Source: Candidatus Yanofskybacteria bacterium (GTDB lineage Bacteria; Patescibacteriota; Minisyncoccia; 2-02-FULL-40-12; GWA2-44-9). From it: a stretch of 64,000 nucleotides of DNA. This document shows positions 1 to 64,000 of this stretch, piece by piece. The notes under the pieces were generated by a model. The model saw nothing but the letters and a program-made list of their open reading frames with translations. It was not told where the DNA came from and searched no databases. Both the position numbers and the translations under genes were made by a program. The stretch lies in the NCBI GenBank assembly GCA_020847715.1, contig JADLBM010000007.1:8624-72623 (forward strand). Reading direction: 5' to 3'. How positions within the stretch are numbered: the first letter of the stretch is position 1; the number at the start of each line of letters is the position of its first letter.

Positions 1-113
1 GCACTCCGCTTCCCCGCCGGCACCGCCGCAAGCTGCGCTGTCACCGGCTCCGCCTCAAGGCGCTCTTCTGTCTCCGCAACAGGCGCCGGAGACTTCGCGA
101 AATTTAGTTTCAT
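1..113 (-). CDS. Partial CDS, N-terminus only (MKLNFAKSPAPVAETEERLEAEP...), unknown product; continues beyond window start
   Basis: Reverse-complement of 1-113 gives an ATG-initiated ORF running off the window edge; GC-rich third positions; no recognisable motif. Confidence 0.3.
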   Translation of the reverse strand, partial: MKLNFAKSPAPVAETEERLEAEPVTAQLAAVPAGKRS

Positions 114-305
114 CAATCGAGTCACACGCTATGACCCGCATACAAGCCGCCATGCTGGCAGCCCCCTCCGCGAGTGATAGCCGAGTATTACCCGTCAATC
201 ATACCACACCGGCGCAATTCATCCTGTTGATGAACCACCATTTGACCACGACACCCCTCTGCGCTACGCTTCACCCACATTCATAAAGATTAGTATCTCA
301 ATCGT

Positions 306-611
306 ATGCCCAGTAATACAACGTCCGGAGCTTTCCACTACACATACGTGCTCGAAAGCGCACGGGATGGTAAGCGCTATATTGGATATACAAGCAACCT
401 TACACGGCGTCTCGCCGAGCACGCCGCCGGATACTCTCGAGCAACCGCATCACGACTACCATTCTCGCTGGTCTACTTTGAGGGATGCCGGGATGCTGAA
501 GACGCTAGACGCCGAGAGCGCTACCTCAAAACAACACAAGGAAGACGTTTTCTTGGCCTACGACTCATAATACATAACACTCACCGAAAGGCGCTCAATG
601 CCGGACGTTGA
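306..611 (+). CDS. GIY-YIG nuclease superfamily protein (UPF0213/YhbQ-like)
   Basis: Translation has the GIY-YIG signature (FHYTYVLES...GKRYIGYTSNLTRRLAEH...E...R) in about 100 aa. Confidence 0.8.
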   Translation: MPSNTTSGAFHYTYVLESARDGKRYIGYTSNLTRRLAEHAAGYSRATASRLPFSLVYFEGCRDAEDARRRERYLKTTQGRRFLGLRLIIHNTHRKALNAGR

Positions 612-620
612 TATACTGGG

Positions 621-839
621 ATGCCAAAGAAATACCTCATGGTGCAAGAAGTGGCGCACCTCCTTGGAGTCACTCCCCTTACGATTCGCAACTGGGATGC
701 GAAGGGAAAGCTCACCGCGTACCGCCATCCGCTCAACAACTACCGGATGTATAAAGTCGAAGATGTCGAAGCTATCATCCGACGAATGGAAGTCTCCCGC
801 GAAAAACCGAAGGCGCGGAAAATAGATATTGTAGGCTAA
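621..839 (+). CDS. Small helix-turn-helix DNA-binding protein, excisionase/MerR-type HTH
   Basis: 72-aa protein; MVQEVAHLLGVTPLTIRNWDAKGKL matches the excisionase-family/MerR HTH pattern. Confidence 0.65.
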   Translation: MPKKYLMVQEVAHLLGVTPLTIRNWDAKGKLTAYRHPLNNYRMYKVEDVEAIIRRMEVSREKPKARKIDIVG

Positions 840-877
840 GAAAGAAAAAGCCCCTCACGTGCGTGAGGGGCGATACG

Positions 878-3745
878 TCAGACCGGCTTGGGGAGGAACT
901 TCCGCCAGTCGAACTGACGCGGATTTGCGAACCAGTCCCTGATTTGGTCGTACATCAGGGAGCGCACGAGGACGGGGCCGTCCTCGGGTCCACCGGTCGG
1001 GAGGCCGATGAACAGCACGCCCGTGTTGTTGGGCGGGAACCCACGCTCACCGTACAGGTCGGTGTGCGTGTTCGCGGGACCCATAGCGTAGATGGCGTAC
1101 GGGGTGATGATCTTGTTCTTGAAGTGCTTGTCACCGTACGTCTTCAGGGTGACGCGCCCCGTCGCATGGCCGAAGGAGTCGCCACGGGCGCGGTCGTTGT
1201 TGACCACGGCCGACAGCGGGTCCGACCAGCTCGAGAGACGCGCAGGAGACGCGAGGAACGTCAGTCCCCACTCATACCCACCAGGAGCGCAGACCGTGCC
1301 AAGCGCGAAGTACTCGTTGCTGTACAGCGGCGCGAGCACATAGCGATCGAGGAACGCCTGCTGGTCCTTCCAGTGGGAAAGCCCCGCCAGCCGAGCGCGG
1401 AGGTACTGTGCGTAGAAGACACCTTCTGTGAGCGTGTCTTCGACGGACGCCGCGAAGTGATTCCCGCAACCGATGTTGAGGATGCCGACGTCGCGCCCAT
1501 CGTACGGAATACCGCGAATCTCACTGAGACCGCGGATTGCCAGCTTGGAGCGCTGAGAGCGACGGAGCACCGAATCGAAGAAGTCCAGGTTGGGGTCGAT
1601 CAGCCGAGTGAACACTTCCAGCATTTGCGGCTGAACCCAGTCCAGACCTCGAATGAGGAACTGGCCGAGGTCGAACCGCGCGGCATCCACGGTGAGCTGC
1701 ATGACCGTGGCCGAGTCGCCCCGCTTCGCAGCGTTCCCGATTTCGTCGTGGCGCTTGCGCCACCACTTCTCGATCTGATCATACGACATCTCGCCCGGAT
1801 CGGGCTGCTTGTGTGTGTCGTAGTGATTCCCCTGCGTCGGGTCATCGTTGACCGTCAGGAGGTGAATCGGGAAATCGTTGCTGTCGAGGATGCCACCGCG
1901 GCGCATCATCATGACGACCGCCTCGGATACGCCGAGGTTGCGATGCGTGGTCGCGTCGAAGATGTGCTCACGAGAGCGGCTGCCCATGTGGATGTCCGTC
2001 ATCTCGACGGTCCAGATGTAGCGCGTCTCCGGATACGGGTAGTACCCGGGAATGACCGCCTTCGGCCGCTTTGCCTTCGGGAGGTGCTTCAGGTGGACGC
2101 TGTTGTCCAACTTCGCGATGGGGAACGAGTCTCCCGTCACGATGCCGTTGACGCGCTGGAGGACCAGTACGCCAGGGCAGAACTGCTCGGACTTCAGCAC
2201 CTTCGAGATGGGGTGCACCGCCTTCGTGGAGCCACGAAGCTCCCCGCGGAGGAACGCCTCGTCCACACAGATGGGAGCCACGTGCACTTCGGATGAGTCG
2301 CGCTGACCCATTGTGTAGTGATCGCGACCGACCATCCGGTGGTTCAGAGCGTACGGGTGGCAGATGACCGCAGTGTGCGGCACAGCTCCGCGGTACGCCT
2401 TCGCACCGAACTCGTCTACGAAGGACGAAAGGAGACCATCGGTGACCTTGATGTTACCCGGGATGTGAACCTCGATGGGATCGTAGTCGCCCACCTTGAC
2501 GTGGCTAGTCCCCTGCCCAATGACGCGGCAGTTGGGAATGACCTCTTCCAGCTTCTTCGCGAGCAGGGCGCGGAGTCGCAGACGGCGCCGCTCCAAATCC
2601 TGGTCACTGACGTTCGTGATGATGGTCATCGCAAGCTCTTCAGTGAGCTCGCGCAGGTCCTGTTCGTACTTCGCGATGTCGATGGCGGCCTGACGCCGAT
2701 CCGAAGCGCTCCTGCTGTTGAGCATGCTGTACGCCCGTGCCAACTCACGCTTCGTGAAGCTGATGTGGGCTTCGAGCTGCTTCCGCTCCAAGAGCGTGAT
2801 GTAGCGCACCTCGTAGTACGCCGCCGTGTTGATGAGCTCCTCCTCGACGTAGCCGAGGGGATAGAGCACGGGACCGCTGAACTCGGGAGACCCGTCAGGA
2901 CGGTGTGTGATCTTGTGCCACGCGTCCAGGAACCCCAGGAACTTCGCCTCGAGAGGCATGAAGATGACCTCGTCGAGCGGCTTACTCCTGAGGATGCGTC
3001 GCGCCTTCGCCTGATACGAGGCGGGCAGATGCTCGACCTTCACATGAAGGCCTGAGACCTGGGCGCGGTATGTCTTGATGGGACCAGCGGCCTTCTTGAG
3101 GTCCATGGACAGGCCGTTGGTAATCACGACGCACGCATCGCCTCGCTTCTCGGCATCCGACAACGCCCGCCGGACCGGATTGTCCTTGATCAGGCGGTTG
3201 TGCTTGATACCGATGAGGCCACCGTTGACGAACGCGACCGTCCAGTCCGCCCCTGCGGGCACGACGAACGGGTTCGCGAAGCTGGATTCAGGAAACTCGA
3301 AGAGCTCCGCGTCCGCGGCGAGATCCTCCGTGGACAGGCGCCCCATGCCGGCGATGAACTTCGCCGATGCGTGGGCATTCGTGACACCCGTCAGGAACTT
3401 CGCCTTCTTGGCGAACATGTCCTCGGGGATGTACGCGTAGTACTTCTTCCGGAACTCGTCCAACGGAATGTTGGTCCGAATCGCACGCTTGAGCGCATCG
3501 AGCGCCTGCGTGGTCCAGATGAGCTTCGGCAGTCGACCGATGAGACCCTGCTTCGAAAGGCGCAGGCCTCCGGTCAACTTCTCGACGAATTCGGTGCGGA
3601 GTGTCTGTAGGATCGACTCCAAGCCGCCCTTGCGCAGCAGCGCACCCGACTGGATGAGCTCGCGGCAACGGGACTCGAGGCCTTGGATCCTCCAGACGTC
3701 CTTCGCCGCCGAACCGTTTCGGTGTGACGTCTCGGCCTTTGCCAT
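878..3745 (-). CDS. Large hypothetical protein (955 aa) with calcineurin-like metallophosphoesterase motifs in the C-terminal half; N-terminal about 550 aa unassigned
   Basis: Single uninterrupted 955-aa ORF with diverse composition and GC-rich third positions; motifs TDIHMG...GNHYDTH and a second GCGNHF resemble DxH...GNH(D/E) of metallophosphatases; the overlapping + strand ORFs (863-2296, 2318-3055) are R/D/V/L-rich, typical antisense artefacts. Confidence 0.6.
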   Translation of the reverse strand: MAKAETSHRNGSAAKDVWRIQGLESRCRELIQSGALLRKGGLESILQTLRTEFVEKLTGGLRLSKQGLIGRLPKLIWTTQALDALKRAIRTNIPLDEFRKKYYAYIPEDMFAKKAKFLTGVTNAHASAKFIAGMGRLSTEDLAADAELFEFPESSFANPFVVPAGADWTVAFVNGGLIGIKHNRLIKDNPVRRALSDAEKRGDACVVITNGLSMDLKKAAGPIKTYRAQVSGLHVKVEHLPASYQAKARRILRSKPLDEVIFMPLEAKFLGFLDAWHKITHRPDGSPEFSGPVLYPLGYVEEELINTAAYYEVRYITLLERKQLEAHISFTKRELARAYSMLNSRSASDRRQAAIDIAKYEQDLRELTEELAMTIITNVSDQDLERRRLRLRALLAKKLEEVIPNCRVIGQGTSHVKVGDYDPIEVHIPGNIKVTDGLLSSFVDEFGAKAYRGAVPHTAVICHPYALNHRMVGRDHYTMGQRDSSEVHVAPICVDEAFLRGELRGSTKAVHPISKVLKSEQFCPGVLVLQRVNGIVTGDSFPIAKLDNSVHLKHLPKAKRPKAVIPGYYPYPETRYIWTVEMTDIHMGSRSREHIFDATTHRNLGVSEAVVMMMRRGGILDSNDFPIHLLTVNDDPTQGNHYDTHKQPDPGEMSYDQIEKWWRKRHDEIGNAAKRGDSATVMQLTVDAARFDLGQFLIRGLDWVQPQMLEVFTRLIDPNLDFFDSVLRRSQRSKLAIRGLSEIRGIPYDGRDVGILNIGCGNHFAASVEDTLTEGVFYAQYLRARLAGLSHWKDQQAFLDRYVLAPLYSNEYFALGTVCAPGGYEWGLTFLASPARLSSWSDPLSAVVNNDRARGDSFGHATGRVTLKTYGDKHFKNKIITPYAIYAMGPANTHTDLYGERGFPPNNTGVLFIGLPTGGPEDGPVLVRSLMYDQIRDWFANPRQFDWRKFLPKPV

Positions 3746-3860
3746 TGTGCTTCTCCTTCATTGTCAGAGAACAACGCCGAAACTATACCAATCTATTTCA
3801 CCCCGACAACTTGACGAAACATAAGAAAATGCGGGTGGCTTTCGCCACCCGCACCAAGCG

Positions 3861-5093
3861 CTATGCGGTCACCGCGACGGCCTTCACCGTCTTCGGCTTT
3901 TCGTCCATCACCGCACCCGACAACTGCTCCGTCTTCATCGCCAAGTTCTGGCCAATGAGACTGCCTCCGGCGTTGCCGACGATGTAGGGCGCTGCCTTCT
4001 CCGCCGTAATCGTCCCCTGTGCAAGGGAGTGCATGCACAGGTACCACACACCATTGGAGAACACCGAGGTCCACGCGAGGTACTGCGGACTGTTCCGCTG
4101 GCGGGCGCGGCTCACCATCGTGAAGCTCACTGCCTGCCACGCGGAAACCGCCAACAGAAGGAGTGCCGGCTTCCAACCAGCAAACCCGAAGACCAGCACA
4201 TGGACCACCAGAATGAACGCAAGCGCCTGCAGCTGCGCCACGGGCCATTGCACCTTGGCGCCGGCGGTCACATGTGCATCGAAGGTCGCCTTCAGCTTCT
4301 TCCCGAGATCCTGCCCGACATTCGCACCGATGAGCGAGCCGATGATGCTCCCCGTCGTAACGGGCAGGAACAACGCCCAATCGAATCGGTTGCTAATCAT
4401 GATGAACAGCTTCAGGAAGGCAACGCCGATTTGGAAGACGACTGCACCCGCGTGGAACCAGTAGTGATCGGTGCTTCGCGCGACGCGGAGAAGTGAGAAT
4501 GCGAAGCTTTCCACGACGGTCAGAAGAAGGAGTGCGGCAAGCAGGCCCCTGCCGAACGACGGCGCGCTCAGCATCATCTGCGCCCCAAGCGCGGCGCTTA
4601 GGAGCGCGACCGTCGGCCACAGTTTCATGAGCTGCGGCCGACCCTTCGCGCCCTCCGCAGACAGCCCCAGCGCGGACTCGATTCTGATCGAGAGCGTGTT
4701 CGCATGCAGCGTACCGAGAATGGTCGCAAACACGTATGGCGCCAAGAGCGCCGGCGGCAACTCGTTTCGCACCAGCAACCGTAGCGACCAGAAGAATGTG
4801 AAGCTCGCTGCCAGCGCCGCGAGCACGTGGTAGGCATTGCTATTGCGGTTCGCGGAACGCGACTGAAGGCCATACGCCGTGTTCTGGAGGTACGCCAGCC
4901 CCATCACAGTGATGGCTGTTAGCGGGAGCCACAGTGCGGGATGGAGCTGCACGAACTGAACTAGATGACCGTAGGTAGTCCGAAGCTCCTCGAAATGAGC
5001 CTTCGAGAACACGCCGAGCTGCGCCGCGACAACGCCGCCAATCAGCCACAGCGGATTGATGTTCCACAACCTCGCACCGAGACGAGTGAGCAT
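3861..5093 (-). CDS. Polytopic integral membrane protein (10-12 predicted TM segments), unknown function
   Basis: Long hydrophobic ORF; start placed at Met66 of the listed ORF (MLTRLGARLW...) because the upstream extension translates a noncoding tandem DNA repeat. Confidence 0.55.
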   Translation of the reverse strand: MLTRLGARLWNINPLWLIGGVVAAQLGVFSKAHFEELRTTYGHLVQFVQLHPALWLPLTAITVMGLAYLQNTAYGLQSRSANRNSNAYHVLAALAASFTFFWSLRLLVRNELPPALLAPYVFATILGTLHANTLSIRIESALGLSAEGAKGRPQLMKLWPTVALLSAALGAQMMLSAPSFGRGLLAALLLLTVVESFAFSLLRVARSTDHYWFHAGAVVFQIGVAFLKLFIMISNRFDWALFLPVTTGSIIGSLIGANVGQDLGKKLKATFDAHVTAGAKVQWPVAQLQALAFILVVHVLVFGFAGWKPALLLLAVSAWQAVSFTMVSRARQRNSPQYLAWTSVFSNGVWYLCMHSLAQGTITAEKAAPYIVGNAGGSLIGQNLAMKTEQLSGAVMDEKPKTVKAVAVTA

Positions 5094-5159
5094 GGAAGCT
5101 TCCTTTCTTGTAAATGACGCCGGAGGCACCCTAGCACATATGAGGCTCCATTCAAGCAC

Positions 5160-5263
5160 ATAGGTAATCCTACGGCCTGCTGGCCTCAGGATTGTTGCGC
5201 GACGGGGTCGATCGCAATAGGTAATCCTACGGCCTGCTGGCCTCAGGATTGTTGCGCGACGGG
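5160..5263. repeat. Two tandem copies of a 47-bp element (ATAGGTAATCCTACGGCCTGCTGGCCTCAGGATTGTTGCGCGACGGG) separated by 10 bp; each copy holds an inverted repeat AATCCT-N16-AGGATT
   Basis: Direct identical repeat read at 5160-5206 and 5217-5263, lying between an upstream terminator and the membrane-protein gene start. Confidence 0.85.
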
Positions 5264-5273
5264 TACGCGCAAC

Positions 5274-5302
5274 AAAAAGACCGCCCACGGATGTGGACGG
5301 TC
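5274..5302 (-). terminator. Rho-independent terminator for the minus-strand gene 5318-5611
   Basis: Minus strand reads GACCGTCCACATCCGTGGGCGGTC followed by TTTTT; separately, a TTGTTGCGC/GCGCAACAA stem-loop (not a T-tract terminator) lies downstream on the minus strand. Confidence 0.6.
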
Positions 5303-5317
5303 ATCGATTCAACCACC

Positions 5318-5611
5318 TCAGAGGACGCGCCAGCCCACGAGAAGTTTCGCCAGCTCGTGTACTTCCTGAGGCGAGAGACGCTGGCACTCGCAGAGACGAA
5401 CGGTCAGCTTGTCGTCGGGACACAACGAGACGATGTCACCGAACACCTCGTTTTTGAGCAAGAAAGGACTCGGCCTGCCAATCCATCGTCGTATGAAGTT
5501 GGCGAGCTCGTTCAGGTCTGCAACCCTCTTGATATCGTCCGCGACCAGACAGAGGTACTCGACCTGCTGGGGATGCGCCGCAATCGTCTTACACACCGAG
5601 ATCTTGGTCAT
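5318..5611 (-). CDS. Hypothetical small protein (97 aa, MTKISVCKTIAAHPQQVEYLCLVADD...)
   Basis: ORF with a GGAGGG Shine-Dalgarno 6 nt upstream of the internal ATG at 5611; the longer 124-aa version lacks an RBS. Confidence 0.5.
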   Translation of the reverse strand: MTKISVCKTIAAHPQQVEYLCLVADDIKRVADLNELANFIRRWIGRPSPFLLKNEVFGDIVSLCPDDKLTVRLCECQRLSPQEVHELAKLLVGWRVL

Positions 5612-5678
5612 TTCACCCTCCGCACAACGAACCGGCACCACGGTAGCAAGATTCGGGGCCCTGCGCAATCTTCCAGAA

Positions 5679-5709
5679 ATTGACTCATCCAAAGAACTAT
5701 GGTATATAA
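5679..5709 (+). promoter_or_regulatory. Sigma70-type promoter for the LemA-TPM operon (TTGACT-17-TATATAAT)
   Basis: TTGACT at 5679-5684, 17-nt spacer, TATATAAT at 5702-5709; AAGGAG RBS precedes the ATG at 5760. Confidence 0.6.
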
Positions 5710-5759
5710 TCCCCGCAGATCCTTTCCAAATCCAACCCCGTTTCTAAGGAGTGTCCGCA

Positions 5760-6356
5760 ATGAAGAAGTTTGCCGTCGGAATCGTGGCAGTGCTGGTGCT
5801 TGCCGTCCTGTACGGCATCAGCGTCAACAACACCATCATCGCGCACCAGCAGGATGCCGAGCAGAAGCTCGCCAATGTCGCCTCCGCGCTCCAGCGCCGA
5901 GCCGACCTGCTCCCGAACCTGGCGAGCATCGTGGCCCGCTACGCGACCCACGAACAGAGCACCTTCATCGAGACGGCCCGCGCTCGCGCCTCGGCCGCCG
6001 CATCCATCAAGCTGGACGCCGAGACGCTCAGCGACCCCGAGAAGCTGAGGAAGTTTCAGGCGGCACAGGGTGAGGTGTCTTCCTTCCTGTCGCGCCTGAT
6101 GGCGGTTCAGGAGCAGTACCCCAATCTGAAGGCCGATCGGCTGTTCATTGACCTGCAGGCGCAGGTGGAGGGCACCGAGAACCGCATCAAGGTCGAGCGG
6201 GACAACTACAACACGGCGGTCCGCAACTACAACAACATCGTCCTGATGTTCCCGTCGAGTCTGGTGGCGTCGTTCCGCAACTTCCAGAAGCTGCCCTACT
6301 TCCAGGCGGAAGAGGCTGCAACGAAGACGCCGGATCTGGGAGACCTCCTGAAGTGA
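5760..6356 (+). CDS. lemA: LemA family protein
   Basis: N-terminal TM then the conserved LemA region (QQDAEQKLANVASALQRRADLLPNL...YNNIVLMFPSSLVASFRNF). Confidence 0.85.
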   Translation: MKKFAVGIVAVLVLAVLYGISVNNTIIAHQQDAEQKLANVASALQRRADLLPNLASIVARYATHEQSTFIETARARASAAASIKLDAETLSDPEKLRKFQAAQGEVSSFLSRLMAVQEQYPNLKADRLFIDLQAQVEGTENRIKVERDNYNTAVRNYNNIVLMFPSSLVASFRNFQKLPYFQAEEAATKTPDLGDLLK

Positions 6357-7054
6357 GGCGCCTCCTCGCAGTCGTCGCATTCGCCGCGGCACTCACTGCC
6401 GCGGCGGAGGACCAGCTCCCCCGGCCTGCCGGGTACGTGACGGACACCGCCGGCCTCCTCTCGACCGCCGCAGTGACCCGCATCGACGAGCAACTCCGAG
6501 CGTTCGACGCACAGACATCAACGCAGGTGGTCGTCGTCACCGTCCTGAGCCTCAACGGTGAAGCGCCGGAGGCGTACGCAAATCGCCTGTTCCGCCAGTG
6601 GGGTGTCGGCCAGAAAGGCACCAACAACGGAGTGCTCCTGCTCATCACCAAAACCGACCGGAAGATCCGCATCGAGGTCGGGCGCGGGCTGGAAGGAGCA
6701 CTGCCTGACGCGACCGCCAAGGAAATCATCGACACAATCATTGCCCCACACCTCGCCAAGCGAGAGTTCGATGTCGGTGTGGGCGCTGGCGTGGACGCCA
6801 TCCTCGCTGCCGTGAAGGGTGAGTACACCCGCCCACCGTCGACCGGATGGCCAACATGGCTCATCGTGCTCATCATCGTCGTCGTGGTCCTCCTCATCCT
6901 CATCGTGCTCGCCGCAGGGAACAGCAGCGGAGGAGGCGGATACTACGCTTCCGGCGGAAGCGACTGGGGCGGGAGCAGTGGCGGCGGAGGCGGAGGTGGA
7001 TGGTCCGGCGGCGGAGGAGACTCCGGCGGCGGAGGAGCGAGCGGCGGATACTAA
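6353..7054 (+). CDS. TPM-domain (YgcG-like) protein with C-terminal TM and Gly-rich tail
   Basis: Signal peptide, then GYVTDTAGLLS...VVVVTV...GVLLLI...RIEVGRGLEG typical of TPM/DUF477; start overlaps the lemA stop; LemA-TPM pairing is a common operon. Confidence 0.8.
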   Translation: MRRLLAVVAFAAALTAAAEDQLPRPAGYVTDTAGLLSTAAVTRIDEQLRAFDAQTSTQVVVVTVLSLNGEAPEAYANRLFRQWGVGQKGTNNGVLLLITKTDRKIRIEVGRGLEGALPDATAKEIIDTIIAPHLAKREFDVGVGAGVDAILAAVKGEYTRPPSTGWPTWLIVLIIVVVVLLILIVLAAGNSSGGGGYYASGGSDWGGSSGGGGGGGWSGGGGDSGGGGASGGY

Positions 7055-7152
7055 TCTATCGCTCGACCCCATGGCGGGTTCTTCGTGAACCCGCCTTTTT
7101 TGTGCTCACAAATTGCCGATACCGAGATTTTATGCTAGAATGTAGTACTTTT

Positions 7153-7223
7153 GGGGGATTCGTTCAGTGGCAGGACGGCGGTCTCCAAAACCGCTAACGT
7201 GGGTTCGATTCCTACATCCCCCG
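7153..7223 (+). tRNA. tRNA-Trp (anticodon CCA)
   Basis: Cloverleaf read by hand: acceptor GGGGGAT/ATCCCCC, anticodon stem GCGGT/ACCGC with loop CTCCAAA, T-loop TTCGATT; preceded by promoter TTGCCG-17-TAGAAT (7111-7139). Confidence 0.9.
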
Positions 7224-7227
7224 CATC

Positions 7228-7262
7228 AAGAAAACAAGGCGCCATGTGGCGCCTTGTTTTCT
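7228..7262 (+). terminator. Rho-independent terminator after tRNA-Trp
   Basis: Perfect inverted repeat AAAACAAGGCGCC...GGCGCCTTGTTTT followed by CTTG. Confidence 0.7.
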
Positions 7263-7431
7263 TGCTTGTGAAGGAGTATGTAGGAATCGAACCGCCGGAG
7301 CGATGTTGCGTCAGTAGGCGCAACCGCGAGGCGGGGTCCCGAGTGCACGGCGAAGCGACGGCAAGCCGTGACACGAGGGCGATTCCCTTACAATCTTCGG
7401 CGAACCGTCGAGAGCGAAATTCCTGCACCCC

Positions 7432-8148
7432 ATGAAGGCAGCGCAAAAGAAATCAAAAAATGATGGCCATGTACTTGCGCTTAATAAGAACATCAAGGGA
7501 GTTCGAGCGCTCCTCGATATTGCCTCACGACCGAAAATTAGAGCAGTCGAAAAAAGAATTCTCCTGAGAAGCGCAATCGTCTTATTTGTGGCTTGCTGGG
7601 AAGCATTTGTTGAGGATTTAGCACGGACGGCTTTCAAATTCATGCAAAAAGAAGCTGGAGACTGTTCAAAAGTACCAGATTCAATCAAGAGAAGACTTTC
7701 GGAGCAATTACTCAAAATAAAAGACCCGATTTACCCCTGGTCCCTCGCGGAGGACGGTTGGAAAAATGTTCTTCAAAAGCACGGCGATACGGCAATCCAG
7801 GAATGGGTTGACGCGGTAAATACACCGAGTAGCCAGGCAGTCTCCCAACTTTTTGAAAAACTTATTGGACTCAGGAATATGCCAAACTTTTGGAGTTGGC
7901 GTGGCATGTCTGCGAATCAGGCGAAAGCAAGGCTCGCTGAATACATAAGGATTCGTGGAGAAATTGCGCACCGCGTCTCGGCAAATACCAGAGTAGCGAA
8001 AACCGTAATTTCTAGAACTTTTGTAATTGACCATGTTAACTTCATATTCCGCTTGGCCACACGCTCATGTAATGGTGTTCGGAAGCACCTAGTAAAATCG
8101 TTTGGTAAGGAGCCGTGGCCAAGCTATTCATACAGGGCAACCAAATGA
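7432..8148 (+). CDS. HEPN-motif protein (R-x4-H: IRIRGEIAHR), possible abortive-infection/toxin-like RNase; compositionally foreign
   Basis: 238-aa ORF that is clearly AT-rich (about 40-45% GC by eye versus over 60% in flanks); C-terminal RGEIAHR fits the HEPN Rx4-6H motif. Confidence 0.5.
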   Translation: MKAAQKKSKNDGHVLALNKNIKGVRALLDIASRPKIRAVEKRILLRSAIVLFVACWEAFVEDLARTAFKFMQKEAGDCSKVPDSIKRRLSEQLLKIKDPIYPWSLAEDGWKNVLQKHGDTAIQEWVDAVNTPSSQAVSQLFEKLIGLRNMPNFWSWRGMSANQAKARLAEYIRIRGEIAHRVSANTRVAKTVISRTFVIDHVNFIFRLATRSCNGVRKHLVKSFGKEPWPSYSYRATK

Positions 8149-8255
8149 TTTCATGCCCCACATGCCCCAGTCTGGTATCCGGTCCGCCACCCGGAAACCC
8201 TTATACTGCCCTGTAAAGGCGGGCGCTTAACCTCCCTCCCCCACAAAAACAAAGA

Positions 8256-8279
8256 CGGGGCCACCATGGTGGACCCGCC
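8256..8279 (-). terminator. Terminator hairpin (GGGGCCACCATGGTGGACCC) followed on the minus strand by a T-rich tract
   Basis: Near-perfect 20-nt palindrome; minus strand continues CTTTGTTTTTGTG. Confidence 0.5.
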
Positions 8280-8310
8280 GGCATCATCCATTGAGGAGTG
8301 ATGCCTCCGC

Positions 8311-8490
8311 ATACGATTACTTCTTCTTTTCGTTCTCGCTTCGGGCAATGAGGCCCCGCGTCTCGGCCTCGACACGCTGGAGGCGATCCTCCTCGCTTTC
8401 AAAGGTGAACATCGCGGAAATCGGGTTTCTTCCCGTTTCCCCGAAGTCACGCGCCCTCTCGTAACTGGTTACCTGCTCTTGAGCCGTCCT
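8311..8490 (-). CDS. Possible small protein (59 aa, MARTAQEQVTSYERARDFGETGRNPISAMFTFESEEDRLQRVEAETRGLIARSENEKKK)
   Basis: ORF below the 60-aa cut-off of the track; GGGGAAG Shine-Dalgarno 5 nt upstream of the ATG; terminator hairpin just downstream. The listed overlapping 99-aa ORF 8151-8450 is in another frame, is low-complexity and runs through the terminator. Confidence 0.35.
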
Positions 8491-8638
8491 CGCCATAACT
8501 TCCCCTACACGAAGTGCGCCACTTCTTCTCGTCGATGCTCCTGAACTGCTCTCTCTGCTGTGAATAGACCTACTGTACTCACTATTTTAAAATCTGTCAA
8601 TAATCCATGAGAAGGGGCTCTGTGGTATAGTTTTCGCC

Positions 8639-9208
8639 ATGAAGATTGGCCGTAAAATCTACGTCACCACCGCCGCCCAGTGGCGCGCGTGGCTCACTAA
8701 GAACCACGCGACCGCGCGTGAGGTGTGGCTCGTGTACTACAAGGTCGGAAGCGGGAAACCGCGCATCTCCTACAACGATGCCGTCGAGCAGGCGCTCTGC
8801 TTCGGCTGGATCGACAGCACCGCGAAATCCATCGACGCCCTCCGCTTCGCCCAGCGCTTCTCGCCACGCCAGGACCCCACGAACTGGTCGCAACACAACA
8901 TCGAGCGCATGCACCGCATGATTGCGTCCAAGCAGATGACCCCAGCGGGGTTGGCCGCATTCAAGCACCACACGCCACTCTCAAAAACGAAACGGCTCGT
9001 CCTCGCTCCCGATGTGAAAGCTGCGCTCACCCGAGACCCTGCGGTCTGGCGCGCATTCATGGCATTCCCCGCGTCCTACCGGCGCATCCGTATCGCCGCC
9101 ATCGAACACTATCGGGCACGCGGTGCTGCCGCGTTTACCAAGCGCCTCGCTCACTTCGTCAAAAGAACAAAGGCCGGAAAGCGCATCGGTTTCGGCCACG
9201 GAGAATAA
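8639..9208 (+). CDS. YdeI/OmpD-associated family protein (bacteriocin-protection, PF13376-like)
   Basis: WRAWLTKNHATAREVWLVYYK...ISYNDAVEQALCFGWIDS...FSPRQDPTNWSQHN matches the YdeI family pattern. Confidence 0.7.
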   Translation: MKIGRKIYVTTAAQWRAWLTKNHATAREVWLVYYKVGSGKPRISYNDAVEQALCFGWIDSTAKSIDALRFAQRFSPRQDPTNWSQHNIERMHRMIASKQMTPAGLAAFKHHTPLSKTKRLVLAPDVKAALTRDPAVWRAFMAFPASYRRIRIAAIEHYRARGAAAFTKRLAHFVKRTKAGKRIGFGHGE

Positions 9209-9209
9209 G

Positions 9210-9238
9210 AAACGACCCTGTGAGGGGCCGTTTCTGTA
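9210..9238. terminator. Bidirectional terminator between the YdeI-family gene and rpmG
   Basis: GAAACGACCCTGTGAGGGGCCGTTTC hairpin; T-rich on the minus-strand side. Confidence 0.55.
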
Positions 9239-9240
9239 TG

Positions 9241-9405
9241 CTAGCCAGTGAGCTTCGTTTCCTTGTGCGGCGTGCGCTTCTTGCACTTCGAGCAGAACTT
9301 CATATATTCGAGCTTCCGCTCCACCTTCTTTTTGTTCTTGGTGGTGTAGTAGTTCGCGCTCTTGCACTTCTGGCACTTCATGCGAAGGAGATTGTCTTGA
9401 GACAT
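9241..9405 (-). CDS. rpmG: 50S ribosomal protein L33
   Basis: Not in the ORF track (54 aa). Translation MSQDNLLRMKCQKCKSANYYTTKNKKKVERKLEYMKFCSKCKKRTPHKETKLTG has the L33 C-x2-C...C-x2-C zinc ribbon and conserved YTTTKNK / HKETK. Confidence 0.85.
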   Translation of the reverse strand: MSQDNLLRMKCQKCKSANYYTTKNKKKVERKLEYMKFCSKCKKRTPHKETKLTG

Positions 9406-9523
9406 AGAGGTAGATTAGCCCGCGTACTGTAGCACAAACCGTTCAATTTGTGAAGTCCTTCGTGCCTATGCACTCAGGACACTTTGCCAGCCACCCCCCT
9501 CAACCACGAGGGAGTGGCAACGT

Positions 9524-9596
9524 GAGCCGTTGGTCGGAATCGAACCGACGACCTACTCCTTACCATGGAGTTGCTCTACCATCTGAGCTACAACGG
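9524..9596 (-). tRNA. tRNA-Thr (anticodon GGT)
   Basis: Manual cloverleaf: GCCGTTG acceptor, anticodon loop ATGGTAA, T-loop TTCGATT, 73 nt. Confidence 0.9.
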
Positions 9597-9621
9597 CGCT
9601 GCGTACCAAATCAAGAACCGA

Positions 9622-9705
9622 GTGGGGGCGGTAGGATTCGAACCTACGTAGGCCAAAGGCCGACAGATTTACAGTCTGTTGTGATTGACCACTCCACCAC
9701 ACCCC
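9622..9705 (-). tRNA. tRNA-Tyr (anticodon GTA), class II with long variable arm
   Basis: Manual cloverleaf: GGGGGTG acceptor with a G-U pair, anticodon loop CTGTAAA, variable arm CGGCCTTTGGCC, T-loop TTCGAAT, 84 nt. Confidence 0.9.
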
Positions 9706-9751
9706 CATTTTCAACGCCCAATCTGCTCTCTACTCTGCCGAAACTGCCGGT

Positions 9752-9823
9752 GAGCCGGGGGTCGGGATTGAACCGACGACCTACTGTTTACAAAACAGTT
9801 GCTCTACCACTGAGCTACCCCGG
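9752..9823 (-). tRNA. tRNA-Thr (anticodon TGT)
   Basis: Manual cloverleaf: GCCGGGG acceptor, anticodon loop TTTGTAA, T-loop TTCAATC, 72 nt; promoter TTGATT-16-TATAAT upstream on the minus strand (about 9835-9865). Confidence 0.9.
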
Positions 9824-9876
9824 CCGGCGGATAGCCAGACTATTATACCTCAAAACACCCAGAAATCAAACGCCAC

Positions 9877-10524
9877 CTACTCTCCCTGCGCAACCGCGGC
9901 GGCGGCATCTTTGTCAGCTTGCTCCCGACGGCGACGAGCTCGCTCAAGTCGCTTGGCAAGCTGTTCATCGTCAGGAGTCAACTTGGCTGCCGCCTCCAAC
10001 GCCTCAACGGCATCGGGGTAGTTCTGCAATCGGAGGTACACCCGCGCGAGGTCGCTGTAGAGTTGGGCATCCTTTGGATTCTGAGCGATTGCCACGATGA
10101 GCCGCTGCTCCTCCTGTCGAAGCTGTTCGGGATCGTCCATATCAATCTCATCGGTGTCGGTCTCTTCCTTTGCCTTCTCCAATTCCTGCGCAATCTCAAT
10201 GCGCTCCTGCTGCTTGGCCGTCTCTTGATGCACGCGCCGTACGCTGCGGATAACCTTGTCGGACGCACGATCGAGCGCCGACATCAGCAGGCGCCCACGC
10301 CGGAGGAGCTTCTCGAACTCGACGAGCACCGTGTGCACGTACTGACGCCACGGAATCGTGCTGACCCGCTCCACAACCTCCGGTGCGAAGTCGTGGAAGA
10401 TGGTCGTACCGACCTCGTGCGCTTCGGGCGTTAGCTTGCGCAGGTACGGCATTTTCCGCCATACAATGACGGCCGCCCCGATGAAGGCGACGAAGGCAAG
10501 TGACAGCGGGATGATGAGAAACAC
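9877..10524 (-). CDS. Membrane-anchored hypothetical protein with acidic coiled-coil and TPR-like C-terminus
   Basis: N-terminal TM (MFLIIPLSLAFVAFIGAAVIV), charged helical region; starts 3 nt after the tsf stop, so probably co-transcribed. Confidence 0.55.
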   Translation of the reverse strand: MFLIIPLSLAFVAFIGAAVIVWRKMPYLRKLTPEAHEVGTTIFHDFAPEVVERVSTIPWRQYVHTVLVEFEKLLRRGRLLMSALDRASDKVIRSVRRVHQETAKQQERIEIAQELEKAKEETDTDEIDMDDPEQLRQEEQRLIVAIAQNPKDAQLYSDLARVYLRLQNYPDAVEALEAAAKLTPDDEQLAKRLERARRRREQADKDAAAAVAQGE

Positions 10525-10527
10525 GGC

Positions 10528-10980
10528 TTAGCCGATAACGAGCACCGAAACACCGGCGAGCTGAATATTCTCGCCGAGCTTGGCAATCGCCTGGTTGATG
10601 ACATCCTGTACCGAGAGCGACGGGTCTTTCACGAACGGCTGAGTAAGCATCTCCGCAGCATCCGTAGGACGCATCGCGCTAGCGTGCATTGCCAGATCGC
10701 GCGCGAGTGCTTTGAAGTCGTCGTTGCGCGCAACAAAATCGGTCTCACAGCCGAGCTGGACCATAGCGCCGATCTTCCCCGTGCTGTGTACATAGGAACC
10801 GATGGCGCCGTCCTTGACCTCGCGCTCGGACTTTTTCGCCGCGGCCGCGCCTGCCTGTGAACGCAGCACGTCGAGTGCGCGCTCTTTATCGCCTCCCGCC
10901 TCGTCGAGGGCTTTCTTGATCTTGTCGAATGAGAGTCCGGTCTCGTCGCGAAGCTCCTTGATCAGTTCAACAGTGCTCAT
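10528..10980 (-). CDS. tsf: Translation elongation factor Ts (short, about 150 aa form)
   Basis: MSTVELIKELRDETGLSFDKIKKALDEAGGD...; UBA-like N-terminus and EF-Ts core; ATG at 10980 preferred over the TTG at 10989. Confidence 0.85.
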   Translation of the reverse strand: MSTVELIKELRDETGLSFDKIKKALDEAGGDKERALDVLRSQAGAAAAKKSEREVKDGAIGSYVHSTGKIGAMVQLGCETDFVARNDDFKALARDLAMHASAMRPTDAAEMLTQPFVKDPSLSVQDVINQAIAKLGENIQLAGVSVLVIG

Positions 10981-10998
10981 AGATTCCAATATACACCA

Positions 10999-11697
10999 CT
11001 ACGCCGCCTGCGTCTGCAGATTGTCGCGGATAGCGCCGACGATGAGGTCGACGGACTTCTTGGAGCGGTCGTTCGCCGGAATGACCTGCAAGAGGCCTGC
11101 CGGATTGGCATCGGTATTCGCGATGGAAATAACCTTCACTCCCATCTTCACGGCTTCATGGATTGCGAGCGCTCCCTCCCGAACAGATGCCACGACAACC
11201 AAGTCCGGCATGCGAACAAGCTTCTTCAGCCCTTCGAAGTTGCGCTTCATCTCGATGAGCTCACGGCTCAGCTCAAGCTGCTCCTTCTTGGTGTACTTCT
11301 CCCAGCGTCCTGCGGCTTTGTCTTCCTCGAGCTGGATGAGTCGCTTCACGCGGGTGTTGATGACCTTGAAGTTCGTCAGCGTACCACCCAGCCAGCGATC
11401 CATGACATACGGCATATTCGCCGCATCAGCGAGTGCGCGCATGGATTCCTGCGACTGCTTGGTCGGAGCAACGAACAGCACCAAACCGCCCTCTTGCAGG
11501 GTCTTGTTGAGCGCATCAATGGCGGCACGAAGTGCCGTCTGGGTCTTCAGGAGGTCGATGAGGCAGATGCCGTCACGGACCGAGAACACGTACTGCCCCA
11601 TCTTGGGGTTGAATACGGTGCGCTTGCGGCCGAAGTGCATACCGGCCTGCAGCATATCTTCGTACGGAATCAACAAGTCCTTTTCGCTATCAGTCAT
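10999..11697 (-). CDS. rpsB: 30S ribosomal protein S2
   Basis: MLQAGMHFGRKRTVFNPKM...LVLFVAPTKQ...; canonical S2 sequence; upstream of tsf as usual. Confidence 0.95.
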   Translation of the reverse strand: MTDSEKDLLIPYEDMLQAGMHFGRKRTVFNPKMGQYVFSVRDGICLIDLLKTQTALRAAIDALNKTLQEGGLVLFVAPTKQSQESMRALADAANMPYVMDRWLGGTLTNFKVINTRVKRLIQLEEDKAAGRWEKYTKKEQLELSRELIEMKRNFEGLKKLVRMPDLVVVASVREGALAIHEAVKMGVKVISIANTDANPAGLLQVIPANDRSKKSVDLIVGAIRDNLQTQAA

Positions 11698-11840
11698 ATG
11701 GGTCGTGCTCGGTGCCGTGCACTATCTGGCGCGTCTCTGGTCCCAGGGGGCCCACACGCCGCACTACCGAACAAATCAATTATTACGCCGGAATAGCATA
11801 GCAAAAGAAGTGGGACTTGGCAATCCCCACGCCCCAACCG

Positions 11841-12818
11841 CTAATCCCGATCCTGAGACGGTTTTGTAGCGCATTCCAGCGGGTAGAGCTGGAATCGCTC
11901 GATATCGACGCTCCCACCGGACTGCGAGCTCACCCACCCGAGCGCAACACCGTAGATTCTGCGCTCCTTCACGGGAACCGTGCTCGTCGGGACACTCACC
12001 CGTACCCACGATTGGCCATCGGCCCGCATGTACATGTTCCCCGCGGGAGTCACATACCAATCGATGTCGACCATGCGGTCAGGCCACTGGAGCGGCTGGC
12101 CCAGCGGGAACACCTGTGTGTTCCCTACGTTGAGATTATCATGGTGGTACGCCGCCCCTCCAAAGACCGGATACGGCGGCGGAGTGACACCGATAGGATT
12201 CTGCCGTGCGGTCGCGCCGACTGTGAGATCCCGCGTCCATGTTCCATCGGCAGGCCATTGCGACGAATTGTACCCTCCAACCAGCATGACTGGCGCATTC
12301 GCGGAACACCCCGAACATGTGAAATACGGCTCAACCTTGAACAGATTTGCGCGCATACGCCCCGCGAATGCGGTTATTGGCTGAGCGAACCGCTTCATAA
12401 GCACCCGCTCGTAGGTGTGCTCCCCTGCAGGACCACCCGTTACCCGAAGCGCCCATGACCGCGAGAATGAGAACCAGTTGCGAGACGACGAGAGCGGAAC
12501 GAGGGAAAGATATTCGCCGTTGCGGATATCAGGCAACACCCCGCCCGCGGTCAAATCGGTGCCGTTCCGCCATCGTGCGCTCAGGAGCATCGGACACGAG
12601 AACGGCGCTCGGCAGACCTCTTCAGTCGAACAGAACATGCCGGAAGGACACGCCGCATCACTGGAGCACTGAATATCCACGAGAGCAGTGCTCGCGCTCC
12701 CCTGCGAGAAGCCAATGTCGTCATGCCTCCAGAGCACCGCGCCAAATACAACCGACACCAGCAGGAGGACACCTCCTGACCGGAGCGACCACAGGGCCAT
12801 CCAGCGCATGCGCTTCAT
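11841..12818 (-). CDS. Secreted hypothetical protein (signal peptide, Cys-rich N-terminal region)
   Basis: Start placed at [29 protein letters not shown] (signal/TM); no recognised domain. Confidence 0.5.
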
Positions 12819-12910
12819 ATGCCCCCAGTGTACCACACCGTCTGAGCCGGCCGCCCGCTCCCCTGTGGAATCTGGACAAAGAAGCCCCAAACTGCTATAC
12901 TGCAAGAACT

Positions 12911-13132
12911 ATGAAAGCCGATATCCACCCCGTCTATCACGACAAGGCAAAGATCTCCTGCGCATGCGGGAACAGCTTTACCGTGGGCAGCACCCAGGAA
13001 AAGCTCGATGTCAGCATCTGCTCCGCGTGCCACCCGTTCTACACCGGCACCGAAAAAATCGTCGACACCCGCGGTCGCGTTGACCGCTTCAAGAAGCGCC
13101 TCGCAAAGAGCGCTGGTACCCCGAAAAAGTAA
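12911..13132 (+). CDS. rpmE: 50S ribosomal protein L31
   Basis: [46 protein letters not shown]; the listed 225-aa ORF's N-terminal extension is antisense to the neighbouring gene. Confidence 0.9.
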
Positions 13133-13174
13133 CGGCACGAGCCGCCGCGAGGCGGCTTTTGCATTGTCTCCGTC

Positions 13175-14017
13175 ATGTCGGACAACCACAACGACAATCA
13201 GGTCCACGACTGGCGCTACTGGGCCGAAATGGGAAAGAAGCAGAAGGCCGCCGAAGGAGGCTCTACCGCCCCCGGCAATGAGGCCATCGTTGAAATCCGA
13301 CCCGGCGCCGGCGGTGATGAGGCGGCGCTGTTCGCCATGGAGTTGTACCAGATGTACTGCAAGTATGCGGCGCTCAAGGGATGGCGCACCTCGACCATCG
13401 ACTCCAATGAAACATCCCTCGGCGGATTGAAGTACATTTCATTCGAGATGTCCGGCGCCGGAGCCTACGACGCCATGAAGAACGAATCGGGCGTACACCG
13501 TGTCCAGCGCGTCCCCGACACTGAAAAATCCGGCCGCGTCCATACCAGCACCGTTACGGTCGCAGTCCTCAAGAAAGCAACCGAGCAGGAAGTAAACATC
13601 AACCCCAACGATATCGAGGTCACCTTCTCGCGCGCAGGCGGCCCGGGCGGCCAGAATGTGAACAAGGTGGAAACTGCCGTCCGCGTCCATCACAAGCCCA
13701 GCGGCATCGTGATTTCCGCACGCGAAGAGCGCTCCCAGCTGGCGAACCGCGAACGAGCCATGGAAGTGCTCCGCACCAAGCTCGCAGAGCTCCACCGCCT
13801 CGAGCAGACTGGCAATGTCACCGAAGAGCGGCGCAAGCAGGTTGGCACGGGCGACCGGAGTGAGAAGATTCGTACCTACAACTTCCCACAGGACCGTATC
13901 ACCGACCATCGTATCAAGGAGAGCTGGAGCAACATCCCGAAGATCCTCAACGGAGATTTCGACCGCATTGTGGTTGCCTTGCAGGAAGGCCTGAAGGATG
14001 GTAGTACGGCTGCATGA
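13175..14017 (+). CDS. prfA: Peptide chain release factor 1 (short N-terminus, 280 aa)
   Basis: GGQ motif ([12 protein letters not shown]) and RF1-type tripeptide region [18 protein letters not shown] (PxT, not SPF). Confidence 0.8.
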
Positions 14018-14529
14018 CCAGTCAGCCGCCGCTCCTCGATCCCATCGGCCCAGCACTTCCGGGTCCACTCTTCACTCCCCGCCCCGGATGGGGCGGCAAG
14101 CTTCGCATCTGGTTCTCGGAACACGCATACCTTCTCGTATTCCGCCTCGTCGTCGTGTGCGCCCTCGTCCTCATTGTGCGTTCGTTCTGGGTAGCGCGCA
14201 CCCCGCAGGAGGCGGAGCGTTCTCCAGTACCCCGCGCACCCGTGGAGAGCGTTTTCGTACTGACCGCCCAATCCGGTGACGGCATCACCACACTCGCTGC
14301 TCATGCCATCGACCTCCGTCTCGCCGCAGGACCGGCGGCGCTCCGCTTAGACGGCGCCCAGCATCTCTTCGCCGTCGACTCGCTTGCCCGCCTCGCTGGA
14401 TGGGCACCGCTCTCCGTTGGCCAAGAAGTCCGCTTCGAATCGTCCGACATCACCACCACTATCCTCCACGCACTCACCCTCCCTCCACACCAGCACGCCG
14501 CATGGGAGCGCGTACTCCGCACGCGTTGA
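14014..14529 (+). CDS. Hypothetical membrane-anchored protein
   Basis: ATGA overlap with the prfA stop (translational coupling); one TM ([16 protein letters not shown]); no domain recognised. Confidence 0.45.
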
Positions 14530-14577
14530 CGCTATTAAGTAGAAGTGGTACGTTCAGCCTCTCTCAGGAGGACGTAG

Positions 14578-14895
14578 ATGAAACGAGTCGCGCTTATTGC
14601 CAAGATTACCAGCGGCGATGCCGAGGCGGAGACACCTCTCCCGAACAAGGTGGAGGTCCTCTACTGCGGAGCATGCAACGGCCGCATTCGGCTGAGCAGC
14701 AGCCAGCGCCGCTTCTGCCCTACGTGCGGGACGAGCGATGACGGCGCACCGGTGAAGCTGGTCCTGTGTTGTGACGAATGCAAAAAGCCGCTCGCGGCCC
14801 TCAACGGAGGCGGATACCACTGCCTCTCCTGCAACTTCTCACCGTCCATGCAGGATCTCTGCTTCGAACACATCGAAAAGGTCACGTTCTCGTAG
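14578..14895 (+). CDS. Cys-rich zinc-ribbon protein (paired CxxC motifs)
   Basis: AGGAGG Shine-Dalgarno 7 nt upstream; CGAC...CPTC...CCDEC...CLSC pairs. Confidence 0.55.
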   Translation: MKRVALIAKITSGDAEAETPLPNKVEVLYCGACNGRIRLSSSQRRFCPTCGTSDDGAPVKLVLCCDECKKPLAALNGGGYHCLSCNFSPSMQDLCFEHIEKVTFS

Positions 14896-14904
14896 CAAGC
14901 AAGC

Positions 14905-14963
14905 CCACCTCGGTGGGCTCTTTTTATAGCAACAACCCCGCAGATGCGGGGTTGTTGGTTGAG
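14905..14963. terminator. Convergent terminator region (two hairpins)
   Basis: AGCCCACCTCGGTGGGCT + CTTTTTAT on the + strand; CAACAACCCCGC-AGAT-GCGGGGTTGTTG, a 12-bp perfect stem, adjacent to the rplY stop. Confidence 0.6.
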
Positions 14964-14971
14964 TACAGAGA

Positions 14972-15691
14972 CTACTCCTTCGCCTCGGCGGGAGCGGCTT
15001 CGGCTCCTTCCTCGCCCTCCTCGGTAGGCTTCTCTTCCTTCTTGATTTCCTCCACGGCCGACACATCGGTGGTGGGGGCAGCGAGTTCGGCTTCGAGTTC
15101 GGCTTCGGACTTCGGCTCCTGAACGGTTGCGACAATCTCATCGGCACCGCCGACGAGGACCGCATCGTTGACCTTCACATCACCGAGCGTAATCTGATCG
15201 CCAAAGCTCTTCAGCGAGCTGATGTCGACGGTAATCTCATGCGGAAGATTCTGCGGGAGCGCCTCTACTTCAAGCTCGTTCACATTACGAACGAAGATGC
15301 CCTTGAGTTCCTTGACTGCGGGGCTTTCACCAACGAACACGACCGGCACCATCGCCTTAATCTTCTCGGTGAGAGACACCTTGTAGAAGTCGGCATGGAG
15401 CGCGGAGCCGGAGAGCGCGTCGCGCGCGACATCCTTGATGATGGTCGGGTAGGACTTACCGCCGACATTCAGGTAGACCAGCGTGGATTCTCCCGCCTTG
15501 CGGAAAATACCGTCGAACTCCTTGAGCGGAACCTGAAGATTCATGGCTTCCTGCCCTTTTCCATACAGTACTGCCGGCATAACACCGGTGGAGCGAAGGT
15601 TGCGAACGGCGCTTCCCACGACTTCACGGGTCGTGGCTTCGAGCTCTAGTTTCGTTGCGGTTGTGTGCTTGGTCATAGGAGAAATAGTCAT
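14972..15691 (-). CDS. rplY: 50S ribosomal protein L25 / general stress protein Ctc, with Glu/Ala-rich C-terminal tail
   Basis: KLELEATTREVVGSAVRNLRSTGVMPAVLYGKG...; L25/Ctc family; alternative start at 15676. Confidence 0.85.
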   Translation of the reverse strand: MTISPMTKHTTATKLELEATTREVVGSAVRNLRSTGVMPAVLYGKGQEAMNLQVPLKEFDGIFRKAGESTLVYLNVGGKSYPTIIKDVARDALSGSALHADFYKVSLTEKIKAMVPVVFVGESPAVKELKGIFVRNVNELEVEALPQNLPHEITVDISSLKSFGDQITLGDVKVNDAVLVGGADEIVATVQEPKSEAELEAELAAPTTDVSAVEEIKKEEKPTEEGEEGAEAAPAEAKE

Positions 15692-15762
15692 GCCAGTGTA
15701 CCACGGAACCGAAAAAACGCAATACCCCGCCCGACACGCGGGCGGGGTAGCGTCAGACTAGC

Positions 15763-18700
15763 TTAGCGCTCGTCCTGAGAGCGGCGGAAGAACCACCACC
15801 AGATAAGAATCGCCAGCAGAATGAGAAGCAGAATCCACCACGGGAACGACACGCCGAAGAGCTGACCGATGGCCGCAACTTGGTTATTGCCGGAACCATC
15901 ATCAACGGCCGATGGCGTGGGAGTTGCCGATGCTGACGAGGTACCCCCAAGTTCATCGCCTGCCAGGCCGCCGAGCGTTGCATCGTTCACTCCACCGCCC
16001 TGGCCACCTCGGCCGCCACCGGTCGGAGGAACGGGGGTCGGAGTCGAGCCGCCGCCAGTCGAGCCGCTCTGGCCACCGGAAGGGGGCGGGGTTGTCGTCG
16101 GTGTCGGGGTCGGGCTGTAGATAATGCCGCCACCGCCTCCACCGCCACCATTATCAGAACCAAGTGATGTATTCGTCGGCGTAGGACTCGGCGAAGGCGA
16201 CCCCTCAATATCCCCATCATCACTGTGGTAGGTGTTGGTAATCGTGCAGGTTGCTTCGTCGCCCGATGAGAGCGAGACGCCGCCCTGCCAGCACGCCTCA
16301 TCATACGATGCGACATAGCTCGCAAGATTCGGCGACTCGGTGATGTCGTGATCACCGGCCGCAATCGTGTACCACTGGTTGTGGGTCACCAGCATGCTGT
16401 CGACGTAGAGCGAAAAGTCGGACGAGGCGAGCTCACCGAACGCGCCGTTCACAACAACCTTCCGAACGCGGAGGAGCGGAGAGACCTCCCCTTCGCCGTC
16501 ACACCATCCTGCGGACTCGTCATGAGATGCCGATGTCTGGAACGGAATGGTCGAACCGTATTCATCTCCCGACGGAACCGTCGCCTGTACCATCAGCTGC
16601 TCACCCGGATGTTCACCGGTCTCAATGTAGACCGACTCACCCGCCGGAACGATACCGTATCCGCTCTCGCCGGGACCCGAGCTGATGGTCCAGTCGAAGG
16701 CCAGCGGGAAATCGTTCGGATTGTAGATGCGCCAGCGCCAGGTCCCTTCCACATCGTTACTGCAGACCGAGCTCACTTCCAAGTACTGCGTCGGAATGAC
16801 CTCTGTGCTGTGGTTCCCAAAGTCTAAGCCGCTCACCGGCTGACCCTCCGGCACCACCGAATGACACCCCGGAGCCGCAGGGTAGGTCTGCACCCAGCCC
16901 TCCTGCTGCGCCTCGCAGACGAGCACCTCCTGCGTTGCGCTTGAGATATCAATGGAGTAGTTGCCGTAGCCATCTGTCGTGTCAGTACCAATGAAGCGGT
17001 AGAGCTTCACGGTCAGCGAGCCATAGTTGTCGCCATACCAGCTCGGGTTGACCGTATTGCTCGCCGCATCACCGTCGAAGATGCGGAAGTTCACAGTTCC
17101 TCCCGACGAAGTGAATGTACGCGCGTAGGCGTGGCTATCGGTGTATGCACCCCAATCGCCGAACTGCTGGGCAATCTGGAGCTCGAGGATGCCATCACCG
17201 TAGCCCGTGAAGCCGTCCATATGCGATGCCCACGTGTCTTCGGTCGAGTACTCGGTATCCACGAGGTTGAGCGGCGAACGGCGATTCTCCCAAGTGCCCG
17301 TCGCAACTGCGAGGTACTCGCCCGCAGGAAGCTCGGAGCTGTTGATGCCTGCGGGGTCAGATGACGGAACCGTCAATGTTTCAACATACTCGTAGGCGTT
17401 GATGGTCCAGTCCGCCAATCCGGCATCCTCCTCACCCTTCTGTCCGTCGCCGTTGTGGTCGCTGAACTTCTGGCCGGAAACCGTTGGCGACGGTGTCGGC
17501 ACCGGATCCGGACCGTCGTTCACGATGGTGAAGGTCTCCTGCGAGCTTTCCACCGCAACCGATGTGAGGCCGCTCATATTCGTCCATCCGTCCTGTTGAA
17601 CCTCATCCACCGTGTAGTTTCCCAACGGAACGCCCTCGAAGGTCGCGCACCCGTTCTCACCGCCGGTCGTACCGAGGTAGCCGGGGTAAATATCAACGGT
17701 AAGACTACCTTCGTTGTTCTGTGGGTATACATCGTTCAGCGTGAATGCCACCGCACTTCCCGTACCCGTGAACGGGATGGCGTAGGTGTGCCCGCTGAAG
17801 TAGGAACCCCAGTCGGGTGAAGCGCCGTTGACCTGCAGGTCAAGCAGCTCCGCTCCATAACTCTCATAGTTCTGTACCAGGTCGGTCCATGTCGTGTTCG
17901 GCGCGCGCACTGAGTACTTCGCATCCGCAGTGATGCCATCGTTCGCCCAGTAGGTGCCGTGCGCAACGAGCACATACGACTCGCCGCTCGTGAGCGCCGT
18001 CGAAGAGGAGACCGCAATCGGAGTGCCGCTTCCGCTGTACGCGGGCACGGTGACGGTTTCCAGTTTCTTGCCCAGTAGCATGACGCGCCATCCGGCCTGC
18101 GGGACTTCATCTTCATCCAACTTACATACATTCACGGTTGCCGCGATGGGGTCAGGACCGTCGTTCACGATGGTAAAGGTCTCCTGCGCATCGTCCACGG
18201 TCGCCTCGCCAAGACCGCTCACATTGACCCAGCCATCCTGCTGGATTTCGTCAACCGTGTAGCCGCCTCGAGGAACATTGTTGAACACCGCACATCCATT
18301 CTCGCCGCCGGTCGTGCCGAGGTGACCCTCATAGATATCAACGGTCAGCATCCCGCTATTGTCGCCGTAGGCACTATCGAGGATGCGGAAGTCTACCGGA
18401 CCACCGGCCGTCGTATACGCCTGCGCATAGCGGTGGTTCGTGTTAAAGATATCGCCCCAGTTGTGCACGGTCTGCCCACCTACCAGCAAGCTCAAGTATC
18501 CCGTCCACGGAGCGGCAAAGGTGTTGCCGTTCGCCCACGGCGCGTAGGCGCCAAGCGTGTTGCCGGTGTAGTATCCGGTCTCTCCCGCCTGCCGCTTCGA
18601 GAACGCCGCATCAGCGTCGGTCGCATTCGGATCGCTCGGGCGATACGAATAGGTGCCGTTCGCGATGAAGACATAACTCCCCGATGCGAGCGAGTCCGAC

Positions 18701-20631
18701 ACATGAACTGCACCATCGGCAGGCACGGTCACCGAGCCAACATGATTCCCCAACAGCATCACCTGCCAACCGGACTGCGGCTGCTGATGTTCGTTCAACT
18801 TACACACACTCACCGTCGAAGGCGGCGTCGGCTCGAAGTCGAACGTCGTGGTGTGCGTATTCAAGCCCGTCTTAATACCGACGACTACCTTGTCGAGGTT
18901 CTCAGTGTATCCGTCCGGATACGGCTCACCAACACGAATGCCAAGAAATGCTCCGGTCCCAAGAGTACGCACTGAGGGATAATCAGAGAGAATCTGACTC
19001 CACGTCTTTGGCGTTGAACCCGGCTGACCGGTTACTGGCCACGTCGGACCGGAATACCGCCAGAGAGCAGTTCCACCGTTGATGGCATCCCACTCCTGCC
19101 AGGTGTCTTGGGCGATAGCGCCATTGTCCGCAGGGAGGAATGTGAGGCGCCGCTGCCATGTATTCGCTCCCGTGAAATCTACATTGAATTGCAGGTAGCC
19201 GGAGCGGTTCGCGCTGCCGCCGTTGCCCGCGGAGGGGTTGTAGGTGCTGTATTTCAGCGACGTGATATCCGCGAGCATAACTCCGCCATACCTCGAAGTC
19301 GCCAGATTGCGGCGCTGCGAACTCGACACGCTGATTTGCACGCTCCCGTCGCCCAGCGGCGCGGTAGCGGGGCCGCTCACGAACGAACCCAGCGTATTGT
19401 CGGTAACATCGGTCTCATCGTTGTAGAGATACCACTTCCCTGAGTCCGTATAGGCGGCCCCCAAGTCTTCGGCACGCACCACGATAGTTTCGGAAGACTG
19501 GGTCGGCTGCGCGCTATACGTGTTCGTGATGATGCAGGTCTTATTATCGCCGACCGCCAACACGACATTCCCATTCTCATCACAGTCATTGGAGAATGTC
19601 GGCGTAAAACCGGCTACCGCATCCTCGCCCACCGTGTACGTTCCCGCGGACAACACAATCGGCGAGTTCTGTGGCACCGGAGATGCTGATGGCGATGCCA
19701 CCGAAGCGAGTGTCAGCTGGAAGTCCGCTGGAACAGCATTAGTTTCTCCCTCAACATGCTTAATAAGTGTGAGCGACGGCGCAAGGTCGTCGTTCGTGAT
19801 GGTGCACTCGTACACCTGGCCGTATTCCGCATCCGTGTTCAGCGAGCATCCCTGGTATTCAGCCCGATAGCCAGGCGTCTCGTCTTCAACGACTGCAAAA
19901 GTCGCAGTGCCGATAGTAAACTCTTGGAACTCTGCGGAGGTCGTCGCATGCACATCGGCCATATCCGGCTGGGAGATGGTAAACCCGAAGTCATCAGCCC
20001 CCTTCGTGCCGCCATTGTCGTTGATAACAACCTTTCGGACCTTCAGCTTCGGACTCGGGCAGTCCTTGTGAAGATCAACTTGCGCAGCATGGATCGTGGT
20101 CCCAGGATTCGGGTCAAAATTACTCAGCGGTCCTGAGCTGTACAGCCAAAAACCCGCGTGATCATCATTCGAGACATCGAGGCGAACTGCAGTAACCGTC
20201 CACCCATTACTTCCGCTCACATCAATCTTCTTGTCATCACTCTTGAAGTTGATGTCCACGATCGCATCAGAAAAATCGGACGCCTTCTCATAGGTCGCAT
20301 CTCCGCATGTCGGTAGCGGAGGAACAACGCAGCCATTGTTGTAGATTCCCTGGCCCTCAGCATCCCAATTACGCCCATTCTGGTCCCATGACCCAGGCGG
20401 AATAATGTCCTTACCACTCGCGTGGTTGTTATTATTGTGTCCTGAGCCAGACTCGACCGAACTCTCACTGACCGTCTGCTGTTGATATGAACCCCCGCCA
20501 GTATAGTGGCAGATCGTCACGGTGCCCACCGTAGTCGCCAACGCCGGCAACGGGACAAATGATGTCGCCACCATCGCGAAGATGGAGAGCGAGGCGACGA
20601 AACGGTTGATACGATGTGCGGTGCTTTTCAT
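15763..20631 (-). CDS. Giant secreted/cell-surface protein (1622 aa): signal peptide, repeated beta-rich modules, Gly/Pro/Thr-rich linker, C-terminal TM anchor
   Basis: Single 4.9-kb ORF; N-terminal signal (FAMVATSFVPLPALATT); modules VCKL(N/D)E..QaGW.VMLLG...LTVDIY.G.LGTTGGENGCA.F..VP.G.YTVDE.QQDGW.N.SGL...ETFTIVNDGPDP repeated; C-terminus FPWWILLLILLAILIWWWFFRR; the antisense ORFs listed inside it are rejected. Confidence 0.8.
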   Translation of the reverse strand: MKSTAHRINRFVASLSIFAMVATSFVPLPALATTVGTVTICHYTGGGSYQQQTVSESSVESGSGHNNNNHASGKDIIPPGSWDQNGRNWDAEGQGIYNNGCVVPPLPTCGDATYEKASDFSDAIVDINFKSDDKKIDVSGSNGWTVTAVRLDVSNDDHAGFWLYSSGPLSNFDPNPGTTIHAAQVDLHKDCPSPKLKVRKVVINDNGGTKGADDFGFTISQPDMADVHATTSAEFQEFTIGTATFAVVEDETPGYRAEYQGCSLNTDAEYGQVYECTITNDDLAPSLTLIKHVEGETNAVPADFQLTLASVASPSASPVPQNSPIVLSAGTYTVGEDAVAGFTPTFSNDCDENGNVVLAVGDNKTCIITNTYSAQPTQSSETIVVRAEDLGAAYTDSGKWYLYNDETDVTDNTLGSFVSGPATAPLGDGSVQISVSSSQRRNLATSRYGGVMLADITSLKYSTYNPSAGNGGSANRSGYLQFNVDFTGANTWQRRLTFLPADNGAIAQDTWQEWDAINGGTALWRYSGPTWPVTGQPGSTPKTWSQILSDYPSVRTLGTGAFLGIRVGEPYPDGYTENLDKVVVGIKTGLNTHTTTFDFEPTPPSTVSVCKLNEHQQPQSGWQVMLLGNHVGSVTVPADGAVHVSDSLASGSYVFIANGTYSYRPSDPNATDADAAFSKRQAGETGYYTGNTLGAYAPWANGNTFAAPWTGYLSLLVGGQTVHNWGDIFNTNHRYAQAYTTAGGPVDFRILDSAYGDNSGMLTVDIYEGHLGTTGGENGCAVFNNVPRGGYTVDEIQQDGWVNVSGLGEATVDDAQETFTIVNDGPDPIAATVNVCKLDEDEVPQAGWRVMLLGKKLETVTVPAYSGSGTPIAVSSSTALTSGESYVLVAHGTYWANDGITADAKYSVRAPNTTWTDLVQNYESYGAELLDLQVNGASPDWGSYFSGHTYAIPFTGTGSAVAFTLNDVYPQNNEGSLTVDIYPGYLGTTGGENGCATFEGVPLGNYTVDEVQQDGWTNMSGLTSVAVESSQETFTIVNDGPDPVPTPSPTVSGQKFSDHNGDGQKGEEDAGLADWTINAYEYVETLTVPSSDPAGINSSELPAGEYLAVATGTWENRRSPLNLVDTEYSTEDTWASHMDGFTGYGDGILELQIAQQFGDWGAYTDSHAYARTFTSSGGTVNFRIFDGDAASNTVNPSWYGDNYGSLTVKLYRFIGTDTTDGYGNYSIDISSATQEVLVCEAQQEGWVQTYPAAPGCHSVVPEGQPVSGLDFGNHSTEVIPTQYLEVSSVCSNDVEGTWRWRIYNPNDFPLAFDWTISSGPGESGYGIVPAGESVYIETGEHPGEQLMVQATVPSGDEYGSTIPFQTSASHDESAGWCDGEGEVSPLLRVRKVVVNGAFGELASSDFSLYVDSMLVTHNQWYTIAAGDHDITESPNLASYVASYDEACWQGGVSLSSGDEATCTITNTYHSDDGDIEGSPSPSPTPTNTSLGSDNGGGGGGGGIIYSPTPTPTTTPPPSGGQSGSTGGGSTPTPVPPTGGGRGGQGGGVNDATLGGLAGDELGGTSSASATPTPSAVDDGSGNNQVAAIGQLFGVSFPWWILLLILLAILIWWWFFRRSQDER

Positions 20632-20807
20632 GAAATGAAAAAGTTAATACAAAAAAGCCGTTGACTGTTTTTCCGCTCGCGCCGAGAGCGCAGGAAAACA
20701 GGCAACGACTTTCTTGGTTAGTACGAGACTACCAGTGAACACGGAAAACACGTCAGCGCGATTAGCTGACCCATGCTAGCACCACACGGGTGCGCGTCAA
20801 GTTTTCG

Positions 20808-21185
20808 CTATCCGAGGAGCAGTGCAACGAGCCCGCCGAAGATGACCGCGTCGAACTCCCACCCCATCTTCCCTCCATTGGAAAACCCAATCTTCCACTT
20901 CACTGCCTTGAAATACATCGCGCCGAGCATGATGACCGCAAGAAGGATGGCCGCCCAGTCGAAAAGCTGTCCGAGATAGACAAACGGACTCAGAATGAGC
21001 ACGAGACCACCGACAGTCTCGACGAATCCGTGTAGGAATCCGGCAAACTTGGGCCATCCGAGTGCGCCGGCGATACCTGAGGGATTCCGAAACTTCGGCC
21101 ACCCATGGACAACAAACACCACACCGAGCACGACACTGAGAATAACAGAGCCCCATCCGTTGTACGCCGAAAGAAAGTCGAACAT
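20808..21185 (-). CDS. DoxX family membrane protein
   Basis: Four-TM 125-aa protein with the DoxX pattern (VVFVVHGWPKF...LHGFVETVGGLVLIL). Confidence 0.75.
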   Translation of the reverse strand: MFDFLSAYNGWGSVILSVVLGVVFVVHGWPKFRNPSGIAGALGWPKFAGFLHGFVETVGGLVLILSPFVYLGQLFDWAAILLAVIMLGAMYFKAVKWKIGFSNGGKMGWEFDAVIFGGLVALLLG

Positions 21186-21194
21186 AGCGATTGG

Positions 21195-22061
21195 TTATGG
21201 ATGAATACGGTCCGCCATGAAGAGGCGGCATTTTGCCTCGACCACATCCCGCACGGCGTCGGCCGCCGGCCCAAGGTATTGATACGGGGTCGTCTGGTCG
21301 GGATGCTCGACCAGCTCCTTTTTGAGCTCGCGCTGGTATGCAACGCGAAGCTCGGTGTTGAAGTGCACATTCGTGATACCCGCACGGATAGCGTCAGCAA
21401 TAGGCGCGTCCGGAAGACCTGATGCACCGTGCAAGACGAGATAGGTATCGGGAACGGCCGCGGCGATAGCGGCGAGATGGTCGATATCGAGCTCTTCCTT
21501 TTGCTCGGTCACAATGCCGTGAATGTTCCCGAATACCGGTGCAAGCCGCTCAACACCGGTGCGGCGTACGAAATCGGCCGCCTGTTCCGGCTTTGTGTAG
21601 TCCTCGCGGCTCACCGCTACGCGCGTCTGGACTTCCGAACTCCCACGAAGATGCCCTAGCTCCGCCTCTATCATGTAGGAGCCGCGTTTCGTCTGGGCGT
21701 ACTGCCACACACGCTGAGTCTCGATGACATTCACCTCATAGGCAAGTCGCGAGCCATCGAACAGCACGGAATCGTATCCGGCGTCGATAGCCTCTTTGCA
21801 TGCCACGAAGGATTTGAAGTGGTCGGCGTTCAGGAACACGGGAAATCCGGAAGCTGCCCGTACCGCATGCACGAGCGCCACCGCCTCTCGCATACCCAGA
21901 AACCCCGCCTCCCCTTCGCTTGTGCCGACAATGACGCACGGAGCACCGGCATGCGTCGCGCCCTCAACAATGGCGCGGAGAACATCGGGCGTGGCGAAAT
22001 TGAAATGGCCAATGGCCCATCGCTCCGCCTTCGCCTGTGCGAAATAGTCTCGCAACATCAT
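21195..22061 (-). CDS. fba: Class II fructose-bisphosphate aldolase family protein
   Basis: WAIGHFNF...LNADH...VLHGASG...NVHFNTE, typical of class II FBA/tagatose-bisphosphate aldolase. Confidence 0.85.
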   Translation of the reverse strand: MMLRDYFAQAKAERWAIGHFNFATPDVLRAIVEGATHAGAPCVIVGTSEGEAGFLGMREAVALVHAVRAASGFPVFLNADHFKSFVACKEAIDAGYDSVLFDGSRLAYEVNVIETQRVWQYAQTKRGSYMIEAELGHLRGSSEVQTRVAVSREDYTKPEQAADFVRRTGVERLAPVFGNIHGIVTEQKEELDIDHLAAIAAAVPDTYLVLHGASGLPDAPIADAIRAGITNVHFNTELRVAYQRELKKELVEHPDQTTPYQYLGPAADAVRDVVEAKCRLFMADRIHP

Positions 22062-23350
22062 GACGTGTGGTTGTACCCGTTTCCCAAGATGATAAAGCCG
22101 TCCACGATGTGCTCATCGATGAGCTCCTGCATACGCTCCCGTCCCATGTATTCCACGAAAATCTTGTTCCAGAGCGCCTCCTGCTGGTGGTAGAGGTACT
22201 GCGAACGAGCCCCCTCACCGTGCACCAGTGACATCAGGAGGTCGATGAGGTCGAAGCTCACCAATTCCTTCTTGCCGCTGGCCGGATCAACAAACTCCTC
22301 GCCGATGAAATCAAGACCGGTCCACCACCCAAGGTCCAGCCCGCCGTGGTCGCGGCCGAGAATGCGTGACAGGCGACTCAAGTCGTCCTCCGCCCGCCAC
22401 CAGTGGTCGGCCTCGGGATTCACGTGAGGCTCGCTCAGTCGAGCATCTGTCGGGTCCTTCTTTGCCAGATACTGCTGAACGATGCGCCATGTCATCCGGC
22501 CATGGTTCGGCATCGGAGCGCTCGAAACATCTCCACGCAGAAGACTCTTGAAGATGGTCCCGAAGTCAGGATGGCCCATGTGCCGCCGGAACAAACTTGA
22601 GTAGAACGGCACCTCATGCAGGTAGTGCAGCATGAGCGTGAAGAGACGGAGCGTCGCACCCTTCCCTTCGATATCCGCCGGAATAACGAAGATGATGCCG
22701 AGCTCCTTGAGGTGCGAGACATTGTGGTACTTCTTTCGGAGAAACTTCTCGGCGACCTTCAGCCATTTCGTATCGAGCACTAAGTGATCCACTTCGCGCT
22801 CTTCGAAATCGTCCGGCGTCAGGTTACTGTATGCCTCCTCGAAGAACCGATGCATCCACTCGTCGGTCTGGGTGAATCGAAGTGACACCATTACCGACGC
22901 GAACCCTTCTCGGTCGATGAGGTCTTTTACGGTGGCGTAGCCGAAGTGCTCGAGGAGGTTTGTCGGCGGATGTTTCTCGAGGAGCGCGGCCATACGGTCC
23001 CGCTTTAGGAAGAGCCCCGGAGGCGGGACGAACACCTTTGCCACCGTGGCGCACAGCTTCGCGCACGCTTCTTCCGGCTTGGTAAGATCGGGACGGTCCA
23101 GCAACTCATAGAGGTGGCCGTCCAGATGCCCCAATCGCTCGATGAGTGCCGCACGAACCGCCTCGGCGCCATCTCGCCGCGTAACGCCAAGCCCTGCAAG
23201 CGTACGGTCGACGGTTACATCGATTTGCCGCGCGATGTCCTCAAAGACGCCTTCTTGCCCGGTAATCGCGTTCATCTTCTGCTCCACTGCGAGGAGCGTC
23301 TCCGGAGCGGCGCGCATCAATCGCGCAAGCTTATTGAAAGGGTCGCGCAT
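22058..23350 (-). CDS. Hypothetical protein (about 430 aa), unknown function; stop overlaps the fba start
   Basis: Long ORF with normal composition; start placed at MRDPFNKL; no motif recognised. Confidence 0.5.
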   Translation of the reverse strand: MRDPFNKLARLMRAAPETLLAVEQKMNAITGQEGVFEDIARQIDVTVDRTLAGLGVTRRDGAEAVRAALIERLGHLDGHLYELLDRPDLTKPEEACAKLCATVAKVFVPPPGLFLKRDRMAALLEKHPPTNLLEHFGYATVKDLIDREGFASVMVSLRFTQTDEWMHRFFEEAYSNLTPDDFEEREVDHLVLDTKWLKVAEKFLRKKYHNVSHLKELGIIFVIPADIEGKGATLRLFTLMLHYLHEVPFYSSLFRRHMGHPDFGTIFKSLLRGDVSSAPMPNHGRMTWRIVQQYLAKKDPTDARLSEPHVNPEADHWWRAEDDLSRLSRILGRDHGGLDLGWWTGLDFIGEEFVDPASGKKELVSFDLIDLLMSLVHGEGARSQYLYHQQEALWNKIFVEYMGRERMQELIDEHIVDGFIILGNGYNHTS

Positions 23351-23870
23351 AGTCCCCTCTAGTATACCGCTTCTGCGGTTGGGCGGTGTGCACAAAAGGC
23401 CGATTTTCGGGGGACTTGACAATATTATCACAAAATGCTATCCTACTCTTACCACGTTCGGGCCAGACTCTCTGCAAGTCCGTTGGCTAGAAGGCGTGGC
23501 TAAAAGTGTCTCCGCTAAGCAAGCGAGGCCGCAGTGCCTCACAGGAAGCATCTCGTACGAACGCGCGGTGCATTTCGTTAGCACGTGCGCTCGGATTCCC
23601 GAAAAGGGAACCACGCCCGCCATCGATCGTCAGCTGGAGGCCGCCCACAAAGCATTAAGCCCTCCTCGCTGAAACGGAGATGGAGCAACGGGCAAACCCA
23701 TGACTCCTTTCTCAAGGAGTCCGAAAGGGACGAAGACGTCATGCCGGTTCAACCGCAGACGCGTAAGCGGCACCGGAGAACAGCGATCCCGAGTAGATGA
23801 CGCCACAAACGAGGCGGGAATACTATTCCCAAATCATGTGGCGTCTTTCATTTTTGGGCATACCCTGGTA

Positions 23871-23900
23871 CTTGACTTAAAATAGGCATCATGGTATGAT
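23871..23900 (+). promoter_or_regulatory. Strong sigma70-like promoter (TTGACT-18-TATGAT) driving a noncoding transcript
   Basis: TTGACT 23871-23876, TATGAT 23895-23900; nearly identical in -10 context (GGTATG.TATGAT) to the promoter at 25326. Confidence 0.55.
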
Positions 23901-23906
23901 GCTCTC

Positions 23907-24040
23907 GTGGAGGTTCGGACTGGCTGGCGCCAGACCTGGCCCGTCCTGTCGAGGGATGTCTTAGCCCATCCTACCGACCAAAGGACTGCGTTCTGCGGGT
24001 CGGCAGCCCCAGGCCCGGACCTCCACACCCGCTCTTTTTT
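23907..24040 (+). ncRNA. Candidate structured small RNA (about 135 nt; identity unresolved)
   Basis: Predicted TSS opens with GUGGAGGUUCGG, which pairs with CCGGACCUCCAC at 24015-24026 closing a roughly 110-nt domain with internal hairpins; T6 tract at 24035-24040; no credible ORF across 23351-24278. Confidence 0.3.
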
Positions 24041-24232
24041 CATCATCTTCCCATCGTCCCCGGAGAGCGCCTCCGCGGACCCCCCGGCGTAGAGGAGTAC
24101 AACACCTCTACACTCCTCTGAGGACTGGAGCCGCGGCTGCCGACCGCGATTACGGAAGCGTTCCTCAGAGGACCTGTCCACACGGAGACCCGCGTGGAGC
24201 ATGTTCACCTCCTTCTACGGACGGTGCAGTAC

Positions 24233-24275
24233 GGACTGTTGCGAAAAGCCAGGATATCGCAACAGTCCTTTTTTA
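24233..24275 (+). terminator. Strong + strand intrinsic terminator
   Basis: 12-bp perfect stem GGACTGTTGCGA...TCGCAACAGTCC followed by TTTTTT; on the minus strand the hairpin is preceded, not followed, by the A/T run. Confidence 0.65.
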
Positions 24276-24278
24276 TAT

Positions 24279-25262
24279 TCAGAGTTGCGTACGCGTGACG
24301 GTGACCGGCGGCCACGGACCAATATCCCCCGCTTTCAGGATACCCGCCTTCGCGCCGTACTGCATGACAACCGCAGTCGCGTTCGCTGTACCGAACTGAA
24401 TTGCTTTTTCGATAGCACCGGAACGGATGAACTCCGCCAGAAATCCCGCATGGAAAGCGTCCCCCGCCCCTGTGCGCTCAACAACGGCACCCTCGGGGGT
24501 GCTTGCGGTATACCGAGCCGCTCCATCGGACACGGCGACCCCCTGTGCGCCTCGCGTCATGACGCAGATACCTCCGATGGTTGCGTCCAGCTTTGCGAAC
24601 AGATCGTCGGGCTTTTCATAGCTAATACCCGTGAGCTGGGCGGCCTCCTCCTGATTCATGCCGACAATATCAAACGACTTCCAAAGCGGCGCAAGCTTCT
24701 CGAGTCCCAGCGCAAGCTCCCCCGGCCCCGGATTGGTAGCGAGGTGGGCACCCGTGCGCTGGGCGAATGCAACGATACGCTCAAGCATATCAATGCTCCC
24801 CCCGAGAGAGTTCACATACAGCCATTTCGCAGAAAAACCATTCCACGGGATGCGGTCGGCATCCCAGTGCGCGCCTTCGCCGGTGTAGGAGAGGATGGTG
24901 CGCTCCCCACCATCTCCAACGAGAATGGCGGAGTAGGCGGTGATGTCATCGTTCCGAACCTGCATGTACTTCCCGTCCACGCCCTCGCGACGGAGCTCGT
25001 CGAGAATAGCGGAACCGTTCGCATCGCTCCCGATAACACCGATGCAGGCGGTGCGATACCCTTGCCGTGCAAACGTGACGGCCGCATTTGTGCCGCCGCC
25101 TCCCGATGCGAACACGATCTTCCGCACTTTCACTTTAGAACCGAAGGGAAGGCAGATGCCCTTCCCCGTCGGGAACTGCTCACCCCCAACAACGCGGAAC
25201 GCATCCGCGCTGAAGAGTACATCTTGGGTCGCCGACCCGATTGCAACGATATCGTAGTTCAT
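24279..25262 (-). CDS. pfkB-family carbohydrate kinase (ribokinase-like)
   Basis: AIGSATQD...SGGGGTNAAV...; C-terminal TGAGDAF anion-hole motif of pfkB kinases. Confidence 0.85.
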   Translation of the reverse strand: MNYDIVAIGSATQDVLFSADAFRVVGGEQFPTGKGICLPFGSKVKVRKIVFASGGGGTNAAVTFARQGYRTACIGVIGSDANGSAILDELRREGVDGKYMQVRNDDITAYSAILVGDGGERTILSYTGEGAHWDADRIPWNGFSAKWLYVNSLGGSIDMLERIVAFAQRTGAHLATNPGPGELALGLEKLAPLWKSFDIVGMNQEEAAQLTGISYEKPDDLFAKLDATIGGICVMTRGAQGVAVSDGAARYTASTPEGAVVERTGAGDAFHAGFLAEFIRSGAIEKAIQFGTANATAVVMQYGAKAGILKAGDIGPWPPVTVTRTQL

Positions 25263-25325
25263 TCCCTCCGCGTGTACCCGCAGTATACCACGACTCCCCT
25301 CCTCCGGAGACCTCCCCGAGGGCTA

Positions 25326-25354
25326 TTGACAGTATATTATTGGTATGCTATGAT
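25326..25354 (+). promoter_or_regulatory. Near-consensus sigma70 promoter TTGACA-17-TATGAT
   Basis: TTGACA 25326-25331, 17-nt spacer, TATGAT 25349-25354. Confidence 0.6.
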
Positions 25355-25360
25355 GTCTGT

Positions 25361-25829
25361 GCGTCGCTGGAGCTGAGTCTCCCGTCACGCGCGGCTCTTC
25401 GGGGCCACACAGGAAACGACCAGTGTTCGACCGGCAGTAGAAGCGCGCTAAGGAGGCGCAACGCCCTTGCACGAAACGAGGGACCCGGCGACCTGTCCGG
25501 TGTGCCACAGGGAACCCACGGTATCCTAGCAAAGTCGGCGATGACCCCACGCGTCGGCGTCGGGCGAGCCACTCGAAGGATGAAACGTGGAGGGTGGGAC
25601 CTTGAAAACCCAACGAATCATGTCACCACTCCTGTGGTGACGAGTTGCCTAACGGTAAGCTAGTAGGAGCCTCACTCCCAATGGAGTGTATTAAGATAAG
25701 GCTTGCGAACGCGCGTACCCAGAGGCAACCACGCCCCTCGAGCCCAACATCGACCGAAGGCTAGCGAGCTCCTTGAGAGCTGCGCCGCCGAACCGGAATC
25801 CCTTGGCCCACTCGAGGGGCCTTTTATTT
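25361..25829 (+). ncRNA. Candidate stable noncoding RNA, about 470 nt, possibly RNase P RNA (tentative)
   Basis: No credible ORF in a roughly 600-bp gap between convergent-orientation genes; strong promoter upstream and hairpin GGCCCACTCGAGGGGCC + TTTTATTTT at 25804-25829; many local hairpins (UUCG-capped GGCUCUUCGGGGCC, GUCACCAC-UCCU-GUGGUGAC). Loose resemblance to type-A RNase P elements: hairpin then AGGAAACGACC (cf AGGAAAGUCC); GGAUGAAACGUGGAGGGUG (cf GGGUGAAANGGUGCGG); CCUUGAG...GCCGAACCGGAAUC (cf CUUGAG...ACAGAACCCGGCUUAUC). Confidence 0.35.
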
Positions 25830-25871
25830 TCGGTATCCGTCCGAAAATATCCTGAGCCAGTAGGCGAAGGA

Positions 25872-26510
25872 TTACACCGCTGAAGCAAGCTCGGAGAGCG
25901 CCCGCGCAGGATCGGCCGCACGCACAACATAGCTCCCGCTCACGAGAATGGATGCGCCAGCCATCGCGCATGACGATGCGGTCTGCGGCGTGACGCCACC
26001 GTCGGCAATGATGGTGATATCGGGATGCGCCGCTTGAAACTGCCGCATGCGCTCAAGCGCCTCCGGCACGAACGCCCGCCCCTGCTGGCCGGGGTGTACC
26101 GTCATGAACTGCACAAGGTCCGCGCTCGCCGCAACGGCCTCGAGCCGCTCGAGTGGGGTTTCCGGATTTATAGATACTCCGAGCTTCTTTCCACACTCAT
26201 GTGCGTGCCCTGCAAGCTCTGGGAAGCTTTTTGTCGCTTCGATATGTACAAGGAATCGGTCTGCACGCGTCGAAGTGCACCAGTGTGCGCACGCGAGCTC
26301 TGGCCGGGACACCATAAGGTGCACATCAAACAGGATAGGCGTCTCCAGTCGCGCCAGCTCCTCGTATCCTTTGATGGTGCGGGTCGGCACGAAGATGCCG
26401 TCGCAGACATCGAGATGCGCGCGCGTCACCCCTGCCTGCTCGAAGATGCGCACCAGCCGAACGAGCTCGGCTTCGCTCTCAGTGAGAATGGCGGGGATGA
26501 TGTCGACCAC
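25872..26510 (-). CDS. rpe: Ribulose-phosphate 3-epimerase
   Basis: AHLDVCDGIFVPTRTIK...FDVHLMV...VHPGQQGRAFVPEAL...IADGGV. Confidence 0.85.
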   Translation of the reverse strand: MVDIIPAILTESEAELVRLVRIFEQAGVTRAHLDVCDGIFVPTRTIKGYEELARLETPILFDVHLMVSRPELACAHWCTSTRADRFLVHIEATKSFPELAGHAHECGKKLGVSINPETPLERLEAVAASADLVQFMTVHPGQQGRAFVPEALERMRQFQAAHPDITIIADGGVTPQTASSCAMAGASILVSGSYVVRAADPARALSELASAV

Positions 26511-26514
26511 AGAA

Positions 26515-26955
26515 TTATTGGCTATCGATTTTTCCGATGCGCCGAATGTGGCGTTCCTCGTTCGAGAAATCAGTGTCGAGCCAGAGCTTGAGCATTTCCT
26601 TGAACTCGTCGCCCACGAATGCTGCCCCGACGCTCAAGATGTTCGCGGCATTGTGTTCCCGCGACATCATGATGATATCCTTCGGCCCGCCGTAGTAGAC
26701 TGCGGCACGCACACCGCGTCGGCGATTGGCGACCATCGCCTCCCCCTGCCCCGTCGCCCCCAGCACAATGCCGCGGTTGTTCACGGGGTCCTGCGCGACC
26801 TTCTCGGCCGCAACTGCAACAAAATCGGTGTAGTCGTCGTTCGAATCAAGCACGGCATTCCCACAATCAACGAACTCGAGATGCCACTGGGTGAGCCACT
26901 CCTTGATGCGCTCTTTCAGCGCGTATCCCCGATGGTCGGTAGCGAGGTAAATCAT
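26515..26955 (-). CDS. rpiB: Ribose-5-phosphate isomerase B (RpiB/LacA/LacB family)
   Basis: MIYLATDHRGYALKE...VDCG...GIVLGATGQGEAMVANR... Confidence 0.85.
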   Translation of the reverse strand: MIYLATDHRGYALKERIKEWLTQWHLEFVDCGNAVLDSNDDYTDFVAVAAEKVAQDPVNNRGIVLGATGQGEAMVANRRRGVRAAVYYGGPKDIIMMSREHNAANILSVGAAFVGDEFKEMLKLWLDTDFSNEERHIRRIGKIDSQ

Positions 26956-26969
26956 ACGAATAGAGAGGA

Positions 26970-27884
26970 TTAGAGCCGGTTAATGTACTGCACCGCGGAG
27001 AGCGCCGCCGCAGCGCCTTGGCCGGCGGCGATAATAATCTGCTTGTGCGCGCTATGCGTGACATCGCCGGCGGCAAAAAGCCCTGCGACGCTGGTTGCGC
27101 CGTCGAGTCCTATGGCAATGTAGCCGAACGCATCCTTTGTGCACTCGGGCGGCACCATCTGCGAATTGGGTGTTTGCCCGATGTGCACGAATGCGCCATC
27201 CATGTCCACCGTGTGCTCCACGCCGGCAGCATCTTTGTACTTCACACCCTTTGCAAGCGCGCCGTCGCCGATGATTTCCGTGGTCATGGCACTGTAGAGG
27301 ACTTCAATCTTCGGGTTCGAGGTCACCTTTTCGATGAGTGATGCCTCGCCCTTGAACGCGGGGTTTTTGTTGATGACCGTCACATGGGAGGCGATGTCCG
27401 CAAGCATGAGCGCGCTCTCAAGCGCGGAGTTGCCACCGCCGATGGTCACTACGCGCTTCCCCGAAAACAGCGGACCGTCACAGACGGTGCAGTACGACAC
27501 GCCCTTCAGGCGATAGGTATCTTCACCCGGAACCCCCAGAAGCCGCGAGTGCGCGCCCGTCGCTACGAGGACCGCCTTCGCACGGTACGGAGCGCCATCG
27601 TCGGCGGTCACCGTGAACATGCCGTCTGCATCCTTCACGATGCCGGTCACGAGATACCCCTCCTTGATTTCAGGCTTGTAGCTCTCGATGTGCTCACGGA
27701 ACATCTGTGACAGTTCGATGCCTGTCGTGTGCTTGATGCCCAGCCAGTTCTCCACTTCACCGGAAAGCGCGACCTCTCCGCCTAAATCTTTTGCAATAAC
27801 AAGAAACTTCAGACCGCGCCGCGCCGCGTAGATGCCGGCCGATGCTCCCGCGGCGGAGCCGCCGATAATGATGAGGTCATACAT
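26970..27884 (-). CDS. trxB: Thioredoxin-disulfide reductase
   Basis: MYDLIIIGGSAAGASAGIYAARRGL..., redox-active CTVCDG, second Rossmann GGGNSALE. Confidence 0.9.
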   Translation of the reverse strand: MYDLIIIGGSAAGASAGIYAARRGLKFLVIAKDLGGEVALSGEVENWLGIKHTTGIELSQMFREHIESYKPEIKEGYLVTGIVKDADGMFTVTADDGAPYRAKAVLVATGAHSRLLGVPGEDTYRLKGVSYCTVCDGPLFSGKRVVTIGGGNSALESALMLADIASHVTVINKNPAFKGEASLIEKVTSNPKIEVLYSAMTTEIIGDGALAKGVKYKDAAGVEHTVDMDGAFVHIGQTPNSQMVPPECTKDAFGYIAIGLDGATSVAGLFAAGDVTHSAHKQIIIAAGQGAAAALSAVQYINRL

Positions 27885-27956
27885 ACGAACAAAGTATAGC
27901 AAACCGATGTAAAAAAGAACCCCCATCCGAAGATGGGGGTCAACCGTCGGAGTCGC

Positions 27957-28589
27957 TCAGAGGTCCTGAGGACGCACGACGAACGAGATGCCGAGCGAGG
28001 AGGAACTTCCACGACGCCACGCACCGTCCTGCAGGTACTTTCGGGACGCGGTCCCGACCGTGCCTCGCAGGAAGACGCTGCCACGGAGCGGAAGGTCGTG
28101 GCTCCACAGGAACGCCCATCCCTGCGTGTGGTTGGGCGCCTCCGCGTCGGTCGCCACTTCACCGCCGTAGCGGACGGAGAACTCGTCGCGATGCGGTCGG
28201 CGCGTGGCAGTCTTTCCGTATCGGGCGCAGAGCCCGATACCACCGTCGGCCCACCAGGTCTTCTTCGTCCAGACGGTCGCATCCGAGAGGATGCGATGCC
28301 CGCCGACGACCACGAAGAGGCTGGGGCCGATCCAGTGCCGCAGATCGGCGCTGACCGTCCACTGATGGCCACCCGGCGTCCCGACCTTGTCGAGCTCGGA
28401 GCGCTTCACGGCGGCCGAGAGGTCGAAGAGGCCGAGGGCCTTGCGTCCGCTGAGGCCGAACGCCGCCTGCGTGCCGTCCTGCCCCATGTTGTCCGTGGTC
28501 TGTACCGCGGACCCGACGGAGAACTCCGTCTGCGCGGCAACGGGCAGGGCCATCGCCAGCACCGAGACACCCAACACCAGAACGCGCAT
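27957..28589 (-). CDS. Secreted hypothetical protein with signal peptide
   Basis: AAGGAG RBS 6 nt upstream of the ATG at 28589; MRVLVLGVSVLAMALPVAAQ signal peptide; beta-strand-like alternating pattern; unknown function. Confidence 0.55.
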   Translation of the reverse strand: MRVLVLGVSVLAMALPVAAQTEFSVGSAVQTTDNMGQDGTQAAFGLSGRKALGLFDLSAAVKRSELDKVGTPGGHQWTVSADLRHWIGPSLFVVVGGHRILSDATVWTKKTWWADGGIGLCARYGKTATRRPHRDEFSVRYGGEVATDAEAPNHTQGWAFLWSHDLPLRGSVFLRGTVGTASRKYLQDGAWRRGSSSSLGISFVVRPQDL

Positions 28590-28638
28590 ATCACACTCCT
28601 TCGCCGCACAAGCGGCATGTGCTACACTAAAAAGGTCT

Positions 28639-29997
28639 ATGCTAAGTATACAACAATTCAGACGATTTGGCAAGCTTCTCCCGTGGGGGCTCCTCGCGGC
28701 GTCGTTACTCGTGCATTTCGCGTTCTTCGGCCGCCCGAACGCAACGGTGTTCGACGAGGTCCATTTTGGGAAGTTCATCAGCGCCTACTTCACACACCAA
28801 TACTACTTCGATATCCATCCCCCGCTCGGAAAGCTCATTCTTGCGGCGTGGGGGTGGCTCTGGGGGTTCCAGCCGGGATTCTCGTTCGCAAATATCGGCG
28901 ACGCCTATCCCGACCATCTCTACCTCGCACTCCGATTCCTTCCGACACTCGCGGGCGCCCTCCTGCCGCTCATCATCTACGGGCTTGCCCGTCAACTTCG
29001 CATGTCCCGCGGTGCAGCGCTGCTCGCCGGCATACTTGTTGCACTCGACAACGCCCTCCTCGTCCAATCACGCTTTATCCTCCTCGATTCGTTTCTCCTC
29101 CTGTTCGGCTTCACTGGGCTCTACTGCTACTTCCGCTGGCGCAGCGGCGGTACACGGTGGCTCCTCGCCGCGGCGGGCATCCTTGGTGGCGCCGCAGTAG
29201 GGATCAAGTGGACCGGCGCAACCTTCCTCGGCCTCATGGGCGCCCTTGAATTCATCCGACTCTGGCAGGAACACAACCGAGTCGCCGTGCGGCGGTTGTG
29301 GCCGCTCTTCCTCGCACTCGTCGTAGCACCACTCATCGTCTACATCGGCGCCTTCTTCATTCACTTCACACTCCTCACCCGCAGTGGAACGGGAGATGCA
29401 TTCATGAGCGCACGCTTCCAGCACGACCTCGTCGGAAGTCAGTTTGTCGCCGACACAACGCTCACCTCGCTCTCACCGCTCGAGAAAACACTCCAACTGA
29501 ACGCCGAGATGTACCGCTCGAACCAACGACTCACCGCATCGCATCCGTATGCGAGCCCGTGGTTCACGTGGCCGTTCATGGACCGGAGCATTTACTACTG
29601 GGTGAGCGGGCATGCACGCATCTACCTGCTGGGAAATCCTGCCGTCTGGTGGCTCTCCACCGTTGCCGTGCTCGTGATACTCTCGAACATCGTCCTCACC
29701 CGCCCGAAAAACACTCCCCGCGAGATGTTCATCCTGATAGGGGCATGGCTCGTAAACCTCCTGCCGTTCATCGGTATCACCCGCGTTATGTTCCTCTACC
29801 ACTACTTCCCCGCGCTCATCTGGGCAATCCTCATGACCGCGTATCTGGTAGACCGCTCACCTCATCGAACCCGCATCACGCTCGCCCTCACCGCTCTCGC
29901 GCTTGCGACCTTCGTCTACTTCGCGCCGCTCTCGTATGGCCTCCCCCTCTCCGACGGCGCTTACAACGCCCGTGTGTGGTTCAGTTCTTGGAGATAA
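28639..29997 (+). CDS. PMT-family (GT39-like) integral membrane glycosyltransferase, putative protein O-mannosyltransferase
   Basis: N-terminal loop DEVHFGKF...HPPLGKLI plus multiple TMs (ArnT/PMT fold); start at Met85 of the listed ORF (MLSIQQF), with AAAGG upstream. Confidence 0.7.
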   Translation: MLSIQQFRRFGKLLPWGLLAASLLVHFAFFGRPNATVFDEVHFGKFISAYFTHQYYFDIHPPLGKLILAAWGWLWGFQPGFSFANIGDAYPDHLYLALRFLPTLAGALLPLIIYGLARQLRMSRGAALLAGILVALDNALLVQSRFILLDSFLLLFGFTGLYCYFRWRSGGTRWLLAAAGILGGAAVGIKWTGATFLGLMGALEFIRLWQEHNRVAVRRLWPLFLALVVAPLIVYIGAFFIHFTLLTRSGTGDAFMSARFQHDLVGSQFVADTTLTSLSPLEKTLQLNAEMYRSNQRLTASHPYASPWFTWPFMDRSIYYWVSGHARIYLLGNPAVWWLSTVAVLVILSNIVLTRPKNTPREMFILIGAWLVNLLPFIGITRVMFLYHYFPALIWAILMTAYLVDRSPHRTRITLALTALALATFVYFAPLSYGLPLSDGAYNARVWFSSWR

Positions 29998-30028
29998 CAA
30001 AACGGCTCGATGGCCGTTTTGTGTTCCC

Positions 30029-30637
30029 TTACAGCGTTACCTGCCGCGCCTTCAGGTAGAGTTCCTCCGCCTTAGTCCAATTGAAGTTCTTCCAGAACGC
30101 CTCGATGTAGGCTTTCTTGTCGGAACCGAAGTCAATAAAGTAGGCGTGCTCATAGACGTCCAGCACGATGACGGGAAGGCACCCCCACACCCCGCCTTGG
30201 TTGTGCGCATCGGCGTTGTAGTGTTTCAGCGCTCCTGCTTTCGTGTCCCAACACAGCACACTCCACCCACGCGCCGCCATGGCACACTCTGAGAAGTACT
30301 TCAGCCCATTCTCGAGAGAACCCCATTTTTCGGCCAACGCCTTGGACAGTTCCGGCGCCGCATCAACGACTCCATCACCACCAAGGACATCGAAGTACCA
30401 TTCATGAAGATAGACTCCGTTGACAGCAAATGTCTCGGCATCCTTCAGGGCACGAAGCTCCGAATAGGTCGCATTTCCAGCAGCCGAGCCGGAAGCAGCA
30501 AGCTCCTGCAGCTTCTGCGAGATGTCGGTGGCCTTCGCCACATACCCTGCGTAGAGCTTGTCGTGGTGGATAGCCAGCGTCTTTGCGCTGATAGCGCCGA
30601 GCTTCTCGGCGTCGAACGGTAATGGCTTGGTATCCAT
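30029..30637 (-). CDS. sodA: Fe/Mn superoxide dismutase
   Basis: LAIHHDKLYAGYV...HEWYF...DVYEHAYFIDF. Confidence 0.9.
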   Translation of the reverse strand: MDTKPLPFDAEKLGAISAKTLAIHHDKLYAGYVAKATDISQKLQELAASGSAAGNATYSELRALKDAETFAVNGVYLHEWYFDVLGGDGVVDAAPELSKALAEKWGSLENGLKYFSECAMAARGWSVLCWDTKAGALKHYNADAHNQGGVWGCLPVIVLDVYEHAYFIDFGSDKKAYIEAFWKNFNWTKAEELYLKARQVTL

Positions 30638-30639
30638 AG

Positions 30640-30885
30640 TTAGGCGTTCCCAGTGATACCTGCGTACTCGTCGAGCTTGCGCTTGTCGAATCCGACGATA
30701 ATCTTGCCGTCGACATCGATGACCGGCACGCCGAGCTGACCGGACTTCGTGTACATTTCCTGCGCCTTCGCATGGTCACGAGAGACATCGATATCCGTAA
30801 ACGGAATGTTCTTCGATGTAAGATACTCCTTGGCCATTTTGCAGTAGCCACAGGTCGGGGTCGAATAGATGGTGATGTTCGCCAT
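30640..30885 (-). CDS. Glutaredoxin-like protein (NrdH/Grx family)
   Basis: MANITIYSTPTCGYCKMAKEYL...GVPVIDVDGK; CxxC thioredoxin fold. Confidence 0.75.
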   Translation of the reverse strand: MANITIYSTPTCGYCKMAKEYLTSKNIPFTDIDVSRDHAKAQEMYTKSGQLGVPVIDVDGKIIVGFDKRKLDEYAGITGNA

Positions 30886-30990
30886 ACAATAACGTTCATT
30901 CAATACTCCGCAATGATATCGTACCCTTCCGACAACGCAAAATTTGCCAAAACGTAAAAAATTCAGTATTATTGCACCTCAGAACATCCC

Positions 30991-32181
30991 ATGCGCCCCC
31001 GATTCACCGTCACCACAAAACACCGCGGAAGCCGCGCACGACTCGGCGTTCTTCGCACGCCGCACGGCACCGTACGAACACCTGCCTATGTCATCGTGGC
31101 GACCCATGCAGAGGTGCGCACCCTCACACCTGCGGACATCAAAAAGACAAAGACTCAATTGGTCATCGCGAACACGTACCACCTCTGGGAACAGCGCGAC
31201 GCCCACCGCATGCTCGGCGCACGAATTCCGATGATGACCGACTCCGGCGGATTCCAAGTGTTCTCGCTCGGCGCCGCAAAGGACCATCGCGTCGGCAAAG
31301 TACTGAAACGGGGCCACCGAACTACCGGAACGGGAAGCGACTACTCGACGGTCGCCATCACCGAGGATGGCGCGCACTTTTCGGTTGCCGGGAAACGGCG
31401 CTCGATTACCCCTGAATCCTCCATTGCAACACAGGAACGACTTGGCGCGGACATCATTTTCGTATTCGACGAATGTACATCACCACTGCATCCGATGCGG
31501 TACACCAAGAACTCCATGGACCGCACACACCGATGGGCGCTCCGCTCACTGAAGGCGCACACCCGCACCGACCAACTCCTCTACGGCATCGTGCAGGGTG
31601 GTCGTTTCAAGCGCCTCCGCGCTGCAAGCGCGAAGACGCTTGCAGCTCTGCCGTTCGGTGGCTACGGCATTGGAGGAAGTTTCGGCAAGGACGAGATGAC
31701 TGAAACGCTCGCATCGGTCATTCCTCATCTTCCTGACGACAAGCCTCGCCACCTTCTGGGCATCGGATCGGTATCCGATATTTTTGCTGCCGTCGAGGCG
31801 GGCGTGGACACCATGGACTGCGTCATCCCTACCCGCGAAGCACGCCATGCCCGCATCTACACCGATGACGGCATCGTCGACGTGCGCAAAATGGCATTCG
31901 CCGATGATCGTCGCCGCCTCCTAGTGTCGCGCGCGAGCATTGGTCGCCTCCATCGCCTCTTCCGTGCACGCGACCAGCGCGCTGGCCGACTCGCAACACT
32001 CCATAATGTGCGCTGGTTCAATCTCACCCTCGAACGCATACGAGCCGCCCTTGCGGACGGCTCGTATGGAACATTCAAGAGGAGTTTCCTTACTCGGTTT
32101 TCGCCTCCTCGGCGCGGTTCTTCGTCCGCTCGACGGAGAACACATACACATACAGGATCTCGAGGATCCCGAGCGTATTGA
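30991..32181 (+). CDS. tgt: Queuine tRNA-ribosyltransferase (tRNA-guanine transglycosylase) with atypical C-terminus lacking the CxCxxC zinc site
   Basis: Catalytic-region motifs MTDSGGFQVFSL, FVFDEC, LLGIGSVSDIF, GVDTMDCVIPTR present; the last about 100 aa have no Cys cluster and overlap a minus-strand small gene. Confidence 0.75.
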   Translation: MRPRFTVTTKHRGSRARLGVLRTPHGTVRTPAYVIVATHAEVRTLTPADIKKTKTQLVIANTYHLWEQRDAHRMLGARIPMMTDSGGFQVFSLGAAKDHRVGKVLKRGHRTTGTGSDYSTVAITEDGAHFSVAGKRRSITPESSIATQERLGADIIFVFDECTSPLHPMRYTKNSMDRTHRWALRSLKAHTRTDQLLYGIVQGGRFKRLRAASAKTLAALPFGGYGIGGSFGKDEMTETLASVIPHLPDDKPRHLLGIGSVSDIFAAVEAGVDTMDCVIPTREARHARIYTDDGIVDVRKMAFADDRRRLLVSRASIGRLHRLFRARDQRAGRLATLHNVRWFNLTLERIRAALADGSYGTFKRSFLTRFSPPRRGSSSARRRTHTHTGSRGSRAY

Positions 32182-32326
32182 TTACGAGCAGAACCACGAA
32201 CCACCACTTCTGCTCCTTCTGAGCCGCCCGCCACAGCGCGAGCCCTTTCCAGACCACGACCCACGCGAACAGCGCAAGATACCAAAGCTGGCGATCCAGC
32301 GGTATCTGTAAGATGTCGTTGAACAT
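32090..32326 (-). CDS. Small two-TM membrane protein (78 aa)
   Basis: MFNDILQIPLDRQLWYLALFAWVVVWKGLALWRAA...; start placed at an internal Met, since the upstream extension is Gly/Arg-rich. Confidence 0.4.
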   Translation of the reverse strand: MFNDILQIPLDRQLWYLALFAWVVVWKGLALWRAAQKEQKWWFVVLLVINTLGILEILYVYVFSVERTKNRAEEAKTE

Positions 32327-32349
32327 ACCCCGATTATACCACGAAAGGT

Positions 32350-32721
32350 TTAGGCATCCAAGAGCCCCTCGGATTCCAGCTCCGCAAGTACGCCCGCCGG
32401 AAGCGGCACCCGTTCGCGGACCGGAGACACCCCCGGATACCGCCACGCTGTGATAATGACCTTCCGATAATCGCTGAGCGGGCTTTTCGCGCGCTTTTTT
32501 TCTTCCCGCCACATCACCCACACCTCCCACGGCTTTGCTTTCGTCCCCGCCGTCTGCATAGCGGCAAGCGTTCCTTCGGCAACACCCTCTTCAACCCGCT
32601 CGGGGGCGCGAATAACCCGAAGCACGCGGCTTGGGGTCAATCCATAGAACCGCAACTTCCGCACCACGTGGTGCGTCCATCGGTATTTCTCATTATCGCG
32701 AGGTAATGCGAACTCGCCCAT
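32350..32721 (-). CDS. Hypothetical protein
   Basis: ORF; alternative start at 32763 would overlap the cobalamin adenosyltransferase gene. Confidence 0.4.
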   Translation of the reverse strand: MGEFALPRDNEKYRWTHHVVRKLRFYGLTPSRVLRVIRAPERVEEGVAEGTLAAMQTAGTKAKPWEVWVMWREEKKRAKSPLSDYRKVIITAWRYPGVSPVRERVPLPAGVLAELESEGLLDA

Positions 32722-32756
32722 GTCGCACCCTACTGTACCACAGCGATGGAGTCCAG

Positions 32757-33275
32757 CTACCACTCCATGCCCTCGCGCCCCTCCTGCCCCTGTTGATAGG
32801 GGTGCTTCACTTCGACAACCTCAGACACAATGTCCGCTACTTCAATGAATGCCTCCGGCGCATCGCGTCCGGTCAGGAGAAGGTCAACTCCCTCCGGCAC
32901 CGCACGGATGACTTCCATGACATCCGCTACGGATAGCAATCCAAGGTGCACAGCATTGTTCACCTCATCGAGGATGACCATATCCCACCCTCCGCTCATA
33001 ATCTCGCCGTAGGCGAACGCGAGCCCCTCGTGCGCCGCTCGGGCGTGCTCTTCCCGAGGTAGTGTATCTCCAAGAATACCCACGAACCCAAGCCCCGTCT
33101 TCACAATCTTAAATTGGGGACGCAGGAGCATCTGCGCGTCGTCTTCCCCCGAGCGCCACGGCCCCTTGATGAACTGAACCATGAGTACTCTGCGCCCATC
33201 CCCCACCGCACGGACGGCCTGACCGATGGCCGAAGTCGTTTTCCCTTTTCCGTTGCCGGTGATGAGGAGAATCAT
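32757..33275 (-). CDS. Cob(I)alamin/cob(I)yrinic acid a,c-diamide adenosyltransferase (CobA/CobO/BtuR family)
   Basis: P-loop ITGNGKGKTTSAIGQA and conserved MVILDEVN...LLLTGR of the CobA family. Confidence 0.8.
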   Translation of the reverse strand: MILLITGNGKGKTTSAIGQAVRAVGDGRRVLMVQFIKGPWRSGEDDAQMLLRPQFKIVKTGLGFVGILGDTLPREEHARAAHEGLAFAYGEIMSGGWDMVILDEVNNAVHLGLLSVADVMEVIRAVPEGVDLLLTGRDAPEAFIEVADIVSEVVEVKHPYQQGQEGREGMEW

Positions 33276-33280
33276 AGGCG

Positions 33281-33559
33281 CTAGAGGTCCATGTGGTCGA
33301 ACTTGTGACCCTTCATACGGAACAGGCGGTGCCAGAACCGCGGGTGGTCAATAACCAACTCAGTGACAACGGCGAACGGAACGATGACCACAACCGCGAT
33401 GAGCATTTCGTCCAGCACAAGCGCACGACCTGCGGCAACCTTGAAGACAACAAGGTTCTCGACAAGGTCGAGCAAAATACCGGCGACGATAAACTCAAGA
33501 ATACGAAGCTTCGTATTGATGTGCATGCAATCAGTGTAGCTCTTCATCTTGAAAAGCAA
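33281..33559 (-). CDS. Small hydrophobic hypothetical protein
   Basis: ORF with two hydrophobic segments; low support. Confidence 0.3.
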   Translation of the reverse strand: MLFKMKSYTDCMHINTKLRILEFIVAGILLDLVENLVVFKVAAGRALVLDEMLIAVVVIVPFAVVTELVIDHPRFWHRLFRMKGHKFDHMDL

Positions 33560-33568
33560 AGACCCCCG

Positions 33569-33592
33569 AGAGGGGGTCTTTGCGGTTGCAGG
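33569..33592. terminator. Terminator hairpin AAAGACCCCCGAGAGGGGGTCTTT
   Basis: Perfect inverted repeat just downstream of the RRM gene stop. Confidence 0.6.
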
Positions 33593-33601
33593 CAGGGCTA
33601 C

Positions 33602-33898
33602 TTAGTAGCCACCGCCGAAGCCACCACGGTCAGAGCGAGGAGCGCGCTGCTCCATCGGACGGGCTTCGTTGACCACGATTGCGCGGCCGCCGAAGTCCTT
33701 GCCGTTGAACATGTCAACAGCCTTCTGTGCATCCTCATCGGATGCCATGGTGACGAAACCGAACCCGCGAGAGCGACCAGTCATCTTGTCCATCATAACG
33801 ACGGCTTCAGAGACCTGGCCGGCCTGCGAGAACGTTTGCTGCAACTCTTCACCGGTAGTGCTGTAAGGCAGGTTACCGATATAAAGCTTGTTCGCCAT
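33602..33898 (-). CDS. RNA-binding protein with RRM domain and RGG/Gly-rich tail
   Basis: MANKLYIGNLPYSTTGEELQQTF...RGFGFVTM (RNP2 and RNP1 motifs). Confidence 0.85.
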   Translation of the reverse strand: MANKLYIGNLPYSTTGEELQQTFSQAGQVSEAVVMMDKMTGRSRGFGFVTMASDEDAQKAVDMFNGKDFGGRAIVVNEARPMEQRAPRSDRGGFGGGY

Positions 33899-34079
33899 TT
33901 CTTCTGCGTTTTGTGCGTCCTGGGCAACGATGTCGTTGAACGGGCCGGTACAAAACACGTATGTTGCGTGAGGGCGACCTCCCGTCGAGGCCCTTCGCAC
34001 GAGGCGACTGGCTGCCGAGATACCTACGCTGAATTGAAGTATAGCACGGTCAGCACAAAAAGGCAAGGGGTAGAAAAAA

Positions 34080-34106
34080 GGCCAGAAACGAAGTGTTTCT
34101 GGCCAA
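34080..34106 (-). terminator. Rho-independent terminator for gene 34123-34473
   Basis: GGCCAGAAACACTTCGTTTCTGGCC hairpin followed by TTTTTTC on the minus strand. Confidence 0.65.
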
Positions 34107-34122
34107 TCCAACGCCCTTCAGG

Positions 34123-34473
34123 CTAGAACCCCTGAGGAGGATCCAAGTAGCGCGGCTCATTCAACTCAACCCCACACAGCCTCTCCAGCCGGCTCGCCAG
34201 CGCATCACCAGCTTCGGAGAAAAGCCCGAGAACGAACATGGCATGGAAGTGTGCGTGCAGGCGAGCAAACTGGCTTTCCTCCGGATTGCCGTCCAATGCC
34301 CCCATAGTGGCATACTGCATCGCCCCGAGCTTCGCAGCCGCTTCAAGCGTCTCCGAAATGACGACCAGCTGGCGTTCCGCATCGCGAACATTGTGAGCGG
34401 TTCGGATGGCCGACAACGCCTGCGTAAGCTTCTGGTCCGTCACCCGGGCAACCTTTTCCGTAAAGTCCGCCAT
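34123..34473 (-). CDS. Hypothetical protein (116 aa)
   Basis: ORF with a clean terminator downstream; no motif recognised. Confidence 0.5.
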   Translation of the reverse strand: MADFTEKVARVTDQKLTQALSAIRTAHNVRDAERQLVVISETLEAAAKLGAMQYATMGALDGNPEESQFARLHAHFHAMFVLGLFSEAGDALASRLERLCGVELNEPRYLDPPQGF

Positions 34474-34526
34474 CGATCACCTCCGAAGCTCCTCTATACC
34501 ATACGGATGTGGTAAAATCAACCTGC

Positions 34527-35771
34527 ATGTCCCGCACTGTAATCAACGCAATCCACGCACGGGAGATTCTCGACTCGAGGGGGGTGCCGACACTTGAAGT
34601 GTCGGTCGTCTGCGAGGGCGGGAGTGGCACATTCGGCGTACCATCGGGTGCATCCACTGGTACTCACGAGGCCGTCGAACTGCGGGACGGCGACGCAAGT
34701 CGCTACGGCGGCATGGGAACCCTCAAGGCGGCAACCCATGTGAACGTAAATCTCGCCGGCGCACTCATCGGCATGGACGCGCGTGACCAACGCGCACTCG
34801 ACGAGCGCATGCTCGCCATGGATGGCACGCCGAACAAGGCAAAGCTCGGTGGCAACGCCATTGTAGGCATCTCCATCGCCGCCGCGAAGGCAGCCGCCGC
34901 CGCGCTCCAAGCACCGCTTGTCGACTACCTACACGCCCTCGCGCCGGACATCGCCCCATCTGCGACCGGCCGGCGCATGCCATTTCTCGGCATGAACCTC
35001 ATCAACGGCGGGAAGCACGCCGCGACCCGTCTTGCATTCCAAGAGTACAAGCTGGTACCACAGACCAACGACGTCACCGAGGCGCTCGACATCGGGACGC
35101 GCATCATGCACGCCCTCAAGAAGCGCCTCGTGCGGGACCACGGCGCCGTGCATGCGAATGTGGGCGACGAAGGCGGTTTTGCCCCCGACCTCGCGTCGGT
35201 GCGCGCGCCGCTCGCACTCCTCATGGAAACTGCCGCCGAACTCAACCTCGACCACCGCATCAAGCTCGCCATGGATGTCGCCGCGTCCTCGTTCTACGAT
35301 GCAGCGACCGATCGCTACACCTACGACGGCACAGAGCACACCGCAACAGAACTGGAAGAGGCCCTCCGCGGCATGCTCCGCGACTTCCCCTTTCTCTACA
35401 TCGAAGATCCGTTCCATGAGAACGCATTCGCCGATTTCGCACGGCTCAATGATGGCTCGACCGTCATCGTCGGCGATGACCTTACCGTCACGAATACAAC
35501 GTTCCTAAAGCAAGCCATCGAACAGAAGTCTATTTCCGGCGTTATTATTAAAGTAAACCAAGTTGGCACGCTCACGGAAACGCTCGACACCATGAAGCTC
35601 GCACGCGACAACAGCATCGAGTGCATCGTGAGCCACCGCTCGGGAGAAACGAATGACGATTTCATCGCAGACCTTGCGGTTGCGTTTGGGGTCTTCGCAG
35701 TGAAAGCCGGAGGCCCTCAGCGCGGCGAGCGCGTCGCAAAGTACAACCGATTCCTGAAATTGCTTGCATGA
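34527..35771 (+). CDS. eno: Enolase
   Basis: VINAIHAREILDSRGVPTLEV...; canonical enolase motifs (SHRSGETED-like IVSHRSGETND). Confidence 0.95.
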   Translation: MSRTVINAIHAREILDSRGVPTLEVSVVCEGGSGTFGVPSGASTGTHEAVELRDGDASRYGGMGTLKAATHVNVNLAGALIGMDARDQRALDERMLAMDGTPNKAKLGGNAIVGISIAAAKAAAAALQAPLVDYLHALAPDIAPSATGRRMPFLGMNLINGGKHAATRLAFQEYKLVPQTNDVTEALDIGTRIMHALKKRLVRDHGAVHANVGDEGGFAPDLASVRAPLALLMETAAELNLDHRIKLAMDVAASSFYDAATDRYTYDGTEHTATELEEALRGMLRDFPFLYIEDPFHENAFADFARLNDGSTVIVGDDLTVTNTTFLKQAIEQKSISGVIIKVNQVGTLTETLDTMKLARDNSIECIVSHRSGETNDDFIADLAVAFGVFAVKAGGPQRGERVAKYNRFLKLLA

Positions 35772-36085
35772 AGTGGCTCCTCCCGCTCAGCATCCTCATA
35801 CTCTTTGAGCTGATTGCTGATATTGTGGCGAAGAAGTGGTCGCTTGTTGGCGGCTCGCTCCTTGCGGCCGGTGCACTTGCGGCATACCTGGCGGCAAATA
35901 CATTCTGGCTGTTTGCACTTCACAACGGTTCCGGCTTGGGCCGTGGGGCCGTCATCTTTTCGGTCGTATCTGCACTCCTTGCAGTAGTGATTGGCGTCGG
36001 TATGTACAACGAATCCATTACTCGCATGCAGACCATCGGATTCGTCTTCGGCATCGCATCTCTCGTGCTCATCTTTTGGGAGTAG
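35768..36085 (+). CDS. Small four-TM membrane protein (SMR/EamA-like)
   Basis: 105 aa with four hydrophobic helices; start overlaps the eno stop. Confidence 0.5.
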   Translation: MKWLLPLSILILFELIADIVAKKWSLVGGSLLAAGALAAYLAANTFWLFALHNGSGLGRGAVIFSVVSALLAVVIGVGMYNESITRMQTIGFVFGIASLVLIFWE

Positions 36086-36103
36086 CGATGGTATAATCCT
36101 GCT

Positions 36104-36916
36104 ATGCCAACCCGAACACAGATCGTCTGCACTATCGGTCCCGCCTCGAAGGAACCCGCCGTACTCGATGCGCTCATCGCGCACGGGATGGATGTGGCAC
36201 GGCTGAACTTCAGCCACGGCACCCACGACGAGCACCGCGTACTCATCGAGAACATCCGCGCCGCTGCGCAGCGTGCCGGACGCGTCATCCCCATCATCCA
36301 AGACCTCTCCGGCCCTCGCGTGCAGACCGGTAGCGAGCATCACATGGACCCGAACGCGGTACAGGTTATCACAGAGAAAGACCTCACTGACCTCGACTTC
36401 GGTCTCTCGCAGTGGGTTGAGTATGTATGCCTTTCGTTCGTCGGCTCCGCGAAAGACGTAAACGACCTACGTGCCGAAATTGCCAAACGAAACGGTGGCG
36501 TTCCTGCCGAAAAAGGGTTGCCGAAGGTGATGGCCAAGGTCGAGCGAAAAGAAGCGCTCGAGAACATCGAAGAGATTATCACGGCAAGCGATGCCATTAT
36601 GCTCGGACGCGGCGACCTCGGACAGAACATTCCGCTCGAGCAGGTGCCGTTCGCTGAGGCGCTCGTCGTGCACCACTGTAAAGAGCATCGCACCCCCGTC
36701 ATTGTCGCGACTGAAATGCTCAAGAGCATGGTAGAGAATCCCGAGCCGACCCGCGCCGAGATTACCGACATTGCCTACGCCATTATTCTCGGCGCCGACG
36801 CGGTGATGCTCTCCGAAGAAACAGCCCGCGGGAAATACCCTGTCGAGGCCGTTACCTACATGGAACGCGTCTGCACAGAGGCCGAGAAGTACGAGCGCGA
36901 CGTGAACGCGCTCTAA
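36104..36916 (+). CDS. pyk: Pyruvate kinase-like protein, A (TIM-barrel) domain only (270 aa; no B lid or C-terminal domain)
   Basis: PK motifs TQIVCTIGPAS, QDLSGPRVQTG (cf LDTKGPEIRTG), KVERKEALENIEEI...IMLGRGDLG, MLSEETARGKYPVEAV; TATAAT immediately upstream of the ATG. Confidence 0.7.
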   Translation: MPTRTQIVCTIGPASKEPAVLDALIAHGMDVARLNFSHGTHDEHRVLIENIRAAAQRAGRVIPIIQDLSGPRVQTGSEHHMDPNAVQVITEKDLTDLDFGLSQWVEYVCLSFVGSAKDVNDLRAEIAKRNGGVPAEKGLPKVMAKVERKEALENIEEIITASDAIMLGRGDLGQNIPLEQVPFAEALVVHHCKEHRTPVIVATEMLKSMVENPEPTRAEITDIAYAIILGADAVMLSEETARGKYPVEAVTYMERVCTEAEKYERDVNAL

Positions 36917-36946
36917 GAAAAAGCCCCCGACAGGGTCGAAGGCATG

Positions 36947-37453
36947 TTACTCTGAGATGTCCGTCCGTTCATGGAGGCGCTTGATGCGCTCGTTCGTGCC
37001 GGTAGCGTCGGTACTGTACCGCCAGTCCCAGCTGATGGCTCGGAGCTGGCACAGTCCGCGGAGAACCGCGCGCCTTCCCACCCACTTCGCCGCCTGAACA
37101 TCGGCAGGATGCTCACAGGCAATCTCGTCGGCAAGCGTCGCGTACTGCCCCAGACCGCACGCTCGCTGAGGATGCGCAAGCTCATGAGCGAACATGCCTT
37201 CGAGCGCTTCGCGATCCATCTCCTCCAAGAGAATCGGGCTCACGATGATGGCAACAATGTTGTCTCGAACTCGCGTCCTCGTGTCCACGATGCCCCGTGC
37301 TCTCCACGCCGGTGCCACCGCAACAACGACGCGGTATTCCAGTCCGTATGACCGCGCCTGCGCCTGCACCCGCTCGGTGAGCGCGGTGTCGATGTGGTAC
37401 AGCTCGTTCACTCCGGCAAGCGCAAGTACGACTGCAAGCAGTGCGTGCCCCAT
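36947..37453 (-). CDS. Putative secreted zinc metallopeptidase (HExxH: FAHELAH)
   Basis: N-terminal hydrophobic signal/anchor, HELAH motif followed by GLG. Confidence 0.5.
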   Translation of the reverse strand: MGHALLAVVLALAGVNELYHIDTALTERVQAQARSYGLEYRVVVAVAPAWRARGIVDTRTRVRDNIVAIIVSPILLEEMDREALEGMFAHELAHPQRACGLGQYATLADEIACEHPADVQAAKWVGRRAVLRGLCQLRAISWDWRYSTDATGTNERIKRLHERTDISE

Positions 37454-37455
37454 GA

Positions 37456-38010
37456 TTACCTCCGGCGATGTAACCGCGGCAGGCGCTCATCGATGAGCCG
37501 GCGGCGAATCTCGGCAAGCGCCTGCGCTGCCATGTGGAGATGCATCCGATGATACGCAATCAGCGCCGCCTCCACCGCAGCCGGACCCGCATAGCGGGCG
37601 GCCTCATGGTCCACAGCGGACTCGCACGAGATGTACTCCTCCAAGCTTCCGAGGCTCTGACAGGTTACTCCGAGCCCCATGTGGGCAACCTCGTGTGCCA
37701 CAAGGCCACTGAGCGCGAGCTCGCTGAACGTCGAGGCCTCGAACTCTTCGCTGTAGATAGCCACCACGCCGACACCCTTGATGGGATCGGTCGCGAACAC
37801 GGGCGAGAAGCGTCCTTCGGGCTGCCGACAGCGTACGAGCCGCTCGGTGACGCCAGCCGTTGCGAAGTGCTTCGCGAAGAGTCGCTCGACACGATTGGCC
37901 GGATCGGACTCCTGAACAACACACGGAGGGCTCCAGAAGTACTGCGCGCCGGGTTTCATCGCTTCTGCCGGTGTGATCTGCAGGAGTAGGACGGCAATGA
38001 GTCCGAACAT
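37456..38010 (-). CDS. Putative secreted zinc metallopeptidase (HExxH: VAHEVAHM), paralog of the downstream gene
   Basis: Signal peptide; HEVAH + GLG; same architecture as 36947-37453. Confidence 0.5.
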   Translation of the reverse strand: MFGLIAVLLLQITPAEAMKPGAQYFWSPPCVVQESDPANRVERLFAKHFATAGVTERLVRCRQPEGRFSPVFATDPIKGVGVVAIYSEEFEASTFSELALSGLVAHEVAHMGLGVTCQSLGSLEEYISCESAVDHEAARYAGPAAVEAALIAYHRMHLHMAAQALAEIRRRLIDERLPRLHRRR

Positions 38011-38075
38011 GGCTCCTCCTTGTACGAGAGCTATCGCTGTGATATCTTACAAATAGAATCTTGTCAAGGAGCGCC

Positions 38076-38286
38076 CGTGACCAACGATCCGTCGATTCAG
38101 AATATCCTCAACCTCGTTCCGTTGCCTGCGCACTGCGTGCATCGATGTCAGTGCAGCTGCCACAACGATCCAAGCGCCCGCCACATCATGGCGTGTTGCA
38201 CCGGTTGCGGCCATGGCCACTCGCAGATTATGGAGGCGTTCATGGAAGCGCACCTCCACGCCTGCCACACGATTAGAAAATCGTAG
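38076..38286 (+). CDS. Cys/His-rich small protein (about 70 aa), GTG start
   Basis: AAGGAG 6 nt upstream of GTG; HCVHRCQCSCH...ACCTGCGHGH...HLHACH metal-binding-like clusters. Confidence 0.4.
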
Positions 38287-38399
38287 CTCCCCGCCCACGC
38301 TTGCCGTGGGCTTTTTTGTATGATATAAAATCACCGGTTCGTTTCACCAGAGTTTTCACCGACACACCTGCCGCACCCGCTAGAACAAAGGAGACACAC

Positions 38400-39038
38400 A
38401 TGAGCGCCAGCGAACGACTCGCCCAGGAAGACCGAATCCTGCGCGAGATCCGCCTGTCCCTCTCAACGTTCCGCACCATGCGGCAAGACAAACCCCACCG
38501 CAAGGGAGTTGTCTATGCCAGCGCACCGATCACATCGGGCTTTAGGCTCTATGAAGAAGCAAGGGCGCATGGATTCATCGATGCTGGCGAGTTTCGCCGA
38601 GCAATGAACCCCCTCTTCCGAGAGCGGGTATTTCTCCCGAACCTCGCCGAAGGAATTCGCTTCGGAGGCGAACTCCGTGAACTCGGCTGGCGCCAGGTCA
38701 TCGTGCCTGGCCAGTTCTTCGCAGAAGGATGGACTCAAGAGCACTACATGTCGCTCTGGCGCCAAGTCATCGTGCGCCACACGCGAACGGTCGCATTCGC
38801 GGACGACTGGGCGTGGTCGCTCGGGTGCTCCGAAGAGTTCATCATCGCTCTCCAGCACGAGAAGCAAGCGCTGACCCAAAACGGAAAGCTGCTTCCTTGG
38901 AAAGCCGGCCTGGACGCAATGCGTCCGGCAATGGACGCCATCGACGGCTACGGCTTCGACGTGAAGAAGCACTACGAGCTCTGGCGCCAAGCCACACTCA
39001 CGCTCGAAGCTCTCCAAGAAGAGCGAAAGATTTCCTGA
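38400..39038 (+). CDS. Hypothetical protein (212 aa)
   Basis: AAAGGAG RBS upstream of the ATG at 38400; no domain recognised. Confidence 0.55.
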   Translation: MSASERLAQEDRILREIRLSLSTFRTMRQDKPHRKGVVYASAPITSGFRLYEEARAHGFIDAGEFRRAMNPLFRERVFLPNLAEGIRFGGELRELGWRQVIVPGQFFAEGWTQEHYMSLWRQVIVRHTRTVAFADDWAWSLGCSEEFIIALQHEKQALTQNGKLLPWKAGLDAMRPAMDAIDGYGFDVKKHYELWRQATLTLEALQEERKIS

Positions 39039-39123
39039 GCATCCACCCCCGGACACTGTCCGGGGGTTTTCATGTACTGGAATCAAAAAGCCCCTCTGCG
39101 AATACAGGGGGCTGCCTCACTTT

Positions 39124-39444
39124 CTAATCGGGACACGGGAGCATGGCGATGATACCTTCAAGCGCCTCGCGATGCGTGACTGCTCGGTGTGCGCAGACAA
39201 GTCGCTCCGCCCCGACATGATGCACCAGCCGATCGCGCTCGGCGATGGCGAATGCACGGTAGACGATGGCGGTCTGCTCATCGGGGGCCAGCGTCATCTC
39301 CCGTGTCTGCCCAAAGATCTCGTAGAGGAGATGGAACTTGCCGATGGTACGACCCCACTGGCGCGTCATCTGGGGATTTCGAAGGAACGCATGCACCATC
39401 GCACAACAGGCGACCTCACTGAACACGACCTGTCGCTTCGTCAT
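39124..39444 (-). CDS. Hypothetical small protein
   Basis: ORF divergent from the secreted-protein gene; start uncertain. Confidence 0.3.
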   Translation of the reverse strand: MTKRQVVFSEVACCAMVHAFLRNPQMTRQWGRTIGKFHLLYEIFGQTREMTLAPDEQTAIVYRAFAIAERDRLVHHVGAERLVCAHRAVTHREALEGIIAMLPCPD

Positions 39445-39547
39445 CATGAGTCCTCCCTGCTCGAGAGCTAGGCGCATTTCAGCACAGCGGCTCGCCATTG
39501 TCCACCAGACGTCTTGTGATGCACGCATTGCCCCGTATACTACAGGT

Positions 39548-40624
39548 ATGAAAAAACTCTTCCTCATGGGGCTCATGCTCGGCATCGCCGGCATCGTGAC
39601 CATCGCGGCACGCCCTGCCGCAGCCGTTCCGCCTGCAACGGTCGATATCTTTGGCGCACCGCTCCATGACGGCGACCTCATCTCAGCAAACCAGAGCGCC
39701 GGAGACCCCGACATCTTCATTATCAAATTCAAAGGATTCACGGGCTACGCGACACCGGGCGCTGACTACGGCGACTACAACGGCTTCAAGCGCCTCTTCC
39801 TCAATCCCGCCATCTTCAGTATGTACGGCCACCTTGGCGGCTATGCTCGCGTCCGTCAGGTTACCGCCGCAGTCCGTGATTCATTTGTGACCTCCGGCAT
39901 TTTCCGCAACTGCGAGACGAACGATCAGACGGTATGGGCCACCGAAGTGACCGGCGAAGACAGCGGTGTCCTCCACCATGTCCAGATGACCGGCGAGCAG
40001 GCCACCGCAGAAGATGCACGATTCTTCGATAAGGTATTCTGCATCAACTCACGCGAGGATAACTACTACGCAAAGAGCATCACGCCGTACACCCGCATCG
40101 CCGACATTCCGCAGTACTTCCGCCGTGCATGCCAAGTCCGCCCCGCGTGCCTTGATACGAAGCCGTCGTGCAGCATTCCGGAACCCGTTGAAGGATGGTG
40201 CCCCGTCACCACACCAACTCCCCCTCCTGGCTGCTACTACCAGCAGGTGCAGTGTATACAGGCCCCCTGCAATCCAGTCCTCGTTTGCCCCACTCCAATC
40301 CCAACTCCGACGATTACCAGCGTCACCATTCCGACGCTCACCTCCTATCAGTCGTCGGCAACGGTAACCCTGTCGGGATACCTCCCGAATCCCTGCTATA
40401 CCCTCAACCCCGTAACGGTAACCCGCAGCGGACACGTATTCGACATCAGCCTCACAATGGTGAGCACGCTCGGCCCCACCGACGGAGCATGCATCCAAAC
40501 CATCAGCACCTTCACGACAGGAGCGGTGCTCGACCTCGCCTCCGCCCCCGTTGGCCAGAACGATGTACGCGTGAACGGTGTTCTCAAGGGTAGTATCTAC
40601 CGCCACGGCATCCCGACCTACTAG
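39548..40624 (+). CDS. Secreted Cys-rich protein with Pro/Thr-rich linker
   Basis: Signal peptide MKKLFLMGLMLGIAGIVTIAARPAAA; promoter TTGTGA-16-TATACT upstream; Pro/Thr-rich linker between two Cys-containing halves. Confidence 0.6.
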   Translation: MKKLFLMGLMLGIAGIVTIAARPAAAVPPATVDIFGAPLHDGDLISANQSAGDPDIFIIKFKGFTGYATPGADYGDYNGFKRLFLNPAIFSMYGHLGGYARVRQVTAAVRDSFVTSGIFRNCETNDQTVWATEVTGEDSGVLHHVQMTGEQATAEDARFFDKVFCINSREDNYYAKSITPYTRIADIPQYFRRACQVRPACLDTKPSCSIPEPVEGWCPVTTPTPPPGCYYQQVQCIQAPCNPVLVCPTPIPTPTITSVTIPTLTSYQSSATVTLSGYLPNPCYTLNPVTVTRSGHVFDISLTMVSTLGPTDGACIQTISTFTTGAVLDLASAPVGQNDVRVNGVLKGSIYRHGIPTY

Positions 40625-40627
40625 TAC

Positions 40628-40660
40628 CAAAAAACCGCTGCCCTTTGGGGCGGCGGTTTT
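40628..40660. terminator. Bidirectional terminator
   Basis: AAAAAACCGCTGCCC-TTTG-GGGCGGCGGTTTTTT. Confidence 0.7.
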
Positions 40661-40663
40661 TTG

Positions 40664-42514
40664 TTACTGCTGAGAGCCTTCGTCGATGGCCTTGCGACGA
40701 GCGCGGTCGCGGTCAACCTTCGTGAGGAACCGCTTTCGGAATCGAATATCCTTCGGGGTCACCTCGAGGAGTTCGTCATCTTCAATCCAGTCGAGTGCCT
40801 GCTCCAGCGACATGAGAATTGGCGGGGCGAGGATGGTAATGCCATCGCTCCCCTTTGAGCGCATGTTGGAGAGCGCCTTTCCTTTGGCGACATTAATCTC
40901 CATATCCTCGCGGCGCGCGTTCTGCCCAATAATGCGACCTTCGTAGACCTCAGTCCCAGGGCCGATAAAGGTCACCCCGCGACCCTGTGCGATATCAAGG
41001 CCAAACGCGACTGCGGTTCCCGACTCGGAAGCGATGAGCGCGCCCGTGCGCTCACGCGGCGGCAGATCCCAGAGCGGTTCATGCTTCAGGTAGATACTGT
41101 TGATGACCACCGTCCCCTTCGTTGCGGTCATCAGAATGCTTCGCAATCCGAGGAACGCGCGCGTCGGCATGTGCCACACGAGACGACTGTAGCCGTTGCC
41201 GTGGTTAATGAGGTCGGTCATCTGCGCCTTCCGCTTTCCGAACTCGGTCGTCACCGCTCCCACGTACTCTTCAGGAACATCCACCGTGACTTCTTCAATC
41301 GGCTCCGTTTTCTGTCCGCCGTCGTCGCGGAAAATAACTTCCGGCTTCGAAATTTCCATTTCAAAACCCTCACGGCGAAGTGTTTCAATGAATACCGAGA
41401 GGTGCAACTCGCCGCGACCGGCAAGAGCGTAGCGCCCGTCACCTGTCGGGGAAACACGGAATCCAATGTTGGTCTCCAGCTCGCGCTCGAGGCGCTCGCC
41501 AATCTGACGACCCGTCAGCAGCGTGCCTTCGCGCCCGACAAACGGTGATGTGTTCGGTCCGATAGTAATACGGAGTGTCGGCTCCTCAACGCGAATCGTC
41601 GGGAGCGCTTCGGGCACAGCGATGTCCGCAATCGTGTCACCGATATGGGCATCGGTCGCGCCGGTGACCGCAACGATATCCCCCGCCTCTGCCCGCTGCA
41701 CCTCGGAACGGCGGAGTCCGTCGTAGACGAATACCTTATCAATACGACCGGTCGCCTGCTTCCCGTCGGGATGCACGATAGCAACTGCGGCACCAGGAAC
41801 CGCCGCACCTCGAACGAGCTTTCCGATAGCATACCGACCCTGATAGTTGTCGCGGTCCAACGCCGCGACGAGCAGCTGCAGCGTACCGTTCACATCGCCC
41901 TGCGGCGCGGGAACATACGAGAGAATGGTATCAAATATAGGCCGCAAGTCGCCGGGAGCTTCCATTTCCTCCGATGTCGGAAGATGGTCCCACGCCTTCC
42001 CTTGGCGCCCGATAGCGTACATGACCGGAAACTCAAGGTGATGCTCCTCCTGCGCAAGCTGAAGGAAAAGATTCGTCGTCTCATCGATGGTGCGCTTGAT
42101 CTGCGCCCCCGGCTTGTCAATCTTGTTCACCAGCACGATGACCCGCAATCCAAGGTCGAGCGCCTTCTTGAGCACGAACTTCGTTTGCGGCATTGGGCCT
42201 TCCTGAGCGTCTACCAGAAGGATGGCGCCGTCGGCCATGTTGAGTGTGCGCTCCACCTCTCCGCCAAAGTCGGCGTGCCCTGGCGTGTCTACGATATTAA
42301 TCTTCGCCCCTTTGTAGTGAACCGCGGTGTTCTTCGCAAGAATGGTGATGCCACGCTCCCGCTCCTGATCATTGGAGTCCATGATGAGGTCTTGCCCCAA
42401 TTCCTGCGCTTTCTCATGGAATGTGCCCGATTGCTTCAGCAAAAAGTCCACAAGCGTGGTTTTGCCGTGGTCAACGTGAGCAATAATGGCGATATTCCGG
42501 ATATCTTGAGGCAT
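40664..42514 (-). CDS. typA: Translational GTPase TypA/BipA
   Basis: [19 protein letters not shown]...DTPGHADF...NKID; full-length BipA. Confidence 0.95.
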
Positions 42515-42601
42515 AGTCGTAGGGGAGAAACGTCAGCGCATTATATCAGAGATTACACTGTCGTGCAATGACATATTGACCTTTGATTATTTTATTGTAT
42601 T

Positions 42602-43012
42602 ATGTTGTCAGTTCTTCCCACGGAGGTGCCTACGCTCACTCGATTCTCTGCGCTCGTCCTCTCTCGACTCAGGGAGCTCACAAACACGGAGCTCACCGCG
42701 TGGGCGCTGCTTGTCTCCTGCCTTGTGAGCTTCCGCATTCCAGTCGCCGGCAGCGTCCTCGGATGCATCGTGGTCGGCTGGCTCCTCGGGCAGGCTCAGG
42801 TCAAGCCACCTGCCGCCATTCCGGCTCTCTGGGGCGCAGTCATCGGTGGAGCGCTCCCCCAGACCCTCACCCTCGGTATCACCGACCGGAAGTGGGGCAT
42901 GCTCCTCGCCATGATCATCCTGTCCGCATACGCCGGCGTCTTTCGCTGGCTCTCGACGCTCACCTACCACGAAGAGCTCGAGCGTCGCTCCTGTTCACGG
43001 AGGAACTCATGA
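42602..43012 (+). CDS. Hypothetical membrane protein
   Basis: ORF with three hydrophobic segments. Confidence 0.4.
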   Translation: MLSVLPTEVPTLTRFSALVLSRLRELTNTELTAWALLVSCLVSFRIPVAGSVLGCIVVGWLLGQAQVKPPAAIPALWGAVIGGALPQTLTLGITDRKWGMLLAMIILSAYAGVFRWLSTLTYHEELERRSCSRRNS

Positions 43013-43314
43013 AGAACGCAGCTCGCATCGTCGTCGGCGTAGGACTTGCGGTACTCGGAACGCAGGCCTTCAACTTCGTCGGAGCCCTCATCGCAGGGTT
43101 CATCCTCGGAGCGATCGCATCATTCCAGAACAATCGGAATGCGGCGCTCGTTCTACTGGGATCTGGCATCGCAGGAACCGCCGCGTTCCCGCCGGATTTC
43201 CTGACGCTCTTGTTTGGCCAGGGATTCGGGGTCGGGGTCGCCCTTCTGGGATTCACCATCTTCGCCGTCATCGCATTCATCGCCACAGAAACCATTCGGA
43301 GTCTCTGGCCATGA
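43009..43314 (+). CDS. Hypothetical small membrane protein
   Basis: ATGA overlap with the upstream gene; Gly-rich TM helices. Confidence 0.4.
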   Translation: MKNAARIVVGVGLAVLGTQAFNFVGALIAGFILGAIASFQNNRNAALVLLGSGIAGTAAFPPDFLTLLFGQGFGVGVALLGFTIFAVIAFIATETIRSLWP

Positions 43315-43320
43315 ACCCTC

Positions 43321-43352
43321 TGCGGGCTTCTTCGGAAGCCCGCGTTTTTGTA
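43321..43352 (+). terminator. Rho-independent terminator
   Basis: CTGCGGGCTTC-TTCG-GAAGCCCGCG followed by TTTTT. Confidence 0.7.
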
Positions 43353-43355
43353 TAC

Positions 43356-45005
43356 CTAGTCAGTGCGAATATGGGCGAGCGCCCATGCACGATCAACATC
43401 TATCTTCTTGCCTGGATTGAAGATGCCCTTCGGGTCGAACAGCTGTTTCACCTGCCGGAACAGGTCGTACATCTTCGGTCCAAACTGCTTCCGCACCCAT
43501 GGACCACGAATAAGCCCGTCATTATGCTCTGCGGTAATTGAGCCGTGGTACTCGAGCACCAAGTCGTACACCTTCTCCGAGAGCTCTTCGATAACCTCTT
43601 TTGTCCGCGGAGCGGCAAGGTCCATGAGCGGGATGATGTGGAAGTTCCCGTTCCCTGCATGGCCTTGGATTGTCAGTGTTAGTCGGTATGGCTCAAGGAG
43701 TGGGTAGAGTTTTCCCAGAAACTCCGACACGAGCTCGACAGGCACGACGATGTCGTCGATGAATGGCACAGTCCGCTTCCCCGTCGTGTGGTGTCGAATG
43801 ACATTGAACGCCTGCCGACGAATGGTCCAGTACTTATGACTCTCCTCGGGACCGCTGGTCATACGCGCCTTGAGGTTGCGGCTCTTCAGTGCAGCAAGCG
43901 CAGCTTCGGCGCGCTTCGCCACCTCGCTCTCCACATCACCGGCAAATTCGGCCATTAAGACCAGCTTCGGCAATCCGCCGGTGAGCGTCATCCACGCTTC
44001 GGGGAGGAACTGGAGCCCCAACGAGACAATGTTCGACGCTCCCATGATGCGCACGAAATCCGGCAGGAATCGAACCGTAAATGAGAGCGTCTTGTCGTCG
44101 AACGATTCAAGAGACTCTGGCTCGAACGCAAGCAGGTCCTCCACCACCGTCGCAAGATACGGCAGGTCGCGTAAGAATGCGATAACCATACGCCGGTACT
44201 GTGGCGGCCGGATAAGTCCAAGAGTCGCCTGCGTTACAACGCCCAATGTTCCCTGCGAGCCGACCATCAGCTTTGTGAGATCGAAGGTCGTTCCGTCCCA
44301 CACGCGCCAAAGGTTGTATCCCGACGCGTTCTTACTGACCCTCGGATGATAGCGCTCAAGAAACTCCCGATGCTCGGTAACCAATTTCCACATCGCGCGG
44401 TAGAGATCCCCCTCGAACCCGACGCGACTCATTTTGTACTGCACACCACCGAAATCGAGCGGCTCGAATATGTATTCATTCCCGTCGGCGAGCACTGCAC
44501 GACATTGCCGCACCCAATCAACCGCCTGCCCGTACCGGAGCGTTCGTTCCCCAGCGGAATTGTTGGCAACCATGCCGCCGAGCGTACAAAGGTCGCGAGA
44601 CGCGGGATACACAGGATACTGCAGACCGCGCGCGAGTGTGGCGCGTTCGAAATCCCGATAGTACATCCCCGGCTGCACAATTGCGCTCCCGTCGTGGCCT
44701 CGGACCGCTTCATCACGGTTCACATCGAGCAGCCGGTTCAGGTGCCGCGTCATATCAAGAATGACTGACTCGCCGACCGCTCCTCCCGACATATCAGTAC
44801 CGGCACCCCTCGCTACCAGCGACACGCCACGATGCTCCGTCGCATAGCGCACCAGCGCACCGATGTCCTCGACACTCGTGGGAGCAACAACGACCTGCGG
44901 GCGCACTTCGAAAATGCTCGCATCGTGGCTGAACGCAGCCCGCGTAGCATCGGTGTCATCCACATCACCGCAACGAAGCCCTCGGAGATCGTCGGCGAGA
45001 CTCAT
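43356..45005 (-). CDS. FAD-linked oxidase (GlcD / D-lactate dehydrogenase-like)
   Basis: FAD-binding PCMH-type N-terminal domain (VVAPTSVEDIGALVRYATEHRGVSLVARGAGTDMSGGAV) plus C-terminal oxidase domain. Confidence 0.8.
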   Translation of the reverse strand: MSLADDLRGLRCGDVDDTDATRAAFSHDASIFEVRPQVVVAPTSVEDIGALVRYATEHRGVSLVARGAGTDMSGGAVGESVILDMTRHLNRLLDVNRDEAVRGHDGSAIVQPGMYYRDFERATLARGLQYPVYPASRDLCTLGGMVANNSAGERTLRYGQAVDWVRQCRAVLADGNEYIFEPLDFGGVQYKMSRVGFEGDLYRAMWKLVTEHREFLERYHPRVSKNASGYNLWRVWDGTTFDLTKLMVGSQGTLGVVTQATLGLIRPPQYRRMVIAFLRDLPYLATVVEDLLAFEPESLESFDDKTLSFTVRFLPDFVRIMGASNIVSLGLQFLPEAWMTLTGGLPKLVLMAEFAGDVESEVAKRAEAALAALKSRNLKARMTSGPEESHKYWTIRRQAFNVIRHHTTGKRTVPFIDDIVVPVELVSEFLGKLYPLLEPYRLTLTIQGHAGNGNFHIIPLMDLAAPRTKEVIEELSEKVYDLVLEYHGSITAEHNDGLIRGPWVRKQFGPKMYDLFRQVKQLFDPKGIFNPGKKIDVDRAWALAHIRTD

Positions 45006-45025
45006 ACCGACATTGTATCATGCAC

Positions 45026-45793
45026 CTAGAAGAGGAGGCGCCAGAATGCCACCGCAGCGATGAGGCGATAGACGCCAAACAAAGTGAAATCGTGCGTCCT
45101 CACAAATCGAAGGAGCCAGCGAATCGCAATGACCGCAACAACCCACGACACAACGAAGCCGACCGCAAGCAAACCGAACTGACTCTGCGTGAAGAGACTC
45201 GCAGAGCTGATGAGCTCCAAGCCGGTCGCCGCCGCCATGGTGGGGAGTGCGAGAAGGAACGAGAATTCAATGATGGCCCGCCGCGACATTCCCAGCATGA
45301 GGCCTCCACAAATGGTCGCCGCCGCCCGAGAAACCCCAGGAATCATCGCGACGGATTGCGAAAGTCCGACCAATAGCGCCGTACGATATGGCATCGTCGA
45401 GAGGTCTTCGTGGGCATCTGCCGGCTCAGCATACCAGCGTTCGAACACGATAAGGAGAACGCCCCCAAGGCCAAGCGACCAGAGCGTAACCGCCGGAGCC
45501 GCAAGGAGGCGCTTCACGAACGGATACAATGTGAGTCCAAGAACTCCTGTCGGAATAAATGCCACAATGACACGACTCAGTAGCTTGCGGCTCCGAAGCA
45601 GTGACGCTCCATAGAGCGTGAGCACCGCGAGAATCGCTCCCAGCTGAATGGCGATATCGAATGTGCGGAGAAAGTCACCGCTCGGGAGATTGAGTAAGCG
45701 ACCGGCAACGACCAGATGCCCAGTCGATGAGATTGGCAGAAATTCGGTAACACCTTCGATGATGCCGAGAATAATTGCGTGGAAATAATTCAT
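45026..45793 (-). CDS. uppP: Undecaprenyl-diphosphatase
   Basis: MNYFHAIILGIIEGVTEFLPISSTGHLV... BacA/UppP signature. Confidence 0.9.
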   Translation of the reverse strand: MNYFHAIILGIIEGVTEFLPISSTGHLVVAGRLLNLPSGDFLRTFDIAIQLGAILAVLTLYGASLLRSRKLLSRVIVAFIPTGVLGLTLYPFVKRLLAAPAVTLWSLGLGGVLLIVFERWYAEPADAHEDLSTMPYRTALLVGLSQSVAMIPGVSRAAATICGGLMLGMSRRAIIEFSFLLALPTMAAATGLELISSASLFTQSQFGLLAVGFVVSWVVAVIAIRWLLRFVRTHDFTLFGVYRLIAAVAFWRLLF

Positions 45794-45802
45794 GACGAAA
45801 CG

Positions 45803-46429
45803 TTACGAGAACAACCCCCGCTGATCCGGTTCGCGCGGCGGAACTCCGAACGGAACCGTATATGCGGAAAACTCGTCAAACAGTATCCGCCCATGGACAA
45901 GGCGAGAGAATGCTTCGGCCTCCATCTTCGCCCCCACCAACCCGTGGTGCGGCTTCGGCTCAGCCGGTAGTCCAGTGTACTGCAAGATAGCATCGCAGGA
46001 GAGGTCGCTCCGCCCCGCACGCGTAGGAACTACCGCTCCGGAGGACTTCATGTGCATCCACCCCATCGAATGCAGGTCGAGAACCCGATTCCCAAAATGC
46101 CATGCGAGATTATAGCGATCAGCACTTGCCTGCAAAAAATCCCTGTCGAACGCGGTATTATGACCGCCGAGCGTACGATTCTCTGCATCCCGACACCATC
46201 CGATAAACTGCCCAATGACCTCCTCAAGGGTTGGCTTTGCAGAATCGGTCACCTGCTCAATAGTGAATCCGTTCACCGCAAGCGCCTGCGGCTGCACCTG
46301 CGCCCCCTCGAAGATGCGACATTCGCGATAGAACTGCCGCTCCGGTCGTCCGAAATCAACTGCACCAATGGATACGATGGCGTGCAGTGCAGGATCGGTT
46401 CCGGTTGTTTCAACATCAACGACGATCAT
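45803..46429 (-). CDS. DEDD-family 3'-5' exonuclease (DnaQ/epsilon-like)
   Basis: MIVVDVETTG (Exo I), GHNTAFDRDFL (Exo II), HHGLVGAKMEAEAF (Exo III). Confidence 0.8.
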   Translation of the reverse strand: MIVVDVETTGTDPALHAIVSIGAVDFGRPERQFYRECRIFEGAQVQPQALAVNGFTIEQVTDSAKPTLEEVIGQFIGWCRDAENRTLGGHNTAFDRDFLQASADRYNLAWHFGNRVLDLHSMGWMHMKSSGAVVPTRAGRSDLSCDAILQYTGLPAEPKPHHGLVGAKMEAEAFSRLVHGRILFDEFSAYTVPFGVPPREPDQRGLFS

Positions 46430-46488
46430 ACTCGAGGACGGCCGACCCGCGAGGATCGGCCGTCCGCGCTACCACGACAGATATACTC

Positions 46489-47043
46489 CTACTGCTGCTC
46501 GCCCATCTGAGGCTGCTGACCCATTCCATGATGCTGAGAACACGCATCACAGTTGCATCCCATCCCGTGGTCTGACATGCACTCCCGGCACTGCATATCG
46601 CCCTTTCGGCGATGCATCCACCACGCAGCAAGCGACCAACGACCGGCACCAGTAAATGCGAGCGCGAGTGCGGCGGCTGCAAAAACCAGATTCTGTCCCC
46701 ACCCGAAGATGAAGTGCAGCAATGCAGGCTGACCCATTGGATTCGGTCCCGTCACCGCATAGATAGCGACGAGCATGACGATACCGAGAAGCGCAGCAGC
46801 GATCCACAGGAACGCTCCAACGACCAAAAAGATACCGGCAACGAGCTCGGAACCCGTGGCGAGATACGCCCACAGAGGCCCAAATCCCCATCCACCAAAC
46901 ATCTCAACCGTCGCCGGAAGACTCTGAAGCTTCGCGGCTGCATGGCCGATGAAGAACGCGCCAAGCGCGAGGCGAAGCACGAGCAAGCCGACCGACTTAT
47001 TGTGACACCACCGATAGCACTTCCCGCCGATTCCGTGCAACAT
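46489..47043 (-). CDS. DoxX family membrane protein with C-terminal Cys/His-rich tail
   Basis: DoxX-like four-TM core plus CRECMSDHGMGCNCDACSQHHGMG tail. Confidence 0.7.
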   Translation of the reverse strand: MLHGIGGKCYRWCHNKSVGLLVLRLALGAFFIGHAAAKLQSLPATVEMFGGWGFGPLWAYLATGSELVAGIFLVVGAFLWIAAALLGIVMLVAIYAVTGPNPMGQPALLHFIFGWGQNLVFAAAALALAFTGAGRWSLAAWWMHRRKGDMQCRECMSDHGMGCNCDACSQHHGMGQQPQMGEQQ

Positions 47044-47280
47044 AGGAATGAAATAAAAGTAATACGATACTTACCGCGACCGTGGCTTTCGCACTGCATG
47101 GCCACGGAATACCGACACCTTCGAGTCGAGGCGTGCGGGCTTTCGCTTTGGCGTCGGAGGACGCCGTGCAGGCCGCACATCGCGACGCACAGTAGATAGA
47201 GTCGCCATACGGGCAGTATACCAGACCGTTTCCCCACAGCAACGCTGTAGCCGTCGTCATGACTGCGGTATACTGTACGC

Positions 47281-47748
47281 ATGAGGCTCTCCCGCCGCGC
47301 CGTTCTTGGTGTACTAGTCACCTGCGCCATCGTAGGCGGCGGGGCTGTCGCATGGTATCGGACCCGCCCGCCCGCATTCCCCCGGTATACCATCGATGCA
47401 GACGGGTCGGTCATCAAGCGACTCCCCATTCTGTCTTCTGAATCGCTTGCGCGTGTCCCAAGCCTACAGATGAAGGGGCTTATTTTCGGGATTCATCCAT
47501 TCCTTCTAGAAACAACGGCAACACACACGGAAAATGTGGAGCGCATCGTGTTCGTTGTCGAAAATGAACCATCCGATATCCGACGGGAATATGAGGAATA
47601 TTTTGCGGCAATTGGGTGGTCATATTCCCTTTCTCAGGATATGACACGACTCACCATACAAACAGCAGACGCATATACCGCTATCAGTATCGCCCCGCGG
47701 GAGTATGGCGGAAGCCTTATCGCCATCACTCGCAGTCAAATCCCCTAG
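47281..47748 (+). CDS. Hypothetical membrane-anchored protein
   Basis: ORF; N-terminal TM; TATACT immediately upstream of the ATG. Confidence 0.45.
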   Translation: MRLSRRAVLGVLVTCAIVGGGAVAWYRTRPPAFPRYTIDADGSVIKRLPILSSESLARVPSLQMKGLIFGIHPFLLETTATHTENVERIVFVVENEPSDIRREYEEYFAAIGWSYSLSQDMTRLTIQTADAYTAISIAPREYGGSLIAITRSQIP

Positions 47749-47753
47749 CCCGC

Positions 47754-49931
47754 ATGAAACGAATATTCTTCATCACTTTCATGGTATTCGGAGCTCAGTT
47801 CATCGGAGCTCACGCAGCCCATGCAATCACCTGCTCACTGAGCGTATCGCCGACCTCTGGACCATCCGGAACGCAGGCAACGGTCACATGGCGCGTCTCG
47901 GGAGAGGGAGCTGTAAACGGTCTCGCCGACTTCGGGAATGGCGACGGCGATCAGGGAGGAGGAAATCGGATCGTGACACGATCTGTAAGCACAACATATG
48001 TCGGCGCACCGGGAACTCAGTTCGATTTATCGCTGGACGGATACGATGATATAAATTCCTGCCATAAACCCAGCGGCAACAACTCAATTACGTTCAGAAT
48101 CGGTAGTGGCCCACCTCCTCCGAATGCCACGTGTTCAAACAATATAGATGATGACGGCGACGGATACACCGACTACCCCAACGATTGCGGCTGCACTGAC
48201 CCGAGCGACACCAGCGAGGCAAATGCAGGATGCAATAATGTGTCGTATTCCGACATCACGATTGAAACCTTTCCGGTTCAATCCCTCAAATGGCGACTCA
48301 CCTGTCCGGGTGGACCGTATACCTGTAATGGAAGGAATGGCACTGGAAACATGACCCCCGCCCAAATGAACGCAATCTGTCAGAACGGAGTATGCGCTGG
48401 CGCAGGAGATTATTTTATCCACTCAGGATGGGGCGGACCAAATCCGAACCCCGGCTATGACTGCGTCGGAAGCTCTGATCTCCGCCCATGGACGCGTTGG
48501 ACCGAACCTATCTACCTCTCTCTTGACTGCGTTCCAGTGGCCTCTAGTCCGCCACCTCCGCCTTCGAGCCCGCCTCCGCCGGCTGTGAATAATTCGATCT
48601 GTGTAAGTCACACCATCCCGAGCGCCATGACCACGGGGCAAACGGTGAACGCTTCGGTAACGTTCCAAAACACCGGCACAACGACATGGACACAACTTGC
48701 CCCTGCGAACTACGATGTTTCCCTCTGGCCGTGGCCCCCGACTGCCCCTTCACTCACGCCGCAAGCAAGCGATATTTCTGCAGCATCTGTTGCTCCCGGA
48801 CAGACAATGGTCATTCCGCTCACCCTGACCGCCCCCGCGACACCCGGCACCTACGCGGGACAGTACCGCCTCGTTGAACAAGGCGTTGAGTGGTTCGGCG
48901 CCGCGTGCGGAGCAGCGACGATTACCGTGGACCCACCACCCACGCTTTCAGCATCCCTCACCGCGACACCGAACTCCGGCACCGCACCCGTCAGCTCGAC
49001 ACTTCAGGCAACCGTAGGCGGCACCGCGACCGGCACCATGAACTACAGCTTCTGGTGGAACTGCTCCAGTGCGACGACGAGTGTTGCAGCGGCGTCTGTC
49101 GCATGCGGCGCCCTTCCAGCTCCCGCTCCCGGCACCTGTGCGGGGAATGCAAACGGATACAAGTGTGACGGCGTGAACACGAATCCGCGAGCAACAACCG
49201 CCCACACGTACACGAGCGGAACCTACAGTGGAAAGGTCATCGTCGAACGCAGCACCGCGGCCCCCGCAGAGGCTCGCACAACAATAACCGTCGCACCCGC
49301 GCCTCCCCCGGTCGCGGGAGGCGTACAGATGGTCGCCCCCAACTACTGTGGCGGAGCGGCTCCACGCCAAACCGTATCATGGACCTACGCTCCGGGTGCG
49401 GGAGCTCAGAGTGCGTACCGGGTACAAGTCGCCGCAGGTCCCGCGTTCAATTTTGCCGCACCAGCCTATGATTCGCTCAAGGTATCATCGACCGGAACGT
49501 CTCATCCCACGGACCCGCTCAGCTACAACGCAACCTACCGAGCACGCGTCATGGTGTGGGATGCAGCCGACAATCCAAGCATATGGTCTGCCCCATCCGC
49601 GACCATCTCGACCCCACCGGGACCGTACCCACTCATCGCCTTCACCGTCGATCCCGCTCCCCCCTTCGCCGGCGAGAACGCGCTCTTCACCGACACCACG
49701 AACTACGGCGCATTCTCCCCGCTAGTACGGCAATGGAATTTCGGCGATGGCACCATTGTCACCGAGAACCCCGGAACGGGAACGACCACCCATGCATATG
49801 TCGACCCAACGAATATCACCGCAACGCTTACGGTCTCAGGGAGTAGCATGAACCCAGGAGATACCTGCGCCGCATCTCAAGGGTTCTTGGTGAATAAGGG
49901 TATTCCCTCGTACAAGGAAGTTCGCCCGTGA
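47754..49931 (+). CDS. Large secreted protein (725 aa) with Pro-rich linker and Ig/PKD-like beta-rich repeats
   Basis: Signal peptide MKRIFFITFMVFGAQFIGAHAAHA; start placed at Met47 of the listed ORF, just after the upstream gene stop. Confidence 0.6.
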   Translation: MKRIFFITFMVFGAQFIGAHAAHAITCSLSVSPTSGPSGTQATVTWRVSGEGAVNGLADFGNGDGDQGGGNRIVTRSVSTTYVGAPGTQFDLSLDGYDDINSCHKPSGNNSITFRIGSGPPPPNATCSNNIDDDGDGYTDYPNDCGCTDPSDTSEANAGCNNVSYSDITIETFPVQSLKWRLTCPGGPYTCNGRNGTGNMTPAQMNAICQNGVCAGAGDYFIHSGWGGPNPNPGYDCVGSSDLRPWTRWTEPIYLSLDCVPVASSPPPPPSSPPPPAVNNSICVSHTIPSAMTTGQTVNASVTFQNTGTTTWTQLAPANYDVSLWPWPPTAPSLTPQASDISAASVAPGQTMVIPLTLTAPATPGTYAGQYRLVEQGVEWFGAACGAATITVDPPPTLSASLTATPNSGTAPVSSTLQATVGGTATGTMNYSFWWNCSSATTSVAAASVACGALPAPAPGTCAGNANGYKCDGVNTNPRATTAHTYTSGTYSGKVIVERSTAAPAEARTTITVAPAPPPVAGGVQMVAPNYCGGAAPRQTVSWTYAPGAGAQSAYRVQVAAGPAFNFAAPAYDSLKVSSTGTSHPTDPLSYNATYRARVMVWDAADNPSIWSAPSATISTPPGPYPLIAFTVDPAPPFAGENALFTDTTNYGAFSPLVRQWNFGDGTIVTENPGTGTTTHAYVDPTNITATLTVSGSSMNPGDTCAASQGFLVNKGIPSYKEVRP

Positions 49932-49944
49932 TGCACCCATACAA

Positions 49945-49972
49945 AAGCCCCGCATGTGCGGGGCTTTTGTAT
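49945..49972. terminator. Bidirectional terminator
   Basis: CAAAAGCCCCGCATGTGCGGGGCTTTTG perfect palindrome. Confidence 0.7.
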
Positions 49973-49982
49973 GGGTGAGCGA

Positions 49983-51131
49983 CTAATTCCCCGTCGCCCA
50001 CCGGAACAGCTCATGCGCAAGAGCTCCGAAGATCGCCAGACAGAATGCAGCACTCACGAACCACCCGATAACCGGAATGATGCCGATAAGGCTCAGGAGA
50101 ACAACCCCTCCTAATGCCGAGGCCCAGGTAAGGTGCAGCGCGGTTCGCTTCTGAACGACCATCATGAGCCATGCCCCGAAGAACATTCCGGCAAGAGCCT
50201 TCGTGAGAATCATCATCGCGGCATACGCAAGCAGTATGAGGGCACCCGGGAGAATGCCCACGAAGCTGAACAGAAGGAGAATCGCAACGATTGGGGTCAC
50301 GATGCCGTAGATAAGCCCCCGTCCCAGCGAACGCAGGAATGCGTCCTTTGCCTGCGCGAACAGCTCAAGCGACTGCCGTCGCCAACGCCACATAAGGAAC
50401 GCCGCCAGACCAAGCGTTGCGATGAGTCGCATCGCCGACAGAACGCCGATGATTGCCCATCCAATTCGTTTCGGAGCACGATCGTCGAATCGAACACCCT
50501 GCATGCGTTGGGTGTACTCGATTGATCCGGTAACCCGAGCACCATCAGCCATCTGCACCTCACGCGCTGAACGGTATGTGAGGTTTCCGGCAACCACCGC
50601 GGCTGAACCGAGCATAACGCTCTCATCGGCACGGGCGTAGACATTTCCGTTCACCGTTCCGTTGATGACAAGAACACCTCCAATCATCCGCACTGAACCA
50701 TCAACGATACCGTCAATCGTCACCTGGCCGCCGGCGACAACAAGATCGCCGCCGATACGGGATCCGGGAAGCAGATGAATCGTCCCGCCGGCGACGACAA
50801 GATCGCCGCTCACACGGTCATTGATCACAACCGAGCCGCCCGCTGCACGAACATCGCCCGAAACCGGACCAAGAAGTTGTATGTTCCCGCCAATCGCCGC
50901 AATATCGCCAAGTACCGCGCCCGTCACCGATACAGTTCCACCGACTGCTAACGCATCACCATCAACCGTACCACCGACCGTCGTCGTCCCTGCCGCGACG
51001 TACAGGCTCCCCAGTACTCGTTGCTGAACAGGAAGTGAATACTGCTGGCCCGAAGCCAGCGTTGCCGCCATTGCGCTCAGCGGAACCGCCGCGAACACGC
51101 CGACCGCGAGAATACTCAAAATGCGCTTCAT
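49983..51131 (-). CDS. Signal-peptide protein with bactofilin-like repeats and C-terminal multi-TM region
   Basis: Repeating GD..V.GG.V motifs over about 200 aa, followed by four or five TM helices. Confidence 0.55.
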   Translation of the reverse strand: MKRILSILAVGVFAAVPLSAMAATLASGQQYSLPVQQRVLGSLYVAAGTTTVGGTVDGDALAVGGTVSVTGAVLGDIAAIGGNIQLLGPVSGDVRAAGGSVVINDRVSGDLVVAGGTIHLLPGSRIGGDLVVAGGQVTIDGIVDGSVRMIGGVLVINGTVNGNVYARADESVMLGSAAVVAGNLTYRSAREVQMADGARVTGSIEYTQRMQGVRFDDRAPKRIGWAIIGVLSAMRLIATLGLAAFLMWRWRRQSLELFAQAKDAFLRSLGRGLIYGIVTPIVAILLLFSFVGILPGALILLAYAAMMILTKALAGMFFGAWLMMVVQKRTALHLTWASALGGVVLLSLIGIIPVIGWFVSAAFCLAIFGALAHELFRWATGN

Positions 51132-51208
51132 ACGTATAGTTCAATGAATACCCCTGTATTCTACCACCGCTTCGCTGAAGTCGATAGCTGTGGTATGGTG
51201 GGTGCGCA

Positions 51209-52183
51209 ATGCTTATTGATGACGTCACAATCAGGGTAGCGGCCGGAAACGGCGGAGACGGCTCCGTTGCTTTCAATAAGAACCTCATGGAACTTGGCCC
51301 AACCGGAGCATCCGGCGGGAACGGCGGAAGTGTGTTCTGCGAGGGGGTCGCCGATCTTGGCGCCCTCGCCCGATGGCGAAATTCCAAGGAGGCAATCGCG
51401 GAATCTGGTGAACCAGGGGGCATGCAGTACCGTGACGGACGCGACGGCAAGGACCTCACATTCCCCGTCCCCGTCGGAACGGTCGTTCACAATCTCGATA
51501 CGAAGGAAGATATCGAGATTGCCTCGATTGGACAGCGCGTCCTGCTCGCGCGAGGAGGCAAGGGTGGCCGTGGGAATTTTCACTTCCGCTCATCCATTAA
51601 CACATCTCCAAAGCGCGCCGAGTCCGGAACTCCGGGACAGTCATGGAGCATTCGGCTCGAGTTGAAGCTCACCGCCGACATCGGGCTCATCGGTATGCCG
51701 AATGCCGGAAAGTCCAGTCTCCTCAACGAGCTCACCCGCGCGCAACAGAAGGTCGCGAATTACCCATTCACAACCCTTGAGCCATCCCTCGGCGTGTACT
51801 ACGAGCTCGTTCTCGCGGATATTCCCGGCCTCATCGAAGGCGCGGCGTCCGGGAAGGGGCTTGGCATCAAGTTTCTCCGCCATGTCGAGCGTACGCGAAC
51901 ACTGTTCCATCTCGTATCCTGCGAGTCGGATGACCCAATCCGAGACTGGACCATCATCCGCAATGAGCTTGGTGCCTATAGCCCCGCAATGATTCAAAAG
52001 GACGAGAAAGTTCTCCTCACAAAAACAGACTTGAGCACTGCGGCGTCGGTAGCGCGGATTCTCGAGCGCTTTCGGGAAGCGGGCGTAGACGCGCTCCCAC
52101 TCAGCATCCACGACTCGGAGTCTATGGCGAAACTCGAGCAGCTCCTCCGTAGTCTCATCGCCGCAAAGAGCGCGGCGGCCTAG
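51209..52183 (+). CDS. obg: GTPase Obg (no extended C-terminal domain)
   Basis: Gly-rich Obg fold N-terminal, then GLIGMPNAGKSSLLN...DIPGLIEGA...TKTD. Confidence 0.9.
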   Translation: MLIDDVTIRVAAGNGGDGSVAFNKNLMELGPTGASGGNGGSVFCEGVADLGALARWRNSKEAIAESGEPGGMQYRDGRDGKDLTFPVPVGTVVHNLDTKEDIEIASIGQRVLLARGGKGGRGNFHFRSSINTSPKRAESGTPGQSWSIRLELKLTADIGLIGMPNAGKSSLLNELTRAQQKVANYPFTTLEPSLGVYYELVLADIPGLIEGAASGKGLGIKFLRHVERTRTLFHLVSCESDDPIRDWTIIRNELGAYSPAMIQKDEKVLLTKTDLSTAASVARILERFREAGVDALPLSIHDSESMAKLEQLLRSLIAAKSAAA

Positions 52184-52917
52184 CCGAGTATCCGCGCAGC
52201 AGCCTCACGGTACGCACAGTGCTCACACTCATCCGCCGCAAGCGGCGGCTCCTCAGCATCAAGGCACACCTTCATTGCCTTCAGAACACCCGGAATCCAT
52301 CCATCATCACCGGTATACGGGAGAATGCGCACGTCGAACTCAAGACGAGCATCGAACGCTTCTCGATCGGCGTTCCCGTTGCAGTATACGAAATACCCCG
52401 TCGATGAGACGGTGTGCCCATTCTGCCGGAGAAGCCACTGGTATACCTCCATCTGGCGCTTGTATGCCTCCTTCCACACACCATCGAGCGTGACCTCGTG
52501 CGGAGACGAGGTGGCTTTGTAATCCACCACAATAAGCTCACCCGCGGGATTCACCCAAATATCATCAACCCCGCCAGTCACCGTGAAGTTTGTCGTCGGG
52601 TCGACATACTGCACACCCCGTCGAAGGGAATCGCGCCACTCATCCATCCGTTCGTGCGCGAGCGGCACCGCGTCGATCCCGTAGGCCTTCATCAGCGGAT
52701 GCGGAGTACCGGCGGCACGATGGATATCGAACTCCCGCTTCAAGAGCGCGTCCACCGCATTATTCAATGTGAACGCCGGCATGGACGGACGGGAGATGCC
52801 GCACCGACGGTCCAAGTAGAAGCACCGTGGACACTGCACGTAGAGATCTATCTTCGAGCGACTAATCCGGAACGGTTTCTCTGAGGCCGGATCGTATTGA
52901 TTCCGCTTGAACACCAT
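52180..52917 (-). CDS. PD-(D/E)xK nuclease superfamily protein, Cas4/RecB-like with a Cys cluster
   Basis: N-terminal CPRCFY, core GELIVVDYK, C-terminal C..ECEHC; four Cys arranged as in Cas4 Fe-S nucleases. Confidence 0.55.
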   Translation of the reverse strand: MVFKRNQYDPASEKPFRISRSKIDLYVQCPRCFYLDRRCGISRPSMPAFTLNNAVDALLKREFDIHRAAGTPHPLMKAYGIDAVPLAHERMDEWRDSLRRGVQYVDPTTNFTVTGGVDDIWVNPAGELIVVDYKATSSPHEVTLDGVWKEAYKRQMEVYQWLLRQNGHTVSSTGYFVYCNGNADREAFDARLEFDVRILPYTGDDGWIPGVLKAMKVCLDAEEPPLAADECEHCAYREAAARILG

Positions 52918-52919
52918 GG

Positions 52920-53273
52920 TTATTTCGTCTTGCGAAAACGGACGGTGAAGACCGGCTCATACTCGACGTGATCTTCCTTGATCTGGATAGACTCACCTTT
53001 CATGATCGCGGTAAGCGCCACATCCGAGAGTAGCTGTGCGTCTTGCTTGATGGCGAATTTCAACTCCTCCATCCGTGCGAAGTTGGCCCCTGCCTGTTCG
53101 CGCACCGACGCCTCGTGCTTCTTTTTCTTCTCACGCAGCTTTTCTATCTGCTCCTTCAGTTGCTGGTAATCGTGTGACGACGCGAGTTCGGATTTATACT
53201 TGCTCGCGATGATGCGCGCCTGCTGACGCTTCTCCTGCAACCGACCGAATATCTCCTGAACGCTTTTGCTCAT
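52920..53273 (-). CDS. Hypothetical coiled-coil protein (117 aa)
   Basis: Charged helical ORF immediately upstream of the nuclease gene. Confidence 0.45.
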   Translation of the reverse strand: MSKSVQEIFGRLQEKRQQARIIASKYKSELASSHDYQQLKEQIEKLREKKKKHEASVREQAGANFARMEELKFAIKQDAQLLSDVALTAIMKGESIQIKEDHVEYEPVFTVRFRKTK

Positions 53274-53406
53274 GTGGTGGATACATTAAGGCTTGCAGGC
53301 CATCCTACCACAGGCAAAGAGAAGTTGAGAAGAGAGGGGGCTCCGACTGGGAGCGCCGAGAAACCGTCCGAGTCGGGGCATCGAGGCGGGAGGAGGCGAA
53401 GAAGGC

Positions 53407-54636
53407 TCACTCGTACCGAAGCGCATCGATAGGGTTCTTTCGTGCGGCCTGTCGTGCAGGATAGACTCCGAACACAAGACCAGTCAGCACGGATACAGTC
53501 ACTGCGATGAGGACCGCGGACAAGGGAAACTGGAGCGGCCACTCAAACTTCGCGATGTACGTCACGCCGAGGTAGGTCGCCACCGTGAAGAATGCCCCTG
53601 CCATGATACCGATAGCTCCCCCAATCGAGGTGAGAATCACGGACTCCACAAGAAATTGCCGGAGAATGTCCGCCTCGGTTGCCCCAAGGGCTTTCCGGAG
53701 GCCGATCTCTCTGGTGCGCTCCACAACCGACACCAGCATGATGTTCATAATGCCGATCCCTCCCACAACGAGGGAGATAGCGGCAATTGCCGCGAGAAAG
53801 ATAGTGAGGGCAGAGGTGACATTCTGGATAATCGAAAGCGCCTCTTCCATGGATGCGACCATGAAGTCATCTTTTGACGGATCGGTGATGCGGTGATTCT
53901 GTCGCAGGATAGAGGTAATCCGCGACTTTATGAAGCCAACATCGTATACCGGATCGATCTCAGCATGAATCTCTTGATAGTAATCGATACCCAGCAGCTG
54001 CTTCTGCCCCACAGTCAGCGGAAGAATGGCGCTCTCATCAAAACTGAAGATGCCGGCGCCCTTTGGTTGCAAGATGCCGATGACTCGAAAATTGAAGTCC
54101 TTCACACGGACACTCTTTCCAATGGGATCAACATTCCCGAAGAGATCATTCGCCAGCTCCTGTCCAAGAATAATGACCTTGTTGTACGCCTGGGAGTCGG
54201 CTTCGGTGTAATGGTGCCCGCGAGCGAGCTCGATGTTGAGCATGTCGAACACATTGGGTGGCATCGCGTGCCAGATAACCGATTTGCTTGTATTCCCGTA
54301 CGAAAATCTCGACTGTCCGCTCACGCGAGCTGCGACCGCTACAATCGACGGCTCCCGCTCCAGCGAATCAACATCGCGCTGGACAAGCGTTTTAATCACA
54401 ATTCCTTGTGCGATTGCCGGAGCTCCTTTGGTGGGCGCACCCGGATTGACGCTAATGAGGTTCGAGCCAAAACTCTGCACCTGATCGATGATGTAGCGTT
54501 CTGCGGACCTCCCGATGGACATAATCAAGATGACGGATGAAACGCCAATGATAATGCCGAGCATGGTGAGTGTCGTCCGGATCTTATTCTGCCGGAGTCC
54601 CCGAAGCGATGCGCGAATTGCGTCGTTGAATTGCAT
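53407..54636 (-). CDS. ABC transporter permease (MacB/FtsX family)
   Basis: N-terminal TM, large periplasmic MacB_PCD-like domain, C-terminal FtsX three-TM bundle. Confidence 0.9.
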   Translation of the reverse strand: MQFNDAIRASLRGLRQNKIRTTLTMLGIIIGVSSVILIMSIGRSAERYIIDQVQSFGSNLISVNPGAPTKGAPAIAQGIVIKTLVQRDVDSLEREPSIVAVAARVSGQSRFSYGNTSKSVIWHAMPPNVFDMLNIELARGHHYTEADSQAYNKVIILGQELANDLFGNVDPIGKSVRVKDFNFRVIGILQPKGAGIFSFDESAILPLTVGQKQLLGIDYYQEIHAEIDPVYDVGFIKSRITSILRQNHRITDPSKDDFMVASMEEALSIIQNVTSALTIFLAAIAAISLVVGGIGIMNIMLVSVVERTREIGLRKALGATEADILRQFLVESVILTSIGGAIGIMAGAFFTVATYLGVTYIAKFEWPLQFPLSAVLIAVTVSVLTGLVFGVYPARQAARKNPIDALRYE

Positions 54637-54638
54637 GG

Positions 54639-55352
54639 CTATTTGATGAGACCGTTGCCCCTCTTCCGATGCTCAACTGCAACATCGCGCTCCACACCGC
54701 CGTCTCGGAGCGCAATGATACGCTGCGCGTATTCCGCAGTATACGTTTCATGGGTGACGAGAATAATGGTTCGCCCCGCATCGTTGAGCCCCTGCAGAAT
54801 CTCCATAACCTGCCCGCCCGATTTTGAGTCCAGATTTCCGGTCGGCTCATCCGCAAAGATGATGCTCGGGTCATTCACGAGCGCGCGGGCAATAGCGACT
54901 CGCTGCTTCTGTCCTCCCGAGAGGTTACTCGACGGCACATCAATCTTCTCATCCAACCCCACCGCATGCACCGCCCGCTCGACAAGCTCGCGGCGGCGAA
55001 ACACCGGTACACCGGAATACATCAGCGGTAACTCAACATTCTCTGCGACCGTGGATCGACCGAGAAGGTTAAACGCCTGAAACACGAACCCCATCTCTTT
55101 GTTCCGCAAGTGCGCCAACTCAATATCGGTCAGTGTGGCCGTGTCGCGCCCCAGAAAGCGATAGGTCCCGCTCGTAGGACGATCAAGGAAGTCGAGAATG
55201 TGGAGGAGCGTTGACTTCCCGGAGCCGGACGGGCCCATAATAGCGACAAACTCCCCCTTCCCAATAGAAAATGAGACGTCAGCAAGCGCAACGGTCGAAA
55301 GCTCCTCGCCGTTCTCCCGATACACTTTCCCAAGATGCTCCAGATCGATCAT
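54639..55352 (-). CDS. ABC transporter ATP-binding protein (MacB/LolD-type)
   Basis: Walker A GPSGSGKST, signature LSGGQKQRVAIARAL, Walker B IIFADEPT; AGGAAGG RBS; start at MIDLEH. Confidence 0.9.
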   Translation of the reverse strand: MIDLEHLGKVYRENGEELSTVALADVSFSIGKGEFVAIMGPSGSGKSTLLHILDFLDRPTSGTYRFLGRDTATLTDIELAHLRNKEMGFVFQAFNLLGRSTVAENVELPLMYSGVPVFRRRELVERAVHAVGLDEKIDVPSSNLSGGQKQRVAIARALVNDPSIIFADEPTGNLDSKSGGQVMEILQGLNDAGRTIILVTHETYTAEYAQRIIALRDGGVERDVAVEHRKRGNGLIK

Positions 55353-55359
55353 GACCTTC

Positions 55360-56952
55360 CTAATTGCCGTTGCGTTTGATGCCAATGTTCTCGACCTGAT
55401 CGCCTTCTGAAAGCCCCGAAACAATCTCGACCATTCCATCCTGTCCTCGCAGCCCGAGAGTGACCGAAACTTCCGCAGCATCGTTGCCAATCAGCTTCTT
55501 CACAAATGCTCCCCGCTCATCTTCGAGAATCGTAAACTGCGGCAGCAAGAGAACCGCATCGCGCCGGGCTGATTCAATATCAAGATTCGCCGTCAACCCG
55601 CTCTTCAGCATCGCGTTCGGCTCATCGAGCAGGATTGTCACCTTGAAGTTCACGACGCCATCGATGACAGTCTCTGCGGGGTCGATGAATGTCACATGTG
55701 CGGCAAGCGTCTGTCCGGGGAGCGCATCGACGGTAAGACTGACCGGATTCCCGATCATCAAGCGTCCAATATCCACCTCGGGAACATTCGCCTCAATCTC
55801 AAGCTCTTGGTCCGAAATGACCGCAACAAGCGCCTGACCGGCAGTCGCCGTTTGCCCAACCTTCGCATCTTGCTTTGTAACAATCCCCGCCATCGGACTC
55901 CGGATGATGTTCTTCGCAATCTGGGCTTGTATCCGCTGAACTTGTGCCTCAGCAGAAAGGAGCGCCGCTCGCTGAACATCCACCTGTTCGGGAGTTGAGC
56001 CTGCTTTCGTAAGCGCCAGCTCACCCTCGACGCGCTCGACCGTAAGGAGGTTCGTCGTGATGAGCTGGTCCTGCGTGTTCACGGAGGTGAGCGCAGCAAC
56101 AACACTCGCACGACCCGTGTTTACGTTCGTCCGGTATGTCTGAAGGGTCGTGGAATCCACCTGAACGCTGTTATTGTCGAGAATGTTCTGCACAAGCGTG
56201 AGAAGATCCTTCGCCGTCTGAAGGTATCCTCGCGCATTATGAATAGCCTTCACGAGGGCCTCCGGAGATCCGCCGAGAGCGACGCCGCTCAGTTCTTGTT
56301 GCCAGCGATTCAAGGCAACCTCAACGCTCACCCGCTTTGACAGCGCATCGCGCTGGAGCTGATCGCACGCACACGTGAACGCGAGCTGGTACAACGGGGC
56401 AGCCTCGCTCCCGACGCTGAGAAGAATCTGCGCGGTCTGGATGCGCACGGCATTATCTGTCTTGGTGTAGGCATCGAGGAGCACATCGTATACGTTCGCA
56501 TATGCATTCTCGAGGTCTTGCTGGGCCTGCCGCAATTCGGACTCCTTGATTGTGACCTCCTCCGCTCGGCCACCTCCCGCGAGCTCCTGAAGCTTTGCCT
56601 GCTGAGCGAGCACATTCGCCTGCGCATCTCGAAGCTGGGCATTCAACTCGGCGTTATCAAGACTCGCCAAAATCTGCCCAGGAACAACCCGATCGCCAAC
56701 TTTCGCACCAGCCACGGCGATGCGTCCACCATTCTGGAATGCAAGCTGAACATCCTGCGTCGCCTTGACCCGACCCGTCACGGAAACGATCTGCCGGATG
56801 GATCCGCGAGTCACGGAAATAACGCGGTCCGCCCCGTTTCCCCCTCCGGACAACGCGGCAGCGATGACAATGAGAAGGATGATTGCACCCGCACCTGCGG
56901 CGATGCGCTTGCCACGGGAAAGACCGATGAAGAACGCGAGAATGTTTTTCAT
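55360..56952 (-). CDS. Efflux periplasmic adaptor (HlyD/MFP family)
   Basis: N-terminal TM, long coiled-coil, beta-barrel/lipoyl-like segments; first gene of the MFP-ATPase-permease operon. Confidence 0.85.
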   Translation of the reverse strand: MKNILAFFIGLSRGKRIAAGAGAIILLIVIAAALSGGGNGADRVISVTRGSIRQIVSVTGRVKATQDVQLAFQNGGRIAVAGAKVGDRVVPGQILASLDNAELNAQLRDAQANVLAQQAKLQELAGGGRAEEVTIKESELRQAQQDLENAYANVYDVLLDAYTKTDNAVRIQTAQILLSVGSEAAPLYQLAFTCACDQLQRDALSKRVSVEVALNRWQQELSGVALGGSPEALVKAIHNARGYLQTAKDLLTLVQNILDNNSVQVDSTTLQTYRTNVNTGRASVVAALTSVNTQDQLITTNLLTVERVEGELALTKAGSTPEQVDVQRAALLSAEAQVQRIQAQIAKNIIRSPMAGIVTKQDAKVGQTATAGQALVAVISDQELEIEANVPEVDIGRLMIGNPVSLTVDALPGQTLAAHVTFIDPAETVIDGVVNFKVTILLDEPNAMLKSGLTANLDIESARRDAVLLLPQFTILEDERGAFVKKLIGNDAAEVSVTLGLRGQDGMVEIVSGLSEGDQVENIGIKRNGN

Positions 56953-57040
56953 GGGAGTAGTGATATTCTACCACCGTACACCGCCCACGGGTAGCGTCAA
57001 TCAGTCTGGAAATACCGCATCCCGTGAGGTACGATGGGAC

Positions 57041-58372
57041 ATGCACAAAAAGCTCTGGGGTTACCTCTTTGGTTCCGTATTCCGTCGTGGAGCGACGTTT
57101 CTGACCGCCCTGACGTTCGCGAGTTACATACTCGGCCTGGTGCGCGACATGCTGTTTGCTCGGGCGCTGGGAGCCGGACGCCTCCTCGATGTGTACAACG
57201 CGGCATTCATTGTGCCGGACACACTCCTCAATGTCTTCGTCGCAGGCGCCCTTGCGGCGGCATTCGTGCCCGTGTTCACACACCTCCTCGCACACGAGCG
57301 CACCCATGATGCCCGCCAGCTCGCCGCAACAATGCTCGCCGGCGCGCCGAGCGCGATGCTCATCATCGGCATCGTTGCACTCATCTTCATGCCACAGATC
57401 GCCGGTATCGTTGCCCCCGGATTCTCGCCTGATGAAATGGCGCTCCTTGTCCGCATGAGCCGCCTCATGCTCCTCTCTCCCATTCTGTTCGCGCTTTCCA
57501 ATACACTCGGCGGCATTCTCGTGTCGCTCGAGCGTTTTATCGGATACGGCCTCTCTCCGGTGCTCTATAATCTCGGCATCATCGCGGGGGTGTTCCTCGT
57601 CCCCCTGTGGGGCCCGGTCGGCCTCGTCGTTGGCACGATAAGCGGAGCCGCCCTTCATCTCGCCTCCCGCTTGTTCGCCCTCTGGCGCTCCGGATTCAGG
57701 CCATCCGGCCCGATACGCCTCGGGAACCCCAACGTCCGACAGGTACTCAAGCTCATGATCCCCCGCATGGCAGGTCAGCCCATTGAGCAGCTCACCTTCT
57801 TCCTGTTCACAAACCTCGCCTCGTCGCTCGCTGTCGGATCCATCGCCATGATGAGTTTTGCTCGCAACTTCCAGTCCGTCCCTGTCGCGCTCTTTGGCAT
57901 CTCCTTCTCCACGGCGGTCTTCGCGTCGCTCTCGCGGACCGCGGCGCTGAACGACGACGTGGGATTCATGCGGGCGCTCAAAGGGGCCGCGCAGCCGCTC
58001 GCGGTCGTCTCGCTTCTGTCTGCGGCGTTCTACCTGTTCGCAGGCCGATTCGTCATTGATCTGTTCCTTGGCGGCGGACGATTCGGTCCCGAACAGGTCA
58101 CCGCAACCGCGCGACTCCTCGGCGTGTTCGCGTTCTCCATCCCCGCAGAAAGCTTCATTCACCTCTTCGTACGGGCATTCTACGCGCTCAAGGACACGTG
58201 GACCCCTATCTTCGTATCCGTCCCTGGACTCGCCCTCATCTGGGTCCTAGCACATGCATTGATGCCAGCATTCGGCCTCAACGCGCTCGGCCTGTCGTAT
58301 GTTATCTCCGTTTCACTCGAGGGCATCGTCCTCTTCTTCCTCCTCCGACGACGGCTCCGCGTAGCTCGATAA
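57041..58372 (+). CDS. murJ: Lipid II flippase MurJ (MviN)
   Basis: TFASYILGLVRDMLFARALGAG...DVYNAAFIVPD... MurJ signature; the 501-aa minus-strand ORF inside it is Glu/Arg/Cys-rich junk. Confidence 0.8.
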   Translation: MHKKLWGYLFGSVFRRGATFLTALTFASYILGLVRDMLFARALGAGRLLDVYNAAFIVPDTLLNVFVAGALAAAFVPVFTHLLAHERTHDARQLAATMLAGAPSAMLIIGIVALIFMPQIAGIVAPGFSPDEMALLVRMSRLMLLSPILFALSNTLGGILVSLERFIGYGLSPVLYNLGIIAGVFLVPLWGPVGLVVGTISGAALHLASRLFALWRSGFRPSGPIRLGNPNVRQVLKLMIPRMAGQPIEQLTFFLFTNLASSLAVGSIAMMSFARNFQSVPVALFGISFSTAVFASLSRTAALNDDVGFMRALKGAAQPLAVVSLLSAAFYLFAGRFVIDLFLGGGRFGPEQVTATARLLGVFAFSIPAESFIHLFVRAFYALKDTWTPIFVSVPGLALIWVLAHALMPAFGLNALGLSYVISVSLEGIVLFFLLRRRLRVAR

Positions 58373-58388
58373 GTGGAACATTGACGGC

Positions 58389-58417
58389 CCGTGTCGGAAA
58401 CTCCGACGGTTTTATTT
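58389..58417 (+). terminator. Rho-independent terminator after murJ
   Basis: CCGTGTCGGAAACTCCGACGG followed by TTTTATTTATT. Confidence 0.65.
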
Positions 58418-59230
58418 ATTCGGATAGACCACGATAATGGCTCGCCGTCCGGTCTTGATGTATTCTGCAGGGTCCACATCCGCAGGCCACGCATCACCAC
58501 CCTGCGGGACATCGTGCATCGCATTCAAGAACACCGCCGGAGCATAGGTGAGATTGCGTCCGTGGCGCGTTCCAACATCGTTCGTGATGATATCTCCATT
58601 CTCCGCAATACCTTTGACCACCAGCATGTGGTATGCAGGCCCCGGCTGCGTGTAGTACTTATTCTCCAGCAAGCGCCCCGCGAGTGGCACAATAACCGGC
58701 CGCCCTGCGCGTACATGCTCGGCAATACGCTCGGTGCCCACGCCATATTCCACATCGACGCGATGATAGCCGTACACCTCGCGGAGCATGATTCCGGTCT
58801 CAGCGGCAGTCGTGTGCTGATAGTAGCCGAACCGCTCCTGTTGCCATGCAACAAGACGGAGAATTTCTGACTCAACATCTTCCACAGAAAGAGTCGTGCC
58901 ACGCCAATACGCATCCACCAAGAGCGCACTCGTTTCCTCACAAGCCTCCTGCCACGGGAGCGACCAATCACCACGGGGAGCTTGCGCTGAAAAAGGCACC
59001 GCAAGATTAATGGCTTCCGGCGTCACAGAGACAGAGAGACGCGGGGATACGGATGGACGAACAGACACCGAAGGAGAAGTTGGCGTTGCCGTAAATCGAG
59101 GCTGCTCGCTGGGAACAGGCGGTTTTGCCAGCTCAATGAATGTGTCGCGAATAGCATTTCGCCACACCACAGCAACAATAAGTGCACTGAACGCAAGAGC
59201 GAGAATAACGTGAGAACGAAAAAACCTCAT
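58412..59230 (-). CDS. Secreted hypothetical protein, possibly C39-like peptidase fold
   Basis: Signal anchor, Pro/Ser-rich linker, Cys/His-containing C-terminal domain (QEACEETS...H); family call is weak. Confidence 0.45.
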   Translation of the reverse strand: MRFFRSHVILALAFSALIVAVVWRNAIRDTFIELAKPPVPSEQPRFTATPTSPSVSVRPSVSPRLSVSVTPEAINLAVPFSAQAPRGDWSLPWQEACEETSALLVDAYWRGTTLSVEDVESEILRLVAWQQERFGYYQHTTAAETGIMLREVYGYHRVDVEYGVGTERIAEHVRAGRPVIVPLAGRLLENKYYTQPGPAYHMLVVKGIAENGDIITNDVGTRHGRNLTYAPAVFLNAMHDVPQGGDAWPADVDPAEYIKTGRRAIIVVYPNK

Positions 59231-59257
59231 GAGCTTGCATAGTAGCACAAAAACAGG

Positions 59258-59275
59258 GGAAGAAAAAGCCCCGTC
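59258..59275 (-). terminator. Terminator hairpin CCCCGTCCTATGACGGGG + T-tract on the minus strand
   Basis: Immediately downstream of the 59276 gene stop. Confidence 0.6.
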
Positions 59276-59830
59276 CTATGACGGGGCGCCTTCAGAAACG
59301 CCGAAGAACAGCCCGAGTTCAGTGATCGCACGCGCAGCGTATTCGCTCCGCGTTTCCGTCCACAGCGTGTAGAGCTGCAACACATCAGCCGGCCGCATGG
59401 TCGCCAACACCGTACCGCACCGAGCCATGACATCCGAGAGCTTGGCGAATCGCTCCCCAAGCTCATTGAACGGATACGCCCCACAATACAGGTATGCGCG
59501 TTGCCCCACGTGCCGGTACAGCGTAAAACTCCCAGAGCTACGACGGGAACACTCAACCTGCCACCAGACGAAGCGAGTAAGTGCGTGGTCTCCCACCTCC
59601 CTGAGCATGCGCCCGCGCTCTGGCGAGCCGCTCGATACTCTCAGCGCTTCAACGAACCGCACCCCCAAGGGCAAATCCGTCCGAGCATCCTGCACCATCT
59701 GGCGAGCAAGGAGCGCCGTGAGGTAGAACTCCACGAGTGCCGAGACTCGGACGCGCTCCCGCCGCATGGCATCGGCGAGCGTTTCCCGGAAAAACTCGTC
59801 TGCCGAGTGACAACCGACCACAATGCTCAT
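59276..59830 (-). CDS. Hypothetical protein (about 184 aa)
   Basis: ORF; start placed at MSIVVGCHSAD. Confidence 0.45.
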   Translation of the reverse strand: MSIVVGCHSADEFFRETLADAMRRERVRVSALVEFYLTALLARQMVQDARTDLPLGVRFVEALRVSSGSPERGRMLREVGDHALTRFVWWQVECSRRSSGSFTLYRHVGQRAYLYCGAYPFNELGERFAKLSDVMARCGTVLATMRPADVLQLYTLWTETRSEYAARAITELGLFFGVSEGAPS

Positions 59831-59930
59831 CGCGCCCTCCCTTCGGAAAGAACGATGCTCACCAGTATACGCGCCAACCTTGCAGACACAAGATTGCCCA
59901 GTCGTCGGCCACGGTATAGGATATGGGCAT

Positions 59931-60452
59931 ATGGCACCACTCAATATCCATCCGTTGTTCGTGCACTTCCCCGTAGCGCTCCTGACGCTTGCCGCGCTCC
60001 TTGAGCTCGTCCGCTTCCAAAGACTCCTCCAGCGATCCTATCTGTTCTATACAAAAGCGTTCCTCGTCATCACGGGAACGATAACTGGATTCGCCGCGTT
60101 CCAGACGGGTGAACTCCTCGAGCATCTCTACGATGGCACCTCAACGGCGCGCGTGGTCGAACTCCACGCAACCCTTGCGAGCGCCACCCTCGCGCTCTTC
60201 GGGATACTCTCAGTCTTCTACATCACCCAGTGGCTTGAGCGAGAACAGCTTCTTCCACGGCTGCGCCACATGCAGCTCTTCCGCATGCTCCACGCGCTCG
60301 GCCAGCGCGTTACCGGAACAAGCTTCGCGTATCTCACCGGTGCCGCAGGACTCCTGCTCATCACGCTCACCGGCGCACTCGGCGGCATCATCGCATACGG
60401 ACCGGACATCGATCCGGTTGCGTCGTTCGTGTATCGTCTCCTCTTCCGCTAG
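59931..60452 (+). CDS. DUF2231-like membrane protein
   Basis: MAPLNIHPLFVHFPVALL... four-TM pattern of the DUF2231 family. Confidence 0.55.
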   Translation: MAPLNIHPLFVHFPVALLTLAALLELVRFQRLLQRSYLFYTKAFLVITGTITGFAAFQTGELLEHLYDGTSTARVVELHATLASATLALFGILSVFYITQWLEREQLLPRLRHMQLFRMLHALGQRVTGTSFAYLTGAAGLLLITLTGALGGIIAYGPDIDPVASFVYRLLFR

Positions 60453-60901
60453 GAGGCTTGCCCCGCGCGGCGATGCCACGCATCAAGGCCCCAGAACCGC
60501 CCGGCGCTCGACGCCGCGAAGAAAAGGAGAAGGACGATATAGATGATGTGCTGGTCTACGATGAACGCATTGGCGTTCGGATGCGGAAACTCGAGCGGAA
60601 CGAGGTAGTAGAGCGCCATCATCAATGCTCCCAGCGGAGCGCTGAAACGCACCAGTGCACCCAGCATCAGCGATAGTCCGATGAGCGTCAGTCCCCACTC
60701 GTTCAGGAGGTTTGTAACCGGAAGCACGCTCGGACTTGCGAACCAGTGGAAAAGCGCTGGGAACGTTTTCGCTCCTTGGAGGTATCCCGCCGCGGACCAC
60801 GCCGGATCCATCAACTTCACGACACCGGCATAGAAAAACATCCACCCGAGCGCGATACGAAGTATGGCGAGAAGCGGCTTCGAGATGCTTGATGGTATCA
60901 T
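60449..60901 (-). CDS. DoxX-like membrane protein
   Basis: LAILRIALGWMFFYAGVVKL... DoxX pattern. Confidence 0.6.
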   Translation of the reverse strand: MIPSSISKPLLAILRIALGWMFFYAGVVKLMDPAWSAAGYLQGAKTFPALFHWFASPSVLPVTNLLNEWGLTLIGLSLMLGALVRFSAPLGALMMALYYLVPLEFPHPNANAFIVDQHIIYIVLLLFFAASSAGRFWGLDAWHRRAGQAS

Positions 60902-60933
60902 ACCGTTAGTATACCACCGGAGAGCCCGCAGAC

Positions 60934-62028
60934 TTATGCACTGTCACGCTCTTGGAATCCGAAGGTGAGCGTAGCGGCTCCAATGAGAAGCGCCCCCCAC
61001 ACGAGCATACCGAGCAGATCCCCCGCAATGTCGGAGAGCCCGGCGTCACGCGTCATGACCTCACGGAGTGCGGTCGAGAAGAACGAGAGCGGAAGGAACT
61101 TCGCAACATGCTGGAGCCAATTCGGCATGCTTGAAATCGGAAAGAAGGTTCCGCCCAAGAACAGCATCGGGAATACAAGAAGGTTGGCAAGCGCCGGAAC
61201 CGACTCAACAGTCTTCGCGATACCCGACACAGTAAACCCAAGACCAAGGAACATCAGTGCGCCCAATACAACGCACAGCGCGACGAGTACATAGGAACCG
61301 ACAACGGTAGCGTTCAACAGTAGCACGCCCACCAGGATAAAGATCGAGGTCTGCACGACCGAAACTCCCAAGCGGGTAAGTGCGTTCGCCGCAACGAACT
61401 GGAACGGCCGCATCGGCGTCGCTGCAAGTCGGCGCAGCACACCCTTCTCCTTGTACTGTACAAAGAGGAATGCGACTGAGAACACGGACATCTGCATGAC
61501 CGACATCGCAATCAGCCCCGGCAGAAGAAAGTCGATGTACTTTAGGTCGCGAGACGCGACCTTCTCCTGACGAAGCGTGAAGAACGTCGGGGCCTGCGCG
61601 AGCGCGAGACTCGTTTTGTCGAGGTACTGATTGAGCATGGAGATCGTAGACTGTGCCTGCACGGGTTGCCCGTCATTCACATAGACCACCAACTCTCGGG
61701 GAGCCTGCGCAGCGCCATCGATGAGGTCGTCCGGCATAGCGACAACAACGGTCCGATCCCCTTCCTCCAGCGCAGCGCGCTCATCTGCGAGCGTCCCTTC
61801 ATGCACCTTAAACACCTTGAGCTCCTTGAGCTTTGCAATGAACTGCGCGGTTCCTGGCTGCGGCGCCGAAGCAACAATGCCGATATCATACGTCGGCGGC
61901 GTATCAAAACCGATCATCCCGAAGATGACCATAATGACCAACGGCATGAAGAGCGTGAAGAAGAGTGCCTGCTTGCTTCGCAGGAAGATGAGCGCGGATG
62001 ACGTAACGAGGGTTCGGAATGTATTCAT
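60934..62028 (-). CDS. ABC-2 type transporter permease
   Basis: Six TMs with large extracytoplasmic loop after TM1, ABC-2 signature region. Confidence 0.85.
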   Translation of the reverse strand: MNTFRTLVTSSALIFLRSKQALFFTLFMPLVIMVIFGMIGFDTPPTYDIGIVASAPQPGTAQFIAKLKELKVFKVHEGTLADERAALEEGDRTVVVAMPDDLIDGAAQAPRELVVYVNDGQPVQAQSTISMLNQYLDKTSLALAQAPTFFTLRQEKVASRDLKYIDFLLPGLIAMSVMQMSVFSVAFLFVQYKEKGVLRRLAATPMRPFQFVAANALTRLGVSVVQTSIFILVGVLLLNATVVGSYVLVALCVVLGALMFLGLGFTVSGIAKTVESVPALANLLVFPMLFLGGTFFPISSMPNWLQHVAKFLPLSFFSTALREVMTRDAGLSDIAGDLLGMLVWGALLIGAATLTFGFQERDSA

Positions 62029-62031
62029 AGA

Positions 62032-63093
62032 TTATTCGCGGAGCTGATGACCGGTAAGGTTCAGGAAAACATCCTCGAGCGACGGGCGCTTGAGAGTCAG
62101 CGAACCGATAGCAAATCCCTGCGTGCGTCCTGCACCGAAGAGATCGTCGAGCGTATGGCGAGGCTGGGCTGTCGCAACGAAGTGAGTGCCGTCCTCGTGG
62201 CGAACGGAGCGAACCTCGCGAAGACCCGCCAGCAGTGTCTCATCCACCTGCCGATCGCTCGTGAACTCGATAATCGCATCGCCCCCATGAGCGGCTAGAA
62301 GGTTCGCGGTCGTGTCGAGCGCCACAATGACACCGTGGTCCATAACCGCGATCCGGTCGCAAAGAACCTCGGCCTCGTCCATGTAGTGCGTTGTCAGAAC
62401 CACAGTCGTCCCGCGTGCATTCACCTGCCGCACTAAGTCCCACAGATTGCGGCGCGCCTGCGGGTCGAGTCCAGTGGTTGGTTCATCCAAAAAGAGAACG
62501 ACCGGCTCATTCACGAGTCCTACCGCGATGGAAAATCGCTGCTTCTGCCCACCGGACAGCTCATTCACTTTGCTCGTTGCCTTTTCCTGCAACTGCACAT
62601 CAGCAAGGAGAGCGTCCGGATCAACGGTGCGATCGTAAAACGAAGCGAACAATATCAGCGTCTCGCGAAGGGTAAGCCCGTCGAAGAAGGTGCTCGCCTG
62701 CGGCTGCACTCCGATACGATGCTTCACCGCATTGGCCTGCGTCGCAACGTTGAGTCCGTCAATGTGAATAGAGCCGGAGGTCGGATTACGGAGCCCCTCA
62801 ATCATCTCGAGTGTCGTGGTCTTGCCAGCTCCGTTCGGGCCGAGGATGCCAAACACCTCTCCGCGGCGGACGGTAAACGAAATGCCCGCCACCGCCGTGG
62901 TGGTGGCATAGCGCTTCACCAAGTCTGCGACTTCAATAACGTCTGCGCTTCCCATAGGGACAACCGAATGTCCGAATGCCGCCGCAAGATGCGCGGTCGT
63001 CCAGCCGGCATCAGCAAGCGCACGGGCAGCCTCGGCCATGGTCATGCCTGCGTTTGCCGCGTCAGAGAGATATTGTGCGAGCGGAGATTGCAT
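62032..63093 (-). CDS. ABC transporter ATP-binding protein (ABC-2 partner) with about 45-aa N-terminal extension
   Basis: Walker A GPNGAGKTT, signature LSGGQKQR, Walker B LFLDEPTTGLD. Confidence 0.9.
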   Translation of the reverse strand: MQSPLAQYLSDAANAGMTMAEAARALADAGWTTAHLAAAFGHSVVPMGSADVIEVADLVKRYATTTAVAGISFTVRRGEVFGILGPNGAGKTTTLEMIEGLRNPTSGSIHIDGLNVATQANAVKHRIGVQPQASTFFDGLTLRETLILFASFYDRTVDPDALLADVQLQEKATSKVNELSGGQKQRFSIAVGLVNEPVVLFLDEPTTGLDPQARRNLWDLVRQVNARGTTVVLTTHYMDEAEVLCDRIAVMDHGVIVALDTTANLLAAHGGDAIIEFTSDRQVDETLLAGLREVRSVRHEDGTHFVATAQPRHTLDDLFGAGRTQGFAIGSLTLKRPSLEDVFLNLTGHQLRE

Positions 63094-63144
63094 AGCGACA
63101 TATTATATAACACATTTGAGAAACATGCAATAAACCCCGCGAAC

Positions 63145-63384
63145 CTAGGAAATTCGCGGGGAAAACGACACCGAGGACACCACCTCTGCCCACTCAACCT
63201 CAGGGAGCCGCATCAGAGCCTCGCGCCACGCCACCGGATCGCCCTGCGCGACTCGGACAGCATACAGCCCTCGCACCCGATCGAACACCTGCGCCCACGC
63301 AACAAACGATGCCCCAAAATCCGCAAGAATACGCTCACCAACCCCGTGGTCGGTGGATCGCCGGAACAGCAGCAGTATCATCAC
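63145..63384 (-). CDS. Hypothetical small protein
   Basis: ORF only. Confidence 0.3.
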   Translation of the reverse strand: MMILLLFRRSTDHGVGERILADFGASFVAWAQVFDRVRGLYAVRVAQGDPVAWREALMRLPEVEWAEVVSSVSFSPRIS

Positions 63385-63390
63385 CCCTCC

Positions 63391-63606
63391 TCACGGCCGA
63401 TTGTGGCGCATATTATCAAGCGCCCATGAATATTCAATCACCAGCACAGGTATCCACTGCGGCTCGTCGTGAACGATGAACATGACAACACCAAACACGA
63501 GCGCCGCGGTATTAATGATGAAAAAAAGGATATCGAACAGCTCCTCGTGCCGAGAAGTTTCTTCGTTGTTCGTAATGTAGAGAAACCAGCGATGAAGTCG
63601 GCTCAT
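63391..63606 (-). CDS. Hypothetical small membrane protein
   Basis: ORF with one hydrophobic helix. Confidence 0.3.
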   Translation of the reverse strand: MSRLHRWFLYITNNEETSRHEELFDILFFIINTAALVFGVVMFIVHDEPQWIPVLVIEYSWALDNMRHNRP

Positions 63607-63819
63607 GCTGCGACCGTACTCCTCTCAGGGGACAATGCAACCTATCTTGCGTGCCCCGCACAGGGCTGGTACCGTTGGCGTAGCACACACGGAGGATATA
63701 TGCGCACCCCCACTACGCACCCCCCGGAACCTCGCTGCGGACACCCCATCGGCCTCTCGGGGTACATACGCCTCACCTGCTCGCTCCCAAAGAATCACAC
63801 CGGCGCACACCGCGCGTTC

Positions 63820-63846
63820 TAACTCCCCCCTTGGGGAGTTTTTCTA
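63820..63846 (+). terminator. Hairpin AACTCCCC-CCTT-GGGGAGTT + TTTTT
   Basis: Perfect 8-bp stem followed by a T-tract on the + strand; a second palindrome GGAGCCCCTGTAGGGGCTCC follows at 63859-63880. Confidence 0.5.
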
Positions 63847-63890
63847 TAACAGAACACACGGAGCCCCTGTAGGGGCTCCGTGGAGTGAGG

Positions 63891-64000
63891 CTATCGAGCT
63901 TTCTTGCGCGCCGCGAGCATCGCCCGCTTCGTCGCCAATCGCTTCTTGGTCTTCGGGGGATGTGCGCGCTTCCTGGTTGCCTTCCGCCCGATTGCGCCGT
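63891..64000 (-). CDS. Partial CDS (C-terminus) of a very basic small protein, ribosomal protein L34-like
   Basis: C-terminal ...KRAHPPKTKKRLATKRAMLAARKKAR resembles L34 (...[24 protein letters not shown]); start lies beyond the window. Confidence 0.4.
   Translation of the reverse strand, partial: GAIGRKATRKRAHPPKTKKRLATKRAMLAARKKAR

Follow-up and report, generated by a model that had tools for sequence, protein, structure and literature searches.

Bacterial genes for stand-alone small RNAs (sRNAs) and other stable RNAs generally comprise a sigma-70-type promoter, an intrinsic terminator and, between the two, extensive predicted structure with no open reading frame (ORF). They are located between protein genes and outside the transcripts of these genes, and their sequences evolve too fast for similarity searches to find homologues. 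Some are restricted to particular lineages, as exemplified by Ms1 in the Actinobacteria. The genomes of CPR/Patescibacteria are very small and hold little noncoding DNA.

In this work, we describe a locus of Candidatus Yanofskybacteria, which we named T, found within a 64-kb stretch of DNA (64,000 nucleotides, hereafter the window). T has all the above features of generic sRNA genes, but at ~470 nt it exceeds most regulatory sRNAs in length, and its synteny is not conserved beyond one species. Since CPR genomes contain so little noncoding DNA, it is unlikely that a unit of 470 nt whose promoter is near-consensus does nothing. T is best read as a structured RNA gene that was acquired recently and is transcribed independently. 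With somewhat more confidence than doubt, we regard it as a stand-alone gene for a structured noncoding RNA of ~470 nt, probably trans-acting and not translated, which entered one species-level lineage of Yanofskybacteria as an inserted block.

A second described system with which T has to be compared is the type A RNase P RNA (RF00010, including the reduced CPR forms; PMC8172020), which resembles T in length and in being GC-rich and hairpin-rich, and which, like T, comes from a phylum where standard models often miss this RNA. A first-pass annotation of the region had in fact proposed a divergent RNase P RNA as its headline reading, with another structured RNA as the fallback. Unlike RNase P RNA, T does not match the covariance model and lacks CR-I, CR-V, a P4 helix of the pseudoknot type and a P1; it also differs in being inserted in a single lineage and not conserved among relatives. 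The headline reading was thus not upheld, and the fallback fared better: T is a noncoding, hairpin-rich unit that runs from promoter to terminator, with slight evolutionary support for one helix.

Genomic Context and Distribution

T lies in a gap of 609 bp (25263-25871) delimited by the start of a PfkB-family kinase gene at 25262 and the stop of rpe at 25872, both genes being on the minus strand (Pfam). The first-pass annotation had described a 600-bp gap with no credible ORF between these two genes, which agrees with the 2-9 stops found in each of the six frames. The kinase gene (24279-25262) and rpe (25872-26510) belong to a co-directional array on the minus strand that also contains rpiB (26515-26955) and a trxR-like gene (26970-27926) on one side, and a gene for a 430-aa protein of no known function (22058-23350) and the fructose-bisphosphate aldolase gene (21195-22061) on the other. 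T is on the plus strand, opposite to the entire surrounding array. The kinase beside T is identical in sequence to the NCBI protein MCC6404882.1 and 88% identical to the kinase MCC6405203.1, and its relatives come from Patescibacteria MAGs throughout.

The gene order trxR-rpiB-rpe-kinase was kept in all relatives examined, and T was missing from the rpe-kinase junction in all 12 of the more distant relatives that cover it. In 10 of these 12 loci, whose kinases are 54-71% identical to that of the window, rpe ends 0-40 nt before the kinase gene, and an extended -10 element of the kinase (TGnTATAnT) coincides with the rpe stop codon or adjoins it. In the window, the extended -10 of the kinase reads TGGTATACT (minus strand, 25282-25290). 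Because the equivalent of this element coincides with the rpe stop codon in the relatives, the left edge of the inserted block can be placed at 25282-25290. As judged from this comparison, T is part of an insertion of ~575 bp between the rpe stop and the kinase promoter (minus strand, 25290-25282).

The remaining two loci (L003 and L010) have an unrelated insert at the junction, in which a long hairpin precedes the gene for a free-standing GIY-YIG nuclease of 94 aa (Pfam E = 6.6e-18). L001 (contig JADZAY010000006.1) has 256 nt of unrelated sequence there, after which the contig ends. The rpe-kinase junction is prone to insertions. The GIY-YIG cassette and T are alike in being extra blocks of 420-575 bp with a prominent hairpin, placed at the identical junction of a conserved operon. 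However, the cassette codes for a 94-aa protein, whereas T has no recognizable product and no similarity to the cassette. The latter result led us to reject the idea that T is a decayed copy of the L003/L010 cassette.

T is known from three independent assemblies, the window and two Logan assemblies (L015 and L016) from different sequencing runs, which are 97.5% identical to the window and show the same gene-free gap, of 610 bp. The presence of the block in two Logan assemblies from different runs means that it is not an assembly artefact. Searches with nhmmer and blastn, which covered 14 more distant loci, returned no homologue of T, and scans of genomes and metagenomes gave no relative closer than 79%. 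T thus appears confined to one species-level lineage, represented by the window, L015 and L016.

The origin of the block was also considered. No homologue of T was found in phage and plasmid records or in viral contigs, and an origin from phages or plasmids was consequently rejected. Its GC content is that of the flanks, so composition gives no reason to consider T foreign. Neither terminal inverted repeats nor a clear target duplication were found, and a mobile element with terminal repeats was likewise rejected.

Transcription Signals and Neighboring Units

The putative promoter of T consists of a -35 hexamer TTGACA (25326-25331, plus strand), a spacer of 17 nt (annotated at 25332-25345) with a hypervariable patch (25332-25343, in the comparison of the window with L015/L016) and a -10 hexamer TATGAT (25349-25354). 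These hexamers match the consensus at 11 of 12 positions, as the first-pass annotation had pointed out in calling the promoter near-consensus, and they are accompanied by a TG at 25346-25347, one base 5' of the -10, which makes the latter an extended element (TGcTATGAT, 25346-25354). With the stricter pattern TTGAC-N15-TGNTATNNT, for which 0.01 occurrences would be expected, three sites were found in the 64 kb; all belong to the plus strand and fall within 23416-25354.

At the other end, the terminator domain (25733-25830, plus strand) may form either a GC-rich, perfect helix of 10 bp (25733-25742/25811-25820) or a local hairpin of 5 bp (25805-25821), followed in both cases by the U-tract CUUUUAUUUU at 25822-25830. 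The canonical terminator hairpin with T-tract of the first-pass annotation is therefore present in one form or the other. An AU-rich hairpin of 9 bp (UAUUUUCGG/CCGAAAAUA; 25825-25849, no strand assigned) overlaps the U-tract just past the rpe stop. T thus has its own promoter and its own intrinsic terminator on one strand, with no ORF between them. RNA polymerase with the housekeeping sigma factor would transcribe T from ~25361, that is, 7 nt after the -10, and transcription would end in the U-tract. The predicted RNA (25361 to ~25830, plus strand) has the length of ~470 nt originally ascribed to the unit.

The two other sites with the strict promoter pattern drive units that we named A and BC, located on the other side of the kinase gene. 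Unit A (23416-23855, plus strand) has its promoter at 23416 and a predicted RNA of ~405 nt (~23451-23855), and unit BC (23872-24275, plus strand) has its promoter at 23872 and a predicted RNA of ~365 nt (~23907-24275). Both are like T in the TTGAC-N15-TGnTAT promoter, the position on the plus strand against the array, the similar length, the strong terminator and the absence of an ORF. They differ from T in being conserved in more distant genomes, where T is absent: A has a counterpart in L001 with 75% identity, patches rich in indels and a hypervariable stretch (23504-23555), and BC was found in L001, L002 and L008. At E<=10, Rfam gave no match for either unit. The promoter of T resembles that of BC in L002 (26 of 32 positions), in the promoter elements only, and T showed no sequence or profile similarity to A or BC, so that it cannot be taken as a paralogue of either.

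The comparison of A with L001 revealed five compensatory pairs. Since A has the promoter and terminator layout of T, these pairs indicate that this layout marks real structured RNA genes in the lineage, and by analogy the layout of A and BC supports the reading of T as an RNA gene. Being more widely conserved, A and BC are better material than T for defining new RNA families of CPR.

Predicted Structure

The minimum free energy (MFE) fold of T is a chain of local stem-loops with no long-range core; the RNA would fold into a string of ~8 of them. The plus strand is more stable than expected (z = -2.8, with one of 100 shuffles as stable), the value for the minus strand being z = -1.4. From 5' to 3', the predicted elements, all on the plus strand, begin with a GGCUC-UUCG-GGGCC tetraloop hairpin (25393-25406), invariant in both distinct T sequences, and a hairpin CCCUUG-cacgaaa-CGAGGG (25464-25482) with a pairing probability of 0.96. 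They are followed by a long irregular hairpin domain (25516-25590), by a stem of 8 bp, GUCACCAC/GUGGUGAC, with a UCCU loop (25622-25641), also with a pairing probability of 0.96, and by a second long hairpin domain (25644-25729). The latter is made up of the helices 25644-50/25723-29, 25654-57/25716-19 and 25667-72/25699-704, with 25673-78/25683-88 at the apex. A UUCG tetraloop stem and an 8-bp stem had been noticed in the first reading of the sequence, and they correspond to the hairpins at 25393-25406 and 25622-25641 (GUCACCAC-UCCU-GUGGUGAC). The loop motif GAAACG occurs three times in T, which is within chance expectation (78% of shuffles have a 6-mer with at least three copies).

T would act as an RNA, being neither translated nor a universal ribozyme; the most plausible role is one in trans, through protein binding or in regulation. 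We favor such a role because an internal stem, and not the promoter alone, appears to be preserved. BLAST detected no complementarity to T RNA beyond ~15 nt, and the search for a partner protein, a seed region or a target gave none.

Sequence Variation and Rival Explanations

The explanations that compete with an RNA gene are, in decreasing order of probability, a functionless insertion relic, an effect of transcription itself, an mRNA for a small protein, an RNase P RNA and a tRNA gene split by an intron. The first, which we consider unlikely, states that T is what remains of an insertion, in which promoter- and terminator-like signals persist and the RNA, if made, does nothing. It agrees with a junction that takes other insertions (the GIY-YIG gene with its long hairpin in L003/L010 and the unrelated sequence in L001), with the presence of T in one species-level lineage and no homologue elsewhere, and with the thinness of the evidence for selection on T. 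On the other hand, T has no terminal repeats, clear target duplication, decayed ORF or GC difference from its flanks that would speak for a relic, and several of the differences between the window and L015/L016 also count against it.

Within the promoter, L015/L016 differ from the window by five substitutions in the spacer (25332-25343) and by none in the -35, the TG and the -10, so that the hexamers and the TG are intact beside a changed spacer. At the 3' end, the U-tract is kept in L015 (UUUUUAUGUU) despite two changes in the terminator tail; the terminator as such was retained. Two compensatory double substitutions are found within one stem (25622-25641), in which A25628-U25635 became G-C and C25629-G25634 became U-A. 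These covariations amount to one helix in one comparison of two distinct sequences. At least two compensated pairs would arise with P ~1e-4 under random placement of the nine substitutions and with P ~1.5e-3 if the observed cluster of four sites is slid anywhere; with the four positions fixed and only the bases drawn, both pairs would be kept with P = 0.2. A shuffle control for covariation, in which 119 of 500 shuffles reached the observed value, is without power because T is represented by no more than two distinct sequences. The compensation in this stem could also result from template switching in a DNA palindrome, with no selection on the RNA. Among the other changes, 25551 G>A in L015 breaks one predicted pair of the irregular hairpin domain at 25516-25590, and three substitutions (25692, 25694 and 25696) fall in a predicted internal loop of the 25644-25729 domain.

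Overall, T diverges by 2.3% from L015/L016, with no change in its first 190 nt. A rate test for purifying selection gave p = 4e-4 (Fisher), or p = 7e-6 when applied to the unchanged initial 190 nt. However, these genomes diverge unevenly, as seen in rpe, where 25872-26096 is free of changes and 26097-26241 contains 22. For this reason, the low rate of change in T is no evidence of selection, and we discarded the rate test.

According to a second explanation, which we find improbable, T acts through its transcription: its strong promoter, directed against the rpiB-rpe transcript, would either stop read-through into the kinase gene or yield RNA antisense to that transcript, and would thereby uncouple genes that are contiguous in relatives. 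This would suit a unit that is antisense to a co-directional array, placed after an rpe gene that has no canonical terminator on the minus strand before T, at a junction where rpe adjoins the kinase gene in relatives. Nevertheless, the kinase gene has a conserved extended -10 of its own in relatives that lack T, so an insulator is not obviously needed, and the preservation of an internal stem points to the RNA over transcription alone.

Coding Capacity

An independent gene caller predicted no gene in the gap of two other assemblies, and in the comparison of L015/L016 with the window, nonsynonymous changes outnumber synonymous ones in every frame of T. None of the stop-free segments, from whichever frame, matches Pfam at E<=1. 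The longest of these segments, compared with 1.84 billion representatives, gave no real homologue, its sole match being a repetitive low-complexity protein of 1,256 aa, with 15 stretches at 25% identity. For the longest minus-strand ORF, no candidate was found among 5.8 billion proteins. There is no trace of a decayed ORF in T. A frameshifted protein-coding pseudogene, the possibility raised in the first-pass annotation against a noncoding unit, was accordingly not found, there being no Pfam match (E<=1) and no homologue; stops, substitution pattern, Pfam and protein searches led us to reject a pseudogene or a missed ORF.

It is quite improbable, too, that T serves as mRNA for a very small protein. 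A perfect Shine-Dalgarno-like AAGGAGG is located at 25450-25456, in the invariant 5' half of T, and would precede, for example, a frame of 20 codons at 25467-25529 (MHETRDPATCPVCHREPTVS). However, this frame begins with UUG 10 nt after AAGGAGG, a poor combination of spacing and start codon, and the UUG lies inside a helix with a pairing probability of 0.96. The frame has no variation by which coding could be judged, and other small frames are hit nonsynonymously, as with IKI -> MTV at 25692-25696. Protein searches gave no homologue, and a structured transcript of 470 nt for 20 codons would be unparsimonious.

Comparison with RNase P RNA and Other Known RNAs

Rfam searches, which had been suggested for RNase P, tmRNA, 6S and SRP, were run at several levels of stringency, and T has no family match. 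No family of Rfam 15 matches T at the gathering score, and a search of the whole window at E<=1 gave no match for T. When 25200-25950 was searched alone (751 nt) with lax filters, no RF00010 or RF00011 match appeared at E<=10 and the listing contained noise of 10-19 bits. A lack of Rfam matches was among the outcomes that the first-pass annotation itself had named as refuting its proposal. Lui et al. reported RNase P RNAs below the Rfam cut-offs in 10 of 35 circular CPR genomes (PMC8172020). Since CPR RNase P RNAs fall below Rfam thresholds (PMC8172020), the negative result was not relied on by itself; such RNAs were recovered at bit scores down to 5 (PMC8172020), and the weakest matches listed here have 10.6 bits.

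We therefore also looked for the conserved core. The first-pass annotation had seen strings resembling RNase P RNA in the expected order; the letters are present, but CR-I and CR-V are at chance level and the pairings needed do not form. The best match to CR-I (GAGGAAAGUCC) in T has three mismatches, is at an unrelated position and is equalled in 59% of shuffles, and the best match to CR-V (ACAGAAnnCGGCUUA) has five mismatches and is equalled in 92%. In the P4 originally mapped, AAC(G)ACCAG with CCGGAAUC, four of eight positions pair. Of 300 shuffles, 253 did as well as the best P4-like pairing near both motifs, and 237 did as well as the longest P1-like helix between the 5' end and the 3' region, which has 7 bp.

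The size of T is about right for an RNase P RNA, CPR forms often go undetected with Rfam thresholds and may be without several helices (PMC8172020), and no RNase P RNA was detected elsewhere in the 64-kb window, although a window of this size is not expected to hold the RNase P gene of the genome anyway. Against these points stand the absence of an RF00010/RF00011 match at E<=10 in the 751-nt search, the chance-level CR-I and CR-V, a proposed P4 with four of eight pairs, the lack of a P1 and a predicted chain of local hairpins in place of a long-range core. Twelve relatives also lack T at the junction, and no homologue turned up in the more distant loci examined, a distribution that does not fit RNase P, since an essential, universal ribozyme would not be restricted to one lineage. 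The failed core tests, together with this confinement, make a highly divergent RNase P RNA very improbable, and T should not be annotated as such. A truncated RNase P RNA in the junction sequence of L001 (GGAGGAAAGACCC) was also rejected, with no match at E<=10. More generally, when a locus of a CPR genome combines the lack of an Rfam match with strings like those of RNase P, both the P4/CR core and the distribution among relatives have to be examined.

Other identities were tried with negative results. For tmRNA, ARAGORN found none, there was no Rfam match, the T-arm motif was absent from both strands and no frame of T ends in an Ala-Ala-type tag. A 6S, SRP or other RNA of an Rfam 15 family was rejected, matches at E<=10 being noise only (for example, D12-methyl, with 19 bits against a cut-off of 57). 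A CRISPR/TIGR guide-RNA array was rejected as well, since Tandem Repeats Finder (minimum score 30) returned 0 rows for 23300-25950; short direct repeats in T are at chance level only.

Nakagawa et al. described tRNA genes of Patescibacteria split by group I introns, some of them invisible to RF00028 and ARAGORN (PMC13011429). A gene of this kind would look like T, and we therefore reran ARAGORN allowing introns of up to 900 nt and searched for T-arms; the same searches were negative for units A and BC. A tRNA (or tmRNA) gene split by a divergent group I intron is hardly a credible reading of T, for although such genes run from promoter to terminator, are ORF-free and several hundred nucleotides long and can escape RF00028/ARAGORN (PMC13011429), ARAGORN -i0,900 found nothing in 23300-25950, the T-arm motif is absent from T on both strands, its ends show no acceptor-type pairing and there is no Intron_gpI or tmRNA match at E<=10.

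Implications

T is new as a family and ordinary in kind, that is, an orphan and species-restricted candidate RNA gene. A broader and speculative view, which we consider rather doubtful, is that T is newborn or newly captured, and that A, BC and T, grouped about the kinase gene on the plus strand, are abundant, lineage-specific structured RNAs with strong promoters and no family, part of an undescribed set in Yanofskybacteria/Paceibacteria with fast turnover at insertion-prone junctions. If T is expressed, it would be an RNA gene that arose in, or arrived within, a single species, and would offer a rare view of the birth of a bacterial RNA gene.

Three ORF-Free Units near the Kinase Gene

A strict extended-promoter pattern matched the 64-kb window at three positions only (23416, 23872 and 25326), with 0.01 matches expected. 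All three lie on the plus strand within 2 kb of each other, antisense to a long array of minus-strand genes, and each of them heads an ORF-free unit, that is, units A and BC, near the gene for the PfkB-family kinase, and T, the predicted RNA of ~470 nt located between this gene and rpe.

Unit A (23416-23860, plus strand) combines an extended promoter (TTGACA-N-TGCTATCCT, 23416-23444), an RNA of ~405 nt without ORF and a strong terminator, with the end near 23855. The unit is kept at 75% identity, with patches rich in indels, in L001, the nearest of the genomes from outside the species that carries T, and five compensatory pairs were found in it. Positions 23504-23555 form a hypervariable patch, including a 7-nt deletion, that differs even among genomes 97.5% identical to one another. 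A search of unit A against Rfam at E<=10 returned no match. Adjoining this unit in a divergent arrangement is the gene of a 430-aa protein (22058-23350, minus strand). In several loci of Paceibacteria this gene keeps its syntenic place, with the aldolase gene on one side and the RNA units on the other; the protein had no match in Pfam or NCBIfam.

Unit BC (23872-24275, plus strand; promoter at 23872-23900) was also located on the minus strand in three more distant relatives, at 1256-1640 of L001, 4985-5388 of L002 and 1538-1900 of L008. Its RNA measures ~365 nt and finishes in a strong terminator that adjoins the stop codon of the kinase gene. A rod closed by a stem of 12 bp (23907-18 / 24015-26) takes up the first 135 nt, and a conserved ACCCG and a U-run come after it; by eye, an equivalent stem is present in L002 with different bases. 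The second part of the unit carries CACCUCCUU at 24206-24214, an exact match to the anti-Shine-Dalgarno end of the 16S rRNA. Unit BC had no match in Rfam.

On the strand opposite to the kinase, a shadow ORF of 391 aa (24201-25376, plus strand) exceeds the real gene (327 aa) in length and extends over the T promoter, what makes it a pitfall for naive ORF-based annotation at the GC content of the window. Apparent gene-free gaps of 460-700 bp at 10101-10801, 27927-28386, 55838-56327 and 59945-60448 come from a crude ORF map, unreliable at this GC content.

Divergence among Close Genomes

Divergence between positions 21195-27926 and two Logan assemblies 97.5% identical to the window is strongly patchy, with 22 substitutions in 26097-26241 and none in 25872-26096, so that local rate comparisons are unsafe; rpiB and aldolase differ by <0.7%. 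Such a distribution suggests recombination mosaics.

The rpe/Kinase Junction in Other Lineages

In another lineage, the same junction holds a different insert of ~420 bp (3580-4000 in both L003 and L010), consisting of a hairpin of ~120 nt whose 14-nt ends (GATAACTAGCCCTT...AAGGGCTAGTTATC) match perfectly and, after it, a gene for a free-standing GIY-YIG nuclease of 94 aa (Pfam E = 6.6e-18). The contig of L001 stops at the junction, and the 256 nt present there (1-256) are neither rpe nor T-like; on the kinase strand they are G-rich and include GGAGGAAAGACCC, which resembles conserved region CR-I of RNase P RNA, but they gave no Rfam match at E<=10. Insertions seem to recur at the rpe/kinase junction.

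What the first reader, a model, noticed from the sequence alone, without database searches (positions are those of the whole stretch)
36104..36916. Minimal pyruvate kinase: TIM-barrel A-domain only
The PK homolog is 270 aa. It keeps the catalytic-barrel motifs (GPxxxTG, KIENxE-like KVERKE, GDLG, MLSEETAKGKYP) but replaces the about 100-aa B lid with a roughly 30-aa loop and lacks the C-terminal allosteric domain. The gene appears leaderless, with TATAAT directly upstream of the ATG. Either this is a streamlined but active PK, which is unusual, or a PK-derived protein with another role. This matters for whether the encoded glycolysis (eno, fba present) is complete.
Basis: partly seen in the sequence, partly recalled or inferred. 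Interest (0 to 1): 0.5.

Follow-up and report, generated by a model that had tools for sequence, protein, structure and literature searches.

The report
Barrel-only (lidless) pyruvate kinase
This gene encodes a real, conserved pyruvate kinase stripped to its catalytic barrel, with no lid domain and no regulatory domain; the type is widespread in tiny Parcubacteria (CPR) bacteria, always sits with or is fused to its glycolytic neighbours, and I found no description of it in the literature I could search.

The parts
36104..36916 (+). CDS of the 270-aa barrel-only pyruvate kinase (stop codon included)
   Evidence: ORF list and sequence. Pfam PF00224 E=1.4e-76. TIGR01064 318.6 bits against a cutoff of 306.4. 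AF2 model pLDDT 92, pTM 0.90.
36104..36331 (+). N-terminal barrel segment (residues 1-76). It holds T10 and P13 (nucleotide pocket), R33, N35, S37 and H38 (the RLNFSHG motif) and D67.
   Evidence: Aligns to Mtb PK residues 5-79 and to full PKs by tblastn. Residue mapping to PKM2 is; conservation is.
36311..36373 (+). Hinge stub that replaces the B (lid) domain (residues 70-90: GPRVQTGSEHHMDPNAVQVIT). It includes R72 (position 117, rabbit numbering), Q74 (in place of R119) and the near-invariant His79 (codon 36338-36340).
   Evidence: 21 residues here against 100-106 in 132 full-length PKs. Predicted beta-hairpin with lower pLDDT of 65-74. The signature D-L-[SP]-G-P-R-[VI]-Q-x3-4-H is conserved in all B-less sequences examined.
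36362..36898 (+). C-terminal barrel segment (residues 87-265). It holds K145 and E147 (KVER), D171 (GDLG), T203, and S237, E238 and E239 (MLSEET).
   Evidence: Aligns to Mtb PK 170-337 and PK profile positions 172-328. The catalytic residues are invariant in 80 B-less and 132 full-length PKs. E238 is specific to the clade.
36089..36097 (+). Extended -10-like element TGGTATAAT, ending 6 nt before the ATG. This is a candidate promoter for a leaderless transcript.
   Evidence: Read directly from the sequence. L083 has GGTATACT-N6-ATG upstream of its orthologue. Several other genes in the window have a TANNNT hexamer 6-8 nt before the start codon, and few have a Shine-Dalgarno motif. The consensus scan found no full -35/-10 promoter here.
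34509..35771 (+). Enolase gene, the upstream operon partner that supplies PEP
   Evidence: Pfam Enolase_N and Enolase_C. eno lies directly next to the PK in L081 with an 8-nt gap, and eno-membrane protein-PK is conserved in L085.
35768..36085 (+). Small 105-aa EamA-like membrane-protein ORF between eno and PK; its start overlaps the enolase stop by 4 nt
   Evidence: Weak Pfam EamA hit, 25.2 bits, below the 28.2 cutoff. Coordinates. L085 carries a 282-aa EamA gene in the same position.
36923..36943 (.). GC-rich hairpin between the PK stop and the convergent gene. It has a T-run only on the minus strand, so it is mainly a terminator for the convergent gene.
   Evidence: Terminator scan and sequence.

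Best explanation
The gene encodes a true member of the pyruvate kinase family that has been reduced by evolution to the catalytic (beta/alpha)8 A domain. I propose it is the constitutive, non-allosteric last enzyme of lower glycolysis (PEP + ADP -> pyruvate + ATP) in a Candidatus Paceibacterota (Parcubacteria, CPR) bacterium, expressed with enolase. Shown: PK homology and fold; absence of the B and C domains; conservation of the PEP/Mg2+/proton-relay residues (R33, K145, E147, D171, T203, S237, E239 = human PKM2 R73, K270, E272, D296, T328, S362, E364); conservation of the A-domain nucleotide pocket (T10, P13, N35, and H38, which is Trp in most family members); an invariant Arg at position 117, the position where a positive side chain makes PKs K+-independent; and tight genomic and fusion linkage to PGM, enolase, glycerate kinase and a D-2-hydroxyacid dehydrogenase. 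Inferred: the enzyme is active without a closing lid. The three lid contacts to the nucleotide (R119, D177, K206) are gone; R119 is replaced by Gln74. They may be partly replaced by clade-specific residues on the active-site rim, namely the near-invariant His79 on the hinge-stub hairpin and Glu238 next to Ser237. Without the C domain there is no effector site and no C-C tetramer interface, so the enzyme is predicted to be unregulated and monomeric or dimeric. K+-independent PKs show little lid movement, which may have made loss of the lid tolerable in this lineage.
Against: No enzyme assay exists for any member that I could find. All three lid residues that contact the nucleotide in canonical PK are missing. 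An open active site would be expected to lower catalytic efficiency and could favour hydrolysis or another acceptor. The proposed compensation by His79 and Glu238 rests on conservation patterns only; I could not read model coordinates to measure distances. The very common fusion to dPGM is not to the adjacent pathway step (enolase lies between them), which leaves room for a different PK-PGM relationship. I could not check whether the same genome also has a canonical pyk, PPDK or PEP synthase.
Confidence: 0.7

Rival explanations
1. The barrel still uses PEP but passes the phosphate to something other than ADP. The specific candidate is the catalytic histidine of the dPGM-type phosphoglycerate mutase, priming PGM without 2,3-bisphosphoglycerate and yielding pyruvate without ATP. 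The lid would have been lost to let a protein substrate reach the active site.
For: The B-less PK is fused to a His_Phos_1 (dPGM-type) domain in at least 118 clusters and in both domain orders; the RHGESEWN and SHGN motifs are intact in P0140. The fusion model is confident as a whole (pLDDT 91.4, pTM 0.87), suggesting a fixed packing of the two domains. There is a precedent: human PKM2 is reported to be a PEP-dependent histidine kinase for PGAM1 H11, working as monomer or dimer but not as tetramer (PMC11183095). Loss of the C domain should prevent canonical tetramers.
Against: The window protein stands alone, and no PGM is encoded within the 64 kb. Fusions also occur with enolase and glycerate kinase, which fits plain pathway clustering. 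The adenine-pocket residues remain under selection (T10 and P13 near 100%; position 38 is always H or W), which is hard to explain if no nucleotide binds. I could not inspect the interface in the fusion model.
Confidence: 0.12
2. The protein has drifted to a barrel-only side activity of PK, such as PEP phosphatase, oxaloacetate decarboxylase or another 2-oxo-acid reaction, rather than ATP-forming phosphotransfer.
Against: The full PK-specific phosphotransfer residue set, including R33, K145 and the adenine pocket, is invariant. The consistent association is with PGM, enolase and glycerate kinase, the enzymes that make PEP. Throwing away the PEP phosphate would cost a fermentative CPR cell half of its net glycolytic ATP; this last point is inference from standard glycolytic stoichiometry.
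Confidence: 0.1
3. The short length is an artefact (frameshift, misassembly) or the gene is a decaying pseudogene fragment of a normal pyk.
For: Only the unusual length itself.
Against: The same architecture occurs in more than 120 independent clusters from NCBI, JGI, ENA and Logan assemblies and on contigs up to 652 kb. Conservation is strong (mean column identity 72%, catalytic residues invariant). No B or C coding remnant exists in any frame of the window. The deletion is in-frame, with a conserved replacement motif.
Confidence: 0.02
4. It is really an HpcH/HpaI-type aldolase or citrate-lyase beta-like lyase that has been mis-called as PK.
For: The Pfam HpcH_HpaI hit of 28.3 bits is just above that family's cutoff of 25.
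Confidence: 0.01

Closest known systems
Canonical three-domain bacterial pyruvate kinase of the K+-independent branch (for example M. tuberculosis PykA, PDB 5wrp; G. stearothermophilus PK, PDB 2e28)
   Different: Lacks the whole B lid, and therefore R119, D177 and K206. Lacks the whole C domain, and therefore the effector site and the C-C interface. Position 117 is Arg in 100% of the clade, not Lys. Positions 114 and 120 do not follow the Q114 and L/I/V120 signature. Clade-specific His79 and Glu238.
Two-domain A+B pyruvate kinases without a C domain (NCBIfam NF005234/PRK06739, about 352 aa; examples here are P0162 at 350 aa and the Saccharibacteria L069 ORF at 350 aa)
   Same: Natural PKs that have lost the allosteric C domain.
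   Different: They keep the B lid. The query reaches only 200 bits against NF005234's cutoff of 564.
B-less but C-containing PK of a Dehalococcoidales MAG (L003, 380 aa)
   Same: The B domain is replaced by a very short connector; the PK barrel matches in two stretches.
   Different: It retains PK_C (130.7 bits). Its connector motif differs (DLPGYKRRSGG, no GPRVQ...H). Only 40% identical, which suggests a separate loss of the lid. It was not placed in the tree.
PGM::PK and PK::enolase fusion proteins of Parcubacteria (for example P0140, P0305 from Ca. Nomurabacteria, P0139)
   Same: Their PK module is the same B-less, C-less clade with the same linker signature.
   Different: The window protein is the stand-alone form, encoded next to enolase rather than fused.
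Entamoeba histolytica pyruvate kinase, PDB 8iw2 (321-residue chain)
   Different: Only 22% identical. I could not establish its domain make-up and found no paper in the library. Chain length minus aligned residues (321 - 235 = 86) is compatible with a retained B domain, but that is a guess.

Membership tests
Pyruvate kinase family (Pfam PF00224 barrel; TIGR01064 pyruv_kin) | Significant match to the PK barrel profile above the curated cutoffs | tested here: met
   PF00224 258.1 bits (cutoff 30). TIGR01064 318.6 bits (cutoff 306.4).
Pyruvate kinase family (Pfam PF00224 barrel; TIGR01064 pyruv_kin) | Catalytic and ligand residues of the A domain (PKM2 R73, N75, S77, D113, K270, E272, D296, T328, S362, E364) | tested here: met
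   All are present in the query (R33, N35, S37, D67, K145, E147, D171, T203, S237, E239). All except S37 (79%) are invariant in 80 B-less sequences.
Pyruvate kinase family (Pfam PF00224 barrel; TIGR01064 pyruv_kin) | (beta/alpha)8 A-domain fold | tested here: met
   [not shown]
Pyruvate kinase family (Pfam PF00224 barrel; TIGR01064 pyruv_kin) | B (lid) domain inserted after beta3, carrying the nucleotide contacts R119, D177 and K206 (rabbit numbering) | tested here: not met
   Profile positions of roughly 80-170 are skipped. 21 residues against 100-106 in full-length PKs. R119 is replaced by Gln74, and D177 and K206 have no counterpart.
Pyruvate kinase family (Pfam PF00224 barrel; TIGR01064 pyruv_kin) | C-terminal alpha/beta allosteric domain (PF02887 PK_C) | tested here: not met
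   No PK_C hit. The protein ends 9 residues after the barrel alignment. tblastn finds no C-domain remnant in the window.
Pyruvate kinase family (Pfam PF00224 barrel; TIGR01064 pyruv_kin) | Catalyses PEP + ADP -> pyruvate + ATP | not testable with these tools
   Indirect evidence only: operons and fusions with PGM, enolase, glycerate kinase and a 2-hydroxyacid dehydrogenase.
K+-independent PK branch (as defined in PMC8835810) | Positively charged residue at position 117, with L113 | tested here: met
   Arg72 and Leu68 in the query. Arg is 100% and Leu is 96% in 80 B-less sequences. The definition is taken, where the residue is Lys; Arg also occurs in 29% of the neighbouring full-length PKs.
K+-independent PK branch (as defined in PMC8835810) | Co-evolving Q114 and L/I/V120 | tested here: not met
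   Position 114 is S or P. Position 120 is T, E or D.
A+B-only PK (NCBIfam NF005234, PRK06739) | Score above the equivalog cutoff | tested here: not met
   200.2 bits against a cutoff of 564.
HpcH/HpaI aldolase / citrate lyase beta family (PF03328) | Best-scoring family by sequence and structure | tested here: not met
   [not shown]

The most novel reading that the evidence does not exclude
The lidless, non-tetrameric PK barrel of Parcubacteria is a PEP-dependent protein-histidine phosphotransferase that primes the cofactor-dependent phosphoglycerate mutase (or does this as well as acting as a kinase). That would explain why the lid was lost and why the module is so often fused to dPGM. It would be a bacterial, hard-wired counterpart of the PKM2 -> PGAM1 His11 phosphorylation reported in human cells.
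Probability: 0.1. Interest if true: 0.85.

Novelty: new variant of a known kind. Interest (0 to 1): 0.55.

Why it matters
Textbook pyruvate kinase needs its B lid to close over the active site and to hold the nucleotide, and its C domain for regulation and tetramer formation. A large, conserved natural family that has neither would define the minimal catalytic unit of a central enzyme, if it proves active. That has three consequences. First, it would show how far the PK mechanism can be pared down, which is useful for enzyme design and for understanding what the lid contributes. Second, it would settle whether many Parcubacteria have a complete ATP-yielding lower glycolysis. These organisms live by fermentation, and pyruvate kinase has been called patchy in CPR surveys (PMC7304191). 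Third, it suggests their glycolytic flux is unregulated at this step. The very common PGM::PK fusion has not been described in the literature I could search, and it is a ready-made object for studying channelling or PEP-dependent priming of PGM. In databases the protein is simply named 'pyruvate kinase', so the odd architecture is hidden.

Tried and rejected
(1) Frameshift, misassembly or pseudogene: rejected.

(2) HpcH/HpaI identity: rejected.

(3) A lid or partner supplied in trans. L083, L085 and L084 each have a roughly 200-aa unannotated gene just downstream of the PK, but these proteins are unrelated to each other and to anything next to the window gene. The window's own downstream genes are two paralogous HExxH proteins on the opposite strand. 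Rejected.

(4) I first counted P0121 (PK + PK + adenylate kinase) and P0144 as informative B-less fusions. Reading the sequences showed that P0121 has two lid-containing PK modules, and that the B-less second module of P0144 has lost D296 (replaced by C). Both look eukaryotic. Both were dropped.

(5) The first monophyly test failed only because midpoint rooting put the root inside the long-branched B-less group. Re-rooting gave one clade of 20 plus one outlier, P0145, which still carries the linker signature.

(6) prfB-style programmed frameshift for the short release factor: no CTTTGA site was found.

(8) The domain make-up of E. histolytica PK 8iw2 could not be resolved, and no paper was found.

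(9) Literature searches for a natural B-less PK, a CPR PK architecture or a PGM-PK fusion found nothing relevant.

(10) Whether the genome has a second canonical pyk, PPDK or PEP synthase could not be tested. Only 64 kb is available, and only +/-10 kb of related contigs can be read.

(11) Distances from His79 and Glu238 to the active site could not be measured, because model coordinates are not exposed.

Full report
**What is there.**

The ORF at 36104-36916(+) starts with ATG and encodes 270 aa. It matches the Pfam pyruvate kinase barrel (PF00224) at E=1.4e-76. The match comes as two stretches that skip the part of the profile corresponding to the B domain, and there is no PK_C hit. NCBIfam's PK equivalog TIGR01064 scores 318.6 bits, above its cutoff of 306.4, so annotation pipelines will call this protein pyruvate kinase. 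Close relatives are indeed named 'pyruvate kinase [Candidatus Paceibacterota bacterium]'.

Against solved structures the best sequence match is M. tuberculosis PK (5wrp). Query residues 2-76 align to residues 5-79, and query 87-261 align to residues 170-337. About 90 residues of lid are therefore replaced by about 10 unalignable residues, and the chain stops just after the last barrel helix. In a 153-sequence alignment the segment G70-T90 has 21 residues, against 100-106 in full-length PKs. The rest of the description, including the motifs, is correct.

**Not an artefact.**

- A search of 5.8 billion proteins returned more than 120 clusters at 59-100% identity, nearly all 263-271 aa, from NCBI, JGI, ENA and Logan assemblies.
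- An exhaustive HMMER scan of 1.84 billion representatives found 14 B-less representatives among the best 150 hits.
- tblastn with six full-length PKs finds only the two barrel segments in the window. There is no B- or C-domain remnant in any frame, and no second pyk within the 64 kb.
- A convergent gene ends 30 nt after the stop codon.

**Fold.**

**Family anatomy.**

With the linker columns excluded, 20 of 21 B-less sequences form one neighbour-joining clade among 132 full-length PKs. This includes every fusion form. The single outlier, P0145, still has the same linker signature.

The signature is D-L-[SP]-G-P-R-[VI]-Q-x3-4-H. I mapped residues onto human PKM2.

All barrel ligand and catalytic residues are present: R33, N35, S37, D67, K145, E147, D171, T203, S237 and E239. 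All of these except S37 (79%) are invariant in 80 B-less sequences as well as in 132 full-length ones.

The A-domain side of the nucleotide pocket is also kept. T10 and P13 are near 100%. The residue that bounds the adenine ring (His77 in rabbit numbering, per PMC8835810) is His in this protein and is His (34%) or Trp (64%) across the clade. It is essentially always aromatic, which argues that a nucleotide is still bound.

What differs from full PKs clusters on the active-site rim:

| Query position | Rabbit PK position | B-less clade | Full-length PKs |
|---|---|---|---|
| 72 | 117 | Arg 100% | Lys 69%, Arg 29% |
| 74 | R119 | Gln 88% | Arg 100% |
| 79 | none (hairpin stub) | His 97% | no equivalent |
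| 238 | G362 | Glu 86%, Asp 9% | Glu 10% |

According to PMC8835810, R119, D177 and K206 of the lid contact the beta-phosphate, a water on Mg-ATP and the ribose respectively. A positive residue at position 117 makes PKs K+-independent, and the K+-independent Mtb enzyme shows little lid motion. This protein has therefore lost all three lid contacts. It belongs to, or derives from, the branch that depends least on lid closure.

**Context.**

The window gene follows enolase (34509-35771) and a small membrane-protein ORF (35768-36085) on the same strand. A class II fba lies at 21195-22061 on the minus strand.

Related loci show the following:

- **L081** (71% identical, on a 652-kb contig): the neighbourhood is syntenic (TrxB-PMT-SOD-TGT-RRM ... 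eno-PK-BipA-FAD oxidase-RNase T-Obg), and eno and PK are 8 nt apart.
- **L085** (80% identical): eno-EamA-PK is conserved.
- **L001** (57% identical Paceibacterota genome): the gene order is D-2-hydroxyacid dehydrogenase, PK, PyrD, PGM, and the dehydrogenase and PK genes overlap.
- **L084:** a PGM gene is followed by a single ORF that fuses the B-less PK to enolase.

Other natural fusions join the same PK module to glycerate kinase (DUF4147 + MOFRL) and to a dPGM-type His_Phos_1 domain in both orders. The PGM fusion is common: at least 118 clusters of 464-533 aa, from Ca. Nomurabacteria, Paceibacterota, Minisyncoccia, Parcubacteria and the 'Patescibacteria group', on contigs up to 377 kb. Every partner makes 2-phosphoglycerate or PEP or consumes pyruvate. 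This is strong guilt-by-association evidence for a PEP-to-pyruvate role in lower glycolysis.

**Mechanism proposed.**

PEP and Mg2+ bind at the C-terminal face of the barrel as in any PK. Arg72 supplies the internal positive charge that replaces K+. ADP binds in the retained adenine pocket. Phosphoryl transfer and enolpyruvate protonation use K145, T203 and S237.

The steps that normally need the lid are shielding of the active site and gripping of the beta- and gamma-phosphates and the ribose. These must either be dispensed with or be taken over by the hairpin stub (His79) and Glu238. That part is inference from conservation only.

Without the C domain there can be no sugar-phosphate or AMP activation and no C-C interface. 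I therefore expect an unregulated monomer or A-A dimer.

My confidence breaks down as follows:

- That it is a PK-family barrel-only protein: about 0.97.
- That it turns PEP into pyruvate in glycolysis: about 0.75-0.8.
- The full statement, including ADP as the acceptor: 0.7.

**Rivals.**

The most interesting rival is that the open active site serves a protein acceptor. PKM2 has been reported to phosphorylate PGAM1 His11 from PEP, as monomer or dimer but not as tetramer (PMC11183095). Here the lidless, C-less PK is very often fused to a dPGM. The AlphaFold2 model of one such fusion is confident as a whole (pTM 0.87), which suggests a fixed arrangement of the two domains.

Against this rival:

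- The window protein stands alone, with no PGM in 64 kb.
- Fusions to enolase and glycerate kinase also exist.
- The adenine pocket is conserved.

I give this rival about 0.1. A phosphatase or decarboxylase drift also gets about 0.1. Artefact and HpcH-type identity are effectively excluded.

**Comparison with known architectures.**

Four PK architectures were seen here:

| Architecture | Where seen |
|---|---|
| A+B+C | Most bacteria, including Gracilibacteria, Saccharibacteria, Doudnabacteria, Buchananbacteria and some Parcubacteria |
| A+B | NF005234-type; P0162; Saccharibacteria L069, 350 aa |
| A+C | Dehalococcoidales L003, 380 aa, with a different connector; probably a separate lid loss |
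| A only | This Paceibacterota clade, stand-alone or fused |

Ten full-text searches found no description of a natural lidless PK, of CPR PK domain architecture, or of a PGM-PK fusion. CPR surveys treat pk only as present or absent (PMC4508563, PMC7304191). I therefore rate this a new variant of a known kind. It is known to databases as 'pyruvate kinase', but the architecture and its fusions appear to be unreported.

**Leaderless start.**

TGGTATAAT (36089-36097) ends 6 nt before the ATG. L083 has GGTATACT-N6-ATG upstream of its orthologue, where the upstream gene is divergent. L081 has TTTAAT-N7-ATG inside the end of eno.

Several other genes in the window have a TANNNT hexamer 6-8 nt before the start codon, and only about 8 of 38 genes have a Shine-Dalgarno-like motif at normal distance. 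The generic promoter scan, which requires a -35 element, found nothing here.

A leaderless transcript is therefore plausible and may be a feature of the whole genome, but it is unproven. Co-transcription with eno is equally possible.

**Verdict.**

The finding is real and its interpretation is sound. The loop-size detail needs correcting. Interest is 0.55.

Noticed in passing
window 35768-36085 (+): A 105-aa membrane-protein ORF with a sub-threshold EamA hit sits between eno and PK and overlaps the enolase stop by 4 nt. The 80%-identical relative L085 has a 282-aa EamA gene in the same slot. The two proteins are not significantly similar (E=0.32).
   Followed up: partly
window 36947-37453 (-) and 37456-38010 (-): Two adjacent paralogous proteins (27% identity, E about 5e-7) lie convergent to the PK gene. 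Each has an HExxH motif (HELAH, HEVAH), and neither has a Pfam hit. They may be small zinc metalloproteases.
   Followed up: no
window 13175-14017 (+): A 280-aa release-factor ORF that matches only the C-terminal half of the PCRF domain plus RF-1. It lies just downstream of rpmE (L31). There is no CTTTGA programmed-frameshift site upstream, so it appears to be a genuinely N-terminally short class I release factor.
   Followed up: partly
whole window (start regions of 38 ORFs): Few genes (about 8 of 38) have a Shine-Dalgarno-like motif at normal distance. Several have a -10-like TANNNT hexamer 6-8 nt before the start codon, for example 43356-45005(-), 62032-63093(-) and the PK gene. This suggests leaderless mRNAs are common in this genome.
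   Followed up: partly
window 43356-45005 (-); L081 12731-14380; L083 11818-13476: A FAD-linked oxidase (FAD_binding_4 + FAD-oxidase_C, the GlcD / D-lactate dehydrogenase type) is conserved two to four genes from the PK in the window and in two relatives. It could be linked to the fate of pyruvate or lactate.
   Followed up: no
L003 142-1284 (Dehalococcoidales MAG CAZBQL010000004.1): A 380-aa PK that lacks the B domain but keeps PK_C, with a different connector (DLPGYKRRSGG). This is probably a separate loss of the lid outside the CPR.
   Followed up: partly
C-terminus of the family (window 36905-36913; proteins P0001-P0120): 102 of 107 stand-alone B-less PKs end in Leu, with the consensus VNPL-COOH. 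PGM::PK fusions end in Leu or Phe. The truncation point is precise and conserved. Whether the tail has a role, for example at an interface, is unknown.
   Followed up: no
[not shown]
   Followed up: partly
window 15763-20631 (-): A 1622-aa ORF with SpaA-type prealbumin-fold domains, probably a large surface or adhesin protein.
   Followed up: no
P0144 and P0121 (representative library): Eukaryote-like tandem PK proteins. P0144 has a full barrel followed by a lidless second PK module that has lost the Mg ligand D296 (replaced by C), probably a pseudo-enzyme domain. P0121 has two lid-containing PK modules fused to adenylate kinase.
   Followed up: partly
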